This document shows, one piece after another, positions 1 through 64,000 of a stretch of DNA of 64,000 nucleotides. Numbering within the stretch: position 1 is the stretch's first letter; each line of letters opens with the position of its first letter. Made by a program: the position numbers and the translations under genes. This stretch comes from Patescibacteria group bacterium. Its GTDB lineage: Bacteria; Patescibacteriota; Microgenomatia; UBA1400; PJMF01. The notes beneath the pieces are model-generated. The model saw only the letters and a list, made by a program, of their open reading frames with translations, had not been told where the DNA came from and ran no database searches. The stretch covers positions 603,434 to 667,433 of the forward strand of contig BOKX01000001.1 in NCBI GenBank assembly GCA_016861205.1, in the 5' to 3' direction.

Positions 1-1266
1 GTCAGCCTCACCGGCGTGGTTGATTTTTTTGAGTCCTCGGTCGAGGGTGGCGCCAAACTTAGTTAGCTCGGTAGCCAGCACTTCTTGGACGATCGGGACA
101 TCACGCTTAACTTCGACTCCAAAACCTAACCGCCCATCAACCTCGGCATACTGTTCGATCACTTGCTTCGCGATGCTTTGAAACGTTTTGATTGGGGTGA
201 AGTCACCACCCAAAGCTTGGTTTTTCACCGCAGCACGACGGATCAACCGGCGAAGCACATACCCCTGTTGTTTGTTGGATGGGCGCACCCCATCGACAAT
301 CAACATAGTAGCTGCTCGTAAGTGGTCAGCGATAACTCGGATAGCAGGTTGATATTCTGCCTGGTTATACTCAGCTTTTGTATCAGCAGTAATGGTCTGA
401 ATGGTGTCGGCGAAGGCTGGCGTCTCAAACACATCTTGAGTGTTGTAAGCTGCCGCTAGAATGCGTTCTAACCCACCCCCGAAGTCCACGTTTCGTTGTG
501 GCAGTTCTTGAAACGAACCATCAGCCTGCTTTTGGTACTGCATAAAAACTGAGTTGCCAATCTCCATGAACCGACCGCAGTCACAGTTCACATGACACGG
601 CTCGTCTTTCCAAGCAGACTGCTCATGCAGTTGTAGGTCAGCGCCAAAGTCATAAAAAACTTCACTGTCTGGTCCACCTGGTTCACCGGCTGGCATAGCA
701 GCTGGCACGCCAGAGCGTGACCACCAATTCTTCTTCTCTTCGTAGTAAAAAATACGTCCACCCTGCATCCCATCTCGGTCCGCAAAGTCAACATCTTTGG
801 CGTCAATGCCTTTGGCCTTGAACAACTTTTGCCAAATGGCTACAGACTCAGTGTCTTTGGGAATCCCGAGCTCTTCGTTGCCGCGAAAGACTGTGACAAA
901 CAATCGGTCTGGAGGCAACTGAACTACATCGGTTAAAAAGGTAAAAAACCACTCCAACTGTTCAGTTTTAAAGTACTCACCCAATGACCAATTGCCCAAC
1001 ATTTCAAAAAAGGTGGTGTGTCGGTTGTCACCGACTTCCTCGATGTCCACAGCTCGAAAGGTTTTTTGGGAATCAACAAGCCGGGTCCCTTTTGGGTGCG
1101 ATTGACCTAAAAGGTAAGGCACGAGTGGCTGCATACCAGAGCTGGTAAACAATGTTGTGGGATCATTTTCCGGTACCAGAGCGGCTGACGGGATCACCAC
1201 ATGGCCACGGGCTAGGTCTGTAAAAAAATCTAGATATGCTTGGCGAAGTGTATTAACTGTCCACAT
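1..1266 (-). CDS. alaS: Alanine--tRNA ligase, N-terminal catalytic part (3' partial: the C-terminal coding part continues beyond position 1)
   Basis: Reverse translation from the ATG at 1264-1266 reads MWTVNTLRQAYLDFFTDLARGHVVIPSAALVPENDPTTLFTSSGMQPLVPY...RAVDIEEVGDNRHTTFFEMLGNWSLGEYFK, the class II AlaRS core motifs. The frame stays open to the window edge. Absent from the ORF track only because it is truncated; the 588..806 track ORF is an out-of-frame artefact inside it. Confidence 0.8.
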   Translation of the reverse strand, partial: MWTVNTLRQAYLDFFTDLARGHVVIPSAALVPENDPTTLFTSSGMQPLVPYLLGQSHPKGTRLVDSQKTFRAVDIEEVGDNRHTTFFEMLGNWSLGEYFKTEQLEWFFTFLTDVVQLPPDRLFVTVFRGNEELGIPKDTESVAIWQKLFKAKGIDAKDVDFADRDGMQGGRIFYYEEKKNWWSRSGVPAAMPAGEPGGPDSEVFYDFGADLQLHEQSAWKDEPCHVNCDCGRFMEIGNSVFMQYQKQADGSFQELPQRNVDFGGGLERILAAAYNTQDVFETPAFADTIQTITADTKAEYNQAEYQPAIRVIADHLRAATMLIVDGVRPSNKQQGYVLRRLIRRAAVKNQALGGDFTPIKTFQSIAKQVIEQYAEVDGRLGFGVEVKRDVPIVQEVLATELTKFGATLDRGLKKINHAGEAD

Positions 1267-1334
1267 GGGGTGGATTGTACCAGGTAGCGGCTACTGACGC
1301 TATGAGAACGCCTACGACAATTCAAGTAAAGTAC

Positions 1335-1667
1335 TTAGACCCCTTTAAACTTGGTTTTAGCAGTCTTGGCTTTGGTCTTGGTCGATTTCTTAGCACTTTT
1401 GGCTTCTGGTGGTTGAAACTCACCCAGCCAGCCAGCCACTTTGTACAAGGCATCACGCAAGTTGAGCATTGCCACTTCTGCTGACTCGGGCTCAGTGCGA
1501 GACTGCAAATCTTGTTTGGCCGTGTCCCACTCTCGTTGTAACTCGCGACGGACTTTGTGCCCACGATCGGTGCCAAATAGGAAGTAGCCAGCAGCCCCAG
1601 CAAAAACTCCGAGTGCAAAACCAGTTAGGAATGAACCTTGATCTTGTGATTCTGACATAGACCTCAC
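1335..1667 (-). CDS. YtxH-like small stress protein (N-terminal membrane anchor, lysine-rich tail)
   Basis: 110 aa with an N-terminal hydrophobic helix (GFALGVFAGAAGYFLF) followed by a charged coiled segment and a K-rich C-terminus. This is the YtxH/DUF948-type architecture; pattern-level only. Confidence 0.4.
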   Translation of the reverse strand: MRSMSESQDQGSFLTGFALGVFAGAAGYFLFGTDRGHKVRRELQREWDTAKQDLQSRTEPESAEVAMLNLRDALYKVAGWLGEFQPPEAKSAKKSTKTKAKTAKTKFKGV

Positions 1668-1936
1668 TACTCTCGATCTTTAGTTCGCTGTAACCATGTT
1701 ACGAATGTTTCAAACACTTTCATGCCAGTGGTCAAACCTGTGGCCATTCCACCTAACCGTTGGAGAGGCTGCGTAATGGCGTTCAGTTTGGCTTCGGCAA
1801 CATCTAGAGTAGTGTTAACTTTCAGCAAGGTCCGACGAGCCTCCATTAGAACTAGAACCAGGTACACCCCGACTACCGTGAGCACCACAGTTAAAACTAC
1901 TAGGATGACGGCGTACAAAACGGGTAAAAACTCCAT
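1667..1936 (-). CDS. DUF948-like single-pass membrane protein
   Basis: 89 aa with a strongly hydrophobic N-terminus (VILVVLTVVLTVVGVYLVLVL) then a polar helix. Sits immediately upstream of the YtxH-like gene, the ytxG/ytxH-like pair arrangement. Confidence 0.35.
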   Translation of the reverse strand: MEFLPVLYAVILVVLTVVLTVVGVYLVLVLMEARRTLLKVNTTLDVAEAKLNAITQPLQRLGGMATGLTTGMKVFETFVTWLQRTKDRE

Positions 1937-2023
1937 ACGACTCCTTTATTGGCTGCAGCTGTAGAGTACGCTATTTAGCCTAAGACTGCAACCAAGAACT
2001 CGGCCAAAACGCGTCTTTACTAA

Positions 2024-2668
2024 CTAAAAACTAACGTATACTGTCCGCTGAACAAGCTGGGTTTTGCCCCGACGATCCGTCGCCTCAATGGTGATTGTGG
2101 CTAAACCTTGTCTCGGAATAAAAACTTCTGTCTTAAAGCTACCGTCATTTTGCAAGCTAACTGGTTGCGAGTTGACCAGCACGTTAGCCTCTGGGGCCGT
2201 TTGTCCTTCCACCACCACCTGAGAAGAAACTAGGGCATTTTCTTGTGGTGAAATGAGCGCAACTGCTGGCGGTTGGTTCAGTTGATACCACTGCACGGTA
2301 ATGTAGCCAAACACCACACAAAAAATCAGCCCGACTACCACTACGGCTGCTGTGACTGGTGTCCAAATAAAACGACGCTGTAAGACTGGTTTAATAAACT
2401 CTCGTGGGACCAACTTGCCGCGAGCACTCTCTTTGTAGTCACGGCGCAACAAGGCCAGCAGCGGCTGATAATCGAAACCAAACAACCGGCTGTAGGTCTT
2501 GATGTAACCTTTAACAAAAGTGGCAGCCGGCAACTCGTCGAAGCGGTTCTCTTCTAGAGCTTGCAAGTACTCCAACCGAATCCGAGTTCGCTGTGATAAC
2601 TCAACCAAACTTAAGCGGTGATAGACTCGCTCTGCTTTGAGGATTTCACCGATAGTTCTGGTTTTCAT
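2024..2668 (-). CDS. RodZ-like protein (N-terminal XRE-type HTH, single TM, C-terminal periplasmic domain)
   Basis: N-terminal HTH (IGEILKAERVYHRLSLVELSQRTRIRLEYLQALEENRF), a central TM segment (TAAVVVVGLIFCVVFGYI) and a C-terminal beta-rich domain, which is the RodZ architecture. Confidence 0.55.
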   Translation of the reverse strand: MKTRTIGEILKAERVYHRLSLVELSQRTRIRLEYLQALEENRFDELPAATFVKGYIKTYSRLFGFDYQPLLALLRRDYKESARGKLVPREFIKPVLQRRFIWTPVTAAVVVVGLIFCVVFGYITVQWYQLNQPPAVALISPQENALVSSQVVVEGQTAPEANVLVNSQPVSLQNDGSFKTEVFIPRQGLATITIEATDRRGKTQLVQRTVYVSF

Positions 2669-2673
2669 GGTGA

Positions 2674-3105
2674 CTAAATTAACTTCTCCTTAACCAAACG
2701 AGCAATCATGGCCCCATCAGCTTGGTTGCCAACTTTCGCTTTGACAGCTTGCATAACGGGTCCCATTGCTTTCGGTTCAGTGGCAGCAATTACCTCATCG
2801 ATCATGCTACTCAGCTCAGCTTCTGATAACTGAGCTGGCAAGTAACTCTGCAGTATTGCCACCTTTTGTTCTTCTTCAGCTACAATATCAGCTCGGCCAC
2901 CTTTCTCAAACTCGGTGATTGCATCTTTCATTTGTTTGATTTGTTTGGCAACCAATTTTTGAATACCGGCATCGTCCGTTTCACCATTATCAATTTCCCA
3001 ATTTTTGATTTCTGACATCATGAAGCGAATCGTGTTCAACTTCATTGAGTTTCGATCGCGCATAGCTTGTTTCATGTCATCCATGAGTTGTTGTTTTAAT
3101 GGCAT
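2674..3105 (-). CDS. GatB/YqeY domain protein
   Basis: MPLKQQLMDDMKQAMRDRN...EKGGRADIVAEEEQKVAILQSYLP is the characteristic YqeY N-terminus. I place the start at the internal Met (cat at 3103-3105); the track ORF extends to 3171. Confidence 0.65.
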   Translation of the reverse strand: MPLKQQLMDDMKQAMRDRNSMKLNTIRFMMSEIKNWEIDNGETDDAGIQKLVAKQIKQMKDAITEFEKGGRADIVAEEEQKVAILQSYLPAQLSEAELSSMIDEVIAATEPKAMGPVMQAVKAKVGNQADGAMIARLVKEKLI

Positions 3106-3292
3106 AGGGTCGTCTTTAGCTCGTTTGCCGCAGTCTAAAAAGGCCTGTCGCAAACGAGCTAAAATCCTCAATTTATTAATAACTACTATTATCCACTCTG
3201 GTGGGAACTGTCACATAATTGTATCACCAAGCTGATGGGTCTCGAATGGTAGTTATGGTCAGCCTAGATCACGTGTGATGTGGGCAACAAAA

Positions 3293-3318
3293 AACCCCCC
3301 GCTTGCGGCGGGGGGTTA
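3293..3318 (-). terminator. Rho-independent terminator downstream of the DsbA-like gene
   Basis: GC-rich 8-bp stem (ccccccgc / gcgggggg) with a short loop. On the minus strand it is followed by a TTTTTTG tract, directly after the stop of the 3337..4152 gene. Confidence 0.55.
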
Positions 3319-3336
3319 CAGTTACACTACCGGAGC

Positions 3337-4152
3337 TTACTTGACGTATTTGTCGAGAGCTACTTTGACTTGATCAAATGGTAAGGCACCTGGAATGAGT
3401 TCAGCTTGATCACCAACTAATATGATCGTGCCAGGAGTACCGTTGATACCGGCGGCTGTTCCGCCGTCCATCTGAGCTTTAACCTTGGCAGCCATCTCAC
3501 CACTATCCAGACACTTCTGGAAGGTGTCCATGTTTACTCCCACAGCTTGGGCCGCTGAAGTAATCGTTTCAGGTGTGATACGACCACCTAACTTATTATT
3601 CTCTTCAAACATTTTGTCACCATATGCCCAGAAGCCGTCGTTGCCCTTTTGCTTGGCCACACACTCAGCTGCTTCGGCTGCCTTTTGAGCGTTGGGATGG
3701 AATGAAAGTGGGAAGTGTCGATACACCCAACGGACCTTGTCCCCATACTCTTTCATGACTTGTTGCATGGTGGGGTGGAATTGAGCACAGAATGGACACT
3801 CAAAGTCAGAGTACTCAATCAAGGTAATCTCTGCATTCTTGTTACCTCGGACTCGATCTTCGTTGGTCACTTTGGGAGCTTTTTTGAGCGTCTCAGGAGT
3901 TGGACCTTCTGGAGCAGCTGCGGCTCCAGCACCAGCCCCAGCACCGGCTGCGCCAGTCCCAGCTGTTGGGAAACCACCAGCTTTGAGGAAGCGATTTTCA
4001 CTCCACAGTGAGCCGGCATAGAAGCCACCCAAAAAGAACAAAATCGCTAAAAAGAAAACGACGAAGTTAGCGTTGATAAAGTTCACAAAACTAGCCAATG
4101 AATACATCGATTCTGATGACCGATACTCACTGACGACTGGTTTAACTGCCAT
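3337..4152 (-). CDS. DsbA-family thiol:disulfide oxidoreductase (membrane-anchored, Ala/Gly-rich linker)
   Basis: CPFC active-site motif (FECPFCAQFHP), thioredoxin-fold context, N-terminal TM helix and a GAGAGAGAAAAP linker. Confidence 0.7.
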   Translation of the reverse strand: MAVKPVVSEYRSSESMYSLASFVNFINANFVVFFLAILFFLGGFYAGSLWSENRFLKAGGFPTAGTGAAGAGAGAGAAAAPEGPTPETLKKAPKVTNEDRVRGNKNAEITLIEYSDFECPFCAQFHPTMQQVMKEYGDKVRWVYRHFPLSFHPNAQKAAEAAECVAKQKGNDGFWAYGDKMFEENNKLGGRITPETITSAAQAVGVNMDTFQKCLDSGEMAAKVKAQMDGGTAAGINGTPGTIILVGDQAELIPGALPFDQVKVALDKYVK

Positions 4153-4278
4153 GCTGCTCCTTGCTGAGTACTAAGTAGTGATACCCTGATGGTTCGCCTA
4201 TCTTGCCTGAGTTAAACTTAAAAAACAAGCGGGGATTTTGTAAGGTGCACTCGGTATAATCCTGAAAAGACGCTGAAA

Positions 4279-5055
4279 TTGCCACGTTTTATGACACCAA
4301 ATACACCACGCCAACTGTCACCCTATGAACGAAATCAATTAGTAAGAAATGGGATTGATCCTGCCACTATTGATCAGTATGGCGACCGACCAGTGGAGTA
4401 CATTACTGGCCGAGTCGAGTTTGCGGGTCATGAGTTTGAGGTGACACCTGATGTGCTCATTCCTCGGATTGAGACCGAAGAGTTGGTTGCGTTCGTCACA
4501 ACCGAGACCACTCACTTTCCTCAACCCCTACGACTGGTGGACATCGGGACAGGCAGTGGAGCCTTGGGTTTGAGTGTGGCAGCCTGGCTGGATCGACAGT
4601 CTTGGACTTTTGAGCTTGATCTCGTCGATGTTTCATCCGCTGCTTTGACCGTAGCGAAACGAAATGCCACCCAGCTTGGACTTCCGGTCGAGCAGTTACA
4701 CTGGCATCAAAGTGATTTGCTGACAGCGGTGTCACCTGATCGCACCTACCATGTAGTAATGGCAAACCTGCCGTATATTCCTACCAGTCGAGTTGCTCAG
4801 CTCGACTCTTCAGTCAAAGACTTTGAACCTATCTTGGCACTCGATGGTGGCCCCACTGGAAGTGAAGTTATTCAGCGACTACTGTCACAGTTGCCGCCAT
4901 ATTTAGCCCAGCAGCATGTTGTTTGGCTTGAGATTGATCACACGCACGAACTACCACATTTGATCGGGGATTTGCAGGGTTGGCAGGGTCAAATTGTCAG
5001 TGATAGCATGGGTCGAAGTCGATTTGCTCGACTAACGTATCAGCTGCCTGCCTAG
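4279..5055 (+). CDS. prmC: Release factor glutamine N5-methyltransferase PrmC/HemK
   Basis: SAM-binding motif VDIGTGSGALG and the catalytic NPPY-type motif (MANLPYIP). Confidence 0.75.
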   Translation: MPRFMTPNTPRQLSPYERNQLVRNGIDPATIDQYGDRPVEYITGRVEFAGHEFEVTPDVLIPRIETEELVAFVTTETTHFPQPLRLVDIGTGSGALGLSVAAWLDRQSWTFELDLVDVSSAALTVAKRNATQLGLPVEQLHWHQSDLLTAVSPDRTYHVVMANLPYIPTSRVAQLDSSVKDFEPILALDGGPTGSEVIQRLLSQLPPYLAQQHVVWLEIDHTHELPHLIGDLQGWQGQIVSDSMGRSRFARLTYQLPA

Positions 5056-5068
5056 CAAGCTGTAAACC

Positions 5069-6268
5069 ATGGTCATTGCCAAAGATAGCCTTCCCAAAGC
5101 TGTCACACTTTCACCCCACGACTACGAGACGCTCCTTTTTATTGGTCAACTTCAGGACAAAAAAAGATCACTGAAACTAAAAAAACCCATCTCACGGAAC
5201 CTAACTTCTCACGAGCTACAAGTGATCTATCGAACTGCTCAACTCAAGTTGTTGTACTTGGTGATGCAGGCTGAAGATTGCTGGCAAAGTGTGGCTGAGG
5301 TTCAACGACCTAAGCACCCCGATTACTATGTGCACTATCACCATCGTGATCGCAAGACACTAGCCTTTTTAATTCAGCGAGCTATCTCTGATTGGCCAAG
5401 TCTGCCCGTTGAAGACCGCTACATGTTCATAGCCAGATGTTTACAAGATATGGCTGCCACTTCAATAAACACCGCCACCAGTCCTATGTTGAGTGGCGGC
5501 GGGCGAGGCGTCGAAAACCCACGTCACCGACTGAAATGGTGGTCACAAGCAGTAACGGCCACCGAGCGCAATCATCTCATCAAAAGCCTTGCGTTGGCTC
5601 AGAATCAAGGTTCTCAAACTCTTTTTTCGCCAGAAGCTGGCGATCGGATGTTTTTGGACACGTCAGCAAGTTTGAAAATCGCCATCGGTGAAGATGGCCT
5701 TAGCTCTCTGCTACCTATTGAAGAACAGTTCCCGCAGGCTCTCTACAGCTCAGCCACATTTGATCAGATTATACTCAGAGCTGACGGCACAGTTTTGATG
5801 GTCAAAAACTGTTATGAACCTCGGCTGACCCCAGAAGCTGTCTCGAACGAACCAAGTTATGTGCAGTTAGTGGTCCAAATGGCATTGGCCGAACGCTTGG
5901 CACAGAAACTGTATCAGCAAGCCTTTCCCAAACCGACCAGTACGCCACCTTACTTTTTAGTTGACCCTCTTGAGCTCGCATATCAACCAGCAGTCAAAGT
6001 CATCGAACGTTACCCGCTTATTCTCGACACCAAACGGAAAATTTGGGAACGCGATGTTACTCCCAATCCCCAGCAGTTTGCCGATGGTGTCAATCAGCTT
6101 TACCAGCTGAGCGCGTATGCCAGCAACCCGTATCTCTTGGCATTACTGAAAGATCGGCGAAAGAATGCCCACATCCCCACAGAGTTCTGGCCGCGCTACC
6201 AAGTTCCCCAATGGGAGGATCGGAACCAGTACTTCCGACAACTTGGTTTGCCAAACTTCATCGAGTAG
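5069..6268 (+). CDS. Hypothetical protein (399 aa, no recognisable domain)
   Basis: Long ORF with protein-like composition, co-directional and tightly spaced between prmC and the COG0523 gene. No motif I recognise. Confidence 0.4.
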   Translation: MVIAKDSLPKAVTLSPHDYETLLFIGQLQDKKRSLKLKKPISRNLTSHELQVIYRTAQLKLLYLVMQAEDCWQSVAEVQRPKHPDYYVHYHHRDRKTLAFLIQRAISDWPSLPVEDRYMFIARCLQDMAATSINTATSPMLSGGGRGVENPRHRLKWWSQAVTATERNHLIKSLALAQNQGSQTLFSPEAGDRMFLDTSASLKIAIGEDGLSSLLPIEEQFPQALYSSATFDQIILRADGTVLMVKNCYEPRLTPEAVSNEPSYVQLVVQMALAERLAQKLYQQAFPKPTSTPPYFLVDPLELAYQPAVKVIERYPLILDTKRKIWERDVTPNPQQFADGVNQLYQLSAYASNPYLLALLKDRRKNAHIPTEFWPRYQVPQWEDRNQYFRQLGLPNFIE

Positions 6269-6285
6269 TTTACAGTTAGGCTGGT

Positions 6286-7233
6286 ATGACTGCGACTTCC
6301 ACCCCCGTGACCATCGTGACCGGCTTTTTAGGGTCAGGCAAAACGACTATCATTCTGCATCTTGTCGAGCAACTTCAATCTCGCGGTGAACAGGTGGTGT
6401 ACATCAAAAACGAACTCGGTAATCAAGATATCGACACTCAAATCATTAAAACTACTCGTATAGAGACTCGTGAACTACTCAACGGATGTATATGTTGTAC
6501 GCTGGTGGGTCCCTTTACCCAAGCCATCGATGAGCTCATCGCGCGGTTCCATCCCGACCGGGTCATCATTGAGGCGAGTGGGGCAGCTGATCCTTCAGCG
6601 ATTGCCCTCACTGTTTCAAGCCACCCAGGGCTGCGCCGTGATGGGGTTGTCAGTATCATCGACGTTGCCAACTTTGAAGGCTACCAAGACATTAGCACAA
6701 CTGCCCAACATCAAGCCCAGTTCACCGATTTAATCGTTTTTAACAAAGTTGAGTTGGTTGATGAGGCTCGAAAAATGGCGGTGGTTGGTTATGTGCGAGA
6801 ACTAAATCAATATGCCCCAATCGTTGAGGCTGTGGCGGGTAAACTGGATCCGGAATTGGTCTTTGGCTGTCACACCACTGAACTTGAGGCCCTCCTTCAG
6901 ACACACCCCGATCATCACCAGCACCTGACAATGGATCAACTTACGAGTTGTAGTTTTGATCTTGCTACTCCACCTGACAAACAGAGCTTGGAACAAGCTC
7001 TGTCACACCTGCCAAAACAGGTGTTCCGAATTAAAGGTATTATCACTGATACAACCGGCCAAACTTGGCTAGTCAACAAAGTTGGCTCGCGGCTTGACCT
7101 ACAATCAATAACCCCACCAAGCGGTGCTCCGCTTGGTCGGTTGGTTTGTTTGGGTTTTGATGTAACCAACTTGGCACCAGAAATCGAGCACCAATGGCGT
7201 GCAGCCGGACTGGATATCAAGCTACTTCGCTAA
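6286..7233 (+). CDS. COG0523 (CobW/ZigA/YeiR-type) G3E-family GTPase, putative zinc metallochaperone
   Basis: Walker A GFLGSGKTT, metal-binding GCICCTL (CxCC) motif, and a C-terminal CobW_C-like region. Confidence 0.7.
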   Translation: MTATSTPVTIVTGFLGSGKTTIILHLVEQLQSRGEQVVYIKNELGNQDIDTQIIKTTRIETRELLNGCICCTLVGPFTQAIDELIARFHPDRVIIEASGAADPSAIALTVSSHPGLRRDGVVSIIDVANFEGYQDISTTAQHQAQFTDLIVFNKVELVDEARKMAVVGYVRELNQYAPIVEAVAGKLDPELVFGCHTTELEALLQTHPDHHQHLTMDQLTSCSFDLATPPDKQSLEQALSHLPKQVFRIKGIITDTTGQTWLVNKVGSRLDLQSITPPSGAPLGRLVCLGFDVTNLAPEIEHQWRAAGLDIKLLR

Positions 7234-7242
7234 CGAACTCCA

Positions 7243-8307
7243 TCAACTGAGCCGCTTTAGTTGCCAAGCTACCAGATCATAAAACAGCTCGCGCCACTCC
7301 TCAGTGAGCGGCAATCGAGTTATCAACTCGTGAGCACTGGTTTCCAGCTCAAACAACTCTTGATCCACTTTGGCTTTCGCCCCAGAGTCAATGACGAGCT
7401 GACGAACAAAGGTCAAATCACCTTCACCCAAGTCGCTCTTCCCAACCAAAGTCATCACTCGTTGCCAATCTTCATGGGTAACTAACTGCCGCGCATACCA
7501 AAAGTACAGGGTTTGTTTACCCTCTCTGAGGTCTGAACCCGCTGGCTTGCCAATCTGTTCACTGCTACCAAACAGTCCTAGCTCATCATCCTTAATCTGA
7601 AACAGTACGCCGAGTGCCTCGCCAAGTTTTTCCAAGTCGCGTACCACCGCCGAGGTTTGCTGACTGATCAAGGCTGCTGACACGAGTGGCAACACAAAAC
7701 TGTAGCGAGCAGTCTTTTCAATGAAAATGGCTCGAATCTCGTCGTCGCTCAGTTGACGAGTATCGTAACCGGCAATGGTGTCTTTCATCTCACCAAATGC
7801 GGTAAACATCATCTCTTGCGACATACGTTTGATGACGGCGCGAGTAGTGCTTCCGTCAAGCCGGGTGTCGGCAAGCAACTGATTCGCTAAGAAAAAACAA
7901 ATATCCCCCACACACAAAGCTAAGCTTTGGCCAACATGTGGTGCTTGTGGCCACTGGTTTTGTTCAGCCTGTCGTGTGTAGTAGGCAAAAACTGAAGGTT
8001 GGCCGCGGCGAACTTCGTCTCGGTCAATAATGTCATCATGAATGAGAAGCGCATTGTTCAACAACTCCCAGGCTGCACCTAACTTGATCCCATCAGATAC
8101 ATCACCGCCAAAAGCTTCTGTAGCCATCGCGGTCAGACACCCTCTCAGCAGCTTGCCCGCTGCCACTCGCTCGTGCAAAACACGCCATACTTCTGTCGGC
8201 ACCTGTCCCGTGGCTGGTGCAGCCACTTCAGCTTCACGCAACGTTTGCGTTAAAGACTCTGTCAGTAACTCACGATACTGAGTCAGATACTTCATCAGGT
8301 TACTCAT
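7243..8307 (-). CDS. Polyprenyl (isoprenyl diphosphate) synthase family protein
   Basis: First aspartate-rich motif LIHDDIIDRDEVRRGQPS and second FQIKDDELGLFG with KPAGSDLREGKQT. Confidence 0.8.
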   Translation of the reverse strand: MSNLMKYLTQYRELLTESLTQTLREAEVAAPATGQVPTEVWRVLHERVAAGKLLRGCLTAMATEAFGGDVSDGIKLGAAWELLNNALLIHDDIIDRDEVRRGQPSVFAYYTRQAEQNQWPQAPHVGQSLALCVGDICFFLANQLLADTRLDGSTTRAVIKRMSQEMMFTAFGEMKDTIAGYDTRQLSDDEIRAIFIEKTARYSFVLPLVSAALISQQTSAVVRDLEKLGEALGVLFQIKDDELGLFGSSEQIGKPAGSDLREGKQTLYFWYARQLVTHEDWQRVMTLVGKSDLGEGDLTFVRQLVIDSGAKAKVDQELFELETSAHELITRLPLTEEWRELFYDLVAWQLKRLS

Positions 8308-8316
8308 GGCTGTATT

Positions 8317-9024
8317 CTAACGCAGTTGTAATCGAAGGCGAGCCCCACCCAGGTCAACCCGTTCTCCACTTGATGATCGGACTTGCACTTCGTATGTTGT
8401 TGGCGAGCTAAACAATGAAAAAGCTGGAGAGGTTTTCCAGGTTGAAGTGGAGGTGTTGTGACTCACTGTAGATTGAGCAAAAATCTGACCTGTACTGGCT
8501 ACCAATCGGGCACTAGCCTCACCCCCCAAAATGGCCAGAGCCGCTTCAAATGTAACTGAACTCAAGCCAGGATATTCAGCTGGATTGATCGTGACGCTTG
8601 CACCTGGAATCGTTTTCCAGCTGGTGTCTGTACTACTCCCAGAACCAAGAAAAATCATAACTTCTCGACTCGAGCTAGCACTCGGTTGCCCTGTGGGAAC
8701 ATTTTTGGGAGTTGGAGTCGGAACTGTCTCTAGCTGGATTACTCGTTGTTCGAGCACCTGAAGCTGGTTGGTTAGCGTTTGCACTTGAACCTGAGCCGGG
8801 AGTGATGAACTGCTTGGCTTGGGCACAAAACTTGGCGTGGCAATTGGCGTTGTGACGGCCGTGACACCCCAAACTGCTTCAAGCTGGGCTTGTGTAGCTA
8901 GTTGTTGATCGCTGAGACGCTGCAAACGCTGATATTGAACAAAGGTAACTGTCCACAACCCAGCCACATTAATCATGAGCAAAATAATAACGGATCGCAA
9001 AACGTACCGCTGAAACGCAGGCAT
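8317..9024 (-). CDS. Hypothetical membrane-anchored Ser/Thr/Pro-rich protein
   Basis: N-terminal TM helix (SVIILLMINVAGLWTVTFV), a coiled Q-rich segment, then an S/T/P-rich extracellular region. No known domain. Confidence 0.35.
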   Translation of the reverse strand: MPAFQRYVLRSVIILLMINVAGLWTVTFVQYQRLQRLSDQQLATQAQLEAVWGVTAVTTPIATPSFVPKPSSSSLPAQVQVQTLTNQLQVLEQRVIQLETVPTPTPKNVPTGQPSASSSREVMIFLGSGSSTDTSWKTIPGASVTINPAEYPGLSSVTFEAALAILGGEASARLVASTGQIFAQSTVSHNTSTSTWKTSPAFSLFSSPTTYEVQVRSSSGERVDLGGARLRLQLR

Positions 9025-9086
9025 GCTATCACTATAGCAAAGAATCGCTCACGATTTGTGAACAAGTGCTGATTAAAAAAAGGCGA

Positions 9087-9827
9087 TTACTCGGTAAATA
9101 GGGCTAAGTACATTATCAACAAACCAATCCCAAACCAGCCTAAAGCCAGGGCAACATGCTTGAGTCGGCCTTCCTCACGTAGTTCTGGAATTAAGTCTGA
9201 GCTGGCAATGTACAAGAAGCTTCCGGCAGCCACCGGCAACAAATATGGCACTACCGGCTCTGCCCAGGCGCTAAACCCCCAACCAACAATACCTCCCACT
9301 ATCGCTGTCAACGCGACCAGCACATTGGCGAGTAAGGCCCGTTGCTTAGAAAAACCCGCATGCAACAAAACCCCCAGATCGCCTAGCTCTTGTGGTACTT
9401 CATGAAGTGCGATAGCCAACGTCGTGCTCAAACCCAACGCGGGGCTAACCACAAAGGCAGCGGCGATAGTCACCCCATCTAAGAAGTTGTGAATTGCATC
9501 TCCGATCAAATTCAAGTGTCCATACACATGCTCATGACACTCTGTGTCGTGGCAGTGTTGCCAATGCAGCACTTTCTCGATAATAAAAAAAGCCGTAAAG
9601 CTGAGTACTAAAGTCGTCATGGCAGGCATAACATCAATAGTCTCGATCGCTTCTGGAAGCAAATGCCAAAAAGCTGCCCCCATTAAAGTGCCCGCTGCTA
9701 AAGAAACCAACCAATAGGTGTATTTGTGCACAGGCACACGGGCATTGAGTAACAACCAAGCACTCACTAATGATAGGGCACTCACACCGCCAGTCGCTAA
9801 CAAGATCAGGAATAATGTCATACTCAC
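9087..9827 (-). CDS. ZIP-family zinc/metal transporter (ZupT-like)
   Basis: Eight TM-like segments, His-rich loop HWQHCHDTECHEHVYGH, and conserved ZIP motifs HNFLDGVTIAAAF / LHEVPQELGDLGVL. Confidence 0.75.
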   Translation of the reverse strand: MSMTLFLILLATGGVSALSLVSAWLLLNARVPVHKYTYWLVSLAAGTLMGAAFWHLLPEAIETIDVMPAMTTLVLSFTAFFIIEKVLHWQHCHDTECHEHVYGHLNLIGDAIHNFLDGVTIAAAFVVSPALGLSTTLAIALHEVPQELGDLGVLLHAGFSKQRALLANVLVALTAIVGGIVGWGFSAWAEPVVPYLLPVAAGSFLYIASSDLIPELREEGRLKHVALALGWFGIGLLIMYLALFTE

Positions 9828-9847
9828 ATTGTAGCCGATTGACGAGG

Positions 9848-11005
9848 TTATTGCAACTGAGTTGCAGAGTCACTGGCTGGTGGTGATGCCAGTTCGCTTT
9901 GTAACCAAGCCTGCACGGCACTCCAGTCTCCTTGCCTTGGGACTAGAATAAACTGGCCATCGCTACTCTTGCTAGCCTTCAGCTGCGTTTTATCATCAAT
10001 CACCAGGCTCGTAATATGGTAGTGCTGCAAGTCATCAGCCCGTTGCAACCAGTCATCCCACTCGGCCAAAGGAAGATCCGTGCTCACATGCCAGCTTAAC
10101 GTGGTCAGCAACCCTGGCAATTTAGGGACAGCTTCCAACTTAAAAATTTTATCCTTCAAAGCGACTACGACAGCTCTTTGGCGAGCCGCCCGACCCAAGT
10201 CCCCGCCATCTTGGTTGCTGTGCCGAGAGCGAACGTACTTGAGAGCGGTTGCGCCATCCATCTGCTGCCGGCCAGCCAAAAACTCGAGTTTTTCATAGCG
10301 ACAAGGAAAAGCTTGTTCCGCCAACGTCCCTGAAAGGGTTGCCACAGCCGCAAGTTCTTCAGGTGATTTTTCACATGTGTCATTTTCTTTACCTTCGATG
10401 GGATACCACTCATCAGTAAAAGGTCGCGCGACATTCACCGTTACTCCGCCAAAATTGTCGATTGCCTTCACAAAACCTTCAAAATCCACCGCCACAAAGT
10501 ACTCGGGCTGGATGCCAGTCACCTGTTTGATGGCATACTTAGCTAGCTGGCCACCTCCCGCATTTCCGGTAAACTCTGGCGGTCTTTCAAGATAACGACG
10601 GGTGTCCAAACCGTAGCTGTATGCAGAGTTAAGTTTGCTACCCACCAACTCAGTTGGCTTCAGCGGCAGCTCTACCCAGATGTCGCGCGGTAGAGATACC
10701 AGTATCACTCGTTGTTGTTTTGGTTGAATCACAGCCAGAATCATGGTGTCTGTCAATCGGCCGCCCGCATGTTGGCCACCCCCATATCCCAACAAGGCAA
10801 TAACACGATCTCGGTCGGGATCAGGCGTGGGACTTGGCTGTGGTGAGTTATCTTGGGTAATGGTTGGGCTTTTCGGGGTAACAACCACTGAACGAGCGCG
10901 ACCGTAAGCCACTACGCCCACCGCAACTGTCAGACCCAGCGTGACCACCGCGGCTATCGCCGCCAGCTTTTGCCAAAGAGGCAAAGTTATCAGCTGTGCA
11001 GTCAT
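9848..11005 (-). CDS. LytR-CpsA-Psr (LCP) family cell-envelope phosphotransferase
   Basis: LLGYGGGQHAGGRLTDTMILAVIQP...VSLPRDIWVELP is the LCP core, with an N-terminal TM and a C-terminal LytR_C-like extension. Confidence 0.75.
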   Translation of the reverse strand: MTAQLITLPLWQKLAAIAAVVTLGLTVAVGVVAYGRARSVVVTPKSPTITQDNSPQPSPTPDPDRDRVIALLGYGGGQHAGGRLTDTMILAVIQPKQQRVILVSLPRDIWVELPLKPTELVGSKLNSAYSYGLDTRRYLERPPEFTGNAGGGQLAKYAIKQVTGIQPEYFVAVDFEGFVKAIDNFGGVTVNVARPFTDEWYPIEGKENDTCEKSPEELAAVATLSGTLAEQAFPCRYEKLEFLAGRQQMDGATALKYVRSRHSNQDGGDLGRAARQRAVVVALKDKIFKLEAVPKLPGLLTTLSWHVSTDLPLAEWDDWLQRADDLQHYHITSLVIDDKTQLKASKSSDGQFILVPRQGDWSAVQAWLQSELASPPASDSATQLQ

Positions 11006-11508
11006 CTTGATTCAGGCAGTGGCCGAAGCACCACTGCGCCTCCCTGGTTGATTTTTACGATACCAGCCGGTGCCGGATAGTCGTAGACATTCGCTTCAGT
11101 TAGTGGTGAACCGAGTATGGCTTCTCGTAGGGCGGCAATCACCGAACCATGAGTACAGGCTAGAATCACGTTCGTCGGCAACTGTTCAACCTCAGCCAAC
11201 CAGCTTTGGGCACGTTCACTCAGTTCGGCAATCGTCTCTTGATGGAACTCCCGCAAACGGTCATCTGTGGTAAATGTCCAGCTGGTGACCCGGGTCACAA
11301 TCTCTGCTGTTTGTTGGCAACGAAGTACTGGTGAGGCAAAAGCCACTTCAGGGGCTGGCTCAAGGTCTTTGAGAAACCAAGCACTTTTTTCTGCTTCAAC
11401 GATGCCTTCTGGAAGCAGTTTGGCTGTCAAGATATCTGGGCCGTAGCCGTCTTCACGACGGGTAGCCAAACCATGGCGCAAAAAGTAGTAGGTTTTGTTT
11501 GACATCAT
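11002..11508 (-). CDS. Histidine phosphatase (phosphoglycerate mutase-like) family protein
   Basis: FLRHGLATRRE (RHG catalytic motif) and ACTHGSVIAALREAILG. Overlaps the LCP gene by 4 nt, so likely operonic. Confidence 0.65.
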   Translation of the reverse strand: MMSNKTYYFLRHGLATRREDGYGPDILTAKLLPEGIVEAEKSAWFLKDLEPAPEVAFASPVLRCQQTAEIVTRVTSWTFTTDDRLREFHQETIAELSERAQSWLAEVEQLPTNVILACTHGSVIAALREAILGSPLTEANVYDYPAPAGIVKINQGGAVVLRPLPESR

Positions 11509-11520
11509 AGGTCGTCAGAG

Positions 11521-12771
11521 TTAGTTACTGGCTGAACTGACTTGATCATACACGGCAGCAACTTGCTCGGCTACCTTCGGCCAAGCCAAGTGCTCTGCGG
11601 TACGACGCAACTCAGCTGTCAACTCGGGGTGATGATCAGCTTCATCAATCAAGTGTTCGATCTGCTCGGAAAGACGCAGCGGATTGTTGACTGTCGCCAC
11701 TAAGTGATCAGCATCGTTGTCAAAGAACGTGGCAATTCCAGATACATTTGTTGTTACAACTGGCACACCACATGCCATAGCTTCCAAGGCTGTCATCCCA
11801 AAAGACTCGTAATGTGATGGCATGACTACCACCGAGGCTGCATTATAGTAAGCGGGTAGAGATAACTGATGTTGCTGGCCTACAAAGTGGACTAGATCCG
11901 GAATTTTCAGTACTTCACGCAATCGTTGCAGTTTTTGCAACTCGGCGGACCATTGATCACTCGGCTGGGAAATGTCCCCACCCACGATCCATAACCTAAT
12001 GTTCCAATTTGGTTGCCGATGACGAATCATCTTTAAGGCATACATGATTGCATCAATCCCTTTGAGCGGCTCGATACGGCCTACAAAAAGCAGAATTTTC
12101 TCATCGGGCTCTGCGCCTATACTCTGTTTGGCAGCAACATGATCCATGGGCTTAAACAAATCGATGTTCACTCCTGGGGTCACCACTTGAACCCGAGCTG
12201 GTTGAGCGTTGTACAAATGCTCCAAGTAGCTTTTGTCAGTCCGGCTAGGCGCAATGATGGCTTGACTGGTCGCGACCAAACTATATTCAGCGTTAATCCG
12301 AGCTTCACTTTCTTGCTCTTGTTGATTCCGAGCCACCAGGTTTTTCATCAACGCTAAGGTGTGAAAGGTGGTCACGATAGGTAGCCCCGGATGCAACTGC
12401 ACAATTTTTTGAGCGATCATACCCGACTGATAGTAGTGAGCATGTATCGCATCGTACGTGACATCAAACTCAGCCACAAACTGCTGCCAACGATCGACAA
12501 ACTCGTCTAAGTACATCAGCAGCTGTTGTTTTGGTAGGCCCATGGGCGGGCCTGCCAGCAAGTGCATCAGCCGTAACCCAGGCATAATCTCAACTATTCG
12601 CTGATTTGTCGCATCCTGGCATCGGGTGAAAATGTCAACTTGGTGCCCTTGCTTAACCAACTCTTTTGAGAGCTCGAGCACATATACGTTCATACCACCA
12701 GTTTCTTTGCCTTCCTCTGATGCCAAAGGACAGGTGTGATATGAGAGCATGCAAATTCGCAGTGATTTCAT
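11521..12771 (-). CDS. Glycosyltransferase family 4 (MshA-like retaining GT)
   Basis: N-terminal GT4 signature (GGMNVYVLELSKELVKQGHQVDIFT) and a C-terminal EX7E-type region (VMPSHYESFGMTALEAMACGVPVV). Confidence 0.75.
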   Translation of the reverse strand: MKSLRICMLSYHTCPLASEEGKETGGMNVYVLELSKELVKQGHQVDIFTRCQDATNQRIVEIMPGLRLMHLLAGPPMGLPKQQLLMYLDEFVDRWQQFVAEFDVTYDAIHAHYYQSGMIAQKIVQLHPGLPIVTTFHTLALMKNLVARNQQEQESEARINAEYSLVATSQAIIAPSRTDKSYLEHLYNAQPARVQVVTPGVNIDLFKPMDHVAAKQSIGAEPDEKILLFVGRIEPLKGIDAIMYALKMIRHRQPNWNIRLWIVGGDISQPSDQWSAELQKLQRLREVLKIPDLVHFVGQQHQLSLPAYYNAASVVVMPSHYESFGMTALEAMACGVPVVTTNVSGIATFFDNDADHLVATVNNPLRLSEQIEHLIDEADHHPELTAELRRTAEHLAWPKVAEQVAAVYDQVSSASN

Positions 12772-12820
12772 ACGTGAGACACAATAATACTCAGTCCAGC
12801 ATTAATGACAACTCGCAAAC

Positions 12821-13555
12821 TTACCTATCTTCGTAGTGTTGGGCCATTTGCGCAGTCACAATGTCTTGAAAATTGTGTTGACGATACATCGTATCACGCA
12901 GTTCATAGTGCACGACAACTCCCCGACCCGTGCCTTTTTCAGCCACTACCAACAAACGAAGGTTGGGATTACCTGGGATACCTTTGTAGCGCCAGACTCG
13001 TTCACCACGAGGACCAACCACTTCATCAACACCCAACATTTTGTAGTAGTCATACCGACCGCCAACGCGGCCGCGAGCTTCGTTGTATCGTTCTATGTAC
13101 TGCAATACGGTCTGATCCATCTCAGCTTGCCGACCTTTTTTCTGAACACTACCGTTCATTTTGCTTCGAGCGGCAGCCAGCATACGTGCATCAAGCGCTT
13201 GATTTAAGCTTGCGTTCAAATCAGGCAACTGAAACATGTTATCTAGAAAACGAATGTACTTCTCAGCAAAGGCAGGATTTAACTTTAAAAAAATGAGGTA
13301 GAGACCCAATAGGCCCATGCGCTCTTCTTCTCGGAGGACGTTCAGGTGGGGTCGGGTGGCCAAAAGCTCGCGCAGTTTTGCCTTGTCACTCTCTGACATC
13401 GACTCAACTAAACGCTGTTTGAACTCATCGCTCATCAACTCAGCCAGTGAGGCATCAAACAGTAATTGTCGGACTTTGCGTTCAGTTCTACCCATGACCA
13501 TGGGTATATCAGAAGAGATCAGAATTGCGGCTGACAAATGTGACACAACAAACAC
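12821..13555 (-). CDS. Hypothetical protein (charged, soluble; no recognisable domain)
   Basis: 244-aa ORF with balanced composition. The competing plus-strand ORF 12805..13296 is Cys/His/Arg-rich and looks like an antisense artefact. The start may be the internal MVMGRTERK. Confidence 0.35.
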   Translation of the reverse strand: MFVVSHLSAAILISSDIPMVMGRTERKVRQLLFDASLAELMSDEFKQRLVESMSESDKAKLRELLATRPHLNVLREEERMGLLGLYLIFLKLNPAFAEKYIRFLDNMFQLPDLNASLNQALDARMLAAARSKMNGSVQKKGRQAEMDQTVLQYIERYNEARGRVGGRYDYYKMLGVDEVVGPRGERVWRYKGIPGNPNLRLLVVAEKGTGRGVVVHYELRDTMYRQHNFQDIVTAQMAQHYEDR

Positions 13556-13695
13556 TGTCGAACTGAATTACATACACCTTTTTTGGGCATTTGGTTTTGG
13601 AGAGTGGCTCAGTACGATGTGGAGTGTTCAGGTTGTTAGCCATACACAACTTAATAATTATTTAATAATTGCCCGCTATCATACGGTAAGCAGTT

Positions 13696-14367
13696 ATGCA
13701 GATATTACTCGTCGAAGATGACCAAGACCTGGCTGATAGTTTGCGCCATCGCTTAGCAGGCAGTTTTCAGGTGACTACGGTGGCTAACGGTCAAAAAGCC
13801 TTACATGAGCTGGCCATCGGTGACTTTCAAGCCATCATTCTCGATCTCTCATTGCCAGATATAACTGGACAAACCTTATGTCAAAAAATGCGAGCTGACG
13901 CACATCATCAGCCCATCATTGCCTTGACTGGTCAAAATGAACTCGGTACAAAAGTGACTGCCCTAGAGTTGGGTTTTGACGACTACTTGGTTAAGCCAGT
14001 CGCTCCTGCCGAGCTGACTGCCCGCATCCGCGCCTGTTTACGTCGGCCCTACGTTCAACACCCCAACCACAAGCTGACAGTTGGCTGCCTCAGCTTAGAT
14101 CTCGAATCGTTGACTGTTGTTCGTGACGGCCAAACCATAAGTCTGAGAAAGCGGGAAGCAACTTTGCTTGCGTACCTTATGCATCATGCTGGCCGAGTTG
14201 TAACTCGAGACATGATCTTGAGTGTAATCTGGTCGGCCTCGTATGAAACTGACCCCAACGTGGTGAATGTACACATTAAGGTTCTGAGAGACAGAATAGA
14301 TCGTAACTTCAACAAAAAGTTGATCAAAACAGTGCATGGCTTGGGTTACAAACTGGAAACGATATGA
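13696..14367 (+). CDS. OmpR-family response regulator (receiver + winged-helix)
   Basis: Receiver motifs LLVEDD...IILDLSLPDITG...DDYLVKP and a C-terminal trans_reg_C region (RLQATAHELQL-type element LSLDLESLTV...LRKREATLLAYLM). Confidence 0.85.
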   Translation: MQILLVEDDQDLADSLRHRLAGSFQVTTVANGQKALHELAIGDFQAIILDLSLPDITGQTLCQKMRADAHHQPIIALTGQNELGTKVTALELGFDDYLVKPVAPAELTARIRACLRRPYVQHPNHKLTVGCLSLDLESLTVVRDGQTISLRKREATLLAYLMHHAGRVVTRDMILSVIWSASYETDPNVVNVHIKVLRDRIDRNFNKKLIKTVHGLGYKLETI

Positions 14368-15289
14368 ACACCTGCTCGCCACATTCACGTCGACCCATCT
14401 GAGTCGAACCGTGATAGTGAAGTTGTTCTCAGCAAGCCTTGAGTGGGCAGGGTGGTGGGGTTTGGCTTGGTTGACCTATTACTTGAACCATATCGATAGC
14501 AAACTCGGGCAAACAGCACTGGCTTGCCTGGGAGTAGATACTGGCTTTCGGCTGCTGGCTGCTCGCCGGCGGCAGTACCAAACCAAAATCAAAGATCTTG
14601 AACTAAAACAAGTTCGTTACCTCACCCATCTTGGCAAACTCACCCCAGGCTTAATCCACGATATCGTCACTCCATTAAATACCATTCAGTTAAGTCTCTC
14701 AGAGCTTGAGCCAGAAATTGTACAGCCGTGCTCGCCGGGTCGGCACGCTCTCGATCGAGCCACTCGCAACGCTTACAAGATTACAACGTACCTCGCAACT
14801 ATCCGCGAACATCTGCAACAACAAACACGACTCCAAACTTTTTCTCCTGTCCAAGAAATTAACTTTGCGATTGAAGCGGTGTATCAAAAATGTGTGAAGT
14901 GTAATGTGGAAATCGAGTTCGTTGCCACCACACAGCGGGATATCACAGGAAATCCTCTGCGGTTTTATCAGCTGGTACTTAACCTGTTGACCAATGCCAT
15001 TGACTCCTACCCCACCACCAACGCCAACACCCAGCTAGTGGGTGTTCGACTCCAGGCCACTGCACACGAACTTCAATTGCTCATTGAAGATCACGGCTGT
15101 GGGATGACTCCCAGTTTGACACGGCGGATGTTTGAACCTTTTTTTACTACAAAAACTACCCAGCAAGGTACCGGCCTTGGCCTGGCTTTGTGTCGCGAGA
15201 TAGTTGCCGAGTTTCGTGGGCAGATTATGGTCAATAGTCATCCCCAGCAAGGCACTACTTTTCAGATCGGCATTCCTTGGCGGGGTTAA
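14336..15289 (+). CDS. Sensor histidine kinase (HisKA + HATPase_c)
   Basis: H-box LIHDIVTPLNTI, N-box LLTNAIDSYP, G-boxes DHGCGMT and GTGLGLALCREIV. Overlaps the preceding regulator by 32 nt. Confidence 0.75.
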   Translation: MAWVTNWKRYEHLLATFTSTHLSRTVIVKLFSASLEWAGWWGLAWLTYYLNHIDSKLGQTALACLGVDTGFRLLAARRRQYQTKIKDLELKQVRYLTHLGKLTPGLIHDIVTPLNTIQLSLSELEPEIVQPCSPGRHALDRATRNAYKITTYLATIREHLQQQTRLQTFSPVQEINFAIEAVYQKCVKCNVEIEFVATTQRDITGNPLRFYQLVLNLLTNAIDSYPTTNANTQLVGVRLQATAHELQLLIEDHGCGMTPSLTRRMFEPFFTTKTTQQGTGLGLALCREIVAEFRGQIMVNSHPQQGTTFQIGIPWRG

Positions 15290-15328
15290 ACTTCAGCTAG
15301 GGTTCAGTCGGCCAGCTATAATAGGAAC

Positions 15329-16006
15329 ATGAAAATTTTAGTCGTCGAGGATGAGGTCCGGATTGCCAGCCAACTCAAAAAGGGGTTGGAACAAGAACGC
15401 TACAACGTTCAGCTCAGTCACGATGGCATTGAGGGTTACGACCTAGCAAGCACTGAAGAGTTTGACCTCATCATCTTGGATTTGATGTTGCCTGGGAAAG
15501 ACGGCTTAACTATCTGTCGTGAGTTGCGTCGGCAACACGTGTCGACTCCTATTTTGATGTTGACGGCCAAAGCCCAAATTACCGACCGAGTCACTGGTCT
15601 TGATCTGGGTGCAGATGACTACTTGACGAAACCCTTTGCCTTCGACGAGCTGTTTGCCCGGGTTCGAGCTTTAACCAGACGCCCACCCCAGCTCAATCAT
15701 GCTACCTTACGCGTCGGCGATCTGGAACTTGATCCCCAAGCCTTTACTGTATCGCGACACCAAACTCCATTACAGCTGTCCCAAAAAGAGTTCATGATTC
15801 TCAAGTACCTGATGCGACAAGCTGGTCAGATCGTAACCAAAGACAAAATTATGTCGCAGGTCTGGGATTACGACGCTGATATTTTGCCCAACACGGTAGA
15901 GGCGTACATCAAAAACTTGCGCAAAAAAATCGATGTGCCGTTCCCGGATCTGCCACCGTTGATTAAAACAGTTCGTGGGTTTGGATACAAACTTGATGCT
16001 CAATAG
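15329..16006 (+). CDS. OmpR-family response regulator (second copy)
   Basis: MKILVVEDEVRIA...IILDLMLPGKDG...DDYLTKPF with a winged-helix C-terminus. Confidence 0.85.
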   Translation: MKILVVEDEVRIASQLKKGLEQERYNVQLSHDGIEGYDLASTEEFDLIILDLMLPGKDGLTICRELRRQHVSTPILMLTAKAQITDRVTGLDLGADDYLTKPFAFDELFARVRALTRRPPQLNHATLRVGDLELDPQAFTVSRHQTPLQLSQKEFMILKYLMRQAGQIVTKDKIMSQVWDYDADILPNTVEAYIKNLRKKIDVPFPDLPPLIKTVRGFGYKLDAQ

Positions 16007-17054
16007 AGTCCCGGTTTTTCGATCTGCTCGACTTAAACTCACAGTCTGGTACGTGGCTATTTTGATGGTTATTAGCTTAATGTTTAGTGGCAGCATCTAT
16101 ACGTTGTCTGTTCGTGAAGTGCAACATTTTGAACAACTCCAACGTTGGGAACTTCAAGAACAACTCCAAACCAGTGGCTGCTTATCATATGATGCTCGGA
16201 CTTGTGGCTTCGGCCCAACCCTCGCCCCTGGTTCGACGCTGCTCAATGACTCAAAGCGACGCATTTTGTCATCACTGGCTGTGGTTAACCTCACAATCTT
16301 GCTAGCCGCCACCGTGTTCAGCTACTTGTTGGCGGGCAAGACACTTAAGCCAATTCAGAACATGGTTGACGATCAAAATCGATTTATCAGCGACGCTTCT
16401 CATGAGCTCAGAACTCCCCTGACCTCACTAAAAAGTGGTTTTGAGTTGTTTTTGCGTGACGCCCATCACAGTTTGCGAGATGCCGTAACCCTGGCGAAGG
16501 AAGGACTCGAAGACGTCCAGACACTCCAATCACTCACCGAGTCCATGTTGCAACTCACGCAGTATCAATCAACCCCAAGACAGGCAACCCTATCACCACT
16601 CAAACTTATCGAACCTATTCAAGATGCCTCCCGGCGCGTAAAAAAACAGGCCAGCCACAAAAAAATCACGGTAACCATTGAAGTTGAATCTAGCTGGCAG
16701 GTCATTGGTAATAAACAGTCATTAAGCGATCTATTCGTGATTCTGCTCGACAATGCAATCAAGTACAGTCCCAGCCGAACTACTGTACATGTTCGTGCTA
16801 AACAGCTGCACCGGTCCGTGGCCGTCTCGGTTGTTGATCAGGGCATCGGCATAGAACCCACCGATCTCGGGCACATATTTGACCGGTTCTATCGGGCCGA
16901 TACCGCCCGGACAAAGACCACCGACAGTGGATATGGGTTGGGGTTATCTATTGCCCAAAACATAGTTGCTCTTCATAAGGGGTGTATCGACGTCACAAGT
17001 GTGGTCGGCCAGGGGAGTGTGTTCACCGTGCACCTGCCACTTACCCGCACCTAA
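15975..17054 (+). CDS. Sensor histidine kinase with two N-terminal TM segments (second copy)
   Basis: H-box SDASHELRTPLTSL, N-box LLDNAIKYSP, DQGIGIEP and GYGLGLSIAQNIVALHKG. Hydrophobic segments flank a ~70-aa periplasmic loop. Overlaps the regulator 3' end by 32 nt. Confidence 0.8.
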   Translation: MGLDTNLMLNRVPVFRSARLKLTVWYVAILMVISLMFSGSIYTLSVREVQHFEQLQRWELQEQLQTSGCLSYDARTCGFGPTLAPGSTLLNDSKRRILSSLAVVNLTILLAATVFSYLLAGKTLKPIQNMVDDQNRFISDASHELRTPLTSLKSGFELFLRDAHHSLRDAVTLAKEGLEDVQTLQSLTESMLQLTQYQSTPRQATLSPLKLIEPIQDASRRVKKQASHKKITVTIEVESSWQVIGNKQSLSDLFVILLDNAIKYSPSRTTVHVRAKQLHRSVAVSVVDQGIGIEPTDLGHIFDRFYRADTARTKTTDSGYGLGLSIAQNIVALHKGCIDVTSVVGQGSVFTVHLPLTRT

Positions 17055-17135
17055 GGCCACACCTGTCTTCAGCTGATTTTCAACTCATGGGTACATAATC
17101 TTAAAACTAGACTATCTAGTAGCTGGACAAAGTAA

Positions 17136-17170
17136 AACACTCCCCGCCGGGGGTGTTTTGCTATCTGGGC
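17136..17170. terminator. Bidirectional terminator-like hairpin between convergent genes
   Basis: aacactCCCCGccgGGGGtgtttt forms a GC stem flanked by T/A runs. It lies between the stop of the + strand kinase (17054) and the stop of the - strand MGMT-like gene (17183). Confidence 0.4.
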
Positions 17171-17182
17171 GCAACCGAACGT

Positions 17183-17506
17183 TTACGGCTGCCACTGTGA
17201 AACCTGCAAATCGACTTTAGATCCGTTAAAAATCACACCCTCACGTTGGAGCATTAGCTGCTTGGTACTCACACCGTCCCCAGCAGAATAACCAGTTAAA
17301 CTGCCATCGCTCGCTACCACCCGATGACAGGGAGTTCGGGGCGCATCGGGGTTTGTTTTCATACACATCCCAACGGCTCGCGCCGCTCTGGGGCTACCAG
17401 CCAACTTGGCTAACTGGCCATACGTCGCAACTTTGCCGGTGGGAATTTGCCGACACAAGTCATAGACTTTATCAAAAAAAACTGATCGGGTAGGCTCATT
17501 CGACAT
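17183..17506 (-). CDS. Methylated-DNA-protein-cysteine methyltransferase, DNA-binding/active-site domain only (short MGMT-family protein)
   Basis: PCHRV active-site motif (RTPCHRVVASDGSLTGY) within a ~100-aa protein corresponding to the Ogt C-terminal domain. Confidence 0.65.
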   Translation of the reverse strand: MSNEPTRSVFFDKVYDLCRQIPTGKVATYGQLAKLAGSPRAARAVGMCMKTNPDAPRTPCHRVVASDGSLTGYSAGDGVSTKQLMLQREGVIFNGSKVDLQVSQWQP

Positions 17507-17513
17507 ATGCCCT

Positions 17514-18656
17514 TTGTACCAAAAAAGTGTTTCATTAGCAAACTCTTTCAGCTCAAACTCAGGTACGGTTGACTATAATCCGGGCAGTATGACTGGCAAA
17601 GTTTGGTTCGGCATCATTGGATTAGTGGTTTTGGCTGGCCTTGGGTGGTGGTGGCGGTCAAACGATCTGAGGCAGTCATCTTCAACCCAACTCACCAGTG
17701 ACTCAGCTGACGAAAATGACGAGCTGAGTGGCCTGGCAAAAACTCCCCTGCACCCCCTAACAATCGAGAGCTTACGAACCAGAAACTACCCTGGCAGCCC
17801 TATTACCATCGAGTCTGAGCTTGAGCCTGGCAGCAACTACCAGCGGTACTTGACCTCATATCAGTCTGATGGCTTAAAAATCTACGCTTTACTCACGGTT
17901 CCGAATGGAGACAAGCCAGCAACTGGTTGGCCAGTCATAGTTTTTAATCATGGTTACATTCCCCCTGCCGAGTATCGCACTACGGAACGTTATGTAGCCT
18001 ACACTGATGGCTTCTCTCGCCAAGGCTACATTGTGTTTCGACCTGACTACCGCGGACATGGCAACTCGGAAGGCGAAGCGAGCGGCGCGTATGGTTCGAA
18101 TGCTTACACTATTGACGTGTTGAATGCCGTGGCCAGCCTCAAACAGTATCCAGATGCCGATCCACAACGTATTGGCATGTGGGGGCACTCAATGGGCGGC
18201 CATATCACGTTGAAAAGTATGGTAGTCGATCCTGATATCAAGGCCGGTGTGATTTGGGCTGGGGTGGTCGCTTCGTATCCCGATTTACTCAACAATTGGC
18301 GCCGAAGTAACTTCACACCGCCGCCACTACCCAGTGGAGCTCGCCGTTGGCGACAAATACTAACAGATGAGTATGGCACACCTGAGCAAAATCCCCAGTT
18401 CTGGGCCAGTATCTCAGCCAACAGTTTTTTGAGTAGCCTGTCCGGTCCGATCCAACTTCACCACGGTACAGCAGATAGCTCGGTGCCTGTCGAGTTTTCT
18501 GAAAGTCTCCAGACCCAACTCCAGGCTGCCAGCCAAGTCAGTGAGCTCTTTGTCTATCCCGGTGATGACCACAATCTAAGTGATAACTTCTCAACAGCCA
18601 TGCGTCGATCTGTCGAGTTTTTTGACACCTATGTCAAAAAAAGTGATGGTTCCTGA
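17514..18656 (+). CDS. Alpha/beta-hydrolase, prolyl oligopeptidase (S9)-type serine peptidase/esterase, membrane-anchored
   Basis: Nucleophile elbow GHSMGG, downstream Asp/His-containing segments (HHGTADSSVP), and an N-terminal TM (WFGIIGLVVLAGLGWWW). Confidence 0.6.
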   Translation: MYQKSVSLANSFSSNSGTVDYNPGSMTGKVWFGIIGLVVLAGLGWWWRSNDLRQSSSTQLTSDSADENDELSGLAKTPLHPLTIESLRTRNYPGSPITIESELEPGSNYQRYLTSYQSDGLKIYALLTVPNGDKPATGWPVIVFNHGYIPPAEYRTTERYVAYTDGFSRQGYIVFRPDYRGHGNSEGEASGAYGSNAYTIDVLNAVASLKQYPDADPQRIGMWGHSMGGHITLKSMVVDPDIKAGVIWAGVVASYPDLLNNWRRSNFTPPPLPSGARRWRQILTDEYGTPEQNPQFWASISANSFLSSLSGPIQLHHGTADSSVPVEFSESLQTQLQAASQVSELFVYPGDDHNLSDNFSTAMRRSVEFFDTYVKKSDGS

Positions 18657-18689
18657 CCTGTGACAGTGACCTTGTTATAATTCGCGCCT

Positions 18690-19088
18690 GTGACCAAGCG
18701 CGAACGACCAAGACATCAAGACCCAACAGAACGACAGTTTGAAATGCTGACTGCGGAGTGTGGTTTTAGGGTCGAACCTGCCGAACCAATTACTTGCCAG
18801 CAACCAGTCGCCAACAAGGGTGGCATACTGAAAAAAAAGACCACGATACCCGATTTTAAAGTTAGTCATCCTCACACTGGTCATTTCACATTGGTTGAGG
18901 TCACAGCCGACAGCATCCTCGGAAGTGGTAAAGCCGCTCAGAGACGGGTCGTTACCCAAGCCGAACACGAGCAAGGTATAGCAATTCCGTATGTGGTAGT
19001 TTGTGGCACCACCGTCGCCCAGCTAACGAGTCTGGACGTTGAAACCCGTACTGAATTCTTACTGGGACTTTTTAAGTGGCAGTTGTAG
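18690..19088 (+). CDS. Hypothetical protein (132 aa)
   Basis: ORF-only call with an antisense ORF 18675..18974 competing. No motif recognised. Confidence 0.3.
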   Translation: MTKRERPRHQDPTERQFEMLTAECGFRVEPAEPITCQQPVANKGGILKKKTTIPDFKVSHPHTGHFTLVEVTADSILGSGKAAQRRVVTQAEHEQGIAIPYVVVCGTTVAQLTSLDVETRTEFLLGLFKWQL

Positions 19089-19099
19089 CGGGCAATCGC

Positions 19100-19729
19100 T
19101 TAGTACACTAAATCTCGTTCACCAGCCGCGTACAGCTTAGCCAAGCGCGCCATTTTATAGTGATAGTTATCCCAACCCACTGGGAATGAGTCTTTGGTGA
19201 CCGTCAGCTTGGTTGGTTCCCCTGTATTGGTCAAACCGGTCGCCTCAAAAGTTTCGCCAAGTGTATGCAGTTTGAGTAATTTTTCGATGGGGCAGAGCAC
19301 AATAGTTTCTAGCTCGGTTTTATCTGGATGATACTCTTTCAGTGGTGTGTTATCGGTTACCAAATAAATGGTTACCAGATTGTGTCGAATCTCGCCTCGT
19401 TCATCAGGAATGACACTCATTTTTCGTCCCACCGCCAGACACTCTGCCGGATCGTAGTTTCGGCCCAACTCCTCTTCTGCCTCTCGCAATCCATCAAGTC
19501 CCTCTTCGCCAGTTTGGTAATGACCCCCCACGCTAGCATCAAGCTTGAGTGGTGCCCAGCTGGCTTCTGCGCTCCGCTGTTGATATAAAATTGCTGGTTC
19601 TGGATCAGTTCGGATGATCCACAAATTAAACGTGCCAATCCAATCCCCATCGTGAATCGCTTGTCGACGCTCTTTGACTTGACCTGAACGTGTAAACAGT
19701 GGCGGCTGCAAAATATCAACCATTTCCAT
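19100..19729 (-). CDS. NUDIX hydrolase
   Basis: Nudix box GGHYQTGEEGLDGLREAEEELG (G-x5-E-x6-REAxEEEL-G), i.e. a one-residue-short variant of the canonical box. Confidence 0.55.
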   Translation of the reverse strand: MEMVDILQPPLFTRSGQVKERRQAIHDGDWIGTFNLWIIRTDPEPAILYQQRSAEASWAPLKLDASVGGHYQTGEEGLDGLREAEEELGRNYDPAECLAVGRKMSVIPDERGEIRHNLVTIYLVTDNTPLKEYHPDKTELETIVLCPIEKLLKLHTLGETFEATGLTNTGEPTKLTVTKDSFPVGWDNYHYKMARLAKLYAAGERDLVY

Positions 19730-19766
19730 ATTTGTATCCTGTGAGCTACACGCGCTCAGCTCCCCT

Positions 19767-20771
19767 CTACAACAAACTTAATACCGCATACTCTTCCGGC
19801 AGCAACCCGGCAGGCACTTGTTTCGTAGCTTTATGCACCGCCGCAAAATGGGGGACCAGGAGGTGTTTTTCGTAGGTGCTAAAAATTTTCGGATGAATGT
19901 AGTACTTACGACACACCGCTGTAGTATTTCCCAAGTGTTCAGCTACCGACTCCACGGTTTGGAGTAGTACTTTATCTACAGGTTGTTCCTCGGTCGGCTC
20001 ACCAAACCGATACAACGTATCGCCAGCTAAAGTCGTTCCACCCCAGGTGCGAAAGTCCTTGGCCGTCAGAGACTCACCCGTTATCTCTTTGAGATAGGCG
20101 TTCACATCAGCTGAGTCAACTTTGTGACGTTTACCCTCATCATCTACATACTGAAATAATTGATAGCCCGGCAACTCGATGCACTGCTTGATAGTGGTGG
20201 CAACCCGAGGATGAGTAATGTCTAGCTCGTGATACACATGGCTCTTACCTTTGAAACTAAACCGCACTGTGTTGCCCTCCACGTCGACGTGTTTGTTTCG
20301 CATAGTAGTTAAACCATAGGATTGATTCTCTTTGGCGTAGGTGGCGTTTCCCACCCGGATAAATGTGTGCTCGAGTAGCCACACGATCGTGGCTAAAACC
20401 CGCTCATAACTTAATGTGTGCTGACGCATGTGGCCACTAACTGTTTCTCGTAGAGTAGGCAGCACCTCGCCAAACTTCTGGAGTGAATCAAATTTATGAC
20501 GCTGATTGTACTCAACCCAATCAGGGTGATAGATATACTGTTTACGACCTTTGCCATCTGTACCAATGGCTTGAATATGCCCATGAGGATCTGAGCTGAT
20601 TTTGACATCAACCCAAGCAGGTGGAATCACTAATTTTTTGACTCGATCTTGGTCTCGTTCTGAAACAGGTTTGCCTAACCGATTGAGAACCACGAAGTGG
20701 TCTCCTCGCTTCTGTCGCCGCCAACTCAGCGTGACATCTGACACATACCGAATGCCCCGAGGTTTGTTCAT
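19767..20771 (-). CDS. DNA topoisomerase IB (bacterial/poxvirus-type)
   Basis: About 335 aa with TopIB catalytic-region motifs: SYGLTTMRNKHV, KDFRTWGGT, AEHLGNTTAVCRKYYIHP (Tyr-containing C-terminal motif). Confidence 0.7.
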   Translation of the reverse strand: MNKPRGIRYVSDVTLSWRRQKRGDHFVVLNRLGKPVSERDQDRVKKLVIPPAWVDVKISSDPHGHIQAIGTDGKGRKQYIYHPDWVEYNQRHKFDSLQKFGEVLPTLRETVSGHMRQHTLSYERVLATIVWLLEHTFIRVGNATYAKENQSYGLTTMRNKHVDVEGNTVRFSFKGKSHVYHELDITHPRVATTIKQCIELPGYQLFQYVDDEGKRHKVDSADVNAYLKEITGESLTAKDFRTWGGTTLAGDTLYRFGEPTEEQPVDKVLLQTVESVAEHLGNTTAVCRKYYIHPKIFSTYEKHLLVPHFAAVHKATKQVPAGLLPEEYAVLSLL

Positions 20772-20828
20772 GACTTCACTATATCAGTTCAGTCGTGAAT
20801 GAAAACTACTGGCCGTGGCGGAAAGATA

Positions 20829-21149
20829 TTAGCTGAAAAATTGTTCGGCAAACTTGGTAAACTCTCGGATAATAGGCAAAATGGCGCGGCCTTTTCCGGT
20901 TAGATCATAGACTACCGATAACTTATCAACTGTTTCTTCTTGCCTGGCTACCACTCCTGCCTGCTCAAGTTTTTTGAGACGATTAGTTAATGTGGTGGGA
21001 TTTATGTTTCCCAAAGCTCGATTGAGTTCGTTGAATCGCAGCGGTTGTCGCGATAAGGTGCATAACACCGATAGGGTCCAGGTGTCACCCAAGAGACGCA
21101 GAGCTTGATTCAGTTCTTGCGATAGTCGTGGATCACGGTGGGTTGACAT
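20829..21149 (-). CDS. HxlR-family winged-helix transcriptional regulator
   Basis: LLGDTWTLSVLCTLSRQPLRFNELNRALGNINPTTLTNRLKKLEQAGVV is the HxlR signature. Divergent from the LutC-like gene. Confidence 0.7.
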   Translation of the reverse strand: MSTHRDPRLSQELNQALRLLGDTWTLSVLCTLSRQPLRFNELNRALGNINPTTLTNRLKKLEQAGVVARQEETVDKLSVVYDLTGKGRAILPIIREFTKFAEQFFS

Positions 21150-21222
21150 ACTACATTTTTGGTAGTACTATATTTTTTGTATCACTACCAATTATGTATT
21201 ATTATAACGCATAGGAGCCAAA

Positions 21223-21837
21223 ATGACATCCACACTCCCAACCTCCCAAACCATCACCAAGACTATCTCCGCGCTTGCCGCTAATGGCATGACTGCCGAA
21301 GTCGTCTCCACTGCTGCCGACGCCAAAGCAGCTGTGCTGGCTCACATCCCAGCCGGAGCCGAAGTCATGACAATGACCTCTATTACCTTAGAACAAACTG
21401 GTTTAGCTGAAGCTTTAAATACAAAGCCATATGTGTCTGTCAAACAAAAGCTCAACGACATGAGTCGCGAAACTGAGTCGCAACGTATGCAAGAGTTGGG
21501 CGCTGCACCGAGTTGGGCAGTCGGAAGTGTACACGGCATTACCGAGGACGGTCAGGTCGTGGTCACTTCCAACACTGGCAGCCAATTACCGGCCTACGTT
21601 TATGGAGCAGAGCATGTGGTATGGGTGGTCAGCACTAAAAAAGTTGTGCCAACTATCGATGCCGCGTTAGCACGAATCAAGGAAGAAGTTGTCCCTAAAG
21701 AATCTGCTCGCGCGCGCAAAGCGTACGGTTTACCCGACACCTGGCATACCAACATGAGCAAAACACTGATTGTTAATCGCGAAATTACTCCCAATCGGAT
21801 TCACGTTGTGTTTGTAAACGAAGACCTAGGTTTCTAA
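21223..21837 (+). CDS. LUD-domain (LutC/YkgG-like) protein
   Basis: About 200 aa with LutC-like organisation (central VVTSNTGSQL...VWVVSTKKVVPT). Pattern-level. Confidence 0.45.
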   Translation: MTSTLPTSQTITKTISALAANGMTAEVVSTAADAKAAVLAHIPAGAEVMTMTSITLEQTGLAEALNTKPYVSVKQKLNDMSRETESQRMQELGAAPSWAVGSVHGITEDGQVVVTSNTGSQLPAYVYGAEHVVWVVSTKKVVPTIDAALARIKEEVVPKESARARKAYGLPDTWHTNMSKTLIVNREITPNRIHVVFVNEDLGF

Positions 21838-21867
21838 GGTCTTAAAGCCAAGTTAGGCAGACATAAA

Positions 21868-22122
21868 CTACTTGCTTACCTTAGCAATCCATTCGGTCAA
21901 CTCCTGCAGCCGTCTTGTTTGGAGCTGATACAACCGAAACTGGGCTACTCGCTGAACTTTGACTAAGCCCGCCTGCCGCAACACCTTCAGATGTTGCGAC
22001 ACGGCGGGCTGGCTTATCTCAAACCGCTGACTAATATTTGAAGCCGACAATTGTCCGAAATCCGCCAGCAACTCCAAAATGTGCCTGCGAACTGGGTCCG
22101 ACAAAACCAAAAAAATGTCCAT
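21868..22122 (-). CDS. ArsR/SmtB-family transcriptional regulator
   Basis: LSDPVRRHILELLADFGQLSASNISQRFEISQPAVSQHLKVLRQAGLV is a canonical ArsR HTH. Confidence 0.75.
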   Translation of the reverse strand: MDIFLVLSDPVRRHILELLADFGQLSASNISQRFEISQPAVSQHLKVLRQAGLVKVQRVAQFRLYQLQTRRLQELTEWIAKVSK

Positions 22123-22142
22123 ATCTGCATGGTATAGCTGAT

Positions 22143-22170
22143 CGTTATTTAAGTCAAAACTTAAATAACG
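22143..22170. promoter_or_regulatory. Perfect 12-4-12 palindrome (cgttatttaagt-caaa-acttaaataacg) overlapping the putative -35 (TTGACT) of the arsR-like gene; candidate autoregulatory operator
   Basis: Exact reverse-complement arms read directly from the sequence. On the minus strand TTGACT-15 nt-TATACC precedes the arsR ATG at 22122. Confidence 0.4.
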
Positions 22171-22245
22171 GGGGAGTCACCGGCCTCTGCTGCTCTTGTC
22201 ATGAGCATGACATCAATGTCATACTCACATTGAGATAATTACCTT

Positions 22246-22911
22246 ATGCCAAATGTCCCCTCCAAACCATCTGAGTTAATGCTGTATCTGAAAGTGCTTA
22301 TCTTCAGTGCCCTCCTCTATGGTGGCGCATATGCATACACTTCTTGGCTCAAGGTACCCAACATCATCAACAAAACAACAGCTGACGTCTCGATTATTCT
22401 CATCGGTTTGTCGATGTGGCTAACTTCCCTTGGTTACTACTTCAATGTATTTGATACATTAATTCGCTATCGCAAGCACTTGGGACTGGTTGGCTTTGCA
22501 TATGGAGTGGCCCATATTTTACTGTCATTTTCTGCCCTGCAAAATTTATTCAGAGCGGAAACCTGGGAAAATGGTTTGATGTGGCCTGCTTTAAATGGCT
22601 TACTCGCCACCATGATTTTTACCATCATGACACTCATCTCAAACACTTTTATGGCCAAAACCTTGGGTGGCAAGTTGTGGCGACAGATTCTGCGAACTGG
22701 CTATATTGCCGTGATCTTTGTGTGGTTCCACGTCGTCTTGTTGAAGTCTGCTCGCTGGATCACATGGTATGAGGCAGGCATGCAAACACCGCCAGCCATG
22801 AGTTTGATTGTCACCATTTTCATGACAATCGTAGTCCTGATGCGAATTGCTCTGTGGTGGTCACTGCGACGCCAACGAGCTATGACCAGTCAAATGCTCA
22901 ACCGAAGGTAA
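22246..22911 (+). CDS. Polytopic membrane protein, possibly ferric-reductase/MsrQ(YedZ)-like haem-binding TM domain
   Basis: Six hydrophobic segments with conserved-looking His (YGVAHILLSF, FHVVLL). Assignment to the YedZ family is tentative. Confidence 0.35.
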   Translation: MPNVPSKPSELMLYLKVLIFSALLYGGAYAYTSWLKVPNIINKTTADVSIILIGLSMWLTSLGYYFNVFDTLIRYRKHLGLVGFAYGVAHILLSFSALQNLFRAETWENGLMWPALNGLLATMIFTIMTLISNTFMAKTLGGKLWRQILRTGYIAVIFVWFHVVLLKSARWITWYEAGMQTPPAMSLIVTIFMTIVVLMRIALWWSLRRQRAMTSQMLNRR

Positions 22912-24631
22912 ACGCAAAAAGCTCAACTCCTCCAGCAGGGAACTCAAGCTGGAGTTCATGCTGGCCTGGTGACGCTAGATTAATTAATTTATAAAGTTGG
23001 TCACCTGTAATACTCACTTCACCTGCCTGGTTATCAGCGCCGAGGGCTTGAACTTGGCCGTCAAGCCAAACTTTCATCCGCACTGGTTCAGCAGTCGGCC
23101 TGGCAACCAGGAAAACTTCTTTGGCGTTGAAGTTGAGATACAGTCTGGCACCCACTTCTGGTCGAGCTGCCTCACTAGTCACTGTCCAGCCACCCTCAAA
23201 GCCAAACGAGTTGCCGGGAAGTGGGTCAGGGGCTGTAAAAGTCAGCTGTTGATCAGGGACCACCCGTTCTGGTGATGCGAGGTACTCCATCCGAGCATAA
23301 CCCAAGTATGTTTCAGGAGTTCTGGAGTACGTTTGGTAGGTGGGATTGCTGGGTACTTGCTGGCTAACTTCGGCCCCAGTTTCTTGAAGCAGTTTTCGAA
23401 TCATCGCCTCGGTATCGTCATAAGCACCTTCGCCAAAATGGGTGTAACGAACTTGACCATCTTTGTCGATCAGGTACTTAGCTGGCCAGTACTGATTGCG
23501 GTACGCCCGCCAGGTCGCAAAGTTGTTATCTTGCATGACCGGATATGTTAGTTGAAAATCGGTTAGCGCTTTTTTAACATTGGCCGGATCTTTTTCAAAC
23601 TCAAATTCTGGTGAGTGAACGCCAATAATTACTAACCCATCGGCTTCATACTTCTCCCACCAACTTCGAAGATACGGCATCGTTCGCTGACAGTTGATGC
23701 AGCTGTAGGTCCAGAAATCTACCAAAACCACCTTGCCCCGCAGATCTGCTAGTCGCAAACCATTTGGATAACCTGATGGTAGATTGAACCACTCGCCCCC
23801 TGGGACCAACTCGGGAGCAGGAACACCTTTAGACTGGGTCATGTCCGCCGTACTTTTTCCCAACATGTCTTCATCAATGGGGTTTTGATTAAACAGCTGC
23901 AGTTGTTCTCGCACTGTGGCCCGATCTTCAAGCTTGGTTAAACCAGTTCCATAGTTGGGGAACGTACTTAAAATAAAGGTTTGAAACGCACGATCAAGGT
24001 TCAGCAAAATCGCGAGTGCTGTTGCTATCATCACCGCTCCAAATCCTTTCTGAATTTTGCCGGTGTTCGCAACCAACCAAGGCACTTTTTGCAGTGCGGT
24101 CGCTCCAGCTAACATTACACCAAACATGGGAAGAGCCGTCCCTACCGCATACGCTAACGTGATAACAAACGCCTGTGCAGACACACTCCCGCTCAAAGCC
24201 AAACTAATCACAGACGCTAAGATCGGCCCCACGCACGGTGTCCACAGCAAACCGAGCGATAAACCAACAATTAGGCCGCCAACCAACCCACTTCTACCCT
24301 GTTGGTTGGGGATGAAGTTGGCTAGTTGGCTGAACCACTTTTCAAGTTGCAGTTGGACGCTGGGAATTAATAAACTCAACCCAAACCCAGCTAAAATGAC
24401 AATTGATACTAACCGCATTGCGTCAGCTGGAATCCCAGTTAGCCTCACCAAACTCGATAGAAATAAAGTAAAAAAGGTGAAACTGGCCACAAAGCCAAGT
24501 ACTACTCCCAGTGGCCGCTGCCGGCTACCGTCAGCAGTCGAGAGAATTATTGGCAAAAGTGGCAAAATACATGGTGACAAAACAGTCACCACTCCTGCAA
24601 TGAACGCGAACAAAGTGAGAATCAACATCAC
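22898..24631 (-). CDS. DipZ-like fusion: CcdA/DsbD transmembrane domain + TlpA-like thioredoxin domain + C-terminal beta-rich domain
   Basis: TM cysteines SPCILP and TPCVGP (DsbD_2 type), redoxin motif VDFWTYSCINCQRT, and a ~200-aa C-terminal domain as in mycobacterial DipZ. Confidence 0.7.
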   Translation of the reverse strand: MMLILTLFAFIAGVVTVLSPCILPLLPIILSTADGSRQRPLGVVLGFVASFTFFTLFLSSLVRLTGIPADAMRLVSIVILAGFGLSLLIPSVQLQLEKWFSQLANFIPNQQGRSGLVGGLIVGLSLGLLWTPCVGPILASVISLALSGSVSAQAFVITLAYAVGTALPMFGVMLAGATALQKVPWLVANTGKIQKGFGAVMIATALAILLNLDRAFQTFILSTFPNYGTGLTKLEDRATVREQLQLFNQNPIDEDMLGKSTADMTQSKGVPAPELVPGGEWFNLPSGYPNGLRLADLRGKVVLVDFWTYSCINCQRTMPYLRSWWEKYEADGLVIIGVHSPEFEFEKDPANVKKALTDFQLTYPVMQDNNFATWRAYRNQYWPAKYLIDKDGQVRYTHFGEGAYDDTEAMIRKLLQETGAEVSQQVPSNPTYQTYSRTPETYLGYARMEYLASPERVVPDQQLTFTAPDPLPGNSFGFEGGWTVTSEAARPEVGARLYLNFNAKEVFLVARPTAEPVRMKVWLDGQVQALGADNQAGEVSITGDQLYKLINLASPGQHELQLEFPAGGVELFAFTFG

Positions 24632-24640
24632 TGCCTCCTA

Positions 24641-25255
24641 TTACTTAATTCGTTCGAGTAACTCTTTCATCTGGCCCCCATTCCACTTGGTAACTACGTT
24701 ACCTTGTGCGTCGAGCTGCACGTATGTGTGTTGGTAGGTCACTCCATACTTTTTAGCCAAGTCTTTTTCGGCTTGATCCGTCTCAGTGTCATTGTAGTTA
24801 ACTCGAATCAACGTTACATCACTTGGTAATTGCGCTGCATTGGCGGTGAAGTCTGCGTCAGCAGGCTTACACGTTGGACACCAATTGGCATAGAAAAAGA
24901 GGACTCTTCGGCTACCAGCTGCTTGACTCAAAGCGGTTGGTGAAAACGGTACATAACGACTGTCTGCCTTCATCATGGTATCGGCGGCCACCAGGCTATC
25001 TTTGGATTGGTCTTCACCCTTGTCCATCATCACATCTTTGGCCATATTCTCATCGGCAGCATCTTTGGCCATGGTGTCATCAGCTATCACGATATCTTTT
25101 CCAGCATCTGTGCCAGCCATCATGGTATCAGTCGTTTTTTCCATGATCGAGTCTGGCCGACTCATCCAAGCATATGCGCCAGCGCCTGCTAGCAACACCA
25201 TTGCGCCACTCACAATCAGTAAGGTTGGTTTCATAAGCATCCTCCTGCCTATCAT
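24641..25255 (-). CDS. Membrane-anchored thioredoxin-family protein with Met/Asp-rich repeat linker
   Basis: WCPTCK active site (FFYANWCPTCKPADADF), an N-terminal TM, and a linker with degenerate repeats DTMAKD / ENMAKD / VMMDKGED / DTMMKAD. Confidence 0.65.
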   Translation of the reverse strand: MIGRRMLMKPTLLIVSGAMVLLAGAGAYAWMSRPDSIMEKTTDTMMAGTDAGKDIVIADDTMAKDAADENMAKDVMMDKGEDQSKDSLVAADTMMKADSRYVPFSPTALSQAAGSRRVLFFYANWCPTCKPADADFTANAAQLPSDVTLIRVNYNDTETDQAEKDLAKKYGVTYQHTYVQLDAQGNVVTKWNGGQMKELLERIK

Positions 25256-25297
25256 CCTAACTGATAGTAAAGTTAAATGTCAAGTTAACTTTACATT

Positions 25298-25657
25298 TTA
25301 GTTGGTAAAGTGATGAAACATTCGAGTCAATAGTTTGGTTAAAACCATAGCCGATAAGGCGTAAATGAGCCAAGGATCGACATCATGTCGTACGGCCTGA
25401 AGCACGATGCCAACCACTAAAATGGTGGCACCCATTAGAAATGAAACACGACCTGATTTTTGAATGTGTGCTAGATCACGCTCATCTTTAGGCTGCTCTC
25501 GCCAGATCAGACCGACAAAACTTAAGAAACCCACAATGAGCGCCATGATAAGCAGCATGCTCACCGAGTCAGGCATTAACAGATGAGTCGGGTTCAAAAA
25601 GACCCCCAAAATTATCAGAATAATCAAACTAATTATGATCTCGATGCTTAGTTTCAT
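25298..25657 (-). CDS. Small polytopic membrane protein (DUF2178-like), partner of the upstream HTH regulator
   Basis: Four hydrophobic segments. Start overlaps the stop of the XRE regulator (25654). Confidence 0.35.
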   Translation of the reverse strand: MKLSIEIIISLIILIILGVFLNPTHLLMPDSVSMLLIMALIVGFLSFVGLIWREQPKDERDLAHIQKSGRVSFLMGATILVVGIVLQAVRHDVDPWLIYALSAMVLTKLLTRMFHHFTN

Positions 25658-25866
25658 GGTAAAGTAAATATACTCTCTACTGACTGGTTTAAAAACCTAG
25701 CAATTTTGAGTGCCAACAAAACTGATGGCGTGTAGTTGCCTTTCTCGATAGCAATGATGGTCTGACGGGTCACGCCAACGGCTTTGGCAAGTTCTTCTTG
25801 GGTGAGTTTGCGTCCTTGCCGGAATTGAGCTAGTGAGTTGATAACTTGATCAGACATCAGCGGCAT
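25654..25866 (-). CDS. XRE-family HTH transcriptional regulator (70 aa)
   Basis: RKLTQEELAKAVGVTRQTIIAIEKGNYTPSVLLALKIARFL. Confidence 0.7.
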   Translation of the reverse strand: MPLMSDQVINSLAQFRQGRKLTQEELAKAVGVTRQTIIAIEKGNYTPSVLLALKIARFLNQSVESIFTLP

Positions 25867-25888
25867 TATATATGCTACACTGACAGAA

Positions 25889-26308
25889 ATGTTGACAGAT
25901 CAAGAACTAACCCCGTTAATCACTGCTCCCAAAGTTATTGCGGTCGTAGGTCTATCAGACAAACCAGAGCGCCCCAGCTACCAAGTAGCCAGCTACCTGA
26001 TAGATCAAGGCTTCACGATTCTTCCCGTTAATCCCACTATCAGTGAAGTTTTTGGCCTAAGTGCGTACCCTTCTCTTGAGACAATACCTGACACGATTCA
26101 TATTGATATTGTGGATATTTTTCGGCAGTCCGAGGCGGTCCTCCCTATTGTGAAAACAGTCATTGAGTCACATCAAAAGCCACTGGTTTGGATGCAAGAA
26201 GGTGTCATCTCTCCCGAGGCACAGAAGCTAGCTGAGATGAACGGACTCAAAGTTATTATGGATCAGTGCTTAATGAAAACCCATCGGCGACTTGGCCTGA
26301 CACGCTAA
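25889..26308 (+). CDS. CoA-binding domain protein (YccU-like)
   Basis: KVIAVVGLSDKPERPSYQVASYLIDQGFTILPVNP is the CoA_binding_2 signature. Confidence 0.7.
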   Translation: MLTDQELTPLITAPKVIAVVGLSDKPERPSYQVASYLIDQGFTILPVNPTISEVFGLSAYPSLETIPDTIHIDIVDIFRQSEAVLPIVKTVIESHQKPLVWMQEGVISPEAQKLAEMNGLKVIMDQCLMKTHRRLGLTR

Positions 26309-26392
26309 CCACCTGCATCAAGACACGCTGCACTTTACCGCTCATTTAGTCTGGTACAATACCCCTCACTTACTATCATTTTTAAGGTAAAT

Positions 26393-26923
26393 ATGACCGG
26401 TACTGAACTGACTCGTGAACAAGCTCGCCAAAACTTTCTTGCCTATCTGCAACGACCTAACTCGGACTTAACTGCTAACACCATGCGGGCATGCTTAAAA
26501 GCCGTCGAAACTGCCTGCATAGATGAGCTCGGTAATGATGAAGCCGCTCAGGCTTACATCACTACTATTCTCAGAACACTGGCCACTTCTGCCGCTGAAG
26601 AAGTTAATCGCCGGGTCGAAATTAAAGACCCTAGTTTATCAGAAACCGAAGCTCAAGAAACATTAGGCATCTTAATGCTGTTTGCTCCTGACCTGGCTCG
26701 ACAGTTACTGGCCAAAGCTGCCCTTACCGATCCTGCGGCTGCAGCTGAGTTACCAGTCCCTGATCCACAAACCATGACTTCAGGCAAAGGTAGTCAGTCG
26801 CCTGTTACCACTCGTCGTGAACCAACTTCCTCTGACCCAACCGGGGCACTCGACCCTGTAGCCCCAGGCAGCTCACGTCGGCGTGGTCGACCACCAGGTT
26901 CTAAGAATAAGAAACGTAAGTAG
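26393..26923 (+). CDS. Hypothetical protein with C-terminal AT-hook-like motif (RRRGRPPGSKNKKRK)
   Basis: Helical N-terminal ~110 aa, Pro/Ser/Thr-rich linker, and a basic C-terminus containing the GRP core of an AT-hook. Confidence 0.4.
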   Translation: MTGTELTREQARQNFLAYLQRPNSDLTANTMRACLKAVETACIDELGNDEAAQAYITTILRTLATSAAEEVNRRVEIKDPSLSETEAQETLGILMLFAPDLARQLLAKAALTDPAAAAELPVPDPQTMTSGKGSQSPVTTRREPTSSDPTGALDPVAPGSSRRRGRPPGSKNKKRK

Positions 26924-26952
26924 TCGAACTCTAGCTTCCTAATATTAATCAC

Positions 26953-28803
26953 ATGCCCAAATCAAACTTAGAGTCTTCACCGTTGTATCGGCGTGAATTC
27001 AGTGTCCGTATTCCTGTCCGAATCTACCAGGAAATTCTCAACGAGTTGCCAACCGTTCAGTGGCCTTTTACCGACGAACAGTGGGAACAGTTTGCCGTGG
27101 CAGCGGCTAAAAGTTATGACGATAACTCGTTCCTTGAAAGTTTGGTAGCTTTGTATCGCATCTCAAATGCACATGGACGCTCTTTTGATATCAGCGACTT
27201 TGAATATGGAAGTGTCGATAAACAGCAACCGCTCGACTTTGTTTTCTCTGATGAATTCTGGAACGATTTTTGGGAAATGTCCCTAAAAGGCGGTGATGCT
27301 ACCCAGGTCGGTGCAATTTGTTCCAAAGTAGAACCGGGCGGTTTTCGTTACAAAGGGCTCCTCACCCATCGATCACTAATTCGGTGTTTGCGGGGCTCAA
27401 AACTGCTACGACGAGCACATGTCAGTACCGAAATTGTCATGAAAGTCATGGAACCAATTGGTTTGCCGCTGGCTGGCGAAGTTGTCGATATCCCACGCTA
27501 TAAACAATTTTTGATTGATCAAGCTATGAGTACAGCCGTGCCAGAAGTCATCAACGCCGATCATGAACTTCGACCTGTGGCAAAGAGTGATATTCCTGCA
27601 CTCATTAAAGACCTTGATGAAACTACCTTTTTTCTGATGTTGCGCGGCATGACTACTAATATTCGCATGAAAGATTTTTCGCTAGCCAGCACCAAAGACG
27701 AGTTCTTAGCCCTGTTCCGGCACGTCGCCACCATCGTTAATTTTACGCAATTGAGAACTAGCCAGCGATATTCCGAATTTCAGCCATATTTTTTTAATCC
27801 AGATGACGAAGATGATGTGGTCTCATACTTCACCACGCACATTCCTCAGGTTTTTGGTTGTCACTTAGCTGTGTTATCAGATCTTGGTTTGTTACATCAG
27901 TACCTCAACCCTTCCAACATGATTGCCGATGGCGGCATTGCTGACTTGGATAGTATGAAAGGCCCTGCCCTTGGCCTTGGAGATCAACCCAACACCAATG
28001 TGGATATCTTGCTTGAGACCATGAATGCCACTCACTGTTATCAAGACCTGCTCTATGTTTTAGCCCAAAAAGGCTTCATTGAAGTCGAACTGACCTCCAA
28101 GTGGCCACGCCAGAATGATAGCGATGGAAACCCCATCCTTTCTTCAGATGAAATTGACACAGCCCGAGCCATTATGTACTTGTCATACCTCACCAACTGT
28201 CACACTACAGATTTGGAAAGCTTTTGTTTTATGCTGCGTGTGGAACCACTCCTGCTGGCTGAGATGATGGCCCTGATGGAAATAAATCCTGAAATGGCTG
28301 ATCAAATTTGGACAAATGTCAGCCAGAATATTCCCTGGTTTGAGCCACTTGCTATCACCGCAGAAGACTTGCTTAAAGAGTTTGCGCAAACCAAAGTCTC
28401 ACAAGCTGACAGACCAAGCGACTTCGAAACAATTGTTGGTCAGATGATGATTGAAATCATCCGCACCCGGTCTGGCGCGTTGTTCACTGAGTACCAGGAG
28501 TACGCCATTAAACAAATTAGCTTAGAAGTGATTATGAAGTACGGTGACGAACTCAGTGAAATTACTCAAAAATTTGGTGAAGACGTGGCCGATGTGATTC
28601 AGAATTTTATGACCGCTCAAGAAGCTGAGCGAATTATGCAACCGCTGCTCATGAAAATGGCCTTTGTCCTGCGGCCACCGGCTGAATTACTAGCACAGTT
28701 ACCAGAGGGAAACCCGCTTCGCGTTCTCCAGGAACTGCTGCCTGCTGTCAATCAGCCCCCCACATCACCAGCTATCAGCAGTAGTGCTGAAAATAGTTCT
28801 TAG
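26953..28803 (+). CDS. Large hypothetical protein (616 aa, no recognisable domain)
   Basis: Long uninterrupted ORF with protein-like composition. Co-directional, 30 nt downstream of the AT-hook gene. Confidence 0.45.
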   Translation: MPKSNLESSPLYRREFSVRIPVRIYQEILNELPTVQWPFTDEQWEQFAVAAAKSYDDNSFLESLVALYRISNAHGRSFDISDFEYGSVDKQQPLDFVFSDEFWNDFWEMSLKGGDATQVGAICSKVEPGGFRYKGLLTHRSLIRCLRGSKLLRRAHVSTEIVMKVMEPIGLPLAGEVVDIPRYKQFLIDQAMSTAVPEVINADHELRPVAKSDIPALIKDLDETTFFLMLRGMTTNIRMKDFSLASTKDEFLALFRHVATIVNFTQLRTSQRYSEFQPYFFNPDDEDDVVSYFTTHIPQVFGCHLAVLSDLGLLHQYLNPSNMIADGGIADLDSMKGPALGLGDQPNTNVDILLETMNATHCYQDLLYVLAQKGFIEVELTSKWPRQNDSDGNPILSSDEIDTARAIMYLSYLTNCHTTDLESFCFMLRVEPLLLAEMMALMEINPEMADQIWTNVSQNIPWFEPLAITAEDLLKEFAQTKVSQADRPSDFETIVGQMMIEIIRTRSGALFTEYQEYAIKQISLEVIMKYGDELSEITQKFGEDVADVIQNFMTAQEAERIMQPLLMKMAFVLRPPAELLAQLPEGNPLRVLQELLPAVNQPPTSPAISSSAENSS

Positions 28804-30608
28804 TACAGTTCGTACTTGCTGAGCAATTTTTTGTTACCTTCAATTTGATACTTCAATAGTTCTGAGTATAAGCCTGGTCGTTTGGCTAGCTCTGGTGGTC
28901 GCCCCATGTCTGCGATCGTACCGTTGTCGAGCACCACAATTCGGTCCACGTTCTGAATCGTTGAAAAGCGGTGGGCAATAATCAGTACTAAGCGATTCTT
29001 GAACAATTTTTCTAATGCATCCTGTACCAATCGCTCGGACTTTGAGTCCAAGCTACTAGTGGCTTCGTCGAGAATCAGAATGGGTTTGTCGTGCAAAATG
29101 GCCCGAGCAATTTGAATCCGTTGTTTTTGACCGCCCGATAGTTTGACACCTCGCTCACCGATTTGAGCATCCAAACCATCTTTGAACTTTGACACAAACT
29201 CGTAGGCATTCGCTTGTTTAAGGGCTTTGATAATTTCAGCATCAGTGGCACCTTTGACGCCATACGCCACATTCTCACGAATCGTTGAAGAGAATAACTC
29301 GTTGTCTTGGAACACCAACGCCATGTGTGATCGCACCCACGCGTGACTGACCGAGCCGTACTTCTGCCCTGACAAGGAGATATGTCCTGCTGTTGGTTCA
29401 TAGAGTTTCAGAATTAAGTTAATTAATGTCGTCTTGCCAGCCCCGGAGTTACCGACTAAGGCAACGGTTTCTTGCTTATCAAGCTGAAGATTAATGTCAT
29501 GTAAAACTGGGTTGTCAGGATCGTACGAGAAACTCACCTGTTCGAAGGCAAGCTCTGGGTGCTTCACCACAGGTGCCAATGGCTTGGTTTGATAAACCTC
29601 ACTGCCCTCTAAATCTAAAACTTCAAAAAAGGCTTTTGAGTCAGCTTCCGCTTGCTGCACCTGTTCCAAAATGTAACTCATTCCAAACAGTGGCCAGCGC
29701 AACTGGTTCAAAACCTGGATAATTAGCACCATCTCACCTAATGTCAGGGTGCCTAAAAAGGTGCTCCGGAAAATCAAAAACAAAATAATCACGAACGCTA
29801 CCTCAAGCCCAAAACCACGAACAAAATTGAGCACGTGATACTCAGTTGATTGGTGATCGTAAATATCATTAATGTGTTGGTACTGGCTGGAAACATGCTT
29901 CCACTCTCGTTGTTGCGTGTTGTACGTTTTAACTAGCTTTATGTTGCTTATCACTTCTTGGATGCGACCTCGCACTGAGTCTTCATAGACATTCTTTTTG
30001 GCTTGCGACATCCCCCAGCGGCGGGTGGAGTAGCTGGAAATGGCGATATATATGGGGAAAACTGCTAACGCCAATAGCCCGATGGTGACATTAAAGTACA
30101 TCAAAACAGCAATGCCAAAGAAAGCCTGTAAAAGGGCTGGGGCCATGAAGTTTGTGGTCGAACCAACAAACTCTCGAATTGATAAAATTCCTCGATTGAG
30201 CTGGTTGACTATCTTGCCAGAAATTTCTGAGTCAAAGTACTTTTGAGGCAAAGAAAATATCTGTCGATAATAAACTTCTGTTAAGTAGCGTCCGAGTCTT
30301 GATGAAATAAAATCACCGAGACGCTGGCTGATCGAACTTAAAATAATCCCGCCTAAATTTATAACCAGAATAAGTGCAAAGAGCAGGATCAGTCTTTGAT
30401 AGTTGCCCGTGCCGTTCCCGATCTGGTTTGACAACTCGTCGACAACATACTTCAAAGTGATTGGCGTAGCTTGCTGCAAGATGGCTTGAATTGTGATCAA
30501 GCCACAAGCTACCCACATCCAGCCGTGCATAGGTTGCGAAAGTTTGATGATCTTTATGATATTTTTCACAGTTAGAAAGGTATGATAACAATCCAGTTTA
30601 CCGAGCAC
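28800..30608 (-). CDS. ABC transporter, fused permease/ATPase (type I exporter, MsbA-like)
   Basis: N-terminal 6-TM domain, Walker A GNSGAGKTT, signature LSGGQKQR, Walker B ILILDEATS. Confidence 0.85.
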   Translation of the reverse strand: MLGKLDCYHTFLTVKNIIKIIKLSQPMHGWMWVACGLITIQAILQQATPITLKYVVDELSNQIGNGTGNYQRLILLFALILVINLGGIILSSISQRLGDFISSRLGRYLTEVYYRQIFSLPQKYFDSEISGKIVNQLNRGILSIREFVGSTTNFMAPALLQAFFGIAVLMYFNVTIGLLALAVFPIYIAISSYSTRRWGMSQAKKNVYEDSVRGRIQEVISNIKLVKTYNTQQREWKHVSSQYQHINDIYDHQSTEYHVLNFVRGFGLEVAFVIILFLIFRSTFLGTLTLGEMVLIIQVLNQLRWPLFGMSYILEQVQQAEADSKAFFEVLDLEGSEVYQTKPLAPVVKHPELAFEQVSFSYDPDNPVLHDINLQLDKQETVALVGNSGAGKTTLINLILKLYEPTAGHISLSGQKYGSVSHAWVRSHMALVFQDNELFSSTIRENVAYGVKGATDAEIIKALKQANAYEFVSKFKDGLDAQIGERGVKLSGGQKQRIQIARAILHDKPILILDEATSSLDSKSERLVQDALEKLFKNRLVLIIAHRFSTIQNVDRIVVLDNGTIADMGRPPELAKRPGLYSELLKYQIEGNKKLLSKYELY

Positions 30609-30668
30609 AACCCGAAAACAAACTCTGGGAACAGCATCTCAACGCAAGCGGCAGCTACCAGCTTGAAT

Positions 30669-31847
30669 CTACTCCATCACAAACGTCAGGGCCTGGCCTA
30701 CCTTACCCGCTCGGCCAGTTCGACCAATGCGGTGAACGTAGTCATCGTAGGTAGTTGGTTCATCAAAGTTGATCACGTGGGTGACACCATCGACGTCGAT
30801 ACCACGCGCAGCTACGTCAGTAGCTAGTAACACTTTGACCCGACCTTGTTTCAAATCTTGGAGAGACTTCAAGCGCGCATTTTGGCTTTTGTTTCCATGG
30901 ATCGCACTCACCCGCACCCCACGATTAAACAGTTGGGTCTGTAGTTTGTTGATACCATGTTTCGTTCGACCAAAAACAATCACTTTTTCAAACTCAACTT
31001 GTTGCAATAACTGATGTAAAACATCAATTTTGCTTTCACCAGGTTTGAGCTTAATGACGTCTTGGTTGATGTGCTGTGCTGTCACCTGCTTAGCCACACT
31101 GACTTTGACTGGCTGATGTAAAAATCGAGCCATAATTTGTTCTGTTTCAGCATTCATCGTAGCGCTAAACAAAGCGGCTTGCCGCTCAGCTGGCAGCTGT
31201 GAAATCAGAAACAGAATGTCTTTGCGAAATCCGATATCCAGCATTCGATCAACTTCATCCAAGACTACATTAGTGTAGAGTTCTGGTTTGAAGGCCTGTC
31301 GCTGGATCAAATCTTTAATCCGGCCCGGAGTTCCCACGACAAAGTGAGGGTCACTCTGGAGTCGGTTAATTTGATTGTTGATGTTCATGCCGCCAATACA
31401 AGATGCCAAACCAATTGGCATGTTTTTTGCGAACGCGGTTAGTTCATCAAAAATCTGGACAGCCAGTTCTCGGGTGGGAGCTAAAATCAACACACCCTGA
31501 TTTGAGTTCAGTAGTACTTTATTGATGAGAGGTAACAAAAAGGCAGCTGTTTTGCCGGTGCCAGTGTTGGCAATTCCGACTACGTCGCGGCCCGCCATGA
31601 GATTGGGAATCGCTTGATCTTGGATTGGAGTAGGTACAGTGTACCCACGTCTGGCTACAGCTTCCACGAGTTCTGGCTCAAAGCCAAAGTCGGCAAAGCT
31701 ATGAGTGACTTGATAGCTGGCTGTTTCAGCTACTGGTTGGGCAGCATGAACGTACCGCGTCCAATGAGTGGTAGCAGTACTGGTAGGTAATGAAGCGGAC
31801 CGCTGTGGACGGAAAAACCGACCTCGTCCGCGTGACGAATATGACAT
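30669..31847 (-). CDS. DEAD-box ATP-dependent RNA helicase
   Basis: Q-motif/TPIQ, Walker A GTGKTAAF, DEVD (Walker B), SAT, HGN...ARGID, HRIGRTGRAG. Start set at the internal ATG (cat 31845-31847) preceded by an AAAGGA Shine-Dalgarno; the N-terminus is RG-rich. Confidence 0.85.
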   Translation of the reverse strand: MSYSSRGRGRFFRPQRSASLPTSTATTHWTRYVHAAQPVAETASYQVTHSFADFGFEPELVEAVARRGYTVPTPIQDQAIPNLMAGRDVVGIANTGTGKTAAFLLPLINKVLLNSNQGVLILAPTRELAVQIFDELTAFAKNMPIGLASCIGGMNINNQINRLQSDPHFVVGTPGRIKDLIQRQAFKPELYTNVVLDEVDRMLDIGFRKDILFLISQLPAERQAALFSATMNAETEQIMARFLHQPVKVSVAKQVTAQHINQDVIKLKPGESKIDVLHQLLQQVEFEKVIVFGRTKHGINKLQTQLFNRGVRVSAIHGNKSQNARLKSLQDLKQGRVKVLLATDVAARGIDVDGVTHVINFDEPTTYDDYVHRIGRTGRAGKVGQALTFVME

Positions 31848-32001
31848 AGTTCCTTTAACTAAGTACGCTGCGGAGAGAATCGCATGCTTCACCAAAAGAG
31901 GAAAAGTTTCAAACCGAAGACTTTCATTATAACCCAAAACGTCCTATAAGTCAAAAGTTGTTGTGACCTAACCATCGCTCAACGACAAGAATAATCCTGC
32001 A

Positions 32002-32247
32002 CTACTCCTCAGCCTTGACATCATAACCCAGCGTTTTAACCGCCTGGATCAGCTTCCGCTGTGTCACTTGTTTTGGATCAAAAATCACTTCAGTTTTGGC
32101 CTTGGCATAGGAAGTCGTGGCTGATATCACTCCCGGAGTTTCTTCCAACGTAGCATCGATAGTTAAGCTACAACTCGTGCAGTGCATTCCCACAATGTAC
32201 AAAGTAGCTTTGGTCCCGGTAGGAGTCGATTTCGAAAATGGCCACAT
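32002..32247 (-). CDS. Heavy-metal-associated (HMA) copper chaperone, CopZ-like
   Basis: GMHCTSC metal-binding motif in an ~80-aa ferredoxin-like protein. Confidence 0.75.
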   Translation of the reverse strand: MWPFSKSTPTGTKATLYIVGMHCTSCSLTIDATLEETPGVISATTSYAKAKTEVIFDPKQVTQRKLIQAVKTLGYDVKAEE

Positions 32248-32258
32248 ATCTTCCTCTC

Positions 32259-33335
32259 TTACAAAACTTCTAGTGTTCCGGTGTACATACCCATCGAACA
32301 GCTAAAGGTGTAACGGCCCGGCTTCGTTGGCGTAAAGGTAAAAGTTTGCTGATCGTTGGCTTCCAAAAATGTATCTATGCCAAACTCTGGGAACACGAAC
32401 GCAGCTGCACACGAGTAGGTACCGTTGCTCTGCAGGGTCAACTCAACCGGCACATTTCTGTTCACCTTAATGTACCGAGGCTGATAGCCACTATTCATAA
32501 CCCTTATTAAGACTTTTTGTGGACCAGAACCTTGCCGCACTTCAGCTGATCTCTTTTCGAATCGTTCATCCGAGAAAAAGTACTCCACTGGTTGCCAAAT
32601 TTTTTGGATCGTGACCGGCGAGTCCAGTACGACCAACACCCCATTGAGTCCGTAGATGGCCATCGCCACTAAAGCCACCGCCGCCACTTGGGTAAACTTG
32701 CGATACCAACCTTCACTCAGTTTGGCTGTCGCCAAACCTAAAGCTGCGAACAAAGGTGAAGTTCCCAACACAAACACCCCCATAATCAGCGCACCTTGGA
32801 TTGGTGAACCTGAGTTAATGGCCAGCACTTCCATGGCCTGCGTCACCCCACACGGTACAAAAATAGTTACCAACCCCAACATAGCTGGAGCAAAAAGCTC
32901 CCGCCGCTGACTCGAACCCCGAACTAGCTTCTGCAAAAATTTTGGCGGCTGAAAAGCCACGTAGCGAAAAATGGGGTGTACATCCAAGAGGTTCATGGCA
33001 GTCGCGAACATAAAGAAGGCGGTAAAGGCTTGGAAAAAAAGCCGCACTCCCACGCTCAAACTAATCACGGACCCCAACCAACCCAACAAGAAACCCAACA
33101 TAATGTGAGCCACTAACTTGGAAACCAAAAACATGCCAACCGGCCACCAGTCTCGGCGGTCAATGACCGTTAGTTTGGCAGCTTGAGCTCGTTGAGCGGC
33201 CGACTTCTGTTTTTGCTCATCGTGTTCTGCATCTTTTTGGTTGGCAATCACACTGGCCAGCAGCCCGCCTTGCATAGCCAAGCAAGTTAACCCCCCAGTT
33301 GTCAGCCCTGTTAGAAAAATGATCCACAGATTCAT
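32259..33335 (-). CDS. TauE/SafE (DsbD_2)-type membrane protein fused to a C-terminal cupredoxin-like domain
   Basis: Polytopic N-terminal domain with paired Cys (GLTCLAM ... IFVPCGV) and a C-terminal soluble beta domain with Cys/His/Met (YSCAAAF...FSCSMGMYTG). This architecture is common in cop operons. Confidence 0.5.
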   Translation of the reverse strand: MNLWIIFLTGLTTGGLTCLAMQGGLLASVIANQKDAEHDEQKQKSAAQRAQAAKLTVIDRRDWWPVGMFLVSKLVAHIMLGFLLGWLGSVISLSVGVRLFFQAFTAFFMFATAMNLLDVHPIFRYVAFQPPKFLQKLVRGSSQRRELFAPAMLGLVTIFVPCGVTQAMEVLAINSGSPIQGALIMGVFVLGTSPLFAALGLATAKLSEGWYRKFTQVAAVALVAMAIYGLNGVLVVLDSPVTIQKIWQPVEYFFSDERFEKRSAEVRQGSGPQKVLIRVMNSGYQPRYIKVNRNVPVELTLQSNGTYSCAAAFVFPEFGIDTFLEANDQQTFTFTPTKPGRYTFSCSMGMYTGTLEVL

Positions 33336-33341
33336 ACTCGG

Positions 33342-35702
33342 TTACCTTTCGATGTTAGCCTTTTTGAGGCGGAGTGCATTTAAAACTACTGAGACACTTG
33401 AGAAACCCATGGCCGCACCAGCAATGGCTGGATTGAGCAAAATGCCCCAAATTGGGTACAACGCGCCAGCGGCAACTGGGATGCTGACTACATTGTAAAA
33501 GAAAGCCCAAAATAAGTTTTGTTTAATTGTCCGCATCGTCGCTCGTGCCAGGCGCACAGCAGTTGGCAGTTTCGCCAGCTGACCACCGAGCAAGGTCACT
33601 CCCGCTGACTCAATAGCCACATCGGTGCCTGTGCCCATGGCGATACCAACTTCAGCAGTGGCCAAAGCTGGGGCATCGTTAATGCCGTCTCCGACCATCG
33701 CGACTTTGTAGCCGGCTGCCTGCAGCTTCTGCACTTCGGCGGCTTTATCGCCAGGTAAAACCTCTGCTAAAACTTGATCGATACCCACTTGATTCGCAAT
33801 AGACCGAGCGGTAGCTGTTTGGTCGCCGGTCAGCAGCGCTACCTTCAGCCCCAAGCGGTGGAGAGTAGCGATAGTCTCTTTGGCCTCATCTTTAACCGTG
33901 TCAGCGATAGCCACATACCCCAGAACCTGCTTTTTGTTCATGACCAGGACTGGTGTTTTACCACTCTCAGCAAACTCGCGAATCACGGCTTCCTCAAACT
34001 GGTGCCCAAGGCTTTTAGCCAGTCGCGGGTTACCAGCCCAAATCTGCTCATGATTGATCCAGCCGGTTAAACCCTGTCCTTCGATAATCGAGAACTTGCT
34101 AACAGTTGGCAAACGCAGTTGCTCTGTTTCCGCTTTTTCTACTACGGCTTGCGCCAACGGATGCTCGGAGTGACGCTCCAAAGCGGCCAGCGTCCGCAGC
34201 AGCTGTGTCTCGGTCAGTTGACCGGCCGGGACAATGTCAGTAACAGCTGGTTGACCTTTGGTAACGGTGCCAGTTTTGTCCAAAACCATGTAGTCTACCC
34301 CACTTAGTCGTTCTAGCTGCTCGGCATTTTTGATCAAAATCCCGTGTTGGGCAGCTTTACCCACACCCACAATCACCGCCGTCGGCGTGGCCAAACCCAT
34401 GGCGCACGGACAAGCAATAACCAGGATGCCGACAAAGCTCACCACTCCCAAAGTCAGGGCTTGAGAAATAGGCATGAACTGTGAACCGACCAAAATCCAA
34501 AACGCCAACACCACAACGGCGAGCACCATCACCACTGGCACAAACACAGCCGAGATTTGGTCAGCCAATTTCTCGATTGGTGCCTTAGAACCTTGGGCCG
34601 TCTCTACCATCTTGATGATTTGTGACAACATGGTTTCACTACCGACTTGGGTGGCTTTGAACTGAAACGCGCCTTGTTTGTTGAGCGTCGCGCCGATCAC
34701 CTGGTCTCCGACTTTTTTGTCGACTGGCAACGACTCACCTGTCACCATCGATTCATCAAGTGATGAAGCTCCTTTAATAATCTCACCGTCTACTGGCACT
34801 TTTTGGCCCGGCTTCACAATCACGATGTCACCAACTTTGACTTCTTCTGCGGCCACCTCGACTTCTTTACCATCGCGTAACACAATCGCTCGTTTAGCTT
34901 GCAGACCAAGTAGCTTCTCAATAGCTTCACCAGTGCGCAACTTAGATCGGGACTCCAAGAACTTACCCAACGTGATGAAACCGATCACTACGATAGTCAC
35001 ATCATAGTAGGTCTGCTCAGTGTTCATGTATGGAGCTAAGGCATTTTCGAATGCTGACAGAATGAAGCTGTAGAGAAAGGCGGTCAGTGTGCCGATACCC
35101 ACCAAACTGTCCATGTTGGCAGCGCGATACTTAATAAATCGCCAGATTCCCAACAGGTACGGGACACCAATTACAAACATGGTGTAGGTTGCCAGGATTG
35201 GCAGTAAGTGGTGGAAAAAGACCATCATGATGTCGGGCATTTCCGGCCAAAGTCCCAGTGGTTCAGCCCCGATCTCCCAGGTCATGACAAAAACACTAAT
35301 GGCCATGAACGGAATGAGAATTTGAACTTGCCGCTTGAGTTTGGCTAACTCTTGCAGTTTTCGGACTTTTACCGCCTGGTCAGAGGTCAGAGGAGTCATG
35401 AGGTCATGACCGGCATGCGGCGAGCGATCCATATCATGTCCTGCATGTTGCTGATGCCCTTGGTTTGGCTCCATGGGCTGACTGTCATCTAGCAAAGTGT
35501 ATCCAAGTTTACTGAGCTCATGATTCATGGCTGCCACTGTGGTCTGGTCAGGGTCAAATGAGATCGTGGCCTTTTCTGTGCCGAAGTTAACTTGGCACTT
35601 TTCAACGCCTGGCATTTTTGACAAGGTCCGCTGAATGGTACTCGCACACGAGGCGCAGTGCATACCTGTAATCGGTAATGATTGGTCATGTTTAGTTGAC
35701 AT
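33342..35702 (-). CDS. copA: Copper-translocating P1B-type ATPase (CopA)
   Basis: N-terminal [12 protein letters not shown], His-rich stretch [22 protein letters not shown] ([11 protein letters not shown]), [13 protein letters not shown]. Start placed at MSTKHDQ; the track ORF extends to 35768. Confidence 0.9.
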
Positions 35703-36174
35703 ACGCCTCCGGTTTAGTTTTAAACTTTTTGAGACAACCACTGGCACAAAAGTAAAACTGACGACCATGAAAGTCAGCTGAAAAATTAGCTGTGCATGGG
35801 GACAATCGCATACCGCAAACAGGGTCGTGAACGACTGGTGTTAACTCCTGCATGCTGAGAGCCAAGTGCTCAGCCAGCTCAGATCCGCGATGACGTTCAA
35901 TCAGAACATTGCGCAGTAAGTCGGTAGCTTTGACAATATTGGCATCAGCTAAGCAATAAATAATCTGTTTCCCATTACGCTCACAGGTCACAATACCAGC
36001 ATCACGCAGCACCATCAGATGTTGACTGATGTTTGCCTGTGGCAAGTCCAGCATTTCGTAAATGTCTGAGACACACAGCGGTTTATCCCGAAGGAGACGA
36101 ATAATTTCCAGTCGTCGTGGATGGGCTAACGCTTTCAGCAACTCCGCATGGAGCTCAAACATCGTTTCGTACAT
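35692..36174 (-). CDS. ArsR/SmtB-family regulator fused to a C-terminal TRASH/YHS metal-binding domain
   Basis: ArsR HTH ([47 protein letters not shown]) plus C-terminal VHDPVCGM...[12 protein letters not shown], the Cys pattern of TRASH/YHS domains. Confidence 0.7.
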
Positions 36175-36215
36175 ATTCGAATAATAGAATATGTTTGACG
36201 GGCAGACAAGTGCTA
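36175..36215. promoter_or_regulatory. Candidate operator: ATATTC-N8-GAATAT inverted repeat immediately upstream of the ArsR-TRASH/copA operon
   Basis: atattcgaataatagaatat is read directly. It sits in the promoter region (minus-strand genes start at 36174). Confidence 0.3.
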
Positions 36216-36281
36216 ATTCGTCACATCAAAAACCATCTCTGAGCAACAAAATCAATCAAAAACGATGCGAGGCAAGAAATT

Positions 36282-36731
36282 TTAAGCTTTTGGTCCAGTA
36301 ATGTTTACCATCCACTGAATACCAAACTTGTCGGTAAACATGCCAAAAGTATCCCCCCAAGGGGCTTTATTGAGAGGCATCGTAATGTTGCCCCCTGCTG
36401 ACAGTTTGTCCCAAAACGCACGCAACTCAGCTTCGTTATCACCGCTCAAAGATAGACTGATGTTTGAACCAGGCTCATAACCCATCGCAGTTGAAGTATC
36501 TGAAACCATGAATGTCATACCATTTTCGGCTTCCAACATGGCGTGCATTACTCGATTGTTATCTGCTGGGTCTTGCGCCATGTTGGCTTCACCAAAAGTG
36601 GTGAGATCGAGCTTGCCGCCAAAAACACTATGGTAAAACTCGGCAACTTGACGAGCTTCACCATTAAAGTTGATATATGGATTGAGAATACTTTTCATGG
36701 GAACCTTGTGAGGTAGAAGTACTTTTGTCAT
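36282..36731 (-). CDS. VOC-family protein (PhnB / 3-demethylubiquinone-9 3-methyltransferase-like domain)
   Basis: NPYINFNGEARQVAEFYHSVFGG...FMVSD...WGDTFGMFTDKFGIQWMVN is the PhnB-like pattern. The true start is probably the internal MKSILNP. Confidence 0.6.
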   Translation of the reverse strand: MTKVLLPHKVPMKSILNPYINFNGEARQVAEFYHSVFGGKLDLTTFGEANMAQDPADNNRVMHAMLEAENGMTFMVSDTSTAMGYEPGSNISLSLSGDNEAELRAFWDKLSAGGNITMPLNKAPWGDTFGMFTDKFGIQWMVNITGPKA

Positions 36732-36801
36732 TCTAGCACGGCGAGCGTAATAAAAATTACAGTCATCCAGAATATCGAAAAGTAACTACGTTCTGGTGTG
36801 C

Positions 36802-37197
36802 TTATTCACGCACTAACCATCGCCAAACGGGAGCAGTGATGTTTTTCTTTCCAGACAGTAAGTTAATGGCTTTACTCAGCTCATACTGACTCAGCATTTG
36901 ATCAAGCGGCTCTCGCTCGGGCATGTTCCCGGTATAGTACTCTTGCAGCACTGGCAAAGCCTGCTGATTGCCGAGTTGCCCCAAGACCCACACCGCATCA
37001 TTACGGGGTCGAAAGGGCTGCTGTTCATCTCGAAGTTGTGTTATTAACGATTCAGTACACGGCTGTTGATAGCGAGCTTGAGCTAGCTGACATTGTTTAA
37101 ACACTTCGAACCCAATCACTGCGCCAAGCGCAATGTATGCACTAAGCACTAGCAGCACCATACCTATTAACACGTACGTTATGATCCTTTTTGTCAT
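36802..37197 (-). CDS. Hypothetical membrane-anchored protein with HEAT-like repeat
   Basis: N-terminal TM, then AVWVLGQLGNQQALPVLQEYY resembling a PBS-lyase HEAT repeat. Weak. Confidence 0.3.
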   Translation of the reverse strand: MTKRIITYVLIGMVLLVLSAYIALGAVIGFEVFKQCQLAQARYQQPCTESLITQLRDEQQPFRPRNDAVWVLGQLGNQQALPVLQEYYTGNMPEREPLDQMLSQYELSKAINLLSGKKNITAPVWRWLVRE

Positions 37198-37198
37198 C

Positions 37199-37573
37199 TT
37201 AACTTTTTGCCACTACCGACTTAGTTTTCCACCAACCAACCGCCATTGGCAACGCCAATGTCAGCAGGTAGTACAGATAGACATCAAGTTTGTAGTATCC
37301 ATCAGCTGGTTTGAGCAGTTGAACCAAAAAGACGTAATCGCACACTACCGCAATCACTAGCCACCCGACTGACAAGAGCGCGAATTGTGACAACGAACTT
37401 AGTTTGACCTTTTTGAACAGCACCCAGAGCGTGACTGCAATTCCGAATGGGGTGATAACCCACCCCAACAACTCAGGTGGCACGACTGCGAAGAGAATGA
37501 TTCCCAGCACATATCCAAATAGCCAGAGACCAAATCCCCAACCGAACATGTTCATGAGTAGTTGTTTTGACAT
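37199..37573 (-). CDS. Small four-TM membrane protein
   Basis: Four hydrophobic segments. Tightly stacked (2-nt gap) with the downstream gene. Confidence 0.35.
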   Translation of the reverse strand: MSKQLLMNMFGWGFGLWLFGYVLGIILFAVVPPELLGWVITPFGIAVTLWVLFKKVKLSSLSQFALLSVGWLVIAVVCDYVFLVQLLKPADGYYKLDVYLYYLLTLALPMAVGWWKTKSVVAKS

Positions 37574-37615
37574 AGCTCAACTATACCACCGCGCCAAGCG
37601 TGCTAAAATGCCTCC

Positions 37616-38212
37616 ATGCTCAAACAGCTGACAACGTATCTCGACACGAAAAAATATCTGGTTTTTGACTTCGATCGGACCTTGGCGAAGATGGAGATTG
37701 ACTGGAATGGCTGGGTGACTGGCATGATCGACATTTTCGACCAATATGATGTCAACCACGGTTACCGACCAGAGAAAAATCCTCACGAGTACTATAACGC
37801 GTTGGTAAGCCGGTTTGGTCAACCGCTCGCCGATCAAGCCAAGGCATTTAATCAAGCCTACGAAGCTGAGTACCTGACTGGCTTCACCCCCAACGTGGAG
37901 TTGGTAGAGTTTGTCAAAAATCTGACCGACCACACGTTGTTCGTGTACTCATCGAACTCACGCCCCACTGTCCTCAGGGGTTTAGAAACACTGGGCATTG
38001 TAGAGTTGTTTACTCAAATCATCAGCAAAGATGACGTAACGTACGTCAAACCTCATCCCGAAGGGTTTTACTTAATCGAAAATTTTAGGCGCGACAAAGA
38101 TCAGTTTTTAATGATCGGCGACAGTAGCTCAGACCGCGGAGCAGCCCGAGCGGCAGAGATTGATTTTGTGGAGTGTCGGGTGTTTGAAAAGTACGAGGAA
38201 GAAGAAGAATAA
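37616..38212 (+). CDS. HAD-superfamily hydrolase
   Basis: Motif I FDFDRTL (DxDxT) and motif IV MIGDSSSDRGAA. Confidence 0.65.
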   Translation: MLKQLTTYLDTKKYLVFDFDRTLAKMEIDWNGWVTGMIDIFDQYDVNHGYRPEKNPHEYYNALVSRFGQPLADQAKAFNQAYEAEYLTGFTPNVELVEFVKNLTDHTLFVYSSNSRPTVLRGLETLGIVELFTQIISKDDVTYVKPHPEGFYLIENFRRDKDQFLMIGDSSSDRGAARAAEIDFVECRVFEKYEEEEE

Positions 38213-38228
38213 CAACCGCAACAACTCG

Positions 38229-38834
38229 TTACTTAGTGAGACGAAAAGTAGCTTGGATGGCTGTAATTTCTTGGGACCGGCTGCATTGAAATGCGTCTAG
38301 CTGTACACAAGCCGGATCATACTGGTTCGAGATATATACGTACTCCTCTGACTCAAACAGTGGTTGCACTTGTTTTCCTCCACGTTGGGTGTACTGCATC
38401 CACTTAGCTTTATCAAAAACTGAAATTTGTAGTATACAGGCTGGAATACTCCCCGCTCGCTCAAAGTAAAAACAAACATCTGTTAGATGGCCTGAATTTG
38501 ATTCATCCCTACCTAGGCTCGGCTCAGAAACCAGGTACCCTTGCCAAGTCGTCGGCAACTCCAACTCGAAACCCCACTGATCATTTTGGTAACGAAGACC
38601 CGTCGTGACTATTGACTCAGTTTCTTGCTGAACAGGCTGTGGTAGTTCTGGAACCATTTTACTTGGGTCTGGCTTCGAAAATCGCAGATACTTCATAGCT
38701 ACAAGAAGTGTTACCACGACAATCACAGCTAAAATCAACAGCTGCCTGGCTTGAATTGTGTTATTTTTTGGCGAGAATTTTTTGCCAGATTTCATACGTT
38801 TCATTGTGAACCACCTGGATTGAAAAAGGAACAC
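38229..38834 (-). CDS. Hypothetical membrane-anchored protein
   Basis: Basic N-terminus, one TM (LLILAVIVVVTLLVAM), then a ~140-aa soluble domain. No motif recognised. Confidence 0.35.
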   Translation of the reverse strand: MFLFQSRWFTMKRMKSGKKFSPKNNTIQARQLLILAVIVVVTLLVAMKYLRFSKPDPSKMVPELPQPVQQETESIVTTGLRYQNDQWGFELELPTTWQGYLVSEPSLGRDESNSGHLTDVCFYFERAGSIPACILQISVFDKAKWMQYTQRGGKQVQPLFESEEYVYISNQYDPACVQLDAFQCSRSQEITAIQATFRLTK

Positions 38835-38847
38835 ACAACGAATGTCA

Positions 38848-39156
38848 CTATTTCGCTCGGGTGCGTTTACTCAAAATGCCTTTGATTGAAGGACTGAGTT
38901 CTTTATCAGTGCGGTGAATACACCCGATCCAGCAACACGGTCGTCGCTTGCCTTCTTTGAGTTGCTTAACGGTCCGGGTAACATGCTCGCTGCGAGTGTC
39001 GGCTTTTTTGACAAAGGTTACCCAACAAATCCACTCGTTACGAGCCAACGGAGTCAGACCTTCCCACAACTTCAAGGCTTTAGCATCTGCTGATAGTGCC
39101 TGACGCAGATCACTGGGTAAAGTGTGGACAACGCCAGCGGAAATCTTTTGGGACAT
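38848..39156 (-). CDS. YdeI/OmpD-associated family protein
   Basis: LRQALSADAKALKLWEGLTPLARNEWICWVTFVKKADTRSEHVTRTVKQLKEGKRRPCCW is the YdeI-type pattern. Confidence 0.5.
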   Translation of the reverse strand: MSQKISAGVVHTLPSDLRQALSADAKALKLWEGLTPLARNEWICWVTFVKKADTRSEHVTRTVKQLKEGKRRPCCWIGCIHRTDKELSPSIKGILSKRTRAK

Positions 39157-39180
39157 AGGTTGATTATAGCTGACCGTTGG

Positions 39181-39531
39181 CTACTTGCGCAAAATAGTCT
39201 CCAAGCTTTTGCCTTTGGCTAGCTCATCAATCAGTTTGTCCAGATAGCGAATTTCTCGCATGGTAGGTTCTTTAATGTCTTCAACGCGCACCCCACAAAT
39301 TACCCCTTTAATGAGCGACCGAGCCGGGTTGAGCTGTGGTGCGTTAGCGAAAAAGGTTTGAAAATCTGTTTGCTGGTCGATTTGGGTTACAAGCTGTTTT
39401 GGCGTGTAGCCAGTTAACCAACAAATGATAGTGTCGACCTCAGCTTTGGTGCGTCCCTTGCGTTCAGCCTTGGCCACATATAGCGGATAAACACTAGCAA
39501 AACTGGTGGTGTAGATACGGTGGTTTGACAT
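39181..39531 (-). CDS. DUF2200 family protein
   Basis: N-terminus [38 protein letters not shown] matches the DUF2200 consensus I remember. Confidence 0.6.
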
Positions 39532-39560
39532 TACTCAAAATGGTAACACATCACTGCTAA

Positions 39561-40421
39561 TTAGGCGGCTGTGATTAAAATGTACGAACCCACCAACGCA
39601 ATTAACGAGGCGATTATCTTGCGAGCGACGTTGTCTTTCTCACCGAGCAGCAAAATACCCAGCATCACTGTTAGTAATGTAGATGTTTGGAGAATCGGAA
39701 TCACTTTGGTGGCATCAGCCAAAAGCAAAGCTTTGAGCTGTAGCAGGTACGCGACCACATTCACACCCGCTAGCACGATGACTTTCCACGAGGCAACTTT
39801 GAACTCATACTTAATTTCACTCAACTTCACGTACGGAAAATAAATACCGATAAGTGGCACAATCCAAACCAGAATTTGGTATGTGTCGGGGTTGAAGTAC
39901 AGTGAGCCTTTTTTATCTAAGGCCCACCCCAAGGCCAACACACTGTACACGGCCAATGCTACGGCCACCCCTTTCAACGAGATACTTTGCTTGTGCTTAG
40001 CTAAACTAATCAAAACCAGAGCAACTAAAATCAGACAAGCGCCAATTAATTTACCCAATGACAATGTTTCGTGATACAAAAACAGTGAAAAAATAAAGGC
40101 AAACGCAACCGAGATGTTAGACACAATGGTCAGCACAGAGGCATCAAGCATTTTAGCAATCACAAATCGCCAGCGTTCGTATATGGCATAGGATGAGCAT
40201 GCTATGGCGAGAAAAATCCAGGCGGCTGGCTCAGTTGGTAACGAGAAGTTTTTGTACGAGCCAGTTATGAAAAACACCACCAGTGATAACAGAACTGCCC
40301 ACAGATTAAAAACAATCGCAGTGGCTCGAGGGTATTCAGCATTGATGGCAATTTTGCGCTGCAATAAATTGAGCGATGTAAACAATGTCAGCGACGAGGC
40401 AGCTAAAAACACCCAACTCAT
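39561..40421 (-). CDS. EamA-family (DMT superfamily) transporter
   Basis: Ten hydrophobic segments arranged as two EamA repeats. Confidence 0.65.
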   Translation of the reverse strand: MSWVFLAASSLTLFTSLNLLQRKIAINAEYPRATAIVFNLWAVLLSLVVFFITGSYKNFSLPTEPAAWIFLAIACSSYAIYERWRFVIAKMLDASVLTIVSNISVAFAFIFSLFLYHETLSLGKLIGACLILVALVLISLAKHKQSISLKGVAVALAVYSVLALGWALDKKGSLYFNPDTYQILVWIVPLIGIYFPYVKLSEIKYEFKVASWKVIVLAGVNVVAYLLQLKALLLADATKVIPILQTSTLLTVMLGILLLGEKDNVARKIIASLIALVGSYILITAA

Positions 40422-40458
40422 AGGCGTGAGTATACTCCTCGGTGGTCACTGACGGAAG

Positions 40459-40764
40459 CTAAATCAACCCGGACATTAGCAGGACCAAAATCACCGCTGT
40501 GATGGCAGCGAAGATGCCTACTGTCTGGGCAAAAAGATTCAGAGCGGCCTTTTTCTTGCCGTCAATCAAGAGCTGGAGTGGTTGAAACAAAAACAGGTAC
40601 GCCATGACTGCCGCCGACAACGTGAACATCGAGATTACGAACAACGGGGCGCCGAACGTATCTGGTTTGTTGCTCAAGGTTTGGGAAATGTAGTTCATGA
40701 TCGTCACCACCAGCAAAATGTAGGCCGAAGCACTGGCGGCGTTGATGAGCGGGTTTTTTGTCAT
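40459..40764 (-). CDS. Small three-TM membrane protein
   Basis: 101 aa, three hydrophobic helices. Downstream of the HTH regulator in the same orientation. Confidence 0.35.
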   Translation of the reverse strand: MTKNPLINAASASAYILLVVTIMNYISQTLSNKPDTFGAPLFVISMFTLSAAVMAYLFLFQPLQLLIDGKKKAALNLFAQTVGIFAAITAVILVLLMSGLI

Positions 40765-40802
40765 ATCGTAATAATAGCAGACCTATCCGCCTTTACGGAT
40801 AA

Positions 40803-41015
40803 TTAATTAGTATCGCTTTTATACTCAATGATGTCACCAGGTTGGCAGTCTAAGGCGCGGCAGATGGCTTCTAGAGTGGAAAAGCGAATGGCTCTGGCCT
40901 TGCCATTTTTCAAAATGGACAGATTGGCCATGGTGATGCCCACCTTTTCGGTCAGTTCAGTCACACTCATTTTGCGCTTGGCCAACATGACGTCGATATT
41001 GATGATGATTGCCAT
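40803..41015 (-). CDS. XRE-family HTH regulator (YozG-like, 70 aa)
   Basis: MSVTELTEKVGITMANLSILKNGKARAIRFSTLEAICRALDCQPGDIIEY. Confidence 0.7.
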   Translation of the reverse strand: MAIIINIDVMLAKRKMSVTELTEKVGITMANLSILKNGKARAIRFSTLEAICRALDCQPGDIIEYKSDTN

Positions 41016-41024
41016 ACGGTTACC

Positions 41025-41510
41025 TTAAACTGTTAAGTCATTCTCCGATTTTAGGTCAACTGCATTTTGAAAAAGCTTTTGAAAAACTGCGGCGGCGGTG
41101 GCAATCACAGCCACTGCGAAAGAAACAATAATGCCCAACATGGTGGGACCGGCCGCATCATCACCCTGAGCAAAGACACGGATGTACACTAGTGCCACTG
41201 CGATAAAACCGATCAAACACAGCGAAGCTCTTTTCATATTGCGGAGGGCAGTGACTGCGCTCTCGGAAAAAGCTCGGTTCGCATCAATCAAGTTCAGCAG
41301 TTTGATGGCTTGATACAGCCCAACAAAAAATGGCGTGGCGGCAATATAGGTGTACAGAATAAATGGATCAGTGTAGATACTGACCAGATTCAAATTGGCG
41401 GCTCTCCCCTCTGATTGAGGAAACCAGGCTAAACCAGCAACTACTCCTAGAGCGATCAAAACAATGACCGCCTTCAAAAACAGAGTCGAGCCTTTTTTCA
41501 TAGACAGCAT
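41025..41510 (-). CDS. DUF2975-like membrane protein
   Basis: Four TM segments. The DUF2975 gene upstream of a YozG-like HTH is a common two-gene module. Confidence 0.45.
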   Translation of the reverse strand: MLSMKKGSTLFLKAVIVLIALGVVAGLAWFPQSEGRAANLNLVSIYTDPFILYTYIAATPFFVGLYQAIKLLNLIDANRAFSESAVTALRNMKRASLCLIGFIAVALVYIRVFAQGDDAAGPTMLGIIVSFAVAVIATAAAVFQKLFQNAVDLKSENDLTV

Positions 41511-41609
41511 CCAAGTTACTTATTGATACCGGCTATTCTAGCAAAGCATTTATCGATTGTCAATAAATTATTATTGTTACTCGTTTGATGCAGTTCGTTG
41601 TCTTTACCG

Positions 41610-42059
41610 CTAGTACTCAGCGATGACGATCTTCTTTTGGTTGAGCATGATCTCAAACGCACCCGGTTTTTGCATCAACTCTTCCATGTTTTCCGGCACA
41701 ATTTGCCAGCTCAAACCGTACTTATCCTTGCACCAGCCACATTGTTCGGAGCTGGGTACTGCCGAGAGTTGACTCCAGTAGTAGTCAATTTCGGCTTGAT
41801 CTTTACACATCACAGCCATGGAAATTGCTTCGGTAAACTTGAAGTCGTTGCCGGCGTTGATCGCTACAAACCGTTGGCCAAGCAACTCAAAGTCGACGGT
41901 CAAAACTTTACCAGCGAAATCTTTTTGAAAATCAGCCAATCCCTCCTTGGGATAGTAGGCCGTGCTCAACACTCGGCTATCTTTAAAGACTGACGTGTAA
42001 AACTCGACAGCCTCACTGGCGTTACCGGCAAACCAGAGGTTGGGGATGATTTTTTGCAT
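41610..42059 (-). CDS. VOC-family protein (3-demethylubiquinone-9 3-methyltransferase-like / PhnB)
   Basis: MQKIIPNLWFAGNASEAVEFYTSVF...FVAINAG...WCKDKYGLSWQIVP. Confidence 0.65.
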   Translation of the reverse strand: MQKIIPNLWFAGNASEAVEFYTSVFKDSRVLSTAYYPKEGLADFQKDFAGKVLTVDFELLGQRFVAINAGNDFKFTEAISMAVMCKDQAEIDYYWSQLSAVPSSEQCGWCKDKYGLSWQIVPENMEELMQKPGAFEIMLNQKKIVIAEY

Positions 42060-42126
42060 CTGCAGTCTCCTATGGGAGTGTTGGTAGTAAGGCAGTATAG
42101 CAGAAGTGCAATCTGATACTCATGCT

Positions 42127-42630
42127 TTATCGTTCCAGCTTTTTGCGCAACTCATCGATGACCGCTGCCTCCCAATACTTCATGGAAAACCAACCGATCA
42201 ATGGCCGGGCCACAATCCGCAACCAACGTTTATGAATGTTCACTTGATAGGTGTACTGAATCAGGGTGCCACCTGTCTGCTCGGACAATAACAACTCTTC
42301 ATGGCCAGAGGTTCCGAACTTGGGGCTTTCGTTGTCTGAAGTAAAACCTTTACCCGGCAAAATCTGGGTGTGCATCTTAACGGGAAACTCGCGACCGAAT
42401 GACTTGACAGTGGCTGCCATCTCCAGAGCGTTGCCCTGGCGCTTCACAACCCGAATGCCCGCGGCCACTTTGGGAAACAGCTCCGGCCAGTGTTCAAAGT
42501 CGGTCATGATGTCAAAGACTTGAGAAAGTGGGGCTTTAATCAGCCACTGAGCTTGGAGGGTAATGTCGGCGGGCATAAGAAGATGATAGCAGAAAATGTG
42601 GGACTCATCGAATTTTATTGATTGAATCAA
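42127..42630 (-). CDS. SRPBCC (START/polyketide-cyclase-like) family protein
   Basis: IKAPLSQVFDIMTDFEHWPELFP is the Polyketide_cyc2-type N-terminus. The true start is probably the internal MPADIT (42576). Confidence 0.55.
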   Translation of the reverse strand: MIQSIKFDESHIFCYHLLMPADITLQAQWLIKAPLSQVFDIMTDFEHWPELFPKVAAGIRVVKRQGNALEMAATVKSFGREFPVKMHTQILPGKGFTSDNESPKFGTSGHEELLLSEQTGGTLIQYTYQVNIHKRWLRIVARPLIGWFSMKYWEAAVIDELRKKLER

Positions 42631-43722
42631 TTAAGTTCGAGAACCCAACTGCCTACTCACCTCATCTACTGCTCGGGACATCTCTTCGATCTTGGCAGCG
42701 ATATTACCGACATTTAAACTTAGTCCGTTGATCGCCCGACTAATCGTATAAGCATCTTGAGCAGTTGAATATGTGTTGGCACTAATTTCTCTTGTGTTCC
42801 GTGCAATCTCTGTCGTACTTTTATCTATATTCCTTAAGCGTTCAATTTTTTCAATCTCTAAATTGGCTAAGGAGATAAGTGCTTCAACTCTTTGCTTCAG
42901 GTCTGTTAAAACTAAAAAGCCATAGTCTTGAATTGGCAAATCTTGTCCCAGAGCTTTTAATTTTGTTTTTACTAAATCAAATCCAGGAGTTTTGACTTGA
43001 GATCGCCAATTTTCTAATTGATGAGGATAGAAAGGCTCTGGAAGATCAGCTAAATACTGTTCTACCAAACAGCTAAGCAAGTCTTCCCTACGCTCGAAGA
43101 AGGGACGACCATAACTTATCATTGAACATGAATACTGGGGGACACCTTTTTTAGAGAATCCAAAATCTACACACAATTTATAGGGCTCATCAATTCTTTT
43201 TCTTTCTGACTTACCCTTATTGATTGGCAACCGGTGATCATAAAATATCGTAGAAATTGCCGCAGCATTTTCTAACCAGCGGCCAACTATACCATCAGTT
43301 ACATCATCTGCTGACGTAATTCCTTTTTTGACTTGCTCTAACATGTATTCACGGACTTTCTTCTCCCAATCCGAATGTGAGGGGTAAGGACGACGAAGCC
43401 AAGAAAGTATCCCATAGGGCAGATCAGTTGCCCCCGAACTAACACTAAAAACACTCCCCCATCTCTGCTGGCAAGCACCATTTATCTTATCAGTTAGTGC
43501 CTTAACGGCTTCATTTAAAGTCTCATCCTGTAAAAATCTCTCGGCATCTTGAAATCTGTTATCTGTCTCGAGCCGCGCTCGAAGTAGCTGATCTACTTCA
43601 GGGTATATGGCGTCTACTATGGTCTCTACTTCTTTCGCTTTGGCGGCGGCTGGATCCTTTATCATTCTCTGGGCATCAACTAAATCTTGAAAACTAGGTC
43701 CTTTTTTCGATTCGTGTGACAT
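42631..43722 (-). CDS. Hypothetical protein, island gene 3 (coiled-coil C-terminus)
   Basis: Low-GC ORF. Start placed at MSHESKK (cat 43720-43722) with a GAAAGGGA Shine-Dalgarno. The C-terminal ~90 aa is heptad-like (LANLEIEKIERLRNIDKSTTEIARNTREISANTYSTAQDAYTISRAINGLSLNVGNIAAKIEEMSRAVDEVSRQL). No known domain. Confidence 0.45.
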   Translation of the reverse strand: MSHESKKGPSFQDLVDAQRMIKDPAAAKAKEVETIVDAIYPEVDQLLRARLETDNRFQDAERFLQDETLNEAVKALTDKINGACQQRWGSVFSVSSGATDLPYGILSWLRRPYPSHSDWEKKVREYMLEQVKKGITSADDVTDGIVGRWLENAAAISTIFYDHRLPINKGKSERKRIDEPYKLCVDFGFSKKGVPQYSCSMISYGRPFFERREDLLSCLVEQYLADLPEPFYPHQLENWRSQVKTPGFDLVKTKLKALGQDLPIQDYGFLVLTDLKQRVEALISLANLEIEKIERLRNIDKSTTEIARNTREISANTYSTAQDAYTISRAINGLSLNVGNIAAKIEEMSRAVDEVSRQLGSRT

Positions 43723-43934
43723 AGTCCCTTTCAAAAGCGCATCGCTATTAAGAAACAATATTTTTTTAGTGCAAAATAAGTAGTGGCATTATATCACTGT
43801 GATATAGTTAGCAGTCTGCGACCGGCACAACTGCCATGTTCTTCGTCAGAACGGATATATTCATGAAACCATAACTTAGTGGTACTCAATTCAATTTGGC
43901 TCCCCGCCGTGGCAGAAATCAGGAACTGCTTTTT

Positions 43935-44954
43935 TTAAGAAAATTGTATATGGATATCTTTTAAAAGCTGACAGTTGCAACTCAAAGACTGACCACTACA
44001 CCTTGGGCATTGCTCTACATCACAACCAAAACAATGGTACTGCCCAAGAACAGCAAAACAGTCATGACATGAATTTTTTTCAGTTGATTCAATCCAGGTT
44101 ATTTTTCCCCCATCAACTTTCATTTCATCTGGTTCATCAAATTTCTCGTATCCATATTTTATTCTTCTAAACCTCTTTCCATGTAAAATAATTGTTTTTT
44201 CTTTTTGTGATTTATCAAACTCTTCATAGTATTGAAAATATGCGTAAAGTTTCATGGAAACATTGTTGAGCTCTTCAGTTGGGAAACCTGATTCTAACCT
44301 ATGCAACCCTTTGGTTCTGTTGCTATGAATTTTTTCAAAAGCTTTTCTAATTTCCCCATCCATACCCACACCTAATTTGTAAACTTCGTTGAGTAGAATA
44401 CCAAAGCGACCACTTTTCTCACCCGGCTTATGTCCATTTTTCTCAAGTAGAAATCTCGTCAGAAAACTATCGGCATCTTTTATATAATCCCAATTACTTA
44501 TTATTCCCATATCCCACCTTCTGAAAATAACTTCATACTCATGAGAAAAGGGGTCAGTAAAGGCACCTGGAATATAGTTGAATTGATTCAATTTTCCTAA
44601 AACATGCTTTTTTAAATACTTACTATATGGGTTTTCGAATCTGTGCTCAAGAAGTTGCTGATAGAGTGGAATGATTGCTTGATCCAAGACAGCTTCTCTA
44701 TTTTTCTTATCCAGAGCACATGAGTAGTAGTAAAGTCCTCTATTGAGAATCATCTCTTGCAACAGAGCATCAATAGAACCAGTTTGTCCATCAACAATAA
44801 TGTTGAAGCGCCCTCTGCCCAGATATTCAAAAGTAAATTTTGTATTTCTTGAATACCTCTTGCCCACTTGATTCAAAAATTCTAGAAAATTAATAGCGTG
44901 TGTGTGATATTTTGCTTTTACATTAATTATTTGATCGTATCCTGCCATATTCAC
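43935..44954 (-). CDS. Hypothetical protein, island gene 2 (C-terminal Cys cluster, zinc-ribbon-like)
   Basis: Very AT-rich ORF (~32% GC in sampled stretches). C-terminus CHDCFAVLGQYHCFGCDVEQCPRCSGQSLSCNC carries 10 Cys in 33 aa. No known domain. Confidence 0.45.
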   Translation of the reverse strand: MNMAGYDQIINVKAKYHTHAINFLEFLNQVGKRYSRNTKFTFEYLGRGRFNIIVDGQTGSIDALLQEMILNRGLYYYSCALDKKNREAVLDQAIIPLYQQLLEHRFENPYSKYLKKHVLGKLNQFNYIPGAFTDPFSHEYEVIFRRWDMGIISNWDYIKDADSFLTRFLLEKNGHKPGEKSGRFGILLNEVYKLGVGMDGEIRKAFEKIHSNRTKGLHRLESGFPTEELNNVSMKLYAYFQYYEEFDKSQKEKTIILHGKRFRRIKYGYEKFDEPDEMKVDGGKITWIESTEKNSCHDCFAVLGQYHCFGCDVEQCPRCSGQSLSCNCQLLKDIHIQFS

Positions 44955-45068
44955 AGAATTATATTGTAGATTTAGTCCAACAAAAGGTTCAAGCGTCTAA
45001 GACAGGGTAAGCTTTTTACTTGAGGGGGAAACGTTGCTCCATGTATGGAACTTTATCCGATCGCTGAA

Positions 45069-46145
45069 TTAAGCTGGCATTATTTTGACAAAACCCATCG
45101 CAATCAGCTCCTTGAGTAAATCCATAGCTTTTGCTTCCAATGCTCCTCCTGGAAAGTTGATGTAACCAAGGTCACTAAAGTCGCTCGGCAAATTCACTCC
45201 GTCTTCTTTAAAAATTATTACCTTTTCACCATAAAGCACGCTTGCTGCTCCCAATTCAAACACGACATTTGCATTTGGTTGAACAATATTTGAATCACCA
45301 TCAGTTGCTTCATCTTTTGACGAAAAAATAAAAATTGCTGAGCCACATTCGTGCATTGTATCTCTAACTTTTTGAGAAACAGGTCTGCCAGAGTGTGCTT
45401 CATGAATAGCAACTTTATGAGGAATGCCAAATTGATTTAATATTTTTTCTAGCTGAGTAAGCGGTTGCCTGTCCTTACCATGAGCTATGAAAATAGGCTT
45501 AAGGATATTTGATTTTGATTCTTCCTCTGGATTAATAACTTCTTGAGCTAAAATTTCTTGTTGATTCTCCTCAATTTCTAACTCTGTATTTTCTCCTAAA
45601 TCGGGGTCACTTTCCTCGCTGCCATTCAACATTACGTACAAAGAACCACTTATGTCGCGTATAATTCCTGTGTATTTTCCATTTTCAAGCAAGAGAGAAA
45701 CTGCTTCTTCACTAAATTCTCGAGATACATTGAATGTGACTTCTAATGTGTTTTTAAAAAAATCACCTTGAGGAAACTTGTTGTTTTGATAGTGACTATA
45801 GACTTTACTGAACAGTTCTGGCGTTAGGACAGCTTGTTTTTTTGCTTCATTTCTTTGTGCTTCAGAGAGTGGCTGAGTTATTTTCTTTCCTAAATCGGTG
45901 AGCTCAATGTTTTCAGCTTTTTCTGTTCCAAGTGTCAAACCATATTTGAAAGAGCAACTTAATAAGTCTCGAAAATTTGTACTCAAGGGTTTTATTCCTA
46001 AAGCATTTGCCAATAACAAGCGATTCATTGGCTTCCCAGCATTTTGATTTTGTATAGTCTCTGCAATTTTCAAAGACTCTTGTAAGGAATAAAGAGGAAA
46101 AGGTCTAACCCTTCTAGTTTTCTTCTGTTTATCTGCTGTCTCCAT
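45069..46145 (-). CDS. Island gene 1: two-domain protein with C-terminal TIR-like (COG4271/PF10137-type) nucleotide-binding domain
   Basis: The C-terminal ~130 aa (PIFIAHGKDRQPL...CGSAIFIFSSKDEATDGDS...NANVVFELGAASVLYGEKVIIFKEDGVNLPSDFSDLGYINF) follows the TIR-like consensus as I recall it (VFIVHG..., AIVLLTPDD, NVIFELGYF, VELPSDLxG). The N-terminal ~210 aa is unassigned. Confidence 0.5.
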   Translation of the reverse strand: METADKQKKTRRVRPFPLYSLQESLKIAETIQNQNAGKPMNRLLLANALGIKPLSTNFRDLLSCSFKYGLTLGTEKAENIELTDLGKKITQPLSEAQRNEAKKQAVLTPELFSKVYSHYQNNKFPQGDFFKNTLEVTFNVSREFSEEAVSLLLENGKYTGIIRDISGSLYVMLNGSEESDPDLGENTELEIEENQQEILAQEVINPEEESKSNILKPIFIAHGKDRQPLTQLEKILNQFGIPHKVAIHEAHSGRPVSQKVRDTMHECGSAIFIFSSKDEATDGDSNIVQPNANVVFELGAASVLYGEKVIIFKEDGVNLPSDFSDLGYINFPGGALEAKAMDLLKELIAMGFVKIMPA

Positions 46146-46191
46146 ACTCTACCTTTCTTGGGCAGAAATTTGGTCCGGATAAGCAACAGGT

Positions 46192-46266
46192 GGCTCCCCG
46201 ACTAGGACTCGAACCTAGAACCTTTTCGTTAACAGCGAATTGCTCTGCCATTGAGCTATCGGGGAA
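46192..46266 (-). tRNA. tRNA-Asn (anticodon GUU), CCA encoded
   Basis: Hand-folded cloverleaf: acceptor TCCCCGA/TCGGGGA, D-arm GCTC-AATGGCA-GAGC, anticodon arm ATTCG-CTGTTAA-CGAAA (U33, GUU, A37), T-arm CTAGG-TTCGAGT-CCTAG, discriminator G, CCA; 75 nt. TACAAT -10-like hexamer about 12 nt upstream. Confidence 0.85.
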
Positions 46267-46503
46267 TGTTAACTCGGGTATTGTAGCAAACCTGCAGCCA
46301 CCTTGCCAGCCCTGCTGGCCACTGATTTGAGCCAAACTCTGCTCCGCCACGCTCCGCAGATACCCTACTTTAACTTCAAATAATTCTACATTTGACATAT
46401 TTCTTACACATTGTGTCAGCCGCGTTCAAGGATTAAACTCCACAATTATAAGAAAATATTCTATTACTATCTGCCGCAGGTCGGCTAGAAACCTGCAGAA
46501 CCT

Positions 46504-47088
46504 ATGACCACTGCCCCAACCTTACTGCCGCCACTCTTAGCCACTCAAACTGCCCAGCCACATGAGTACTTTTACATTTTTGACCCGCACATGCAACCCA
46601 TTGGCTTGAAGCGTCGCTATCATGTCCACCATGATGGTGACTGGCACCGAGGTGTGCAGCTCAACATTCGCTACCAAGATGAAATCCTCATCCAACGCCG
46701 CTCTGACCAGGTTGATATTGCTCAGCACTTGCTCGACCAAAGCCTAGCTACCCAGCTCATCTTGGCTGACAATGACAACGAGAAACAGGCACTGATCCGC
46801 GGCTTGGCGACTGAGCTGGGCTACCAAGCGAAACCACGCCAGCTGCGTAAAGTGGCTGGCCCTCGACGAATTATAAAGCGCTACTCGCACCATCCGGATC
46901 TCTGGAACCGCGAGTTTGTGTCACTGTACGAGCTGCGATTGCCAACTCGCCACCAGTTCACTCCCCACTCGCCAAAGGTCAGCAGTGTCGAGTGGTGGCC
47001 GACCGCCAAAGTTCTCAGTCTCTGGCAACACAACCCAAGCGCCTTCACCCAAACCTTCAGTATGTGGCTCAAGGAGACCCAACTATGA
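46504..47088 (+). CDS. Nudix-fold-like hypothetical protein (degenerate Nudix box)
   Basis: HHDGDWHRGVQLNIRYQDEILIQRRS resembles the Nudix N-terminal strand region. The box is degenerate (EKQALIRGLATELGY). The stop overlaps the next gene's start (ATGA). Confidence 0.35.
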   Translation: MTTAPTLLPPLLATQTAQPHEYFYIFDPHMQPIGLKRRYHVHHDGDWHRGVQLNIRYQDEILIQRRSDQVDIAQHLLDQSLATQLILADNDNEKQALIRGLATELGYQAKPRQLRKVAGPRRIIKRYSHHPDLWNREFVSLYELRLPTRHQFTPHSPKVSSVEWWPTAKVLSLWQHNPSAFTQTFSMWLKETQL

Positions 47089-47894
47089 CTGAGCTCAACT
47101 ACCCGCTGCGAGCGGTTATTTTGGCTGGCGGCCTCGGCACCCGCCTGCGAGAAGTCACCCACGGCCTGATTCCTAAAGCTGCCGTTACCATCGAACCAAG
47201 TAACCGCACACCTGGCTATCAGTACTTGATCGATGTCTGCCGCTATCTTGGCATCACCGATATCGCCTTGGTGGCAGACACTTTTCTGGAGTACTACCAG
47301 CAGCAACTGCCAACCAATCGCGATGTTCACCTCATTCACCAACACCGCTACCCCAACACTGGGGGAGCCATTTGGGAAGCTATGCAAACGCTTGATGCGC
47401 ATCACCAGTTGTTGCTCCTCAGTTCAGACTTCATCTTCGCCCCGAGTGACCTGCGCCGGTTGCTAACTGCCCACCAACCGGGGCAGTTGACTTGGGCCAC
47501 CTTGCCGCTGGGGCAACCTGAGATGGCCGGCTACGAAGGTCTGCTGGTCGACACTGATCATCAAGTCTGGGGTGATACCCAACTGACGCCCGATCTGACC
47601 CCACTAGCTGAAGCTCAGCCTGTCACTAAACTCGGCATCCAAATCGTCGATCCCTGCTTAGTCACCACCGCACTTGAACTCGCTGCCACCACCACCGACA
47701 ACGAACACCAGCTTTTCGACTGGTACTGGACTCTCTGCCCTCTGCTCGAAAGTCACAACTACCACCGGCTAGTGGCTGGCCAACCGTCGCACATCACGGC
47801 GGTGGAGTTTGCCCACCCTGCCCTTGATTATGGAACTCCAGAAAGGTTAGCGTTGGCCAGATGGTGGACTGGTCTGCTGAAACTCTATGCTTGA
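47085..47894 (+). CDS. Nucleotidyltransferase (sugar-phosphate/MobA-like NTP_transferase fold)
   Basis: AVILAGGLGTRLRE glycine-rich NTP-binding loop. Start at ATG 47085 with an AAGGAG Shine-Dalgarno 8 nt upstream; the track ORF start at 46992 is upstream and out of favour. Confidence 0.55.
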   Translation: MTELNYPLRAVILAGGLGTRLREVTHGLIPKAAVTIEPSNRTPGYQYLIDVCRYLGITDIALVADTFLEYYQQQLPTNRDVHLIHQHRYPNTGGAIWEAMQTLDAHHQLLLLSSDFIFAPSDLRRLLTAHQPGQLTWATLPLGQPEMAGYEGLLVDTDHQVWGDTQLTPDLTPLAEAQPVTKLGIQIVDPCLVTTALELAATTTDNEHQLFDWYWTLCPLLESHNYHRLVAGQPSHITAVEFAHPALDYGTPERLALARWWTGLLKLYA

Positions 47895-48420
47895 ACCAAC
47901 CTATCGCTACTGTCCACAATGCGCCTCATTCTTGCGACTAAAAGTCATTGATCGTCTGACACGCCAAGTTTGTACCAGTTGTGGCTGGATCAAGTACTTA
48001 CATACCCCGATCGTGGGGGTGGTGATTTTGCAAAATCATAAAGGCCAAATCTTACTGGTCCAACGTGCCCAAGCTCCATTCAAAGGTCAGTGGAGTTTGC
48101 CTGGTGGGTTTGCTGAGTTTGGCGAACATCCGCTCGACACCGCCCAGCGCGAGCTACGGGAAGAAACGGGCTTGGTCGTCACCGACTTGAGCATCGTTAA
48201 CGTGTACATCAGTGATGAACACCCGACCACCAACTCGCTGGTGGTGGTGTGTCAGGCCGTGTTGCCCAAAGCTCCGCGGCGAGTGACCGCCCACGACGAC
48301 ATTGTTCAGGCCACTTGGTTTAAACCAAACCTTGAACAACTGCCACCACTCGCTTTTGCCACTCAACAGTTAGCTCTTACATCTTGGCTCACCAGCCAGA
48401 AAGGTCACCATGACTCATAA
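47887..48420 (+). CDS. NUDIX hydrolase with N-terminal zinc ribbon (NudC-like architecture)
   Basis: CPQC...CTSC zinc ribbon, then a perfect Nudix box GGFAEFGEHPLDTAQRELREETGL. Confidence 0.75.
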   Translation: MLEPTYRYCPQCASFLRLKVIDRLTRQVCTSCGWIKYLHTPIVGVVILQNHKGQILLVQRAQAPFKGQWSLPGGFAEFGEHPLDTAQRELREETGLVVTDLSIVNVYISDEHPTTNSLVVVCQAVLPKAPRRVTAHDDIVQATWFKPNLEQLPPLAFATQQLALTSWLTSQKGHHDS

Positions 48421-48685
48421 TCTTGAACTCCGTGCCTTGTCGACACAGCCACCGACAGCCGAACACCCAACGCCAGAACCAGAGTACCTGCTGCTCATCG
48501 GTCCCCACACGCTGCTGGCTACCCTAGAAAGCTACGCTGCCGCACTAACTGATCAGCTGGGTGAAACTGCTGGCCACCGCACTTCCGTCCCTGCCAGCGA
48601 TGGCTGGCGACACAAAATCAGAATTGAGCTAACAGGTCCGCTACCCAAACCAGTCAGTGAACTAGCAAAGAGCATTGGTTTGTAA
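48410..48685 (+). CDS. Hypothetical protein (91 aa)
   Basis: ORF-only. Overlaps the preceding gene by 11 nt. High GC. Confidence 0.3.
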   Translation: MTHNLELRALSTQPPTAEHPTPEPEYLLLIGPHTLLATLESYAAALTDQLGETAGHRTSVPASDGWRHKIRIELTGPLPKPVSELAKSIGL

Positions 48686-48709
48686 TTTTCCTCACACTCG
48701 AGCTGTAAT

Positions 48710-49231
48710 TTGATAGCTAAACGCTACCTTGTGTCAGACACTCAGGTAGTTCACAATTCCCGAGGGTTTTCATACGAAAGGATCACGATGGGCGGACCCG
48801 CGCTAGCTGAACGCAACTTAGTACACACTTCTTCACCGCCCGATATTCCGTTTTTAACCCACGAGCTCATACCTCACTCAGCCAACCAAGCGCCCAGCGG
48901 TGAAGTGGTAGTAGTCTACCCCGGTGATACGCTGCTCCAAACCATCTCATACTGTGTTCAAAATACCGAGATCATGGTGACGCTCACGAACTTGGTCTTG
49001 GATCGCCCGGCACCGGCTGGGTACATTCCGGTGGAAACGACGATGAAACAGCACCGCCACAATGGCCACACCACAGCAAGTGAGACACCGGCAGACGAAT
49101 CGGCCGACGACTCGGCAGAAAACACCACTGATCACAAAGTGACTGGTTTACTCTCTGTCGGATTTTATGGTTTGGCGAACGGCACGCGATTGGTGTACCA
49201 ACCAACTAGGCCCGCTGCTCAGCCTGATTAA
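48710..49231 (+). CDS. Hypothetical protein (173 aa)
   Basis: ORF-only. Acidic/His-containing C-terminal tail. Confidence 0.3.
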   Translation: MIAKRYLVSDTQVVHNSRGFSYERITMGGPALAERNLVHTSSPPDIPFLTHELIPHSANQAPSGEVVVVYPGDTLLQTISYCVQNTEIMVTLTNLVLDRPAPAGYIPVETTMKQHRHNGHTTASETPADESADDSAENTTDHKVTGLLSVGFYGLANGTRLVYQPTRPAAQPD

Positions 49232-50129
49232 AGAAAGCGGCGGTGAGTAAGTAGCGAATCAGCCACCGTTGGTACGCAGGTTTTGCATGATTGGGATCCT
49301 TCAGAGCTTCCAGCACCTTGGGGCCAAATCGTTTTTCGAGCCGCTCAAATTTTTGTGTGTGCACTAAACGCGAGTAGGTGTGACCTTTAACTTCATAGGT
49401 TGCATCTAAGTAGTACTTGAGAGCATCAACTATCAATAACCACTGATCACCAGTGCGCCGTAGGACTAAACTACTGTTTGCCCAGTAATTCCGGCTTGGT
49501 ATCTCCATAGCAATATCGTTGGTCTTCATCAGTCGTAATGCTTCGACTTCGTCAAGCTCATACCTGAAAATAACTTGTTGGTTTGGTTGTCTAAAAAACT
49601 TGCTGACGTAGTAATCACAGACGGCTTCCCGCAACTCTAAGTTGTACTCATCGAGTTTAATCAAAACATGCATTAGCTCGTGGCAGGTCAGTAACATATG
49701 GGTCATGCATGTAAAGTCATGATCACGCTGACGAGCCGGTGGGTAGATCGGTGCTACGCCAGTCGCTACCAATGGAATGGTGGGGACTTCGTGCTCAGCA
49801 CCATTATCTAGAACCAGATTTAAAATTGAGAAACCTTTTAGCACTATCCGGTCATCTACCGGTTCAAGCTGATTATCTATGATCATATCCTGCAGTAATC
49901 CCACCTGTGATGAATCAGCTTGCGTCAAATGTTCGAGGGTAGCCCACGCTGCGTCACTCCGCAGTGGAATCCTTGAGCCAGCTAGTTCTTGCTCCATAAA
50001 GGTTAGAAAGGCCCGACCAGTTTCGTAAATTGCTGCGTGCTCCGTGGGTGACGTGCCTTCAATTTCCAGTCGCCAGGCGTCGATCAAATCAGTTGTCGCT
50101 GCCTGCGACATATCTAGTTCTGGTTTCAT
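49206..50129 (-). CDS. Hypothetical protein with HExxH motif (possible zinc metallopeptidase-like)
   Basis: LTCHELMHVLIKLDE contains HELMH. No other family features recognised. Confidence 0.35.
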   Translation of the reverse strand: MKPELDMSQAATTDLIDAWRLEIEGTSPTEHAAIYETGRAFLTFMEQELAGSRIPLRSDAAWATLEHLTQADSSQVGLLQDMIIDNQLEPVDDRIVLKGFSILNLVLDNGAEHEVPTIPLVATGVAPIYPPARQRDHDFTCMTHMLLTCHELMHVLIKLDEYNLELREAVCDYYVSKFFRQPNQQVIFRYELDEVEALRLMKTNDIAMEIPSRNYWANSSLVLRRTGDQWLLIVDALKYYLDATYEVKGHTYSRLVHTQKFERLEKRFGPKVLEALKDPNHAKPAYQRWLIRYLLTAAFFNQAEQRA

Positions 50130-50137
50130 AGAAAACG

Positions 50138-51310
50138 TTAATCCAAAAAGTCTTGGAGCATTTTGCGGCGGCTGGGGTGCTTCAACTTGCGCAGAGCCTT
50201 GGCTTCAATTTGCCGAATGCGTTCACGCGTCACGCCAAACTTTTGGCCGACTTCTTCTAAGGTCATCATTTTGTTGCCACTCAGACCAAACCGCATCCGC
50301 AGCACTTTGGCCTCACGGTCGGACAGCGCACTGAGCACCTCTTCGATGTTCTCGCGCAGCATTTGTTGACTGGTAGCTTCGTACGGTGAAATTTGGCGAT
50401 CATCAGCGATGAAGTCACCGAGCACACTGTCATCATCACTCTCACCCACTGGTGATTCGAGTGACGTGGTGTTTTGAGAAATCTTCAAAATCTCTCGGAC
50501 CTTATCGGCGTCCATGCCCTCCATGGCTGCGGCAATTTCTTCGGGGGTGGGCTCGCGACCCAACTCCTGCATCAGCTTGCGGGCGGTACGCATCAGCTTG
50601 TTGATGGTCTCGACCATGTGCACTGGAATACGGATGGTCCGAGCTTGGTCAGCGATAGCGCGGGTAATGGCTTGGCGAATCCACCAGGTGGCGTAGGTTG
50701 AGAACTTGAAACCTTTGGTCCAGTCGTACTTTTCGACGGCCCGGATCAAACCTTTATTACCTTCTTGGATCAAGTCCAAAAACGTCATGCCTCGGCCGAT
50801 GTACTTTTTGGCAATAGAAACCACCAACCGCAAGTTGGATGCTGTCAGTTTCTCTTTGGCTTTCAGATCACCAGCCTCAGCTTTTTGAGCCAACCGAATT
50901 TCGTCTTCCCGATTGAGCAACGGAATGCGGCCGATCTCTTTGAGGTACATCCGCACTGGGTCGGACACACCGTCTGTTTCCAGCGATGACAACACGTCCA
51001 GCTCGCGCTGCAACACATCAGTGTCATCAACTTTGGTGTCTTCAGATACTGACTCAAAAATATCGATACTGTCTTGGAGAATCTGGGCGTAAAAATCATC
51101 CAGCTCATCGAGGTACAACTCAGGCTCAACGAACACGTCCAAGACTTCGTCTTGGGTTACAAACCCACGTTGTTTGGCTTTTTTGAGCAGGTCTTGAATA
51201 TCCTGCAACAAAGCCTTGGGCACACTTGGTGTCTTAGTAGCTGACTTGGCAGTTGATTTAGTGGCAGATTTGGTTGATTTAGAAGGCATAACGGATTCCA
51301 TATTATACAC
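50138..51310 (-). CDS. rpoD: RNA polymerase sigma-70 factor RpoD
   Basis: Region 2 ([41 protein letters not shown]), region 3 and region 4 ([29 protein letters not shown]). The start may be the internal MPSKSTK (51289). Confidence 0.9.
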
Positions 51311-51369
51311 TAGATTGATATATCAGAGAGTGGCAAGTCTGCGAACAACAATGTTACACTCATCACCAT

Positions 51370-51903
51370 ATGATTGAGACCGAAGCTCCCAAATCACTTG
51401 GCATAGCAGACAGTATTCTTGAGTCGATTGGTCAGGCTGACTTCATTTCTCGATCAGGTCAAAAAATGAGATATGTTAACTCAGAAAATGAGATTAGCAT
51501 ATATACCTATGATGCCGACATCACCAAGCTCAGCATACAAATTGACAGCGATGGCTTCATCCATTTTGACGTTTACACCAAAGGCTACAAGGGTGATCCA
51601 AACCTGAAACACCCTGATTTTTTTGCTAAAGAGTTTATGCAAAAAGCTATAGCCATATTCCGAAAAAGAGGCTACCGCATCCGTGGTTTCAAGTCTACTT
51701 GGCTCAACTTTGGCAACTTCACCAGTGACAACACCCTCGCTTATCTCAGCAATAAGCAAGCTGGAATGCCCGCCGCCGAAGCTGCTCTTAACACATGGAG
51801 TGGCAAACTAGCCAAATCCTTCGGCTTCAAAAAAGTAACTCAGGTTGAAGAAGACAGTACCACATCTGGCGAGTTGATCTCTGTTGACGTCACCTTTGAG
51901 TAA
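51370..51903 (+). CDS. Hypothetical protein (177 aa), lower-GC gene between rpoD and gdhA
   Basis: ORF-only. Roughly 43% GC by eye. No motif recognised. Confidence 0.35.
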   Translation: MIETEAPKSLGIADSILESIGQADFISRSGQKMRYVNSENEISIYTYDADITKLSIQIDSDGFIHFDVYTKGYKGDPNLKHPDFFAKEFMQKAIAIFRKRGYRIRGFKSTWLNFGNFTSDNTLAYLSNKQAGMPAAEAALNTWSGKLAKSFGFKKVTQVEEDSTTSGELISVDVTFE

Positions 51904-51914
51904 CTTGCTCGGGT

Positions 51915-53225
51915 CTAGACCACGCCTCGCAGCATCATGGCATCAACCACTCGCTTAATCGCGGTCATGTAAGTCGCCATTCGGCCAGGTTGGTTGGTTT
52001 GCTCGCGCATGGCCCACATCTCGCCGAAGGCTTTGACCATCAATGGCTTGAGCTTGGAAATGACTTCCTCGTGCGTCCAGCTGTACCCTTGCAAGTTTTG
52101 CACCCACTCAAAGTATGAGGTAGTCACGCCACCGGCATTGGCCAAGACATCGGGCACTAACACCACGCCATTTTTGGCTAAGATCTCGTCAGCCTCCGGG
52201 GTGACTGGACCATTGGCCATCTCGATGATGGCTTTGGCTTGAATACGACCGGCGTTTTCAGCCGTGATGACGTTTTCCAAAGCAGCGGGCACAATGATGT
52301 CGACTGGCAGTTCCAGCAGCTCTGCATTAGTCAGCACTTTACCCTGTGAAGGATCACAGACACCATCTACACACATACACTCAGCAATACTGCCAAATTT
52401 TTTCTTGCACTCTAGCGTTTTAGCTACGTCCAAACCTTTTTCGACGTAGATGGCCCCCTTGGAGTCTGACACCGCTACCACACGGTAACCGAGTCGATCA
52501 GCATGATAAGCAAACCAATAGCCAACATTACCGAAACCTTGTACGGCGATAGAGACATCTTGTTTGCGCAAACCTAGTTTGGCCACCAACTCTTCCAGCA
52601 CAAACACGCCACCCAAACCGGTGGCTTCTTCTCGACCTTCCGACCCACCCAGCATCACCGGCTTACCAGTGAAGGTGGCTAACGGATTTTCGAGCAACTG
52701 ACCTTTACTCTGCAGCGCTTGCTGGTACTCATCAACCATCCACGCCATGATCTGACCAGTGGTGTTGACGTCAGGCGCGGGAATGTCCTGCCACGGTCCG
52801 ATGTGATCGGCCACTAGCTGCACATATGCGCGACTCAGCCGCTCTAGCTCACCAGTCGACAGTTCGCGAGGGTTCACAATCACTCCCCCTTTACCGCCAC
52901 CATAAGGAATGCCGGTCACCGCGCACTTCCACGTCATCCAGGTTGATAGGGCTTTGACCTCGGATAAACTCACATCTTGGTGATAGCGAATACCACCTTT
53001 GTAGGGTCCGCGGGCGTTGTTGTGCTGGGCGCGGTAGGCTTGAAACTGCTTGGTGCTGCCATCATCCATCTTAACTGACAACTCAGCCTCGATGACTCGA
53101 TCTGGTTCGCTCAATTTAGTGATCGCTTGGTCAAACCGATCAGCTTGATCGGCGTACTGGGGACGCAGCAACTCTGCGACTTGGTGCAGCTGCTGCACAG
53201 CATTGGCATGAGGATCATTTGACAT
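51915..53225 (-). CDS. gdhA: Glutamate dehydrogenase (Glu/Leu/Phe/Val dehydrogenase family)
   Basis: Catalytic motif GIPYGGGKGGVIV and NAD(P)-binding GFGNVGYWFA. Confidence 0.9.
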   Translation of the reverse strand: MSNDPHANAVQQLHQVAELLRPQYADQADRFDQAITKLSEPDRVIEAELSVKMDDGSTKQFQAYRAQHNNARGPYKGGIRYHQDVSLSEVKALSTWMTWKCAVTGIPYGGGKGGVIVNPRELSTGELERLSRAYVQLVADHIGPWQDIPAPDVNTTGQIMAWMVDEYQQALQSKGQLLENPLATFTGKPVMLGGSEGREEATGLGGVFVLEELVAKLGLRKQDVSIAVQGFGNVGYWFAYHADRLGYRVVAVSDSKGAIYVEKGLDVAKTLECKKKFGSIAECMCVDGVCDPSQGKVLTNAELLELPVDIIVPAALENVITAENAGRIQAKAIIEMANGPVTPEADEILAKNGVVLVPDVLANAGGVTTSYFEWVQNLQGYSWTHEEVISKLKPLMVKAFGEMWAMREQTNQPGRMATYMTAIKRVVDAMMLRGVV

Positions 53226-53334
53226 ACACTCCTTTGGGCATGATGGTTAAGTAAATCATGTCGAATCACTTCTTAATTGACGCGCAACTGACATCAGCTC
53301 ACTTGCCACAGTAGGACCAAATGAGCAGGCACGA

Positions 53335-54405
53335 TTACTGTTGTTCAAGCCACCGCTCGGCATCGAGCGCCGCTGCGCAACCTTGGCCGGCCGCGGTGAT
53401 AGCTTGTTTGTAGCGCACGTCGACTACATCACCAGCTGCGAACACTCCTTCAACTGAAGTCATAGTTGGGAAAGCCACTAACTGTCGGTCATCGATGGCC
53501 GCTTGAGCCAGCTTAACGCCGGCGACCGAGGCGCTTTGTCGAGTCAAAATATACCCATGATCGTCCAAAGCCACCTGGTCAACAAACAAACTCGTGACCG
53601 GCCGGTGGCCGATAGCCACAAACACGCCCTCTGCAGGCAAAGTTTGTGTCGTACCAGCCTGTGTGTCTTTGACCACGATGTGAGTTAGGTGGTCACTGCC
53701 TTCAATTTTCTCGACGACACTATTCCATATGACTTTGACTTTAGGATGATTGAGCACTCGTTCTTGCATGATTTTGCTGGCTTTGAACGCCTCGCGGCGG
53801 TGAATAATTGTCACCGAACTAGCAAACTTGGTCAGCGCCAAAGCATCTTCCATAGCACTGTCGCCACCGCCCACCACAAACGTGACTTTGTCACGATAAA
53901 ACGCAGCGTCACAGACTGCACACGTGCTCAGTCCCTTGCCGTAAAACTCTTTTTCACCTGGGACACCTAGCATGATCGAGCTGGCACCTGTACTCAAAAT
54001 CAAACTTTCAGCCATCACAGCCGGCTCGGCTTGCATCACCGTTGCCCGCATGGCCTTAGCCTCATCGGGTCCCAGTTTGGCAAACTCATCGGGAGCCACA
54101 TCAGCAGGTAAATTCGTCCAAATCTTGAAGGGTCGGGCTGACAGATCAACAGCGGTCACGTACTCGTCCCGAATCTCGGTTCCAAATCGAGCCGCTTGCT
54201 CGCGCATGGTCCACATCAGTTCCGGGCCTTGGATGCCATCTTTGAATCCGGGGAAGTTCTCCACTTCCGTCGTGTTCATCAGCTGGCCACCTGCTTGGAA
54301 ACCCGCGTACTGAACTGTCGATAACTTGGCTCGTGAAGTGTAGATAGCCGCGGTATAGCCGGATGGACCGGCTCCAATAATCACGACTTGCTTTTGATCT
54401 GGCAC
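53335..54405 (-). CDS. trxB: Thioredoxin-disulfide reductase
   Basis: FAD motif VIIGAGPSGYTAAIY, redox-active CAVCDA, NAD(P)H motif VVGGGDSAMEDA. Confidence 0.85.
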   Translation of the reverse strand: MPDQKQVVIIGAGPSGYTAAIYTSRAKLSTVQYAGFQAGGQLMNTTEVENFPGFKDGIQGPELMWTMREQAARFGTEIRDEYVTAVDLSARPFKIWTNLPADVAPDEFAKLGPDEAKAMRATVMQAEPAVMAESLILSTGASSIMLGVPGEKEFYGKGLSTCAVCDAAFYRDKVTFVVGGGDSAMEDALALTKFASSVTIIHRREAFKASKIMQERVLNHPKVKVIWNSVVEKIEGSDHLTHIVVKDTQAGTTQTLPAEGVFVAIGHRPVTSLFVDQVALDDHGYILTRQSASVAGVKLAQAAIDDRQLVAFPTMTSVEGVFAAGDVVDVRYKQAITAAGQGCAAALDAERWLEQQ

Positions 54406-54456
54406 GCTGACTCCTTTAGTTGTTTTGTTAGTAGGTTGGTACGCCGCTACGATTGA

Positions 54457-54840
54457 CTAGGCCTTAGCAGTCGCACCGGTGGCTTTGTCCAGCATTTGGC
54501 GATAACCAGCTTCACCTGGGAAACCGATCTTCCGATCAATTTCTTTCATTTGGTCACCATCTTTTTTCATGACGACTACTGTGGGAATGCTCATCACTCC
54601 AAATTGGCGAGCCGTGTCGTTGTTCTCGTCGACATCGAGCTTAACCAACATTGCTTGATCAGCATACTCGAGTGATAACTTGTCGATAACTGGACCAGCC
54701 AGTTTGCAGGGACCACACCAGGTTGCAAAAAAATCGATCATGATTGGTTTGTCGCCAGCTGACTTGAAAAGAGCCATCAGCTCCTCACCGGTAACGTGTT
54801 GAGCACCGGTTTGACCGGTGGTTGGGTTGGCTTGTGCCAT
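54457..54840 (-). CDS. trxA: Thioredoxin
   Basis: WCGPCK active site. Start placed at MAQANPT (cat 54838-54840) behind a strong GAGGAGGAAGT Shine-Dalgarno; the track ORF extends to 54879. Confidence 0.85.
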   Translation of the reverse strand: MAQANPTTGQTGAQHVTGEELMALFKSAGDKPIMIDFFATWCGPCKLAGPVIDKLSLEYADQAMLVKLDVDENNDTARQFGVMSIPTVVVMKKDGDQMKEIDRKIGFPGEAGYRQMLDKATGATAKA

Positions 54841-54905
54841 ACTTCCTCCTCGCCGCGCCAATGGCACGGACTTATACATGTACTTGGTCGTTACAAACCG
54901 CTCGC

Positions 54906-55175
54906 TTAGTAGCGAAACACTTCCGCCAAAATAGCCTCTAGCTCAGAGATTTTCCGCTCACGTGAGCACCGACTGGCCTCACTGGTCAGTAAATCTCTCG
55001 CCACTCGACCAAGTGAACTGCGAGCCGCAATCACTTGATGGACAATGTCAACACAGGCGCGCTCTGTTTGGTACATGGCAATAATGCCATCCAGCTGGCC
55101 GCGGATCCGCTTCAATTGCGTGAGCACTCGGTCAGAAGAGCCGGCTTGGCCTAGTTGATCATCGGTTGGTAACAT
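54906..55175 (-). CDS. CsoR/RcnR/FrmR-family (DUF156) metal/thiol-responsive repressor
   Basis: LKRIRGQLDGIIAMYQTERACVDIVHQV...SEASRCS. The two Cys are 29 residues apart, as in M. tuberculosis CsoR C36/C65. Confidence 0.7.
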   Translation of the reverse strand: MLPTDDQLGQAGSSDRVLTQLKRIRGQLDGIIAMYQTERACVDIVHQVIAARSSLGRVARDLLTSEASRCSRERKISELEAILAEVFRY

Positions 55176-55207
55176 GGGTCAAAGATACCCCTAGGGGGTA
55201 TATATTG

Positions 55208-57040
55208 TCAAGCCCCAGTTCGGAGTTGTTTTTGAATCTGAGCTACCCTGGCGAGCACCTGGTCGTACTCGGCTTGGCGATCAGGATCAGCCACTAAATT
55301 GGTTTCTAGTTCTCGAAGTTTTTTGGTCAAAGCTTCCAACTCATCTTGAACAGCTTGAAGCTTTAACACTCCCACTCGGGCAGGCCACTCTTTGGCAACT
55401 TCAATTTGTTCAAGTAAAACAGTCAAGCGTGGGTTAAGGTAAATCTCAAACAAAGCTTCTTGGAGGTCACTCGCTAGACCTTTGATAAGGCTGGTAACTG
55501 GTTGACCAGCGGCTGCTTTCTGGGCAACAGTGATGAACTGGCGGGCAGCCGGTAAATGGAACCAGGTGGCTTCCAGCTGGCTAGCTCGATCTTTGAGCTG
55601 CTGCGGCGTGGAGCGTAACAATAAAAATAAAACATACTCTTCAAGATTAGAAATCGGTTCCTTGGTCTCGGGGGTGCCTTCTGGCTGATCCTGGCGCGCT
55701 GACTCGGCAGGCATCGACCCACTGGCCACGCCACTTTTTTGCAATGTCTGGCGAGCCGCTCTTTGGGCAACAACTTGCTTGATGTCAGTCATCACCGCCG
55801 CGGTCGTGGTCCCCAAGGCTTCAGCCAGTTTGCGAATGTAGACTTCTTGCTCCACCACTAACGGAATCTCGGCTAGAATGGGGGCCAGTTCTTGCAAAAT
55901 GTGCCGTTTACCCTCGGGTTTGTTGGCATCATGCTGCTGCAGAGCAGCATGGAGGAAAAAGTCGTACACTGAGGCTGAACTTTTGACGGCCTGACGCCAA
56001 CCAGCCGGATCGTTCTTGGCTAGCTCATCGGGGTCTTTACCACTCGGCAACCGAACAACGCGCAGTTCCAAGTTGGTACCTTTAACGACACTAATAGCCC
56101 GCTTCGTGGCCTCAACACCAGCTGAGTCCATGTCGAGCGATAACAACACTCGGTCAGCTACCCGACTGAGCAACTTGGCGTGATCGGCAGTGAGTGCCGA
56201 ACCTTTAATTGCGACCACATTGTTGACGTGGGCTTGCGTCGAAGAGATAACATCAAACTCACCTTCGACGACGACCACTTCTCGCTCAGTCCGAATCGCT
56301 TGGTACAGTTCAGACAGGCCAAACAACATTTGGCTTTTGTGATACAGCAAGGTCTCGGGGGTGTTAATGTACTTGGCTTCTTTAGCTTGAACCGACAACA
56401 ACCGACCTGAGAAACCCACCACTTGCCCTCGGTGATTAGCCAAGGGGAACATCAGCCGGTCACGGAAACGATCGTAGTTACGACCACCTCGACCGTTCAC
56501 CACTAAGCCAGCAGCTACAAGATCTGCCAAATCATACTTCTTTTTGCCGTGCAGATACTGAATTAAGCCGTCCCAACTCGGCAGCGCGTAACCGATGCGA
56601 AACAGCTTGATCGACTCCTTGGTAATGCCGCGGTCTTTCAGGTATGCCCGCGCCGGAGCACCGGCTTTGTGTTCAACCAGGAGATAGTGATAGTAGTCTT
56701 TGGCCAAATCGAGAACCCCCAGCAATCGTTGCCGTTCGGTTTCTGATGGATCAGGAGTAAAGTTGACCAGCTCAATGTGCGCCCGATCGGCCAGAAACTT
56801 GAGCGCTTCACCGAAGGTCATCCCTTCATACTTTTCCAGAAAATTGAAGACGTCACCGCTCTCGCCACAGCCAAAACATTTGTAACGCTGAAACTGCTCA
56901 TTCACAAAAAACGAGGGACTTTTCTCGCCATGAAATGGACATAATCCACGCCAATTGGTACCTGATCGCTGGAGCGAGAGTCGCTCACCAATCAGCTGCA
57001 CGATATCGGTAGCTTCTTTGACTTGTTGAATCTGAGACAT
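55208..57040 (-). CDS. dnaG: DNA primase DnaG
   Basis: Zinc-finger CPFHGEKSPSFFV, RNA-polymerase domain, TOPRIM (EGEFDVIS...DMDSAG). Confidence 0.9.
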   Translation of the reverse strand: MSQIQQVKEATDIVQLIGERLSLQRSGTNWRGLCPFHGEKSPSFFVNEQFQRYKCFGCGESGDVFNFLEKYEGMTFGEALKFLADRAHIELVNFTPDPSETERQRLLGVLDLAKDYYHYLLVEHKAGAPARAYLKDRGITKESIKLFRIGYALPSWDGLIQYLHGKKKYDLADLVAAGLVVNGRGGRNYDRFRDRLMFPLANHRGQVVGFSGRLLSVQAKEAKYINTPETLLYHKSQMLFGLSELYQAIRTEREVVVVEGEFDVISSTQAHVNNVVAIKGSALTADHAKLLSRVADRVLLSLDMDSAGVEATKRAISVVKGTNLELRVVRLPSGKDPDELAKNDPAGWRQAVKSSASVYDFFLHAALQQHDANKPEGKRHILQELAPILAEIPLVVEQEVYIRKLAEALGTTTAAVMTDIKQVVAQRAARQTLQKSGVASGSMPAESARQDQPEGTPETKEPISNLEEYVLFLLLRSTPQQLKDRASQLEATWFHLPAARQFITVAQKAAAGQPVTSLIKGLASDLQEALFEIYLNPRLTVLLEQIEVAKEWPARVGVLKLQAVQDELEALTKKLRELETNLVADPDRQAEYDQVLARVAQIQKQLRTGA

Positions 57041-57135
57041 GAGACGGATGACCTACGTTGTTCGTAGTATACGACACAAATCTGTGCGAACTCATTGCAA
57101 AAATCGCTTTCGCAACGAAACAGAAATAGTTTGTG

Positions 57136-57201
57136 CTAAAAAAGACTTTTCTTGATGAAGGACTAGCCGAGCTAATTCGAGACAAGAAAAGTCTTTTTTA
57201 G
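57136..57201. repeat. Perfect 19-bp inverted repeat (ctaaaaaagacttttcttg ... caagaaaagtcttttttag) with 28-nt spacer
   Basis: Arms at 57136-57154 and 57183-57201 are exact reverse complements, each ending in a T-run on its own strand. Located in the divergent intergenic region between dnaG (-) and the mazG-like gene (+). Confidence 0.6.
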
Positions 57202-57282
57202 CCAAAGTAGTTCTTGTTGCAGTCGAAATGGATTTTTACAATGAGTTCTGTATAATGCAGCCAGATTGGATTTTCAATTGCT

Positions 57283-57663
57283 ATGTCAAACCAAACCCAC
57301 TCCAAACCCGCCAGTCACCCGACACCGAAAGTCAAAGCCCAGTACTACTCCACTCCTTTTGGCGAGTACTTCCGCGAACTCGACAAAATTGACAAAGGCC
57401 AACGAGCCACCAAAGAGTTCGGGTCGCTGATGATTCTCAGCCTAGTTGAAGAAGTTGGTGAGATGGCTCGAGCCTACTTGGCGGAACACGGTCGTAAACC
57501 TCGCAATCTGGCTGCTCAACGAGATGAAACCTACGAGCAAGAACTGGGCGACATCTTGGTAGCTATTTTGCGCTTTGCGCGCATCAAGAAAATCAATCTC
57601 GATGACCGCATTCGCTACTCACTCAACAAGATCTACGAGCGGCGCAACAAACCGAAAGAATAA
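57283..57663 (+). CDS. MazG-like nucleotide pyrophosphohydrolase domain protein
   Basis: LVEEVGEMARAY...ELGDILVAILRFARIKKINLDD resembles the MazG EExxE helix pair. Pattern-level. Confidence 0.45.
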   Translation: MSNQTHSKPASHPTPKVKAQYYSTPFGEYFRELDKIDKGQRATKEFGSLMILSLVEEVGEMARAYLAEHGRKPRNLAAQRDETYEQELGDILVAILRFARIKKINLDDRIRYSLNKIYERRNKPKE

Positions 57664-57690
57664 CCAGAGCCTTTTTGACTTTGAGAGCTT

Positions 57691-58014
57691 TTAATCCAGA
57701 TTTGATCTGACACCAACTAGCTCGATGTGAGAGTAGCGTTTTTTGACTTCTGCCCAAAACTTCTCAGCCACTTTGGATGAAAACTTGGCGTTCTGACCTT
57801 TTTCCATACCAGCGCAGAGACGTTGTTCCCAGTCGCGAATGATATCGACCAACACTTGACCTTCAGTGTGGAAGCGTTGGCTCCACTGCTTACGATCAGT
57901 TTTATAACCATCATGCACTTCTTGAAACGCATCAAACAACGTTTGGTGTTGAGACACCATGTCCTGAAAATACTGTTGATACTTTGTCATATCGCAAGCA
58001 TGGTAGCACACCAA
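57691..58014 (-). CDS. Hypothetical protein (107 aa)
   Basis: ORF-only. The start may be the internal MTKYQQY. Confidence 0.3.
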   Translation of the reverse strand: MVCYHACDMTKYQQYFQDMVSQHQTLFDAFQEVHDGYKTDRKQWSQRFHTEGQVLVDIIRDWEQRLCAGMEKGQNAKFSSKVAEKFWAEVKKRYSHIELVGVRSNLD

Positions 58015-58203
58015 ATGAAATGGGGGGAGATTGAGTTATGTCTGCGAGGTGGTTGACTTCCTTTTTATTCTCATCTGTTTTTTGGTTGATGGTTTTGGAG
58101 GCCTTTCTAGCATCCAAGACTATCAACCAAAAAGCAGAGTTGCCAGTTTTTCATCAGCTAAATCAGTGTATGATGGACAGAATCATTTTTGGGTTGAACC
58201 TTT

Positions 58204-59700
58204 ATGTCGACTCCACCTCTGAAAAAACTCACCGAACCACTGACCTTATTTTTAATCGGTGTAACCGGTGATTTAGCCAAAAAGAAAATTCTCAAAGCTA
58301 TCTACAAACTGCACGAGAAGCAGTTGCTCGCTTCGCCGTTCACCTTGATCGGCAATGCCCGTAGTCCACTCAGCCGCGAAGAGTTCCAAGCGTATGTCAA
58401 AGAGATTGTTCGACCCAGTGACGATGGAACTTGGACTAGTTTTGCCAAGTCACTCCAATATGTCGCTGGTAATGCCGCAGATGAGGCCACTTTTGCAAAA
58501 ATCAAAGCTCTCCACCAAAAGCTCCAAAAACAACGTACTTGTGGCAACCACATGTGGTACATCGCCACGCTGCCACAACTTTATCTCCCGATCATTCAAA
58601 ACTTAAAACAGTGCCAGCTGCACAACTCCAGCTGCGGCTGGACGAAGCTGCTCATTGAGAAGCCGTTTGGTACTGACTTGGCTTCGGCTCAGAAACTGAA
58701 TCAAGAGCTGAGTGAGGCATTCAGCGAAGATCAGATTTATCGGATCGATCATTTCTTAGGCAAAGAAACAGTTCAGAATCTGGTTGCTTTCCGGTTTGCC
58801 AATGGCATGTTTGAGGAGTTATGGAGCAATAAGCACATTGACCATGTTCAAGTCACGCATTCCGAAAGCTTGGGTGTGGCCGGCCGCGAACAATTTTACG
58901 ATGCGACAGGCGCCACGCGTGACGTGGTCCAAAACCATTTGCTCCAGATGATCGCGGTGTGTTTGATGGAAGAACCGGCTAGTCTGAATCCTGATGACAT
59001 CAGAAAATCGCGTTCAGCTTTACTGAAATCATTAACCGGTTTATCTGGTAAAAATATGGCTGATCATGTTCGATTTGGTCAGTTCACGGCTGGCGTGATT
59101 GATGGCCAAAAAGTCCCAGGCTACTTGGAGCACGAGGGCATCCCAGCGGAGTCTAACACTGAAACCGCGGTGGCTCTCAAACTCGGCATCGACAGCCCAC
59201 GTTGGGCTGGTGTGCCTATTTATGTACGGACTGGCAAACGACTCGCGCGCGACGTGTTGGAACTTTCGGTCCAGTTTAAGGACAAACCCAACCGCATGTT
59301 TAGCTCGATAAAGTATGGCCCTGATCCCAATATTTTAACTTTCCGCTTTCAACCGAACGAAGGTATCGTGTTGCGCCTGTTTGTCAAAAAACCTGGCCAC
59401 GGTATTGAGCTCGATATGGTACCGATGGAGTTTTGCTATCGCAATACCTACCAAATGGACTTTATCGAAGCCTATGAGCGCTTAATTCACGACGCTAGTA
59501 ACAGCGATGCCACACTGTTTCCTGGTCATGAAAGTATCGAATCCAGTTGGCGGATTATTGACGATGTGCTGGACTATCAACGTCGGGTCAAACCTGATCC
59601 CTACCCTGCCGGCAGCTGGGGACCAGAAAGTTTCACTAAGCTTATCGAGCAAGATGGTCGTGAGTGGATTGAGCCAAGTATTGATGTTTGCAGCGTGTGA
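58204..59700 (+). CDS. zwf: Glucose-6-phosphate 1-dehydrogenase
   Basis: N-terminal NADP motif LFLIGVTGDLAKKKI and active-site RIDHFLGKE. Confidence 0.85.
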   Translation: MSTPPLKKLTEPLTLFLIGVTGDLAKKKILKAIYKLHEKQLLASPFTLIGNARSPLSREEFQAYVKEIVRPSDDGTWTSFAKSLQYVAGNAADEATFAKIKALHQKLQKQRTCGNHMWYIATLPQLYLPIIQNLKQCQLHNSSCGWTKLLIEKPFGTDLASAQKLNQELSEAFSEDQIYRIDHFLGKETVQNLVAFRFANGMFEELWSNKHIDHVQVTHSESLGVAGREQFYDATGATRDVVQNHLLQMIAVCLMEEPASLNPDDIRKSRSALLKSLTGLSGKNMADHVRFGQFTAGVIDGQKVPGYLEHEGIPAESNTETAVALKLGIDSPRWAGVPIYVRTGKRLARDVLELSVQFKDKPNRMFSSIKYGPDPNILTFRFQPNEGIVLRLFVKKPGHGIELDMVPMEFCYRNTYQMDFIEAYERLIHDASNSDATLFPGHESIESSWRIIDDVLDYQRRVKPDPYPAGSWGPESFTKLIEQDGREWIEPSIDVCSV

Positions 59701-59706
59701 TAACAG

Positions 59707-60006
59707 ATGACAAAAACCTATCGTTTCTCAGCTTCGCTTTGGCTGTATCCCGGTAAGGCAGCTTGGCACTTTGTGACGCTACCAGCTGACGTCGCCAACG
59801 ACATTACTTTTCACTTTAGTCATGTCAAACGCGGCTGGGGTTCCTTGCCAGTCAGCTTGACCGCGCGCAATGTAACTTGGCAAACCTCTATCTTCCCTGA
59901 TAAAAAATCCCAGTCATATCTTCTGCCTTTGAAGGCCAAAATCCGTCAACAACTGGATTGTCACGCTGGCGATGAAGTGCAGTTTGAACTTACCCTAACT
60001 ACCTAG
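59707..60006 (+). CDS. DUF1905 family protein
   Basis: YRFSASLWLYPGKAAWHFVTLPADVA...WQTSIFPDKKSQSYLLPLKAKIRQQL...GDEVQFEL matches the DUF1905 consensus I remember. Confidence 0.6.
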   Translation: MTKTYRFSASLWLYPGKAAWHFVTLPADVANDITFHFSHVKRGWGSLPVSLTARNVTWQTSIFPDKKSQSYLLPLKAKIRQQLDCHAGDEVQFELTLTT

Positions 60007-60110
60007 ACCTTAGTCTGGCTCAATATTGAACTTCCCGCATAATCGGCGCATACTCGTGATGTCAGTCCCATCCACTGGCCTGGTATTTTTACTTTATCCA
60101 CAAGGACAAT

Positions 60111-60494
60111 ATGACAGGTTACTTGGACAACATCGAAAAACGCACGCTCGAAAACACCAACTTCCGCCGAGTGCTCTACACTGGCCAGCATGCTCAGCTG
60201 GTGGTAATGTCACTGCAACCGAGTGAAGATATTGGCCAAGAAGTTCACGAGATCGTCGACCAATTCATCCGGGTTGAAGCCGGCCAAGGTAAGCTACTCC
60301 TCAACGGCGAAGAACACCAAGTTGGCGATGGTGACGCATTTGTAGTCCCAGCTGGTGCTCAGCACAATGTCATTAACACTTCGTCAGACAAACCACTCAA
60401 GCTGTATACTATTTACTCGCCGCCTCATCACAAAGATGGTGTCATTCACGCCACCAAAGCTGACGCTGCTGCTGACAAAGAAGATCATTTATAA
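60111..60494 (+). CDS. Cupin-domain protein
   Basis: Two cupin motifs (HEIVDQFIRVEAGQG and GDAFVVPAGAQHNVINTS). Confidence 0.6.
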   Translation: MTGYLDNIEKRTLENTNFRRVLYTGQHAQLVVMSLQPSEDIGQEVHEIVDQFIRVEAGQGKLLLNGEEHQVGDGDAFVVPAGAQHNVINTSSDKPLKLYTIYSPPHHKDGVIHATKADAAADKEDHL

Positions 60495-60522
60495 ACGCGA
60501 CGCTTTGCTAAAGTAGTCTTGA

Positions 60523-60945
60523 CTATTTGGGCTGATTTTTTGACACAAACTTTTGCAACAACTCGATACTAACCGAAAAATCTTGCAAATATTTTGATTC
60601 AAGCCCTGGATAGTTGGCAGTTATGTAATCTTGTATCGCTGTGACAACAGGAAGCAACTCTGTGGCCTTGTTTATGTTAGTCGAGATTTTGGCCTGTTTC
60701 TCGTCAATCTGGGCTTGAGTTAAACGATCCGCATAAGTTGTTAATGTTTCTCGGGTTGTGGTAACTGTAGAAATTGTATTGCGAACTTGTTGTGCTACAG
60801 TGGTCAACAAACTATCGAAGCTATTGCCCGTCTTATTCTCTCTGAGAATATCCGCGTGAGATGTTTGCAAAAAAGGCTCGAGCTTGTTCACTAAGTCAGT
60901 TGAAAGTTCAGTCATATAACTTCCTGTAGATACATACAGGTTCAT
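60523..60945 (-). CDS. Hypothetical protein (140 aa, lower GC)
   Basis: ORF-only. Thr/Ser-rich and helical. About 40% GC. Confidence 0.3.
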   Translation of the reverse strand: MNLYVSTGSYMTELSTDLVNKLEPFLQTSHADILRENKTGNSFDSLLTTVAQQVRNTISTVTTTRETLTTYADRLTQAQIDEKQAKISTNINKATELLPVVTAIQDYITANYPGLESKYLQDFSVSIELLQKFVSKNQPK

Positions 60946-61219
60946 TGTATTGTTAAACCATCATGAATGAAATAGCGACACGCCTAATCTAGGTTACTTC
61001 GGTTTGGAACATTGCTGCTAGTGGTTTTCTTTCCAAGTTGCTACCCGCAGGGCATTGAGTATGACCAACACATCAATTCATTCTTGAATAACAGCTCCCA
61101 CCAAAGGTGGTAGCTGGCCGGCCAACGCAAATGACATACCCAATAAACTTAAAACCATTCCCACATACATGCTCTGCTTTGCAATCTGCGGAGCACTCGG
61201 GTCTGGAACCCGTGCGTCG

Positions 61220-61420
61220 TTATAACTGTAAATTACTTTTACTACTCAACTCATTCTCAATCAGATCTTTTGCGATTTTCATCGCATTAAGTCTATTCTT
61301 GAGAAGGGTGTGGTGTGAAGTCCCATTAGGAAATTTCTCCTGGGCTTTTTCACATTTATAAATAATCGAATTGATAGCTCGAAGAGCTTCTGTTAACTCA
61401 TCAGTTGTATAGTTCGCCAT
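61220..61420 (-). CDS. Small hypothetical protein (66 aa) immediately 3' of tRNA-Ser
   Basis: MANYTTDELTEALRAINSIIYKCEKAQEKFPNGTSHHTLLKNRLNAMKIAKDLIENEL. The track ORF 61220..61531 runs into the tRNA, so I trimmed it to the first Met outside the tRNA. Confidence 0.3.
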   Translation of the reverse strand: MANYTTDELTEALRAINSIIYKCEKAQEKFPNGTSHHTLLKNRLNAMKIAKDLIENELSSKSNLQL

Positions 61421-61438
61421 AATAGCCTTTTGTTGTTG

Positions 61439-61521
61439 CGGAGGTGGTGGGATTCGAACCCACGGGCCCTTTCGGGTCACGCTTTCCAGGCGTGTGCCAT
61501 AAACCACTAGGCGACACCTCC
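61439..61521 (-). tRNA. tRNA-Ser (anticodon GGA), class II with long variable arm; CCA not encoded
   Basis: Hand-folded: acceptor GGAGGTG/CACCTCC, anticodon arm CACGC-CTGGAAA-GCGTG (U33, GGA, A37), variable arm hairpin CCC-GAAA-GGG, T-arm GTGGG-TTCGAAT-CCCAC. Confidence 0.75.
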
Positions 61522-61556
61522 CATGAAACAAGTTGTTTCAGGCCATATTGTACCAG

Positions 61557-61985
61557 CTAGAAGCCCAACCACCGACGAGCGATTAGCACTGTGAGTGCCG
61601 CTGCCACTCCAGTCACTACCATGCCCCACATCAGATCGATCACCGTAACTTGCCATGGCCAGCCTTTCAGCGTGGCTAAGTTCGTGAGGTCGTACGTAGC
61701 GTAAGCAACCAAACCAAACACGGCAGCCGGCAAGGCAACCTGCCACACACCTTTGCTTACATTTGGCATGATCACTAGCCAAGTTACACCGAGTACATAG
61801 ATCAGGTAAAACAGTCCCGCAGCTGACCAATTAACCGCTGGCGCCATTAACTTGCCAAGGTACGTTGCGTACAATTGCTTGGCCACCAGGCCAAGCCATA
61901 TCATATCGATACTCAGAAAAACCACTGCATTCACAGCAGCCAACTTGAAAAAATCCTGCATACCCACCCATTCTGGGAAAATCAT
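61557..61985 (-). CDS. DUF2177-family membrane protein
   Basis: Four TM helices and a C-terminal YATYDLTNLATLKGWP motif recalled from DUF2177. Confidence 0.5.
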   Translation of the reverse strand: MIFPEWVGMQDFFKLAAVNAVVFLSIDMIWLGLVAKQLYATYLGKLMAPAVNWSAAGLFYLIYVLGVTWLVIMPNVSKGVWQVALPAAVFGLVAYATYDLTNLATLKGWPWQVTVIDLMWGMVVTGVAAALTVLIARRWLGF

Positions 61986-62001
61986 GCTTGATTACCCGAG
62001 A

Positions 62002-62706
62002 CTATTTTATCTTTGTCTCACGCATCAAAGCAAGGTTAACAAGTGGATACCCAAATTTACCCAGCACCTGCATCAAGTCGTACCCATCGTTCAATTCTGA
62101 TGATGAGTAGCCATCCTTTGCTTTAAAATAATTTCCGTCAATCATTAACCTGCCGCCTGGCTCTGATTGTGCATTAGGCACATGCATTCCATGCAGAGAA
62201 GCTAGGTGCTTATCATCTGTGCCCTTATAGTAAACAAGCTTTTTACCAGTCGTCACTGTGGCAATTCTTTCCCGGAACTTGTTGCCCTCCTGATTTCCGT
62301 TTAACTGCGGCCGGAGTCTGCCGATGGTAGTCAGTAGCCAAGAGTTGAGGACGCCCAATAAGACTCGGTCATATTTTTCATTGTTCGCCACGCGCCATAA
62401 AGCATCTAAGTGCCGTGGTTGATAACGATGCAGTTTCTGCTCTGTTCGCAAAATACCTGCACCAAGCATTGCTATGGCTAGCGCCACTTCATCAGCTGCT
62501 TGGGGTTCTTTGACACCCACATAATAACCCTCGAACCCGGTAGCTGAGGGCGAGTCGATAAAAGGATTCACATGTCGGGTTGCCGTCCAGCGATGAAAAG
62601 CTTCTTCGTACCGACGTATCTTGTTTGCATCCTCAGTTGAAGGCACACCGAAGTAGTGGAGTGGAACTGGCTTCAAGGCCTCAATCAAGTTTAGCGCACC
62701 AACCAT
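62002..62706 (-). CDS. Hypothetical protein (234 aa)
   Basis: ORF-only with protein-like composition. Co-directional with the downstream membrane glycosyltransferase-like gene. Confidence 0.35.
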   Translation of the reverse strand: MVGALNLIEALKPVPLHYFGVPSTEDANKIRRYEEAFHRWTATRHVNPFIDSPSATGFEGYYVGVKEPQAADEVALAIAMLGAGILRTEQKLHRYQPRHLDALWRVANNEKYDRVLLGVLNSWLLTTIGRLRPQLNGNQEGNKFRERIATVTTGKKLVYYKGTDDKHLASLHGMHVPNAQSEPGGRLMIDGNYFKAKDGYSSSELNDGYDLMQVLGKFGYPLVNLALMRETKIK

Positions 62707-62788
62707 ACATTCTTTCTACCTGGACCTCCAGGCAAGACAGGTACGGCAGGAGTATACATCTCACTTACATACTCGGCTGTGATCGATA

Positions 62789-64000
62789 TTACAAATCTGG
62801 TGCAACTCCGAAACTTGGTCCAACTTGGCAACTCAGTTTGATAAACTTGCGATCGGTGTCATAGAGCTTGTCGGAATCATAGACTTGGAAAACTGGTTCT
62901 GATAATTGAAACCGATTAAAGTAGTGAAACGTTTTCAAAGGTGGGGTACTGAGGTTTTGAGCCTCGTCCGGTGTCAGCACTGTTAGGGTCTTTGACTCCA
63001 ACAATGGACAAACCGCTGCTAAGTCATAGCTTGGAATAAGTTTTGTTTTACCAAATTGACTGATGTAGTAAGGCGAACCACCCTCACGCTGCCCCGCCTG
63101 CACTTGCGTGGGATTCGCCGAACTATACCAGGCAAAAAACAGGAGCGCGTGGGGATCAACTTGGCGGGTAATGTAAACCTGATCATAGCCCTCTTGATGC
63201 TCGCCCACCCACTGACTCATGTCTCGGAACTGTCCCTGCCACGAGCTCTCCGATTGTTCTGGGTAGTACGAAACATAATCAACCAGCCAACCCATCGCCC
63301 AAATACCAATTAACAACCAAATGACACTTAGACTGATCTTGGGCGGGACCCACTTTTTGAGTTGATCTGCCGTCCACCAAATCCCCACCGCAATCAAATA
63401 GTTGAGGGCCGGCAACATAATTAACGCTCGACCTGCATGCGGTCCATCTGTGGTTAAGGCTCCCGGAATCGGGGCCAATAATGCCCACCACAGGAAAAAG
63501 TGGTGTGTCTTGTTCCGGCTGCTGGCAGCCACCACCAAACCAATCGCCAAAAAGGGCGCTAAAACTTCCAACAAATTGCCGCGTTCTGGGAAACCCAAAA
63601 TGGGACTGGCATTCACACCACCTTCTTTGAAGAACAAGAAATCTGGTCGCCAATAATAACCGTACTGCCTCGCCACCAAACCAGTAGTCACCACCAGTGG
63701 ATTGTGCAATAACCGTAGCCACGGCCGCTCCAAACCTGCCGCCAGCACCTGGGCGGTCACCACATCGTTGCTCACATCACTGCTGCCAAAAAATGAAACA
63801 GTTCTCGCTCGCACACCAGCCTGACCAAAAACCATCACCCCCCAAATGAGACCTGCCAGCACCACCCAAACACTCAGCGGCAAAAATCGCGCCTGCAGTT
63901 CACGATGCCAATGGGGTCGCCAATACACAACTGCGTACAACATCAGCAACAGCGGCACAAACAACCGCTCGGCATTGTAGGCATACATCGCCAACCCCAA
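62789..64000 (-). CDS. Polytopic membrane glycosyltransferase-like protein (ArnT/PMT-type, GT39/GT83-like), 5' partial: N-terminus lies beyond the window end
   Basis: Frame open to position 64000. Multiple TM helices followed by a C-terminal soluble domain, as in the ArnT/PMT architecture. The N-terminal catalytic motifs are not visible. Confidence 0.35.
   Translation of the reverse strand: MGLAMYAYNAERLFVPLLLMLYAVVYWRPHWHRELQARFLPLSVWVVLAGLIWGVMVFGQAGVRARTVSFFGSSDVSNDVVTAQVLAAGLERPWLRLLHNPLVVTTGLVARQYGYYWRPDFLFFKEGGVNASPILGFPERGNLLEVLAPFLAIGLVVAASSRNKTHHFFLWWALLAPIPGALTTDGPHAGRALIMLPALNYLIAVGIWWTADQLKKWVPPKISLSVIWLLIGIWAMGWLVDYVSYYPEQSESSWQGQFRDMSQWVGEHQEGYDQVYITRQVDPHALLFFAWYSSANPTQVQAGQREGGSPYYISQFGKTKLIPSYDLAAVCPLLESKTLTVLTPDEAQNLSTPPLKTFHYFNRFQLSEPVFQVYDSDKLYDTDRKFIKLSCQVGPSFGVAPDL

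Follow-up and report, generated by a model that had tools for sequence, protein, structure and literature searches.

What could be the joint role of a small protein with an AT-hook-like tail and a large protein without a familiar motif, encoded side by side in a Patescibacteria genome? We addressed this question in the window, i.e., the whole stretch of 64,000 nt that was analysed (contig BOKX01000001.1, positions 603,434 to 667,433). A sequence-only reading had placed the pair between a CoA-binding gene and a convergent ABC exporter, and its coordinates and flanking genes agree with the ORF listing, from which the two genes below are taken; the element preceding them was read from the sequence.

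26352..26360, + strand: TGGTACAAT, extended -10-like element, 33 nt 5' of the small gene's ATG
26393..26923, + strand: small partner gene, 176 aa
26953..28803, + strand: large gene, 616 aa

The two genes lie on the same strand with a gap of 29 nt. Their upstream neighbour is a CoA_binding_2 gene (25889-26308), and the stop of the convergent ABC exporter downstream overlaps that of the 616-aa gene by 4 nt. The GC content of the pair (0.46-0.48) is the same as that of its surroundings. The TGGTACAAT element is a possible candidate for the promoter of a two-gene operon; it was not among the outputs of a generic promoter scan, and the promoter/terminator scan gave counts no higher than those in shuffled sequence. 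The same pair, in the same synteny, occurs on two near-identical Logan contigs, with identities of 98% and 87% for the large protein and of 95% and 88% for the small one relative to the pair in the window. Among the neighbours, the ABC exporter is 70-77% identical to MAG proteins of Woesebacteria, Shapirobacteria, Wildermuthbacteria and other Patescibacteria, and the DsbD-thioredoxin and DEAD-box genes find their best matches in Woesebacteria. Some top-matching MAGs for the ABC exporter are labelled "Gammaproteobacteria," which is probably wrong. A candidate-phyla-radiation bacterium of the Microgenomatia type is the most likely source of the window.

Searches against Pfam, NCBIfam, PHROGs and PADLOC gave nothing meaningful for either protein, Pfam toxin-antitoxin domains were found in neither, and a PDB sequence search with the large protein returned no match. 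For routine searches of this kind, the earlier statement that the 616-aa protein has no recognisable domain was fair. The matches that did appear, namely, CspB_prodomain and Asp23 on the large protein and sigma-factor and JetA on the small one, were short, far below cutoffs and attributable to chance; JetA (E = 0.008, 13 bits) was the only PADLOC result for the small protein, and the large protein had none. A word-indexed protein search yielded only two near-identical relatives per protein, and repeating it with a 150-sequence profile was swamped and returned the same two only. A scan of GTDB genomes with the large protein found no match, the search patterns being too lineage-specific, and a metagenome scan gave eight loci when a sub-alignment was used in place of a first alignment that was too diverse.

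In contrast, when 1.84 billion cluster representatives were scanned exhaustively with HMMER, 321 proteins were recovered at E ≤ 1e-3 (51 at E ≤ 1e-30), so that the large protein is not the orphan that it had been taken for. Family members range from 240 to 1,247 aa, and the region that they share with the window protein (the query), at some 20-30% identity, spans its residues ~10-355. The near-invariant residues that stood out in alignments of 57, 106, and 150 members are H74-G-R76-S77, D100, K112-G113, G135, R144, S149, R153, T159-E160, P168, R231, R238, D241, N263, P298, H309, H315, N322, G327, D331-L-D333-S334, and G337. Two otherwise conserved residues have been lost in the query lineage (N304 to H and H309 to S). 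None of the 57 members scanned matched any Pfam family even at E ≤ 10; the Pfam SelO and kinase-clan models likewise missed the query and all 57 members at that threshold, and the family profile found low-complexity or helical noise only among PDB sequences. The sole member with a database name is a "hypothetical protein [Candidatus Microgenomates bacterium]" (RJR14801.1). So far, the family comes only from candidate-phyla-radiation (CPR) bacteria and unlabelled metagenomic contigs, and no member was found on viral contigs.

The depth of the alignment proved decisive for structure prediction, which the sequence-only reading had called for. AlphaFold run on a 3-sequence alignment gave an unusable model (pLDDT 38), and on the 106-sequence alignment it gave a model of the large protein with a pLDDT of 89 and a pTM of 0.86, in which residues 101-380 contain blocks of pLDDT 94-98. 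All nine Foldseek matches of this model at E ≤ 1e-3 are entries of SelO/YdiU, a widely conserved atypical "pseudokinase" found from bacteria to humans. In the fold comparison, SelO scored at least 8 Z units above every kinase; IucA/IucC enzymes were also among the matches, and SelO was much the closer. The aligned length was larger for SelO, indicating that what is shared goes beyond the common kinase core and includes SelO-specific elements, and the model accordingly combines a protein-kinase-like fold with SelO-specific insertions. A search of viral structures gave no significant fold match. The 616-aa protein is thus predicted, from the model, to fold like the AMP/UMP-transferring pseudokinase SelO:

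26953..28803, + strand: predicted SelO-like kinase-fold protein, 616 aa; kinase-like core at residues ~10-400, helical C-terminal region at ~400-600

A match to a known enzyme family is absent at the level of Pfam profiles and present at the level of predicted fold. Taken together, sequence and model place the family as a distinct, uncurated one on the SelO branch of the kinase-like superfamily.

In Pseudomonas syringae SelO, ATP is bound in a flipped orientation, its gamma-phosphate is held by Lys113, Glu136, Arg176, and Arg183, and Mg2+ is held by Asn253 and Asp262, the latter also acting as base (PMC8097203). We compared the family with an alignment of 10 SelO sequences (E. coli plus plasmid- and chromid-borne genes of bacteria and archaea), in which the corresponding residues are invariant (K107, E130, R170, R177, N247, and D256 in E. 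coli numbering, i.e., the P. syringae numbers minus 6). Profile-profile alignment with hhalign was weak (E 0.003-0.016, probability under 10%; against the 10-sequence profile, E = 0.016 and probability 2.8%), and its sole local segment was the catalytic loop, with query H315/N322/D331 falling on E. coli H240/N247/D256. Relaxed settings extended the alignment colinearly, pairing R231 with R170, R238 with R177, R144 with R129, S149 with S134, and T159 with T144. The resulting active-site assignments are as follows.

27286..27291, + strand: K112-G113, proposed beta3 lysine; 99% conserved, ends beta-strand 108-112 in the model
27643..27666, + strand: R231...R238, Arg-x6-Arg pair, proposed equivalent of SelO R176/R183; 97-100% conserved
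27895..27951, + strand: H315...N322...D331-L-D333, catalytic-loop/metal block from hhalign, proposed equivalent of SelO H240/N247/D256 (E. coli) or N253/D262 (P. syringae); 93-99% conserved

The R-x6-R and N-x8-D spacings are the same in both families, and the candidate counterparts of the residues that bind flipped ATP in SelO (K112, R231, R238, N322, and D331) are conserved at 97-100%. To our knowledge, the R-x6-R pair has no counterpart in canonical kinases. The register of the Asn, the Asp and both Arg is backed by hhalign; K112 was not paired with the SelO K-G in the relaxed alignment, and its equivalence to P. syringae K113 is accordingly proposed from motif and strand position. As in SelO, the canonical HRD aspartate is absent (H315-Q-Y in the query, consensus H-x-F in the family). 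Two further SelO features are lacking: the alpha-C Glu (E. coli E130) aligns with C145 of the query, at a position that is not conserved in the family, the invariant E160 falling after the alpha-C helix, and the query tail (...SSSAENSS) has no Cys, the tail of the SelO alignment being SCSS. The near-invariance of K112, R231, R238, N322, D331, and D333 across about 150 members at about 20-30% identity favours catalysis. On this conservation, the family is very probably catalytically active, and it plausibly binds nucleotide in the SelO manner.

Genomic context was recovered for 14 independent lineages of the enzyme family. In 12 of them, a small Pfam-less gene (117-246 aa) lies directly upstream on the same strand, at gaps of 8-64 nt; the other two (L088-90 and L091-92) lack such a gene within 2.7-5 kb. 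The remaining neighbours differ among lineages and include yidC/jag next to dnaA, mraZ-rsmH, spoU, OTCase, and HicB/PIN genes. No enzyme member was fused to the partner domain or its motif. The window's small protein is conserved in L001 and L002 and is colinear with the partners of distant family members, which share, in this order, a helical region at the N-terminus (recurrently opening with "P..E.A...F...L" and including a "Y..L..LA..A" helix), a linker rich in Pro, and a short motif, PPM[S/T]x[P/G/A]KG. By composition, its 176 aa divide into the following regions, the first of which is probably helical.

Residues 1-110: Ala/Glu/Thr-rich
Residues 111-160: Pro/Ser/Thr-rich linker
Residues 127-134 (26771..26794, + strand): TMTSGKGS, the window's version of the partner motif
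Residues 161-176 (26873..26920, + strand): SRRRGRPPGSKNKKRK, basic AT-hook-like tail with RGRP core; 9 K/R in 16 residues

Elsewhere, the motif reads EMSQPKGG (L083), EMSQPKE (L103), DMSQAKGG (L084), PPMDTAKG (L109), and PPMTSPKG (L110). Scored on the same partner sequences from which it was derived, the motif pattern matched 12 partner ORFs versus 8 matches in the rest of 925,499 residues of six-frame ORFs, and the enzyme family, at 99,250 residues, contains none. A leave-one-out partner profile ranked the 176-aa ORF first of the 312 window ORFs with an E-value of only 0.13; that this small protein is homologous to the other partners is therefore only suggested, by position, architecture and weak similarity rather than by statistics.

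The window's small protein ends in SSRRRGRPPGSKNKKRK, which holds the G-R-P core flanked by basic residues that had been read as an AT-hook. Among 487,721 residues of long ORFs from all the DNA retrieved, RGRP cores with four or more K/R within the ±6 flanking residues number 4, each in a partner ORF of this family, indicating that the core is not a chance occurrence; neither of the two close orthologues departs from it, and most of the basic tail is unchanged in them too (one R-to-S change in P0004). At the same C-terminal position, such cores recur in partners whose enzyme is <30% identical (KKPRGRPRKNP in L083, RRRPGRPKKSK in L103). The L104 partner has an AT-hook-type tail, KKTRGRRRKN. The Pfam AT_hook model did not match the window protein and reached only a sub-threshold score for the L083 partner (14.8 versus 17.4 bits); at 13 residues, this model has little power. 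Other lineages carry different modules in this place: the L109 partner ends in an XRE-type HTH (HTH_31, E = 1.6e-6, above the gathering score), as does, weakly, that of L110, and the tail of the L084 partner, whose gene looks frameshifted, weakly resembles the RpoA-CTD HhH (E = 0.088). That three unrelated DNA-binding modules have been swapped at one position speaks for DNA binding being under selection in those lineages. The L085, L086, L087, L106, and L107 partners end at or just after the motif and have no such module, which suggests that the core function lies in the interaction between partner and enzyme. The AT-hook tail itself would, from its sequence, bind AT-rich DNA.

Overall, the first interpretation of the locus survives in part: the tail and the pairing with a large partner stand, and the orphan status does not. 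We favour, with a probability of roughly 55%, a self-contained two-gene module in which a SelO-like NMP transferase and its dedicated partner couple nucleotidylation to DNA binding. In this module, the 616-aa protein would bind nucleotide, probably in the flipped orientation, and would move AMP or UMP, not phosphate, onto a protein side chain. The partner motif, PPM[S/T]xxKG (TMTSGKGS here), would probably dock at the enzyme, either as modification site or as inhibitory pseudo-substrate, and the C-terminal AT-hook would tether the partner to AT-rich DNA; enzyme activity would then be linked to DNA binding and gene expression through NMPylation or sequestration of the partner. A narrower version, for which the odds are tilted the other way and which we put forward tentatively, is a one-enzyme, one-substrate switch in which nucleotidylation of the motif moves the tail (AT-hook, HTH or HhH) on or off chromatin, a previously unrecognised form of regulation that has so far been met in CPR-type contigs only. 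A precedent for the chemistry is YdiU, for which UMPylation of Fur, a DNA-binding regulator, has been reported (PMC9239237).

Three other explanations would account for parts of these data. The pair could be a toxin-antitoxin-like or defence module, in which an NMP-transferase toxin is held by an antitoxin/autorepressor whose motif plugs the active site, in the manner of the inhibitory helix in Fic antitoxins, and whose tail represses the operon. As in hipBA, the larger gene, with a kinase-fold product, follows in tight coupling on a small gene for a DNA-binding protein, the exchange of DNA-binding modules among lineages (AT-hook, XRE HTH, HhH) is typical of antitoxins, and genomic locations are variable and non-syntenic. 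One copy (L107) sits among HicB, PIN, and DUF2283 genes, another lineage (L110) has tandem enzyme paralogues, and the species representative with the most similar flanking genes found (L016, Woesebacteria UBA5941) has no copy in ~21.7 kb around the ABC exporter, gene order being different there. Nevertheless, we consider a toxin-antitoxin function unlikely. PADLOC found no defence system in the pair, viral contigs held no copy, local GC is not anomalous, and other copies reside in core regions (dnaA-rnpA-yidC and mraZ-rsmH); moreover, five partner lineages lack any DNA-binding module, and the enzymes of two lineages have neither a nearby partner nor an internal motif, which is hard to square with an obligatory antitoxin.

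That the large protein is an inert pseudokinase scaffold or a conventional protein or small-molecule kinase, and the small one an unrelated nucleoid-associated protein sharing its operon, appears quite improbable. Near-invariance of the six putative catalytic residues across about 150 members speaks against an inert or conventional enzyme, and a conventional kinase would fit neither the lead of SelO in the fold comparison nor the presence of the R-x6-R pair, which in SelO holds the gamma-phosphate of the flipped nucleotide (PMC8097203). For an unrelated neighbour, a conserved motif and linkage in 12 of 14 contexts are unlikely to arise by coincidence. Finally, the small protein, or an N-terminal part cut at the KG motif, might be a Pup- or ubiquitin-like tag whose C-terminus is adenylated by the enzyme for ligation. 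IucA/IucC enzymes and SidJ are carboxylate-adenylating precedents, and this proposal was prompted only by the IucA/IucC fold matches and by partners that end at the motif. We regard it as highly improbable, as no protease, ligase, or deconjugase gene is linked to the pair, the C-terminal residues of the partners are not uniform, the window motif is internal (42 residues follow it), and SelO is much the closer fold.

How does the preferred two-gene module compare with known systems? The large protein shares the predicted fold and the active-site spacing of SelO/YdiU (UPF0061, PF02696; 6eac, 6k20, 6lna). In contrast to SelO, it has (i) no detectable membership of that sequence family, as the Pfam model misses its relatives and the hhalign probability stays under 10%; (ii) N-lobe insertions of about 10 and about 50 aa; (iii) no conserved alpha-C Glu or NTDN Asp, the latter position being Gly or Ser; (iv) additional invariant residues, i.e., H74-G-R76-S, D100, E160, D241, N263, and D333-S; (v) no C-terminal Cys/Sec tail, the C-terminal helical region being different and varying in length; and (vi) a dedicated upstream partner gene. 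The SelO literature that we found describes individual substrates such as Fur and SodA, and no dedicated partner.

HipBA and Fic/antitoxin pairs (VbhT/VbhA) are similar in combining a small upstream partner, often with an XRE-HTH, with a kinase-fold or AMPylating enzyme, and in these, too, a short partner motif could inhibit the active site. They differ in having no sequence or profile similarity to the present pair, in which some enzymes are partnerless and many partners lack a DNA-binding domain. The window tail shares with HMGA-type AT-hooks the R-G-R-P core, the Lys/Arg flanks, and a Pro/Ser/Thr-rich, probably disordered segment, and its RGRPPGSKNK is very similar to the second AT-hook of HMGA1 (RGRPKGSKNK). 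Unlike HMGA, it consists of only one hook, at the very C-terminus of a bacterial protein whose helical N-terminal domain is unrelated. The NiRAN domain is itself SelO-like. It has been reported to NMPylate the RNA-binding nsp9, and thus resembles the proposed enzyme as a SelO-like fold that modifies a dedicated small nucleic-acid-binding partner (PMC8017715). However, the fold matches of our model to coronavirus replicase fragments were insignificant (E 0.02-0.15), and NiRAN is a polymerase domain that targets the N-terminus of nsp9, whereas the large protein is stand-alone.

A full-text literature search found no description of SelO-like families in Patescibacteria or of AT-hooks in CPR bacteria, and no Pfam or NCBIfam model covers either protein. 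By sequence and model, we are thus dealing with a SelO-type fold and active-site geometry in a sequence family of its own, which comes with a dedicated, modular, often DNA-binding partner. This linked partner of a divergent SelO-like family is probably cognate, and its candidate docking or modification motif makes an enzyme-substrate or enzyme-inhibitor link testable with two recombinant proteins.

CPR genomes are small and rich in unannotated genes. For the "hypothetical proteins" of CPR bacteria and unlabelled metagenomes that make up at least 321 clusters, our analysis provides a predicted fold and a plausible chemistry, which the routine tools (Pfam, NCBIfam, word-indexed search, and AlphaFold on a shallow alignment) had missed and which exhaustive HMMER searching with a deep-alignment model alone exposed. 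The partners further suggest that bacterial AT-hooks are interchangeable with HTH and HhH modules. If the proposed mechanism is true, the pair would be a nucleotidylation switch over the nucleoid or gene expression in bacteria with very few conventional regulators.

At its 3' end, the 616-aa SelO-like gene meets the convergent ABC exporter gene directly: the stop codons of the two genes overlap by 4 nt (window positions 28800-28803), and a promoter/terminator scan found no terminator-like site between them. In relatives, the pair formed by the small partner gene and the SelO-like gene occupies other settings. In a Microgenomates MAG (L083, 2395-8310), it lies between yidC and jag/khpB, within the origin-proximal dnaA-rpmH-rnpA-yidD-yidC cluster, and at the locus of another distant family member (L104), mraZ-rsmH are located immediately downstream of the pair.

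The arrangement of the pair itself also varies among distant relatives. Locus L110 (852-4918) encodes tandem SelO-like paralogues of 630 aa and 734 aa that overlap by ~30 nt, both of which are preceded by a single HTH-bearing partner gene. At locus L084 (1192-1789), the partner gene is distributed over two overlapping ORFs of 79 aa and 133 aa, which jointly align with full-length partners; this split probably represents a frameshift or an assembly error.

ABC exporters 70-77% identical to that of the window are present in several GTDB MAGs (L003, L005, L007, L010, L012, and other loci), and the NCBI labels of the MAGs at these five loci and others read "uncultured Gammaproteobacteria" or "Pseudomonadales." The remaining close matches are from CPR MAGs, and the former labels are probably taxonomic errors.

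Elsewhere in the window, we assigned the following features, the first two of them by synteny with L002, a contig from a close relative:

19767-20771, (-) strand: putative bacterial type IB topoisomerase (Top1B_N_bact + Topoisom_I)
32002-36174, (-) strand: putative copper/heavy-metal cluster
46191-46265, (-) strand: tRNA-Asn

Type IB topoisomerases are uncommon among bacteria. The copper/heavy-metal cluster comprises, according to L002 synteny, genes for an HMA chaperone, a DsbD_2-cupredoxin protein, a P-type ATPase, and an HTH_5/YHS regulator. The tRNA-Asn gene is situated at the end of a low-GC stretch (43000-46300; GC of 0.35-0.41 versus ~0.48 elsewhere) that may be an integrated island.

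Among members of the SelO-like family, which reach 1247 aa, the C-terminal region differs greatly in length (alignments A3 and A4). An F...Y...G spacing recurs in the consensus of the C-terminal halves, a sequence pattern suggesting the presence of helical repeats.

Follow-up and report, generated by a model that had tools for sequence, protein, structure and literature searches.

Two candidate single-polypeptide sensor-effector genes, encoding a TIR protein and a predicted HEPN protein, on a small tRNA-Asn-associated islet

The characterised members of the PF10137 family, Cap12/TIR-STING and PycTIR, deplete NAD+ instead of signalling. HEPN toxins usually require an antitoxin. Thoeris pairs a ThsB-type TIR protein (PF13676 or PF08937) with an effector containing a domain for signal binding (SLOG, Macro or others). 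In SfSTING, the catalytic residue is E84 (PMC9402430), and RAZR (PD-T7-4) is a single-gene abortive-infection system that joins a HEPN RNase to a zinc finger determining phage specificity; its N-terminal Cys4 ribbon precedes DUF4145 (PMC13017515).

The window analysed here is a 64-kb stretch of DNA in which the initial annotation had described three minus-strand genes of low GC content, lying directly 3' of a tRNA-Asn, as one horizontally acquired candidate defence module. All three open reading frames are present, and the tRNA gene lies 45 nt from the start of gene 1. The features of the locus are as follows:

46280-46309, minus strand: extended -10 promoter-like sequence immediately 5' of tRNA-Asn (consensus match only)
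46191-46265, minus strand: tRNA-Asn(GUU), the insertion target (ARAGORN; Rfam RF00005, 67.5 bits)
46191-46200: tRNA-proximal copy of a 10-nt direct repeat, TGGCTCCCCG on the plus strand, equal to the tRNA 3' end CGGGGAGCCA
43907-46192: strain-specific low-GC insertion of ~2.29 kb with genes 1 and 2 (blastn against relatives; GC)
43911-43919: second short direct repeat, the 9-mer GGCAGAAAT, inside the distal end (two copies in 64 kb)
43897-43906: distal copy of the 10-nt direct repeat, 28 nt past the stop codon of gene 2
42631-43722, minus strand: gene 3 (P3, 363 aa), a resident ORFan of this lineage that ends in a coiled coil and lies outside the insertion

A comparison with related strains delimits the mobile segment. 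L016 and L018 are collinear with the window up to 43906 and again from 46193, with an 8-nt overlap (blastn against the window), and L011 and L019 taken together show the same empty site. Because gene 3 comes immediately after tRNA-Asn in close relatives (L016, L018 and L011), with genes 1 and 2 missing, the insertion comprises only ~2.29 kb with genes 1 and 2, and its polymorphism and boundaries are directly observed. A third allele, in L020, has different cargo at the same tRNA-Asn site. The initial annotation had placed the far boundary at about 42.6 kb, had seen no convincing direct repeat of the tRNA end there and had proposed a search for relatives in which tRNA-Asn is followed directly by the SRPBCC gene. 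Instead, gene 3 follows the tRNA in the relatives, the mobile segment ends at ~43.9 kb, and a 10-nt copy of the tRNA 3' end is present between genes 2 and 3. The window has no copy of this repeat other than those at the two junctions. The tRNA gene ends in ...CGGGGAGCCA in the insertion-bearing allele and in ...CGGGGAGCAA at the same position in the empty-site strains, and the empty-site flank at the distal junction reads AAATTGAATTG.... The partner copy of the 9-mer GGCAGAAAT lies at 46161-46169, just within the tRNA-proximal end.

The base composition of the segment is also distinct. In 500-nt windows, GC is 0.34-0.42 over 42.5-46.2 kb versus 0.44-0.57 in the flanks, and GC3 is 0.28, 0.29 and 0.34 in genes 1, 2 and 3, respectively, versus 0.52-0.63 in neighbouring genes, which bears out the compositional deviation first noticed. 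The GC of 43907-46192 (0.361) is the minimum among 618 sliding windows of equal length in the 64 kb (mean 0.479, sd 0.03). The insertion contains two open reading frames only, neither of which encodes a recombinase or integrase. The segment is a small, integrase-less, horizontally acquired islet at the 3' end of tRNA-Asn(GUU), so that the earlier claim of acquisition stands for genes 1 and 2 and fails for gene 3. The islet would have come from a low-GC donor, and it is bordered by a 10-bp duplicate of the tRNA end. Read-through transcription of gene 1 from the promoter-like site upstream of the tRNA is possible because the gene starts 45 nt past the tRNA, and the two may be co-transcribed.

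The first protein of the islet, P1, consists of three regions:

45069-46145, minus strand: gene 1 (P1, 358 aa), predicted single-protein sensor and TIR NADase
45621-46112, minus strand: N-terminal domain, aa 12-175, helical with beta-hairpins
45504-45620, minus strand: disordered acidic linker, aa 176-214 (pLDDT <50 at residues 179-212)
45072-45503, minus strand: TIR domain of the Cap12/Pycsar type, aa 215-358

The TIR-like domain proposed in the initial annotation is confirmed by a PF10137 match of 64.1 bits (cut-off 24.7; E=1.5e-17) over residues 218-331, and the domain has the flavodoxin-like TIR fold (AF2 model of P1, mean pLDDT 85.8). PF10137 is matched by all 36 aligned family members, and by all of the 120 homologues listed (of 509), which have 80-100% query coverage and 43-59% identity. 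N293 and E297 of P1 pair with N80 and the catalytic E84 of SfSTING and are invariant in 36 sequences, and in the profile alignment NVVyELG stands opposite KPRDNVVFEFG of 7un8; E297 is the predicted catalytic Glu and is intact. The top sequence and structure matches of the domain are immune TIR-STING proteins. The N-terminal domain has no match in Pfam and none to STING or SAVED; it looks like a tandem winged helix, is similar to MarR-type DNA binders, and is taken here as a predicted sensor or oligomerisation domain. The linker differs among relatives in length and sequence, and the alignment is gapped there. The P1 family numbers more than 500 proteins and is conserved over its full length, with the winged-helix-like domain, the linker and the TIR domain in this order.

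The second protein, P2, is encoded by an open reading frame that reaches a GTG at 44954, with the ATG at 44948 as the best start:

44963-44992, minus strand: sigma-70-like promoter match TTGAAC-18-TACAAT in the 114-nt gap between genes 1 and 2 (consensus match only)
43935-44948, minus strand: gene 2 (P2, 337 aa from the ATG at 44948), predicted HEPN RNase with a C-terminal zinc module
44778-44948, minus strand: N-terminal small alpha/beta domain, aa 3-59 (strands 6-11, 38-46 and 49-56, helix 14-32; pLDDT >90)
44202-44777, minus strand: HEPN-fold helical core, aa ~60-251 (339-aa numbering)
43965-44201, minus strand: C-terminal module, aa ~252-330, beta-hairpins (RIKYGxE) and then a Cys/His cluster

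P2 has no Pfam, NCBIfam or PADLOC match at E<=1 and no PDB sequence match; the HEPN assignment therefore rests on the predicted structure and the motif. The AF2 model (mean pLDDT 92.8, pTM 0.88) contains the four-helix up-down HEPN fold, and the invariant H210-x2-R213-T-x-G-L-H218-R219 provides an Rx4H motif, within the Rx4-6H pattern, in which R213-T-x-G-L-H218 is unchanged in 40 of 40 family sequences (codons 44316-44318 for R213 and 44301-44303 for H218). P2 is accordingly described here as a putative HEPN-fold protein and predicted RNase. This fold had been overlooked in the initial annotation.

The Cys/His cluster of P2, CHDC-x7-HC-x2-CDxExCPxC-x6-CxC, is predicted to bind two zinc ions, and C296, D298, C299, H307, C311, D312, E314, C316 and C319 are invariant in the module. 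Alone or in other fusions, the zinc module is present at ~300 genome loci and on 143 viral contigs; the fusions include one to RelA_SpoT (E=1.8e-18), and the module also follows other RNxxxH helical domains. It is regarded here as a predicted sensor or target-binding domain.

A defence role is the most plausible one for the islet because of the domain content and neighbourhood of P1 and P2, and this role, the triggers and the enzymatic outcomes are presumed in the following scheme. With a probability of about 0.6, the islet carries two unrelated, autonomous abortive-infection candidates, each with sensor and effector on one polypeptide. The N-terminal domain of P1 would sense an infection cue and oligomerise; the clustered TIR domains would then form a whole NADase active site, much like those in filaments of TIR-STING, TIR-SAVED and SpbK, and the depletion of NAD+ would stop the growth of the infected cell. 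By analogy with RAZR, the zinc module of P2 may bind a phage component, which would reposition the HEPN dimers so that the active RNase cuts cellular RNA and translation is blocked. No antitoxin for P2 is evident at the locus, and an MNT antitoxin is found neither in the window nor among the families of 46 neighbours of P2 homologues.

Alternatively, the cargo may not serve immunity: genes 1 and 2 might maintain the islet as selfish addiction or toxin genes, or might have ordinary cellular functions. In the latter case P1 could regulate by DNA binding through its winged helix and process nucleotides or nucleosides with a TIR/NDT-like domain, and P2 could be a HEPN enzyme of RNA processing. The resemblance of the P1 N-terminal domain to MarR-type proteins and the participation of HEPN domains in RNA maturation (e.g. 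Las1) agree with such roles, whereas the best TIR matches are immune proteins. Housekeeping genes are numerous beside P1 homologues, but the 101 immediate neighbours also include RM methylases, integrases and Gp49 toxins, with no recurrent partner among them, and the closest homologue among the matches listed (59% identity) lies 38 nt 3' of a tRNA-Asn and is followed by a DNA methylase. P2 homologues adjoin Shedu (3 loci), MmeI, type III RM, GmrSD, DUF2326, serine recombinase and tRNA genes, and no conserved partner or recurrent neighbour was found for this family. The presence or absence of the segment among near-identical strains, its foreign composition, the alternative cargo at this tRNA hot spot, and the patchy distribution of both families over bacterial and archaeal phyla at 40-60% identity likewise argue against a non-immune role, which is considered unlikely.

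It is far less probable that P1 and P2 form a Thoeris-like pair, in which the TIR domain of P1 would make an NAD-derived signal on infection and P2 would be the signal-activated HEPN effector. The two genes may be functionally coupled in the source genome because they arrived together, co-oriented and 114 nt apart, in one 2.3-kb insertion; however, a P2 relative is present near P1 relatives at 0 of 83 loci, a P1 relative is present near P2 relatives at 0 of 26 non-source loci, and the two gene families are independent of each other. About 30 different effector types are paired with TIR signal generators (bioRxiv 10.64898/2025.12.03.692087), a TIR_2 domain is present in 1 of the 46 neighbours of P2 homologues, and one subclade of P1 has a conserved downstream gene that resembles a PD-(D/E)xK nuclease. 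Against these points, P1 carries its own large conserved N-terminal domain, its TIR domain is of the PF10137 clade (TIR_2 gives E=0.22 only), and P2 has no recognisable signal-binding domain (SLOG, Macro, CARF or SAVED), nor do P2 and P3 contain the SLOG or Macro domain of a Thoeris effector. Additionally, the promoter-like site between the genes is compatible with separate transcription of P2, although such matches are no more numerous in the region than in shuffled sequence.

Gene 3 has no demonstrable link to P1 or P2. An exhaustive phmmer search of 1.84 billion representatives recovers only its own cluster and one marginal coiled-coil match, and its pN/pS is 0.38-0.48 versus 0.00-0.15 for neighbouring genes. 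Of the two genes initially called orphans, only gene 3 is a genuine ORFan, and purifying selection on it is relaxed; gene 2 has 86 homologues (37-60% identity) spread over many phyla, all without a Pfam domain. A cooperative module of P1, P2 and P3, as first proposed, has almost no probability and is already contradicted by the empty-site strains: the genes are co-directional, low in GC3 (0.28-0.34) and without housekeeping identity, but P3 adjoins the tRNA in strains without P1 and P2, the direct repeat separates P2 from P3, and P1 and P2 are found widely in the absence of P3, which itself has no relatives anywhere.

The reading of P1 and P2 as two autonomous candidates can be compared with the described systems. 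P1 shares the Asn and the catalytic Glu of the NVVxELG motif with Cap12/TIR-STING and PycTIR, and the same chemistry, oligomerisation-activated NAD+ hydrolysis, would be expected from this motif. In contrast to these effectors, P1 has no STING, SAVED or transmembrane ligand-sensing domain, and its TIR domain sits C-terminal to a winged-helix-like domain absent from Pfam. No CD-NTase or pyrimidine cyclase is nearby: no operon CD-NTase and no STING or SAVED domain of CBASS is annotated by Pfam in the 21 kb around the genes, and no PycC is adjacent, the neighbours being the tRNA, a 194-aa NUDIX-like protein, an NTP transferase, P2 and P3. The earlier statement that cyclases, SAVED/CARF sensors, ThsA-like proteins and integrases are missing holds within ~10 kb, by the Pfam domains annotated on the identical contig. 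Since P1 lacks both a cyclase and a ligand-sensing domain, its trigger would not be a cognate cyclic nucleotide from an operon partner. The top PADLOC match of P1 is PDC-S35 (E=6e-20), a single-gene phage-defence candidate for which the literature search gave no paper. Like P1, PDC-S35 is a stand-alone gene with this type of TIR; however, the match covers the TIR part alone (P1 residues 189-352, profile positions 95-255 of 264), and the N-terminal 175 residues of P1 form a different, larger domain, so that P1 does not appear to be a full-length member. SpbK and other single-protein TIR abortive-infection sensors differ from P1 in TIR subfamily and N-terminal domain, and a sequence relationship between these sensors and P1 is undetectable outside the TIR fold.

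For P2, RAZR is by analogy the closest mechanistic precedent. The domain order is reversed, however: P2 has an alpha/beta domain, the HEPN core and a C-terminal Cys/His module with eight ligands, which is of another type. P2 also has no DUF4145 or PADLOC match, and its catalytic spacing is Rx4H instead of the R146...H154 of RAZR. Compared with HEPN-MNT toxins (SO_3166, 7ae2) and DUF86/YutE, P2 has ~200 more residues, with additional domains at both ends, its sequence identity to them is 6-7%, and P2 and its homologues have no adjacent MNT nucleotidyltransferase antitoxin. Finally, the islet is only ~2.3 kb, with a repeat of only 10 bp and without an integrase or mobility gene, but it has the insertion at the tRNA 3' end, the distal repeat and the empty site in relatives of a tRNA-integrated island, and like the tRNA genomic islands it has a repeat of the tRNA end at its far junction, is foreign in composition and strain-variable, and shares its site with alternative cargo.

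Three minus-strand open reading frames lie beyond the 3' end of a tRNA-Asn gene, as described in the initial annotation, and are referred to here as P1, P2 and P3:

46191-46265, minus strand: tRNA-Asn(GTT) (ARAGORN and Rfam)
45069-46145, minus strand: P1, 358 aa (ORF call)
43935-44954, minus strand: P2, likely ATG at 44948 (ORF call)
42631-43758/43722, minus strand: P3 (ORF call)

The tRNA ends at 46191 on the minus strand, which places the start of P1 45 nt past its 3' end, and the likely start codon of P2 is chosen because its family begins with MAGYD. The low GC content ascribed to these genes is real and far beyond chance, since the block has a GC fraction of 0.34-0.42 in 500-nt windows versus 0.44-0.57 on both sides, the GC3 values of P1, P2 and P3 are 0.276, 0.291 and 0.335 against 0.52-0.63 in neighbouring genes, and the segment 43907-46192 (GC 0.361) is the minimum among 618 same-length sliding windows in the 64 kb (mean 0.479, sd 0.03). 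An identical 21-kb contig annotated with Pfam bears out the earlier statement that no cyclase, SAVED/CARF or recombinase gene is nearby, and reveals no SLOG/Macro gene near the locus. A search of 42-47 kb for ncRNAs and tandem repeats (an antitoxin or a retron/CRISPR-like element) returns the tRNA alone, and no terminators are found at the locus.

Two small ORFs are located close by. An 89-aa ORF (46129-46398, minus strand) overlaps tRNA-Asn and its upstream region; it is called as 73-103 aa by some gene callers on related contigs and is almost certainly spurious. A 177-aa zinc-ribbon NUDIX protein (47887-48420, plus strand) adjoins the tRNA and matches the PADLOC candidate PDC-S07 (E=6.6e-11), which may be generic NUDIX similarity alone; the gene is kept in all related strains and therefore behaves as a core gene.

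The 194-aa gene on the opposite side of the tRNA served to retrieve contigs of closely related strains, by exact match to its protein, and their flanks are 95-99% identical to the window at the nucleotide level. A comparison by blastn reveals a recent insertion of approximately 2.29 kb at tRNA-Asn, as the related contigs run collinear with the window as far as 43906 and continue from 46193, the two matches overlapping by 8 nt. Two of these strains (L016 and L018) have the order 194-aa gene, tRNA-Asn, P3 and SRPBCC gene, and lack P1 and P2; the contig of a third (L011) opens at the 3' end of the tRNA, which a 96% identical P3 follows directly, and that of L019, from the same sample as L011, stops at the tRNA. 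The island had been proposed to contain three genes, but P3 adjoins the tRNA in three strains without the others, and the insertion thus comprises P1 and P2.

With a slash marking the junction, the empty site reads ...GTCGGGGAGC/AAAATTGAATTG..., and the occupied allele reads ...GTCGGGGAGCCA/CCTGTTGC... at the tRNA and ...CCACGGCGGGGAGCCA/AATTGAATTG... at its distal end, 28 nt beyond the stop codon of P2. In the 64 kb, these two insertion junctions are the sole places where the 10-mer TGGCTCCCCG (plus strand) is present. The initial annotation set the far boundary at about 42.6 kb and reported no repeat, which was missed because it was sought there and the true boundary is at 43.9 kb. Additionally, the 9-mer GGCAGAAAT has exactly two copies in the 64 kb, in direct orientation (43911-43919 and 46161-46169), which lie within the insertion, 4 nt from its distal junction and 21 nt from the tRNA-proximal one; this pair might have been left by the integration mechanism or by some earlier event. 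No integrase is found within the insertion. In a near-identical strain (SRR25316602; L020:1-390, a short contig), different AT-rich DNA, containing a 52-aa ORF and, convergent with it, a partial ORF, follows right after the same tRNA-Asn, which there ends in ...CGGGGAGC. The site is therefore a hot spot, and near-identical strains show at least three alleles of it. The islet is of the ordinary tRNA-associated type, though neatly resolved, and the turnover of putative defence genes is seen cleanly in this integrase-less segment of 2.3 kb.

P3 is a resident of the site. Its only relatives, in an indexed search and in an exhaustive phmmer search of 1.84 billion representatives, are those of its own cluster from related strains (96% identity), and searches of Pfam, NCBIfam, PADLOC and PHROGs give only sub-threshold coiled-coil or MCP-like matches, the MCP-signal similarity being in its C-terminal coiled coil. 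P3 is intact in four strains and has a pN/pS of 0.38-0.48 versus 0.00-0.15 in neighbouring genes, which indicates a real, quickly evolving gene. The low GC3 of P3 suggests that it, too, was acquired at this hot spot, at an earlier time. The differences between strains are clustered, at nt 110-332 of the gene in L011 and mainly at 384-674 in L016, and L011 is nearly identical to the window in the 3' third of P3, the intergenic region and the first part of the SRPBCC gene; such a distribution suggests mosaic recombination tracts.

Other strain differences are observed nearby. A second variable segment of about 900 bp (49223-50122), with a 307-aa ORF (49206-50129, minus strand) that has no Pfam or PADLOC match, is present in the window and L019 and absent in L015, L016 and L018. 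L011 contains an extra 193-aa Ser_hydrolase gene (L011:1804-2426) between the SRPBCC and 3-dmu-9_3-mt genes, which the window lacks (window junction 42102/42126).

The family alignment and the AF2 model (mean pLDDT 85.8) divide P1 into three parts:

Residues 12-175: N-domain, well conserved, helices and beta-hairpins, tandem-winged-helix-like (AF2, pLDDT 94-98)
Residues 176-214: linker, disordered and acidic, of variable length across the family (pLDDT below 50)
Residues 218-331: match to PF10137 (CAP12-PCTIR_TIR), 64.1 bits versus a cut-off of 24.7, E=1.5e-17

The C-terminal part is a TIR domain, as first proposed, and Foldseek concurs. The family profile matches Cap12/TIR-STING in the PDB (E=1.6e-5) and aligns N293 and E297, both invariant in 36 of 36 aligned sequences, with the NVVFEFG segment of SfSTING, which holds N80 and the catalytic E84 (PMC9402430). 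The N-domain has only sub-threshold matches in Pfam. In PADLOC, P1 matches the single-gene candidate PDC-S35 (E=6e-20) in the TIR part only, and no literature on PDC-S35 was found. Homologues of P1 number 509, and the best 120 of these, from bacteria and archaea, show 80-100% query coverage and 43-59% identity, and all contain PF10137. No relative is found in IMG/VR.

The closest full-length homologue of P1 (59% identity; L001:7889-9059, and L104) is on metagenome contigs of 155-200 kb with about 38% GC, from an organism with a 66% identical RpoD. It lies 38 nt 3' of a tRNA-Asn(GTT) in the same orientation, downstream of rpoD and followed by a mad2-like/type II DNA methylase gene, and that tRNA ends in ...CGGGGAGCCA, as in the occupied allele of the window. 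The position of a low-GC homologue at a tRNA-Asn end fits an acquisition through recombination at the tRNA end, with a low-GC relative as the source; at the L001 locus, a distal repeat of that end was searched for and not found.

Gene 2 had been regarded as an orphan, but 86 homologues with 37-60% identity are found, all of them hypothetical proteins by annotation, from Asgard archaea, Dormibacterota, Omnitrophota, Bacteroidales and others, and a genome scan adds about 25 full-length relatives from further phyla. A full-length relative is also located on a viral contig (L181). P2 matches no curated family in Pfam, NCBIfam or PADLOC and nothing significant among PDB sequences. P2 is modelled confidently by AF2 (mean pLDDT 92.8, pTM 0.88), with three parts:

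Residues 1-59: small alpha/beta domain (AF2)
Residues 60-251: long helical core (AF2)
Residues 252-330: beta-rich Cys/His module (AF2)

In the family alignment, H210-x2-R213-T-x-G-L-H218-R219 (Rx4H) and the C-terminal cluster CHDC-x7-H(C)-x2-CDxExCPxC-x6-CxC are invariant. As modelled, P2 has the structure and motif of the HEPN superfamily. Both P1 and P2 are intact genes; the fold is TIR in P1 and HEPN in P2, and the catalytic residues of each are conserved.

The two families each behave autonomously, in variable contexts that are often rich in defence or mobility genes. No P2 relative is present at 83 P1-relative loci (40-47 of which have at least 1.5 kb on a given side), and neither a P1 relative nor a recurrent partner is present at 26 non-source P2 loci. 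In Pfam scans of immediate neighbours, no family exceeds 2 of 101 for P1 or 3 of 46 for P2. P1 relatives are found near RM methylases, integrases and Gp49 toxins beside housekeeping genes, and P2 homologues adjoin serine recombinases, DUF2326, SMEK_N, type III RM, GmrSD, Shedu (3 loci), MmeI and tRNAs. An all-versus-all BLAST of ORFs within 3.5-4 kb of 83 P1 and 27 P2 loci reveals no general partner; apart from antisense-frame artefacts and lineage-level synteny, it yields only a single P1 subclade (L003:9066-10100, L108, L109, L114, L116) in which a conserved gene of about 344 aa abuts the TIR gene downstream. This gene has no Pfam match and a marginal PADLOC match, and its GPDG...IIIESKTS motif suggests a PD-(D/E)xK nuclease; the pair could be a genuine two-gene variant.

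The Cys/His module of P2 (signature RIxYGxE...CHDC...GCDxExCPxC...CxC), a predicted two-zinc module, is found without the rest of P2 at about 300 further genome loci and in 143 viral contigs (for example L059:8034-9410, L071:1-1260; L064, L083, L087, L047, L068, L056, L073; L182-L260). Most of these loci encode free-standing proteins of 72-130 aa, and such proteins are present in more than 100 viral contigs, some of them jumbo-phage-sized. In some fusions the module is N-terminal to an alarmone-synthetase-like RelA/SpoT domain (E=1.8e-18), and in others it is C-terminal to different helical RNxxxH domains (HEPN-like; DUF3644 weak); it is also located within phage proteins and, once, behind a resolvase-like N-terminus. 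It is a separable, promiscuous domain. It is conceivable, though improbable, that the module is a portable phage-sensing domain gating different toxic effectors and that the free-standing phage copies are decoys or inhibitors. If so, P2 would be the founder of a class of zinc-finger-gated RNases that resembles RAZR but is separate from it in evolution, with the phage copies serving as counter-defence. That the module occurs with different types of toxin and in numerous phages is a concrete lead on infection recognition or phage evasion.

P1 and P2 are probably both defence genes that act independently (probability roughly 0.6), each a self-contained abortive-infection device. The N-domain of P1 would detect a cue and seed oligomers, and TIR-TIR packing would complete the NADase site, so that NAD+ would collapse; in TIR-STING the pocket is completed by a loop from the dimer mate (PMC9402430). 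In P2, a phage component may be bound by the zinc module, which would turn the HEPN dimers into the orientation of an active RNase; for this, RAZR, a zinc-finger HEPN defence protein switched on by phage ring proteins, is a precedent (PMC13017515). A non-immune role for both, as addiction toxins, a regulator or RNA-processing proteins, is rather unlikely; TIR-fold nucleoside-processing enzymes do score nearly as high as immune TIR domains in the structure searches. We consider it very unlikely that P1 signals to P2 as in Thoeris: the two genes were inserted together, but their families never co-occur at the other loci compared, the TIR domain of P1 is of an effector-type clade, and P2 has no signal-binding domain. 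A module of all three genes is rejected as extremely improbable, being contradicted by the empty-site strains and by the lack of co-occurrence of the families elsewhere.

The islet supplies two compact single-gene defence candidates, which, if active, would lengthen the list of one-protein immune genes that combine sensor and effector. Nothing in either protein is mechanistically surprising so far, and the zinc module is a worthwhile lead. By HMM, fold and catalytic glutamate, P1 belongs to the PF10137 TIR family, and it matches PDC-S35 in part. It is not a component of CBASS, Pycsar or Thoeris, as the partners that define these systems were looked for and are missing; P1 is instead a PF10137 TIR effector that stands apart from CBASS and Pycsar and carries a new winged-helix-like predicted sensor domain. 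P2 is a member of neither RAZR nor HEPN-MNT, and is a candidate HEPN RNase predicted to be gated by a previously undescribed zinc module.

Follow-up and report, generated by a model that had tools for sequence, protein, structure and literature searches.

The five-gene block beside tRNA-Asn in this Microgenomates-like Patescibacteria genome is, in the reading we favor, a lineage-specific accessory operon situated in a gene-turnover hotspot and carrying a version, rearranged and probably chimeric, of a three-part module that is both rare and conserved. The module consists of a sugar-1-phosphate-type nucleotidyltransferase (NTase269), a Nudix-fold protein whose Nudix box is degenerate (NudL194) and a canonical Nudix hydrolase (ZnNudix177). 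This trio of nucleotide-handling enzymes is rare and undescribed and recurs in other bacteria with tiny genomes. We infer that the module makes, processes and hydrolyses a nucleoside-diphosphate-linked small molecule, NDP-X.

Layout and composition of the tRNA-Asn locus

The window, that is, the whole 64,000-nucleotide stretch analyzed, contains the following features at this site.

42631-46145, minus strand: AT-rich three-gene island (p375, p339, TIR358) on the 3' side of tRNA-Asn
46191-46265, minus strand: tRNA-Asn (GTT), found by ARAGORN and Rfam tRNA (67.5 bits), CCA encoded
46266-46503, no strand: divergent spacer between tRNA-Asn and NudL194, 238 bp
46504-47088, plus strand: NudL194, IPP-isomerase/YfcD-type Nudix-fold protein, degenerate Nudix box
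47085-47894, plus strand: NTase269, sugar-1-phosphate-type nucleotidyltransferase, rare divergent family
47887-48420, plus strand: ZnNudix177, canonical Nudix hydrolase, four-Cys zinc ribbon at the N-terminus
48410-48685, plus strand: orf91, orphan
48788-49231, plus strand: orf147 (173 aa if a TTG start at 48710 is used), orphan, gene call in L001 and L105
49206-50129, minus strand: HExxH307, orphan with a CHELMH motif, convergent with orf147 and directly downstream of rpoD
50138-51310, minus strand: rpoD, conserved core gene, boundary of the variable interval

The five co-directional plus-strand genes and the convergent HExxH gene described in an earlier note on this DNA are all present. The overlaps, put there at 4-11 nt, measure 4, 8 and 11 nt (NudL194/NTase269/ZnNudix177/orf91), an operon-like arrangement of the first four genes in line with the operon proposed. 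The NudL194 stop codon overlaps the NTase269 start (ATGA), and the 11-nt overlap couples orf91 translationally to the ZnNudix177 gene.

tRNA-Asn does sit at a compositional junction, with the AT-richest and GC-richest stretches of the window on its two sides, and windowed composition is not uniform. The block (46504-49231) has a GC content of 0.544, in agreement with the earlier estimate of about 55%, which is the maximum among the 2.7-kb stretches of the window (mean 0.478, sd 0.029). On the opposite side of the tRNA (42631-46190), GC falls to the window minimum, 0.378 against a window mean of 0.479. The GC excess of the block is real but modest: its GC3 ranges from 0.55 to 0.63 (NudL194 0.63, NTase269 0.62; +2 sd), close to that of the core genes rpoD (0.59), GDH (0.59) and VOC149 (0.61), and its tetranucleotide deviation is z ~1.6. 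Because the GC3 excess is ~2 sd and nearly matched by core genes, composition alone leaves a foreign origin unproven. The AT-rich island is a strong outlier (GC3 0.28-0.34; tetranucleotide z-score up to +5), while the HExxH307 gene is compositionally ordinary (GC 0.474).

The spacer, previously given as 230 bp, is 238 bp long. The direct repeat and GC hairpin reported within it both exist, ~5 bp away from where they had been placed: the 10-mer AAACCTGCAG lies at 46288-46297 and 46489-46498, its only two occurrences in the window, and the hairpin at 46305-46319. The hairpin and first repeat copy overlap a promoter-like site for tRNA-Asn (minus strand, 46309-46280). The spacer also holds an imperfect inverted repeat (46281-46298 / 46473-46490) and has an RNA fold z-score of -3.0. 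The repeat does not rise beyond chance: simulated spacers contain a direct repeat of at least 10 bp in 3.8% of cases, and stretches of 238 bp taken from this sequence do so in 6%. In strain L105 the spacer motifs carry no substitutions, which at 2.5% divergence is uninformative.

A recurrent nucleotidyltransferase-NudL-Nudix module

As judged from its motifs, NTase269 carries the complete catalytic set of a sugar-1-phosphate nucleotidyltransferase. It matches Pfam NTP_transferase (PF00483, 5.9e-12) and contains the loop motif RAVILAGGLGTRL quoted for it earlier; G17, G19, R21, K32, D116, D249 and G251 are invariant in its family. The nearest PDB entries are HddC, ST0452, LicC and GlmU, with a profile match of 1.4e-16 to HddC (5xhw). 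No NCBIfam equivalog was found for NTase269, every equivalog score being far below cut-off. The family is rare, with ~31 cluster representatives at E<1e-10 among 1.84 billion, and NTase269 shares just 25-36% identity with any protein from outside its species.

The 194-aa NudL194, proposed earlier to be Nudix-like, proved a weak NUDIX match by HMM annotation (Pfam 0.0016, below cut-off). Its ~12 homologues are roughly 50% identical to it. The degenerate Nudix box comprises L85, D91, R99, G100, T103 and E104, and H42, H48 and E137 are invariant in the NudL family. The AF2 model (pLDDT 89) has E. coli IDI (1hx3, TM 0.76/0.82) as its top Foldseek match and also matches YfcD (2fkb, TM 0.67-0.81), while the NCBIfam IDI and YfcD models give no match to the NudL194 sequence. 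Because the IDI catalytic Cys (A82 here) and two Nudix-box acidic residues are replaced, NudL194 may be non-catalytic; of the acidic losses in the window copy, D91 is conservative and T103 is not. ZnNudix177 matches Pfam NUDIX (1e-22) and Zn_ribbon_Nudix (1.9e-8), and the perfect Nudix box GGFAEFGEHPLDTAQRELREETGL noted earlier is indeed present behind a CxxC...CxxC ribbon. Its best PDB match is 3cng (9.5e-13), and it falls below cut-off for every NCBIfam equivalog. orf147 has no family matches in Pfam or NCBIfam; orf91 has none in any family library searched and occurs only in same-species contigs.

The arrangement recurs elsewhere, limited to a core of three of the five block genes; the two orphans and HExxH307 are not part of it. 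Related loci with this core number 23, several of them redundant; they occupy chromosomal positions different from this one and lie on contigs whose taxonomy is inferred loosely. The NTase gene lies immediately upstream of NudL in 17/17 related loci that show both genes, and a Nudix and/or MazG-like gene comes next in nearly all of these, giving the usual order NTase, NudL, then Nudix or MazG-like enzyme. One homologue, P0056, is a natural 505-aa NTase-NudL fusion. About half of the cassettes have tightly linked genes for MazG-like and CxxxCxxC radical-SAM-like proteins. The window copy lacks both and thus may not do the same job as other cassettes. With the recurrent arrangement and the NTase catalytic set, the earlier suggestion of nucleotide or nucleotide-sugar chemistry gains support.

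The window copy is unique in its gene order, with NudL before NTase, and its two genes have discordant closest relatives. NTase269 is closest to group 2 (L094-L098), with scores of 353-377 compared to 173-245 for group 1, whereas NudL194 is closest to group 1 (L082-L093), with scores of 384-429 compared to 236-288 for group 2. Together, these features suggest that the window copy is rearranged and probably chimeric.

Probable gene turnover between rpoD and tRNA-Asn

The run p610-p140-TrxB-GDH-rpoD is syntenic in relatives, many of which have a co-oriented tRNA-Asn downstream of rpoD; tRNA-Asn and rpoD are the conserved anchor of the locus. In relatives the gap between the two is 0.4-4.8 kb and is filled with unrelated genes. 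Block genes gave 0 tblastn matches in the 80 rpoD loci kept (rpoD 54%-92% identical), including those with rpoD 92%, 86% and 80% identical, and in the closest relative (L002, 92%) a different gene follows rpoD. The earlier note had named uniform composition and universal conservation beside tRNA-Asn as the findings that would count against it; composition is non-uniform, and the block is not conserved beside tRNA-Asn in the clade. In L030, L039 and L043, tRNA-Asn has the backbone genes SRPBCC167, VOC149 and p161 in its vicinity.

HExxH307 is missing from the relatives' rpoD loci and from every cassette locus, and is outside the recurrent module. Among 5.8 billion proteins it has a single homologue, P0198 (65% identity), in which the CHELxH motif is conserved, and its AF2 model has a pLDDT of 38. 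Across the tRNA, the AT-rich island starts 45 bp past the tRNA-Asn 3' end, and its genes have no homologues in the relatives' loci. p339 has a Cys-rich C-terminus, and the TIR-domain protein TIR358 matches PF10137 (1.5e-17) and PADLOC PDC-S35 (6e-20). Both flanks carry genes missing from relatives, in support of the atypical DNA proposed on either side of the tRNA. In this Patescibacteria lineage, the rpoD-tRNA-Asn interval is thus probably a hotspot of gene turnover, occupied in this species by two lineage-specific units, a HExxH orphan of native-like composition and the GC-richer five-gene operon.

Comparison with a second strain, through one 4.5-kb contig (L105), revealed a divergence of 1.9% from the tRNA to the block end (46194-49205) compared to 0.4% for HExxH307 and rpoD (P=3e-5). 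This break at the block border, together with the GC maximum, supports a history of its own for the block. Synonymous and nonsynonymous differences number 5 and 0 in NudL194, 13 and 3 in NTase269, and 7 and 2 in ZnNudix177 (25 versus 5 pooled, P=4e-10), which points to selection on the three core genes. The counts for orf147 are 6 and 4 (P=0.03), and those for orf91, 4 and 2, lend weak support to its coding status.

The earlier note suggested that the pattern would fit repeated insertions at this tRNA. In classic tRNA-targeted integration of that kind, successive integrative elements would have left the AT-rich and GC-rich islands, with the 10-bp repeat as an att-like scar. The locus resembles tRNA-associated genomic islands in that both flanks are compositional extremes missing from relatives and the AT-rich side, with its TIR defence candidate, begins right after the tRNA 3' end; cassettes elsewhere also often border tRNA genes, and those arrays contain insertions of a serine recombinase (L088) and an rve integrase (L092). 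However, the gene content of 42000-51300 includes no integrase, recombinase or transposase, a search for a direct repeat of the tRNA-Asn 3' end or an att repeat found none, and the block is on the tRNA 5' side, which is not the usual integration side of tRNA-targeted islands. Moreover, both AAACCTGCAG copies lie in one spacer and flank no island, and the chance-level repeat and hairpin give no insertion evidence, leaving tRNA-targeted integration unlikely. The block might instead be an old native operon, repeatedly lost in relatives, with its higher GC arising from amino-acid and codon bias. Patescibacteria are known for genome reduction, and a GC3 that overlaps that of rpoD, GDH and VOC149, a modest tetranucleotide deviation and the lack of mobility genes all fit such a history. 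It is rendered improbable by the absence of the block from all 80 rpoD loci, the different chromosomal positions of homologous cassettes, the discordant NTase269 and NudL194 relationships and the discontinuity in strain divergence. The accessory operon was probably acquired via recombination into a variable region rather than by tRNA-targeted integration; no donor lineage was found, the closest NTase homologue being 36% identical.

Proposed chemistry and comparison with known systems

In the proposed mechanism, NTase269 would join an NTP to a phosphorylated small molecule, yielding NDP-X and pyrophosphate. NudL, given its fusion to the NTase in one homologue, may work physically with it, binding the diphosphate-linked product and either transforming it or gating its turnover. 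The canonical Nudix enzyme would then hydrolyse NDP-X to NMP and X-phosphate, a step that could release the finished product or limit the NDP-X pool.

The same enzymes could serve an anti-phage or host-interaction conflict system, by depleting NTPs, as the net NTase plus Nudix reaction equals that of MazG (NTP to NMP + PPi), or by making modified nucleotides with the help of the radical-SAM-like enzyme of long cassettes, by analogy to viperin-type chain terminators. Consistent with this, cassettes are sporadic and compositionally deviant in most hosts, about half include the linked MazG-like and radical-SAM-like proteins, their neighbours include an NB-ARC/TPR STAND protein, a PDC-M05A-like MNT, Fic, DUF2726 and recombinases, and in the window a TIR defence candidate stands on the opposite side of the tRNA from the block. 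We nevertheless find this role doubtful: PADLOC models matched no cassette protein beyond a generic Nudix similarity to PDC-S07, NudL was absent from the 2.9 million viral contigs searched, the window copy has neither a MazG-like nor a radical-SAM-like gene, and some cassettes sit amid housekeeping genes (RecG and TyrRS in L087, DNA ligase in L096). ManC and GDP-mannose mannosyl hydrolase (Gmm) form a synthase-Nudix pair for pool control, and the block could represent this pair, HddC-type heptose activation or NadM-Nudix-like NAD/ADP-ribose turnover. Nudix partners of nucleotidyltransferases are known regulators of product pools, as in NadM-Nudix, where the synthase of an NDP-compound is encoded beside or fused with the hydrolysing Nudix (PMC9503650). 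NTase269 has its best matches in HddC, ManC-type enzymes and GlmU, and ZnNudix177 weakly matches NAD diphosphatase and NadM-Nudix models (5e-12 to 7e-11). These scores are, however, far below equivalog cut-offs (41 vs 292, 27 vs 300, 46 vs 158), NTase269 has the GlmU/RmlA fold and not the HIGH-motif fold of NadM, and ZnNudix177 is not an equivalog of Gmm or NudC. As the known pairs have neither a third, IDI-like protein nor a fusion of NTase and NudL, and the window has no adjacent sugar-modifying or glycosyltransferase genes, we regard a known housekeeping pair as very unlikely.

The proposed make-process-hydrolyse module is reminiscent of the nucleotide handle in phosphonate pathways, where a cytidylyltransferase (Fom1, FrbH) adds an NMP to a phospho- or phosphono-metabolite, tailoring occurs on the conjugate and a Nudix enzyme removes the handle; the FrbI Nudix step, in work by Johannes and colleagues from 2010, reportedly removes the nucleotide. 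Cytidylylated intermediates have been described in these pathways, and a YfcD-type Nudix (AlpB) is found in a phosphonate cluster (PMC8976061). The comparison is a mechanistic analogy only, as there is no PEP mutase or other phosphonate gene here and NTase269 has no specific relationship to Fom1 or FrbH. The predicted fold of NudL194 superposes on type-1 Idi and E. coli YfcD, with the two N-terminal metal-ligand His residues aligned (H42, H48). By contrast, the Idi catalytic Cys is replaced by Ala (A82) and the neighbouring His ligand by Gln (Q84), and relative to both proteins the NudL Nudix box has RG for RE, with T for E in addition in the window copy. With the sugar-1-phosphate nucleotidyltransferases (HddC, ST0452, LicC, the GlmU N-terminal domain and RmlA), the NTase269 family shares several elements that are invariant within it: an N-terminal GGxGTRL loop, a catalytic Lys, a pair of Mg-binding Asp residues and a DxG motif. 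It differs from them in being rare, in scoring below equivalog cut-offs and in always occurring with an IDI-like Nudix-fold partner, to which it is once fused.

Composition and layout around tRNA-Asn

The Nudix-like, nucleotidyltransferase (NTase) and Nudix genes of the window belong to a rare module that is recurrent across genomes and under purifying selection, and the window copy is a minimal, GC-rich form of it, reshuffled in gene order, in an interval that is variable across the clade. These genes form, together with two orphans, a plus-strand block between tRNA-Asn and the HExxH307 and rpoD genes. On the 3' side of the tRNA lies an AT-rich island of three minus-strand genes.

Features around tRNA-Asn in the window
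42631-46145, minus: AT island (p375, p339, TIR358), beginning 45 bp past the tRNA-Asn 3' end
46191-46265, minus: tRNA-Asn(GTT), ARAGORN and Rfam agreeing, separated from NudL by a spacer of 238 bp
46504-47088, plus: NudL194, Nudix-like protein, 194 aa
47085-47894, plus: NTase269, 269 aa, its ATG at 47085 overlapping the NudL stop as ATGA
47887-48420, plus: ZnNudix177, zinc-ribbon Nudix protein, 177 aa, 8-nt overlap
48410-48685, plus: orf91, 11-nt overlap
48788-49231, plus: orf147, or 173 aa (orf173) if TTG 48710 is the start
49206-50129, convergent with the block: HExxH307, 307 aa, with a CHELMH motif
50138-51310: rpoD, directly after HExxH307

The NTase start at 47085 agrees with the gene call in contig L001 and with a cluster of 269-aa proteins. 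Pfam searches placed NTase269 in the NTP_transferase family (PF00483; 46.1 bits where the gathering cut-off is 21.2, E 5.9e-12) and found NUDIX (81 bits, 1e-22) and Zn_ribbon_Nudix (1.9e-8) domains in ZnNudix177, while orf91, orf147 and HExxH307 gave no Pfam match.

The compositional junction that the earlier note had placed at tRNA-Asn is real. Against a mean GC of 0.479 for the window, the block (0.544) is the highest among all stretches of 2.7 kb, whose mean is 0.478 (sd 0.029), and the region across the tRNA from it (42631-46190; 0.378) is the lowest. The two sides differ in degree: the AT side is clearly atypical, with tetranucleotide deviations of up to z = +5 and GC3 values in its three genes (0.28-0.34; -2.2 to -3.1 sd) that are strong outliers, whereas the GC side is moderately so, with a tetranucleotide deviation of about z = +1.6. 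NudL (GC3 0.63) and the NTase (0.62) stand at about +2 sd, and core genes have nearly the same GC3 (rpoD, 0.59; GDH, 0.59; VOC149, 0.61). The HExxH307 gene is of ordinary composition (GC 0.474).

The spacer contains the 10-mer AAACCTGCAG twice in direct orientation (46288-46297 and 46489-46498), and nowhere else in the window, along with a hairpin at 46305-46319; both elements lie about 5 bp from where they had first been read. First-order Markov simulation of the spacer yields a direct repeat of at least 10 bp in 3.8% of cases, and 6% of the real windows of 238 bp in the same sequence have one. The 10-mer is thus unremarkable, contrary to the weight first given to it, and a reading of it as an insertion scar was rejected on this chance-level frequency. 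A promoter-like site on the tRNA strand (46309-46280; CTGGCA-18-TACAAT, with a TG upstream) is overlapped by the hairpin and the first copy of the 10-mer, and the second copy sits 5 nt ahead of the NudL start codon. An imperfect inverted repeat (46281-46298 with 46473-46490; 78% complementary) accounts for the fold z-score of the spacer, -3.0. We assign no insertion role to the 10-mer, the hairpin, the promoter-like site or the inverted repeat.

Gene turnover between rpoD and tRNA-Asn

Proteins identical to those of the block were found in the source genome and a few Logan contigs. The relatives compared by their rpoD loci include records titled Patescibacteria group, Microgenomates, Woesebacteria, Collierbacteria, Gottesmanbacteria and Paceibacterota, which places the window in a small genome of CPR type. 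Many of the nearest (L002-L046) are deposited as 'uncultured Pseudomonadales' or 'Gammaproteobacteria'; these labels look mis-assigned, with sequence and synteny grouping the records with Patescibacteria MAGs.

The order p610-p140-TrxB-GDH-rpoD is syntenic among the relatives, and in many of them rpoD is followed by tRNA-Asn in the same orientation. The distance between the two is 0.4 kb in L004 and L022, 0.5-0.7 kb in L015, L024 and L007, 1-2 kb in L006, L008, L005, L020 and L011, and 3.5-4.8 kb in L012, L013 and L046. Different lineages carry unrelated genes in this interval; judged from their translations, these resemble, among other kinds, GIY-YIG, glycosyltransferase, nitroreductase-like, endonuclease/phosphatase-like and FemAB-like proteins. 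In the nearest species (L002, rpoD 92% identical) another gene, of 237 aa, follows rpoD, and in L003 (rpoD 86%) a CobW-like GTPase and other genes do so. SRPBCC167, VOC149 and p161, backbone genes from beyond the AT island, are found near tRNA-Asn in L030, L039 and L043. Across 80 rpoD loci, tblastn gave no match to any of the six genes from tRNA-Asn to rpoD, nor to the three AT-island genes or p177. The block is thus absent from all 80 rpoD loci and is not conserved beside tRNA-Asn in the clade, so that the earlier note's reading is not refuted on this point. Since the surrounding frame is conserved and the relatives hold no homologues, both flanks of the tRNA are lineage-specific insertions, and throughout the clade genes turn over at a hotspot between rpoD and tRNA-Asn.

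A further small lineage-specific insertion is p177, a 177-aa orphan between rpoD and GDH (51370-51903, plus; GC 0.436); the rpoD-GDH gap measures about 60 bp in L002, and the relatives have no p177 homologue. Two Gottesmanbacteria-labelled loci (L044:12340-12783 and L046:15239-15679) carry a canonical Nudix gene of 146-147 aa divergent from tRNA-Asn, the same arrangement as that of NudL in the window. A specific link of NudL or ZnNudix177 to this gene was rejected, their similarity to it being that of Nudix proteins in general.

Atypical composition and absence from relatives are together the marks of an island, and both were found here. The earlier idea of insertions targeted to the tRNA is supported to that extent, but the expected machinery is missing: no ORF in 42000-51300 has an integrase or recombinase domain, no direct repeat of the tRNA-Asn 3' end occurs in 41900-46600 (seed 9; none involving 46191-46215), and the block lies 5' of the tRNA. 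The AT island occupies the classical 3' position, without an integrase, and a search of it for att-like repeats of the tRNA 3' end found none. Its p375 is coiled-coil-like with a weak MCPsignal match, p339 has a Cys-rich, zinc-finger-like C-terminus and TIR358 carries a CAP12/Pycsar-type TIR domain.

A recurrent NTase-NudL cassette

NTase269 carries the NTP-binding loop motif LAGGLGTRL and a DxG motif, and alignment of 25 family members reveals invariant G17, G19, R21, K32, D116, D249 and G251, which we take, from RmlA- and GlmU-type enzymes, to represent the NTP loop, the catalytic lysine and two metal-binding aspartates. An exhaustive search of 1.84 billion proteins recovered about 31 cluster representatives of the family at E<1e-10; in a word-indexed search, no homologue outside its own species exceeded 32% identity. 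Its nearest relatives of known structure are HddC (1.4e-16), the dual sugar-1-P NTase ST0452, LicC and GlmU. Membership in the superfamily thus holds, but no specific enzyme could be named, as scores against the NCBIfam equivalogs HddC, GlmU, RmlA, ManC, GalU and MurU were 15-41 bits against cut-offs of 250-725. NTase269 is predicted to be an active NTase acting on some phospho-acceptor.

NudL belongs to a tightly conserved family (45 invariant columns) with some 12 homologues at roughly 50% identity. An AF2 model of NudL194 (pLDDT 89) matched E. coli IPP isomerase best in Foldseek (1hx3; E 6e-12, TM 0.76/0.82, rmsd 2.1 Å), followed by human IDI and YfcD (2fkb), and profile searches agreed weakly (YfcD, 0.045; IDI1, 0.06). 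The model thus predicts a type-1 IPP isomerase/YfcD-like fold for NudL194. The metal-ligand histidines of IDI have aligned counterparts in H42 and H48, both invariant, and E137, within NREF, is invariant in the family alignment. The TNxCCxHP motif of IDI aligns to DQSLATQL, whereby the catalytic Cys is replaced by A82 and the His by Q84, both invariant across the family. The family Nudix box keeps E91, R99, E103 and E104, but the Glu of its RE pair is replaced by Gly, and the box in the window (L85x5D91x7R99-G-L-A-T103-E104-L-G) has D91 and T103 as particularities of its own. The box is therefore not intact, and the Pfam NUDIX score (18.9 bits, 0.0016) is below the cut-off of 21.1. NudL is thus no IPP isomerase, its predicted IDI-like fold lacking the Cys, and with its degenerate box it is no canonical Nudix hydrolase either; its conserved polar site is predicted to suit a diphosphate-linked ligand.

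The Nudix box of ZnNudix177, read from its sequence as GFAEFGEHPLDTAQRELREETGL, fits GX5EX7REUXEEXGU and is preceded by an N-terminal four-Cys ribbon (CPQC...CTSC; PF14803, 34.5 bits against a cut-off of 25.6). Its closest relative is the uncharacterised Nudix protein 3cng, and it reached no NCBIfam equivalog cut-off. NudC-type NADH pyrophosphatases bear an SQPWPFPxS motif downstream of the box; the sequence following the box in ZnNudix177, VVTDLSIVNVYISDEHPTTNS, lacks it, and a NudC-type identity was rejected (NF001299, 45.9 bits against a cut-off of 158). Paralogy of NudL and ZnNudix177 was likewise discarded, as the two share no similarity.

Contigs bearing NudL homologues, closer NTase relatives and six metagenome loci together gave a set of 23 cassette loci, several of them redundant. 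Wherever both genes are visible (17/17 loci), the NTase lies immediately upstream of NudL, and the cassette NTases match full length at 25-36% identity (L082, E 2e-25). Two architectures are evident. In type A (L082-84, L087, L094, L096/97) the order is NTase, NudL and a Nudix of 146-195 aa; NudE was the best NCBIfam model, below cut-off, for the one scanned, from L094. In type B (L085/86, L088-93, L099-104) the pair is followed by a MazG-like protein of 108-114 aa resembling YpjD and DCTPP1, a radical-SAM-like protein of 388 aa and often a Nudix. The third component is thus interchangeable, being either a Nudix or a MazG-like protein, whose pyrophosphohydrolase folds are unrelated. The radical-SAM-like and MazG-like genes are tightly linked to the NTase-NudL pair; the former protein has 388-399 aa and an invariant CxxxCxxC in L085, L092, L093 (1803-2969), L098, L101, L102 and L104, and in L088-L091 and L103 it appears cut short at about 140 aa. 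Its match to PF04055 is weak (2.8e-4), and sequence comparison with NCBIfam and the PDB gave it no relative. P0056 (L098:1962-3479), a natural NTase-NudL fusion of 505 aa with MazG-like and radical-SAM-like genes adjoining, links the two families in Rosetta-stone fashion. In L095, a short contig without NudL, the NTase is followed by a Nudix.

Of the five-gene arrangement that the earlier note had described, the three nucleotide-enzyme genes recur across genomes but the orphans do not: none of the cassette loci has a homologue of orf91, orf147 (orf173) or HExxH307. The window alone shows the order NudL, NTase, Nudix. We found no description of the gene combination in family libraries or the searched literature, and tblastn of the cassette-bearing contigs against named loci weakly supports an assignment to Patescibacteria. 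The AF2 model of HExxH307, from a 3-sequence alignment, is unusable (pLDDT 38). Its only homologue, P0198, is 65% identical overall and almost 100% identical over the last ~50 residues (49206-49360), which indicates a C-terminal segment under apparently strong constraint.

Cassette sites vary, from between RecG and TyrRS to positions by DNA ligase, an NB-ARC/TPR protein or tRNA arrays. Many cassettes have tRNA genes at their borders, tRNA-Leu and tRNA-Gly in L100/L101 and tRNA-Gly in L088, L090, L092 and L103; the L101 cassette has tRNA-Leu(cag) on one side and a tRNA-Gly(tcc)-Pro-Leu array on the other (L100/L101 7102-7268 and 10004-10959). In L088 (9565-15157) tRNA-Gly is parted from tRNA-Pro-Leu by an insert of 5 kb that carries a large serine recombinase, and an rve-type integrase lies at the same place in L092 (3396-5354). 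With recombinase-bearing insertions in the same arrays, gene flux in the cassette genomes seems to favour the neighbourhood of tRNA genes.

A second strain, represented by one 4.5-kb contig from another sample (L105), differs from the window at 62 positions with no indels. The three core genes combined show 25 synonymous and 5 nonsynonymous changes (P 4e-10), a pattern indicating that they are under purifying selection, and by the same measure orf91 (4 and 2; P 0.06) and orf147 (6 and 4; P 0.03) are probably coding. Over the tRNA and the block (46194-49205) the two strains diverge by 1.9%, but over HExxH307 and rpoD by only 0.4% (P=3e-5); for synonymous changes only, the counts are 35 and 1 (P=4e-6). 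This drop, at the convergent orf147/HExxH307 junction (49060-49391), implies a nearby recombination boundary and thus a recent history of the block separate from that of its right-hand neighbours. The window NTase is nearest to the L094-L098 group (pairwise scores of 353-377 versus 173-245) and NudL to the L082-L093 group (384-429 versus 236-288); this discordance and the unique gene order point to a chimeric assembly of the window cassette. In most other genomes the cassette is no richer in GC than the flanking host DNA; it is richer only in the window and L094. GC-richness is thus not intrinsic to these genes, which suggests a GC-richer donor for the window copy.

Possible function of the module

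Patescibacteria have tiny genomes and obtain nucleotides from other cells, and a conserved nucleotide-enzyme module is therefore unlikely to be idle in them. In the scheme that we infer, the NTase would convert an NTP and X-phosphate to NDP-X, NudL would bind NDP-X and either transform it or gate its turnover, and the Nudix would cleave NDP-X to NMP and X-phosphate. The net NTase plus Nudix reaction would then be NTP to NMP and PPi, the same as that of MazG, and for this reason the module may instead deplete NTPs or sanitise nucleotides.

A role in conflict is also kept alive by the frequent defence-island-like neighbours of the cassettes, by the linked radical-SAM-like enzyme and by TIR358, which matches the PADLOC candidate PDC-S35 (6e-20) across the tRNA from the block. 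Against such a role, the cassette matches no PADLOC model: in PADLOC 2.0, ZnNudix177 resembled PDC-S07 by generic Nudix similarity, and the NTase, NudL, orf91, orf173 and HExxH307 gave no match. PHROGs searches of the block returned only generic Nudix matches, and a viral origin of NudL was rejected, there being no relatives among viral contigs. Bolder, and in our judgement improbable, is the proposal that the NTase-NudL core with its Nudix or MazG-like and radical-SAM-like partners constitutes an undescribed CPR-type nucleotide system making a modified nucleotide or NDP-linked effector for phage conflict or host-cell interaction, of which the window would hold a reshuffled, minimal version in a defence-type hotspot by a TIR gene.

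The module has been kept by purifying selection, fused in one lineage and moved among chromosomal sites. What had been a remark on three genes is now a testable unit, comprising two small uncurated families with invariant residues, a Rosetta-stone fusion and two architectures, and the rpoD-tRNA-Asn hotspot is useful for locating further accessory functions. Should the product be a new NDP-linked metabolite or nucleotide analogue, it would extend the short list of CPR-specific biochemistry.

Returning to the proposed NTase/NudL/Nudix scheme, two known systems resemble it. In FR-900098 biosynthesis, a Nudix enzyme performs the release step. Such nucleotide-handle chemistry is like the proposed scheme, and cytidylylated intermediates are known from phosphonate pathways (PMC8976061). 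The NadM-Nudix pair, which serves in pool control (PMC9503650), likewise resembles the NTase plus Nudix steps proposed for the module.
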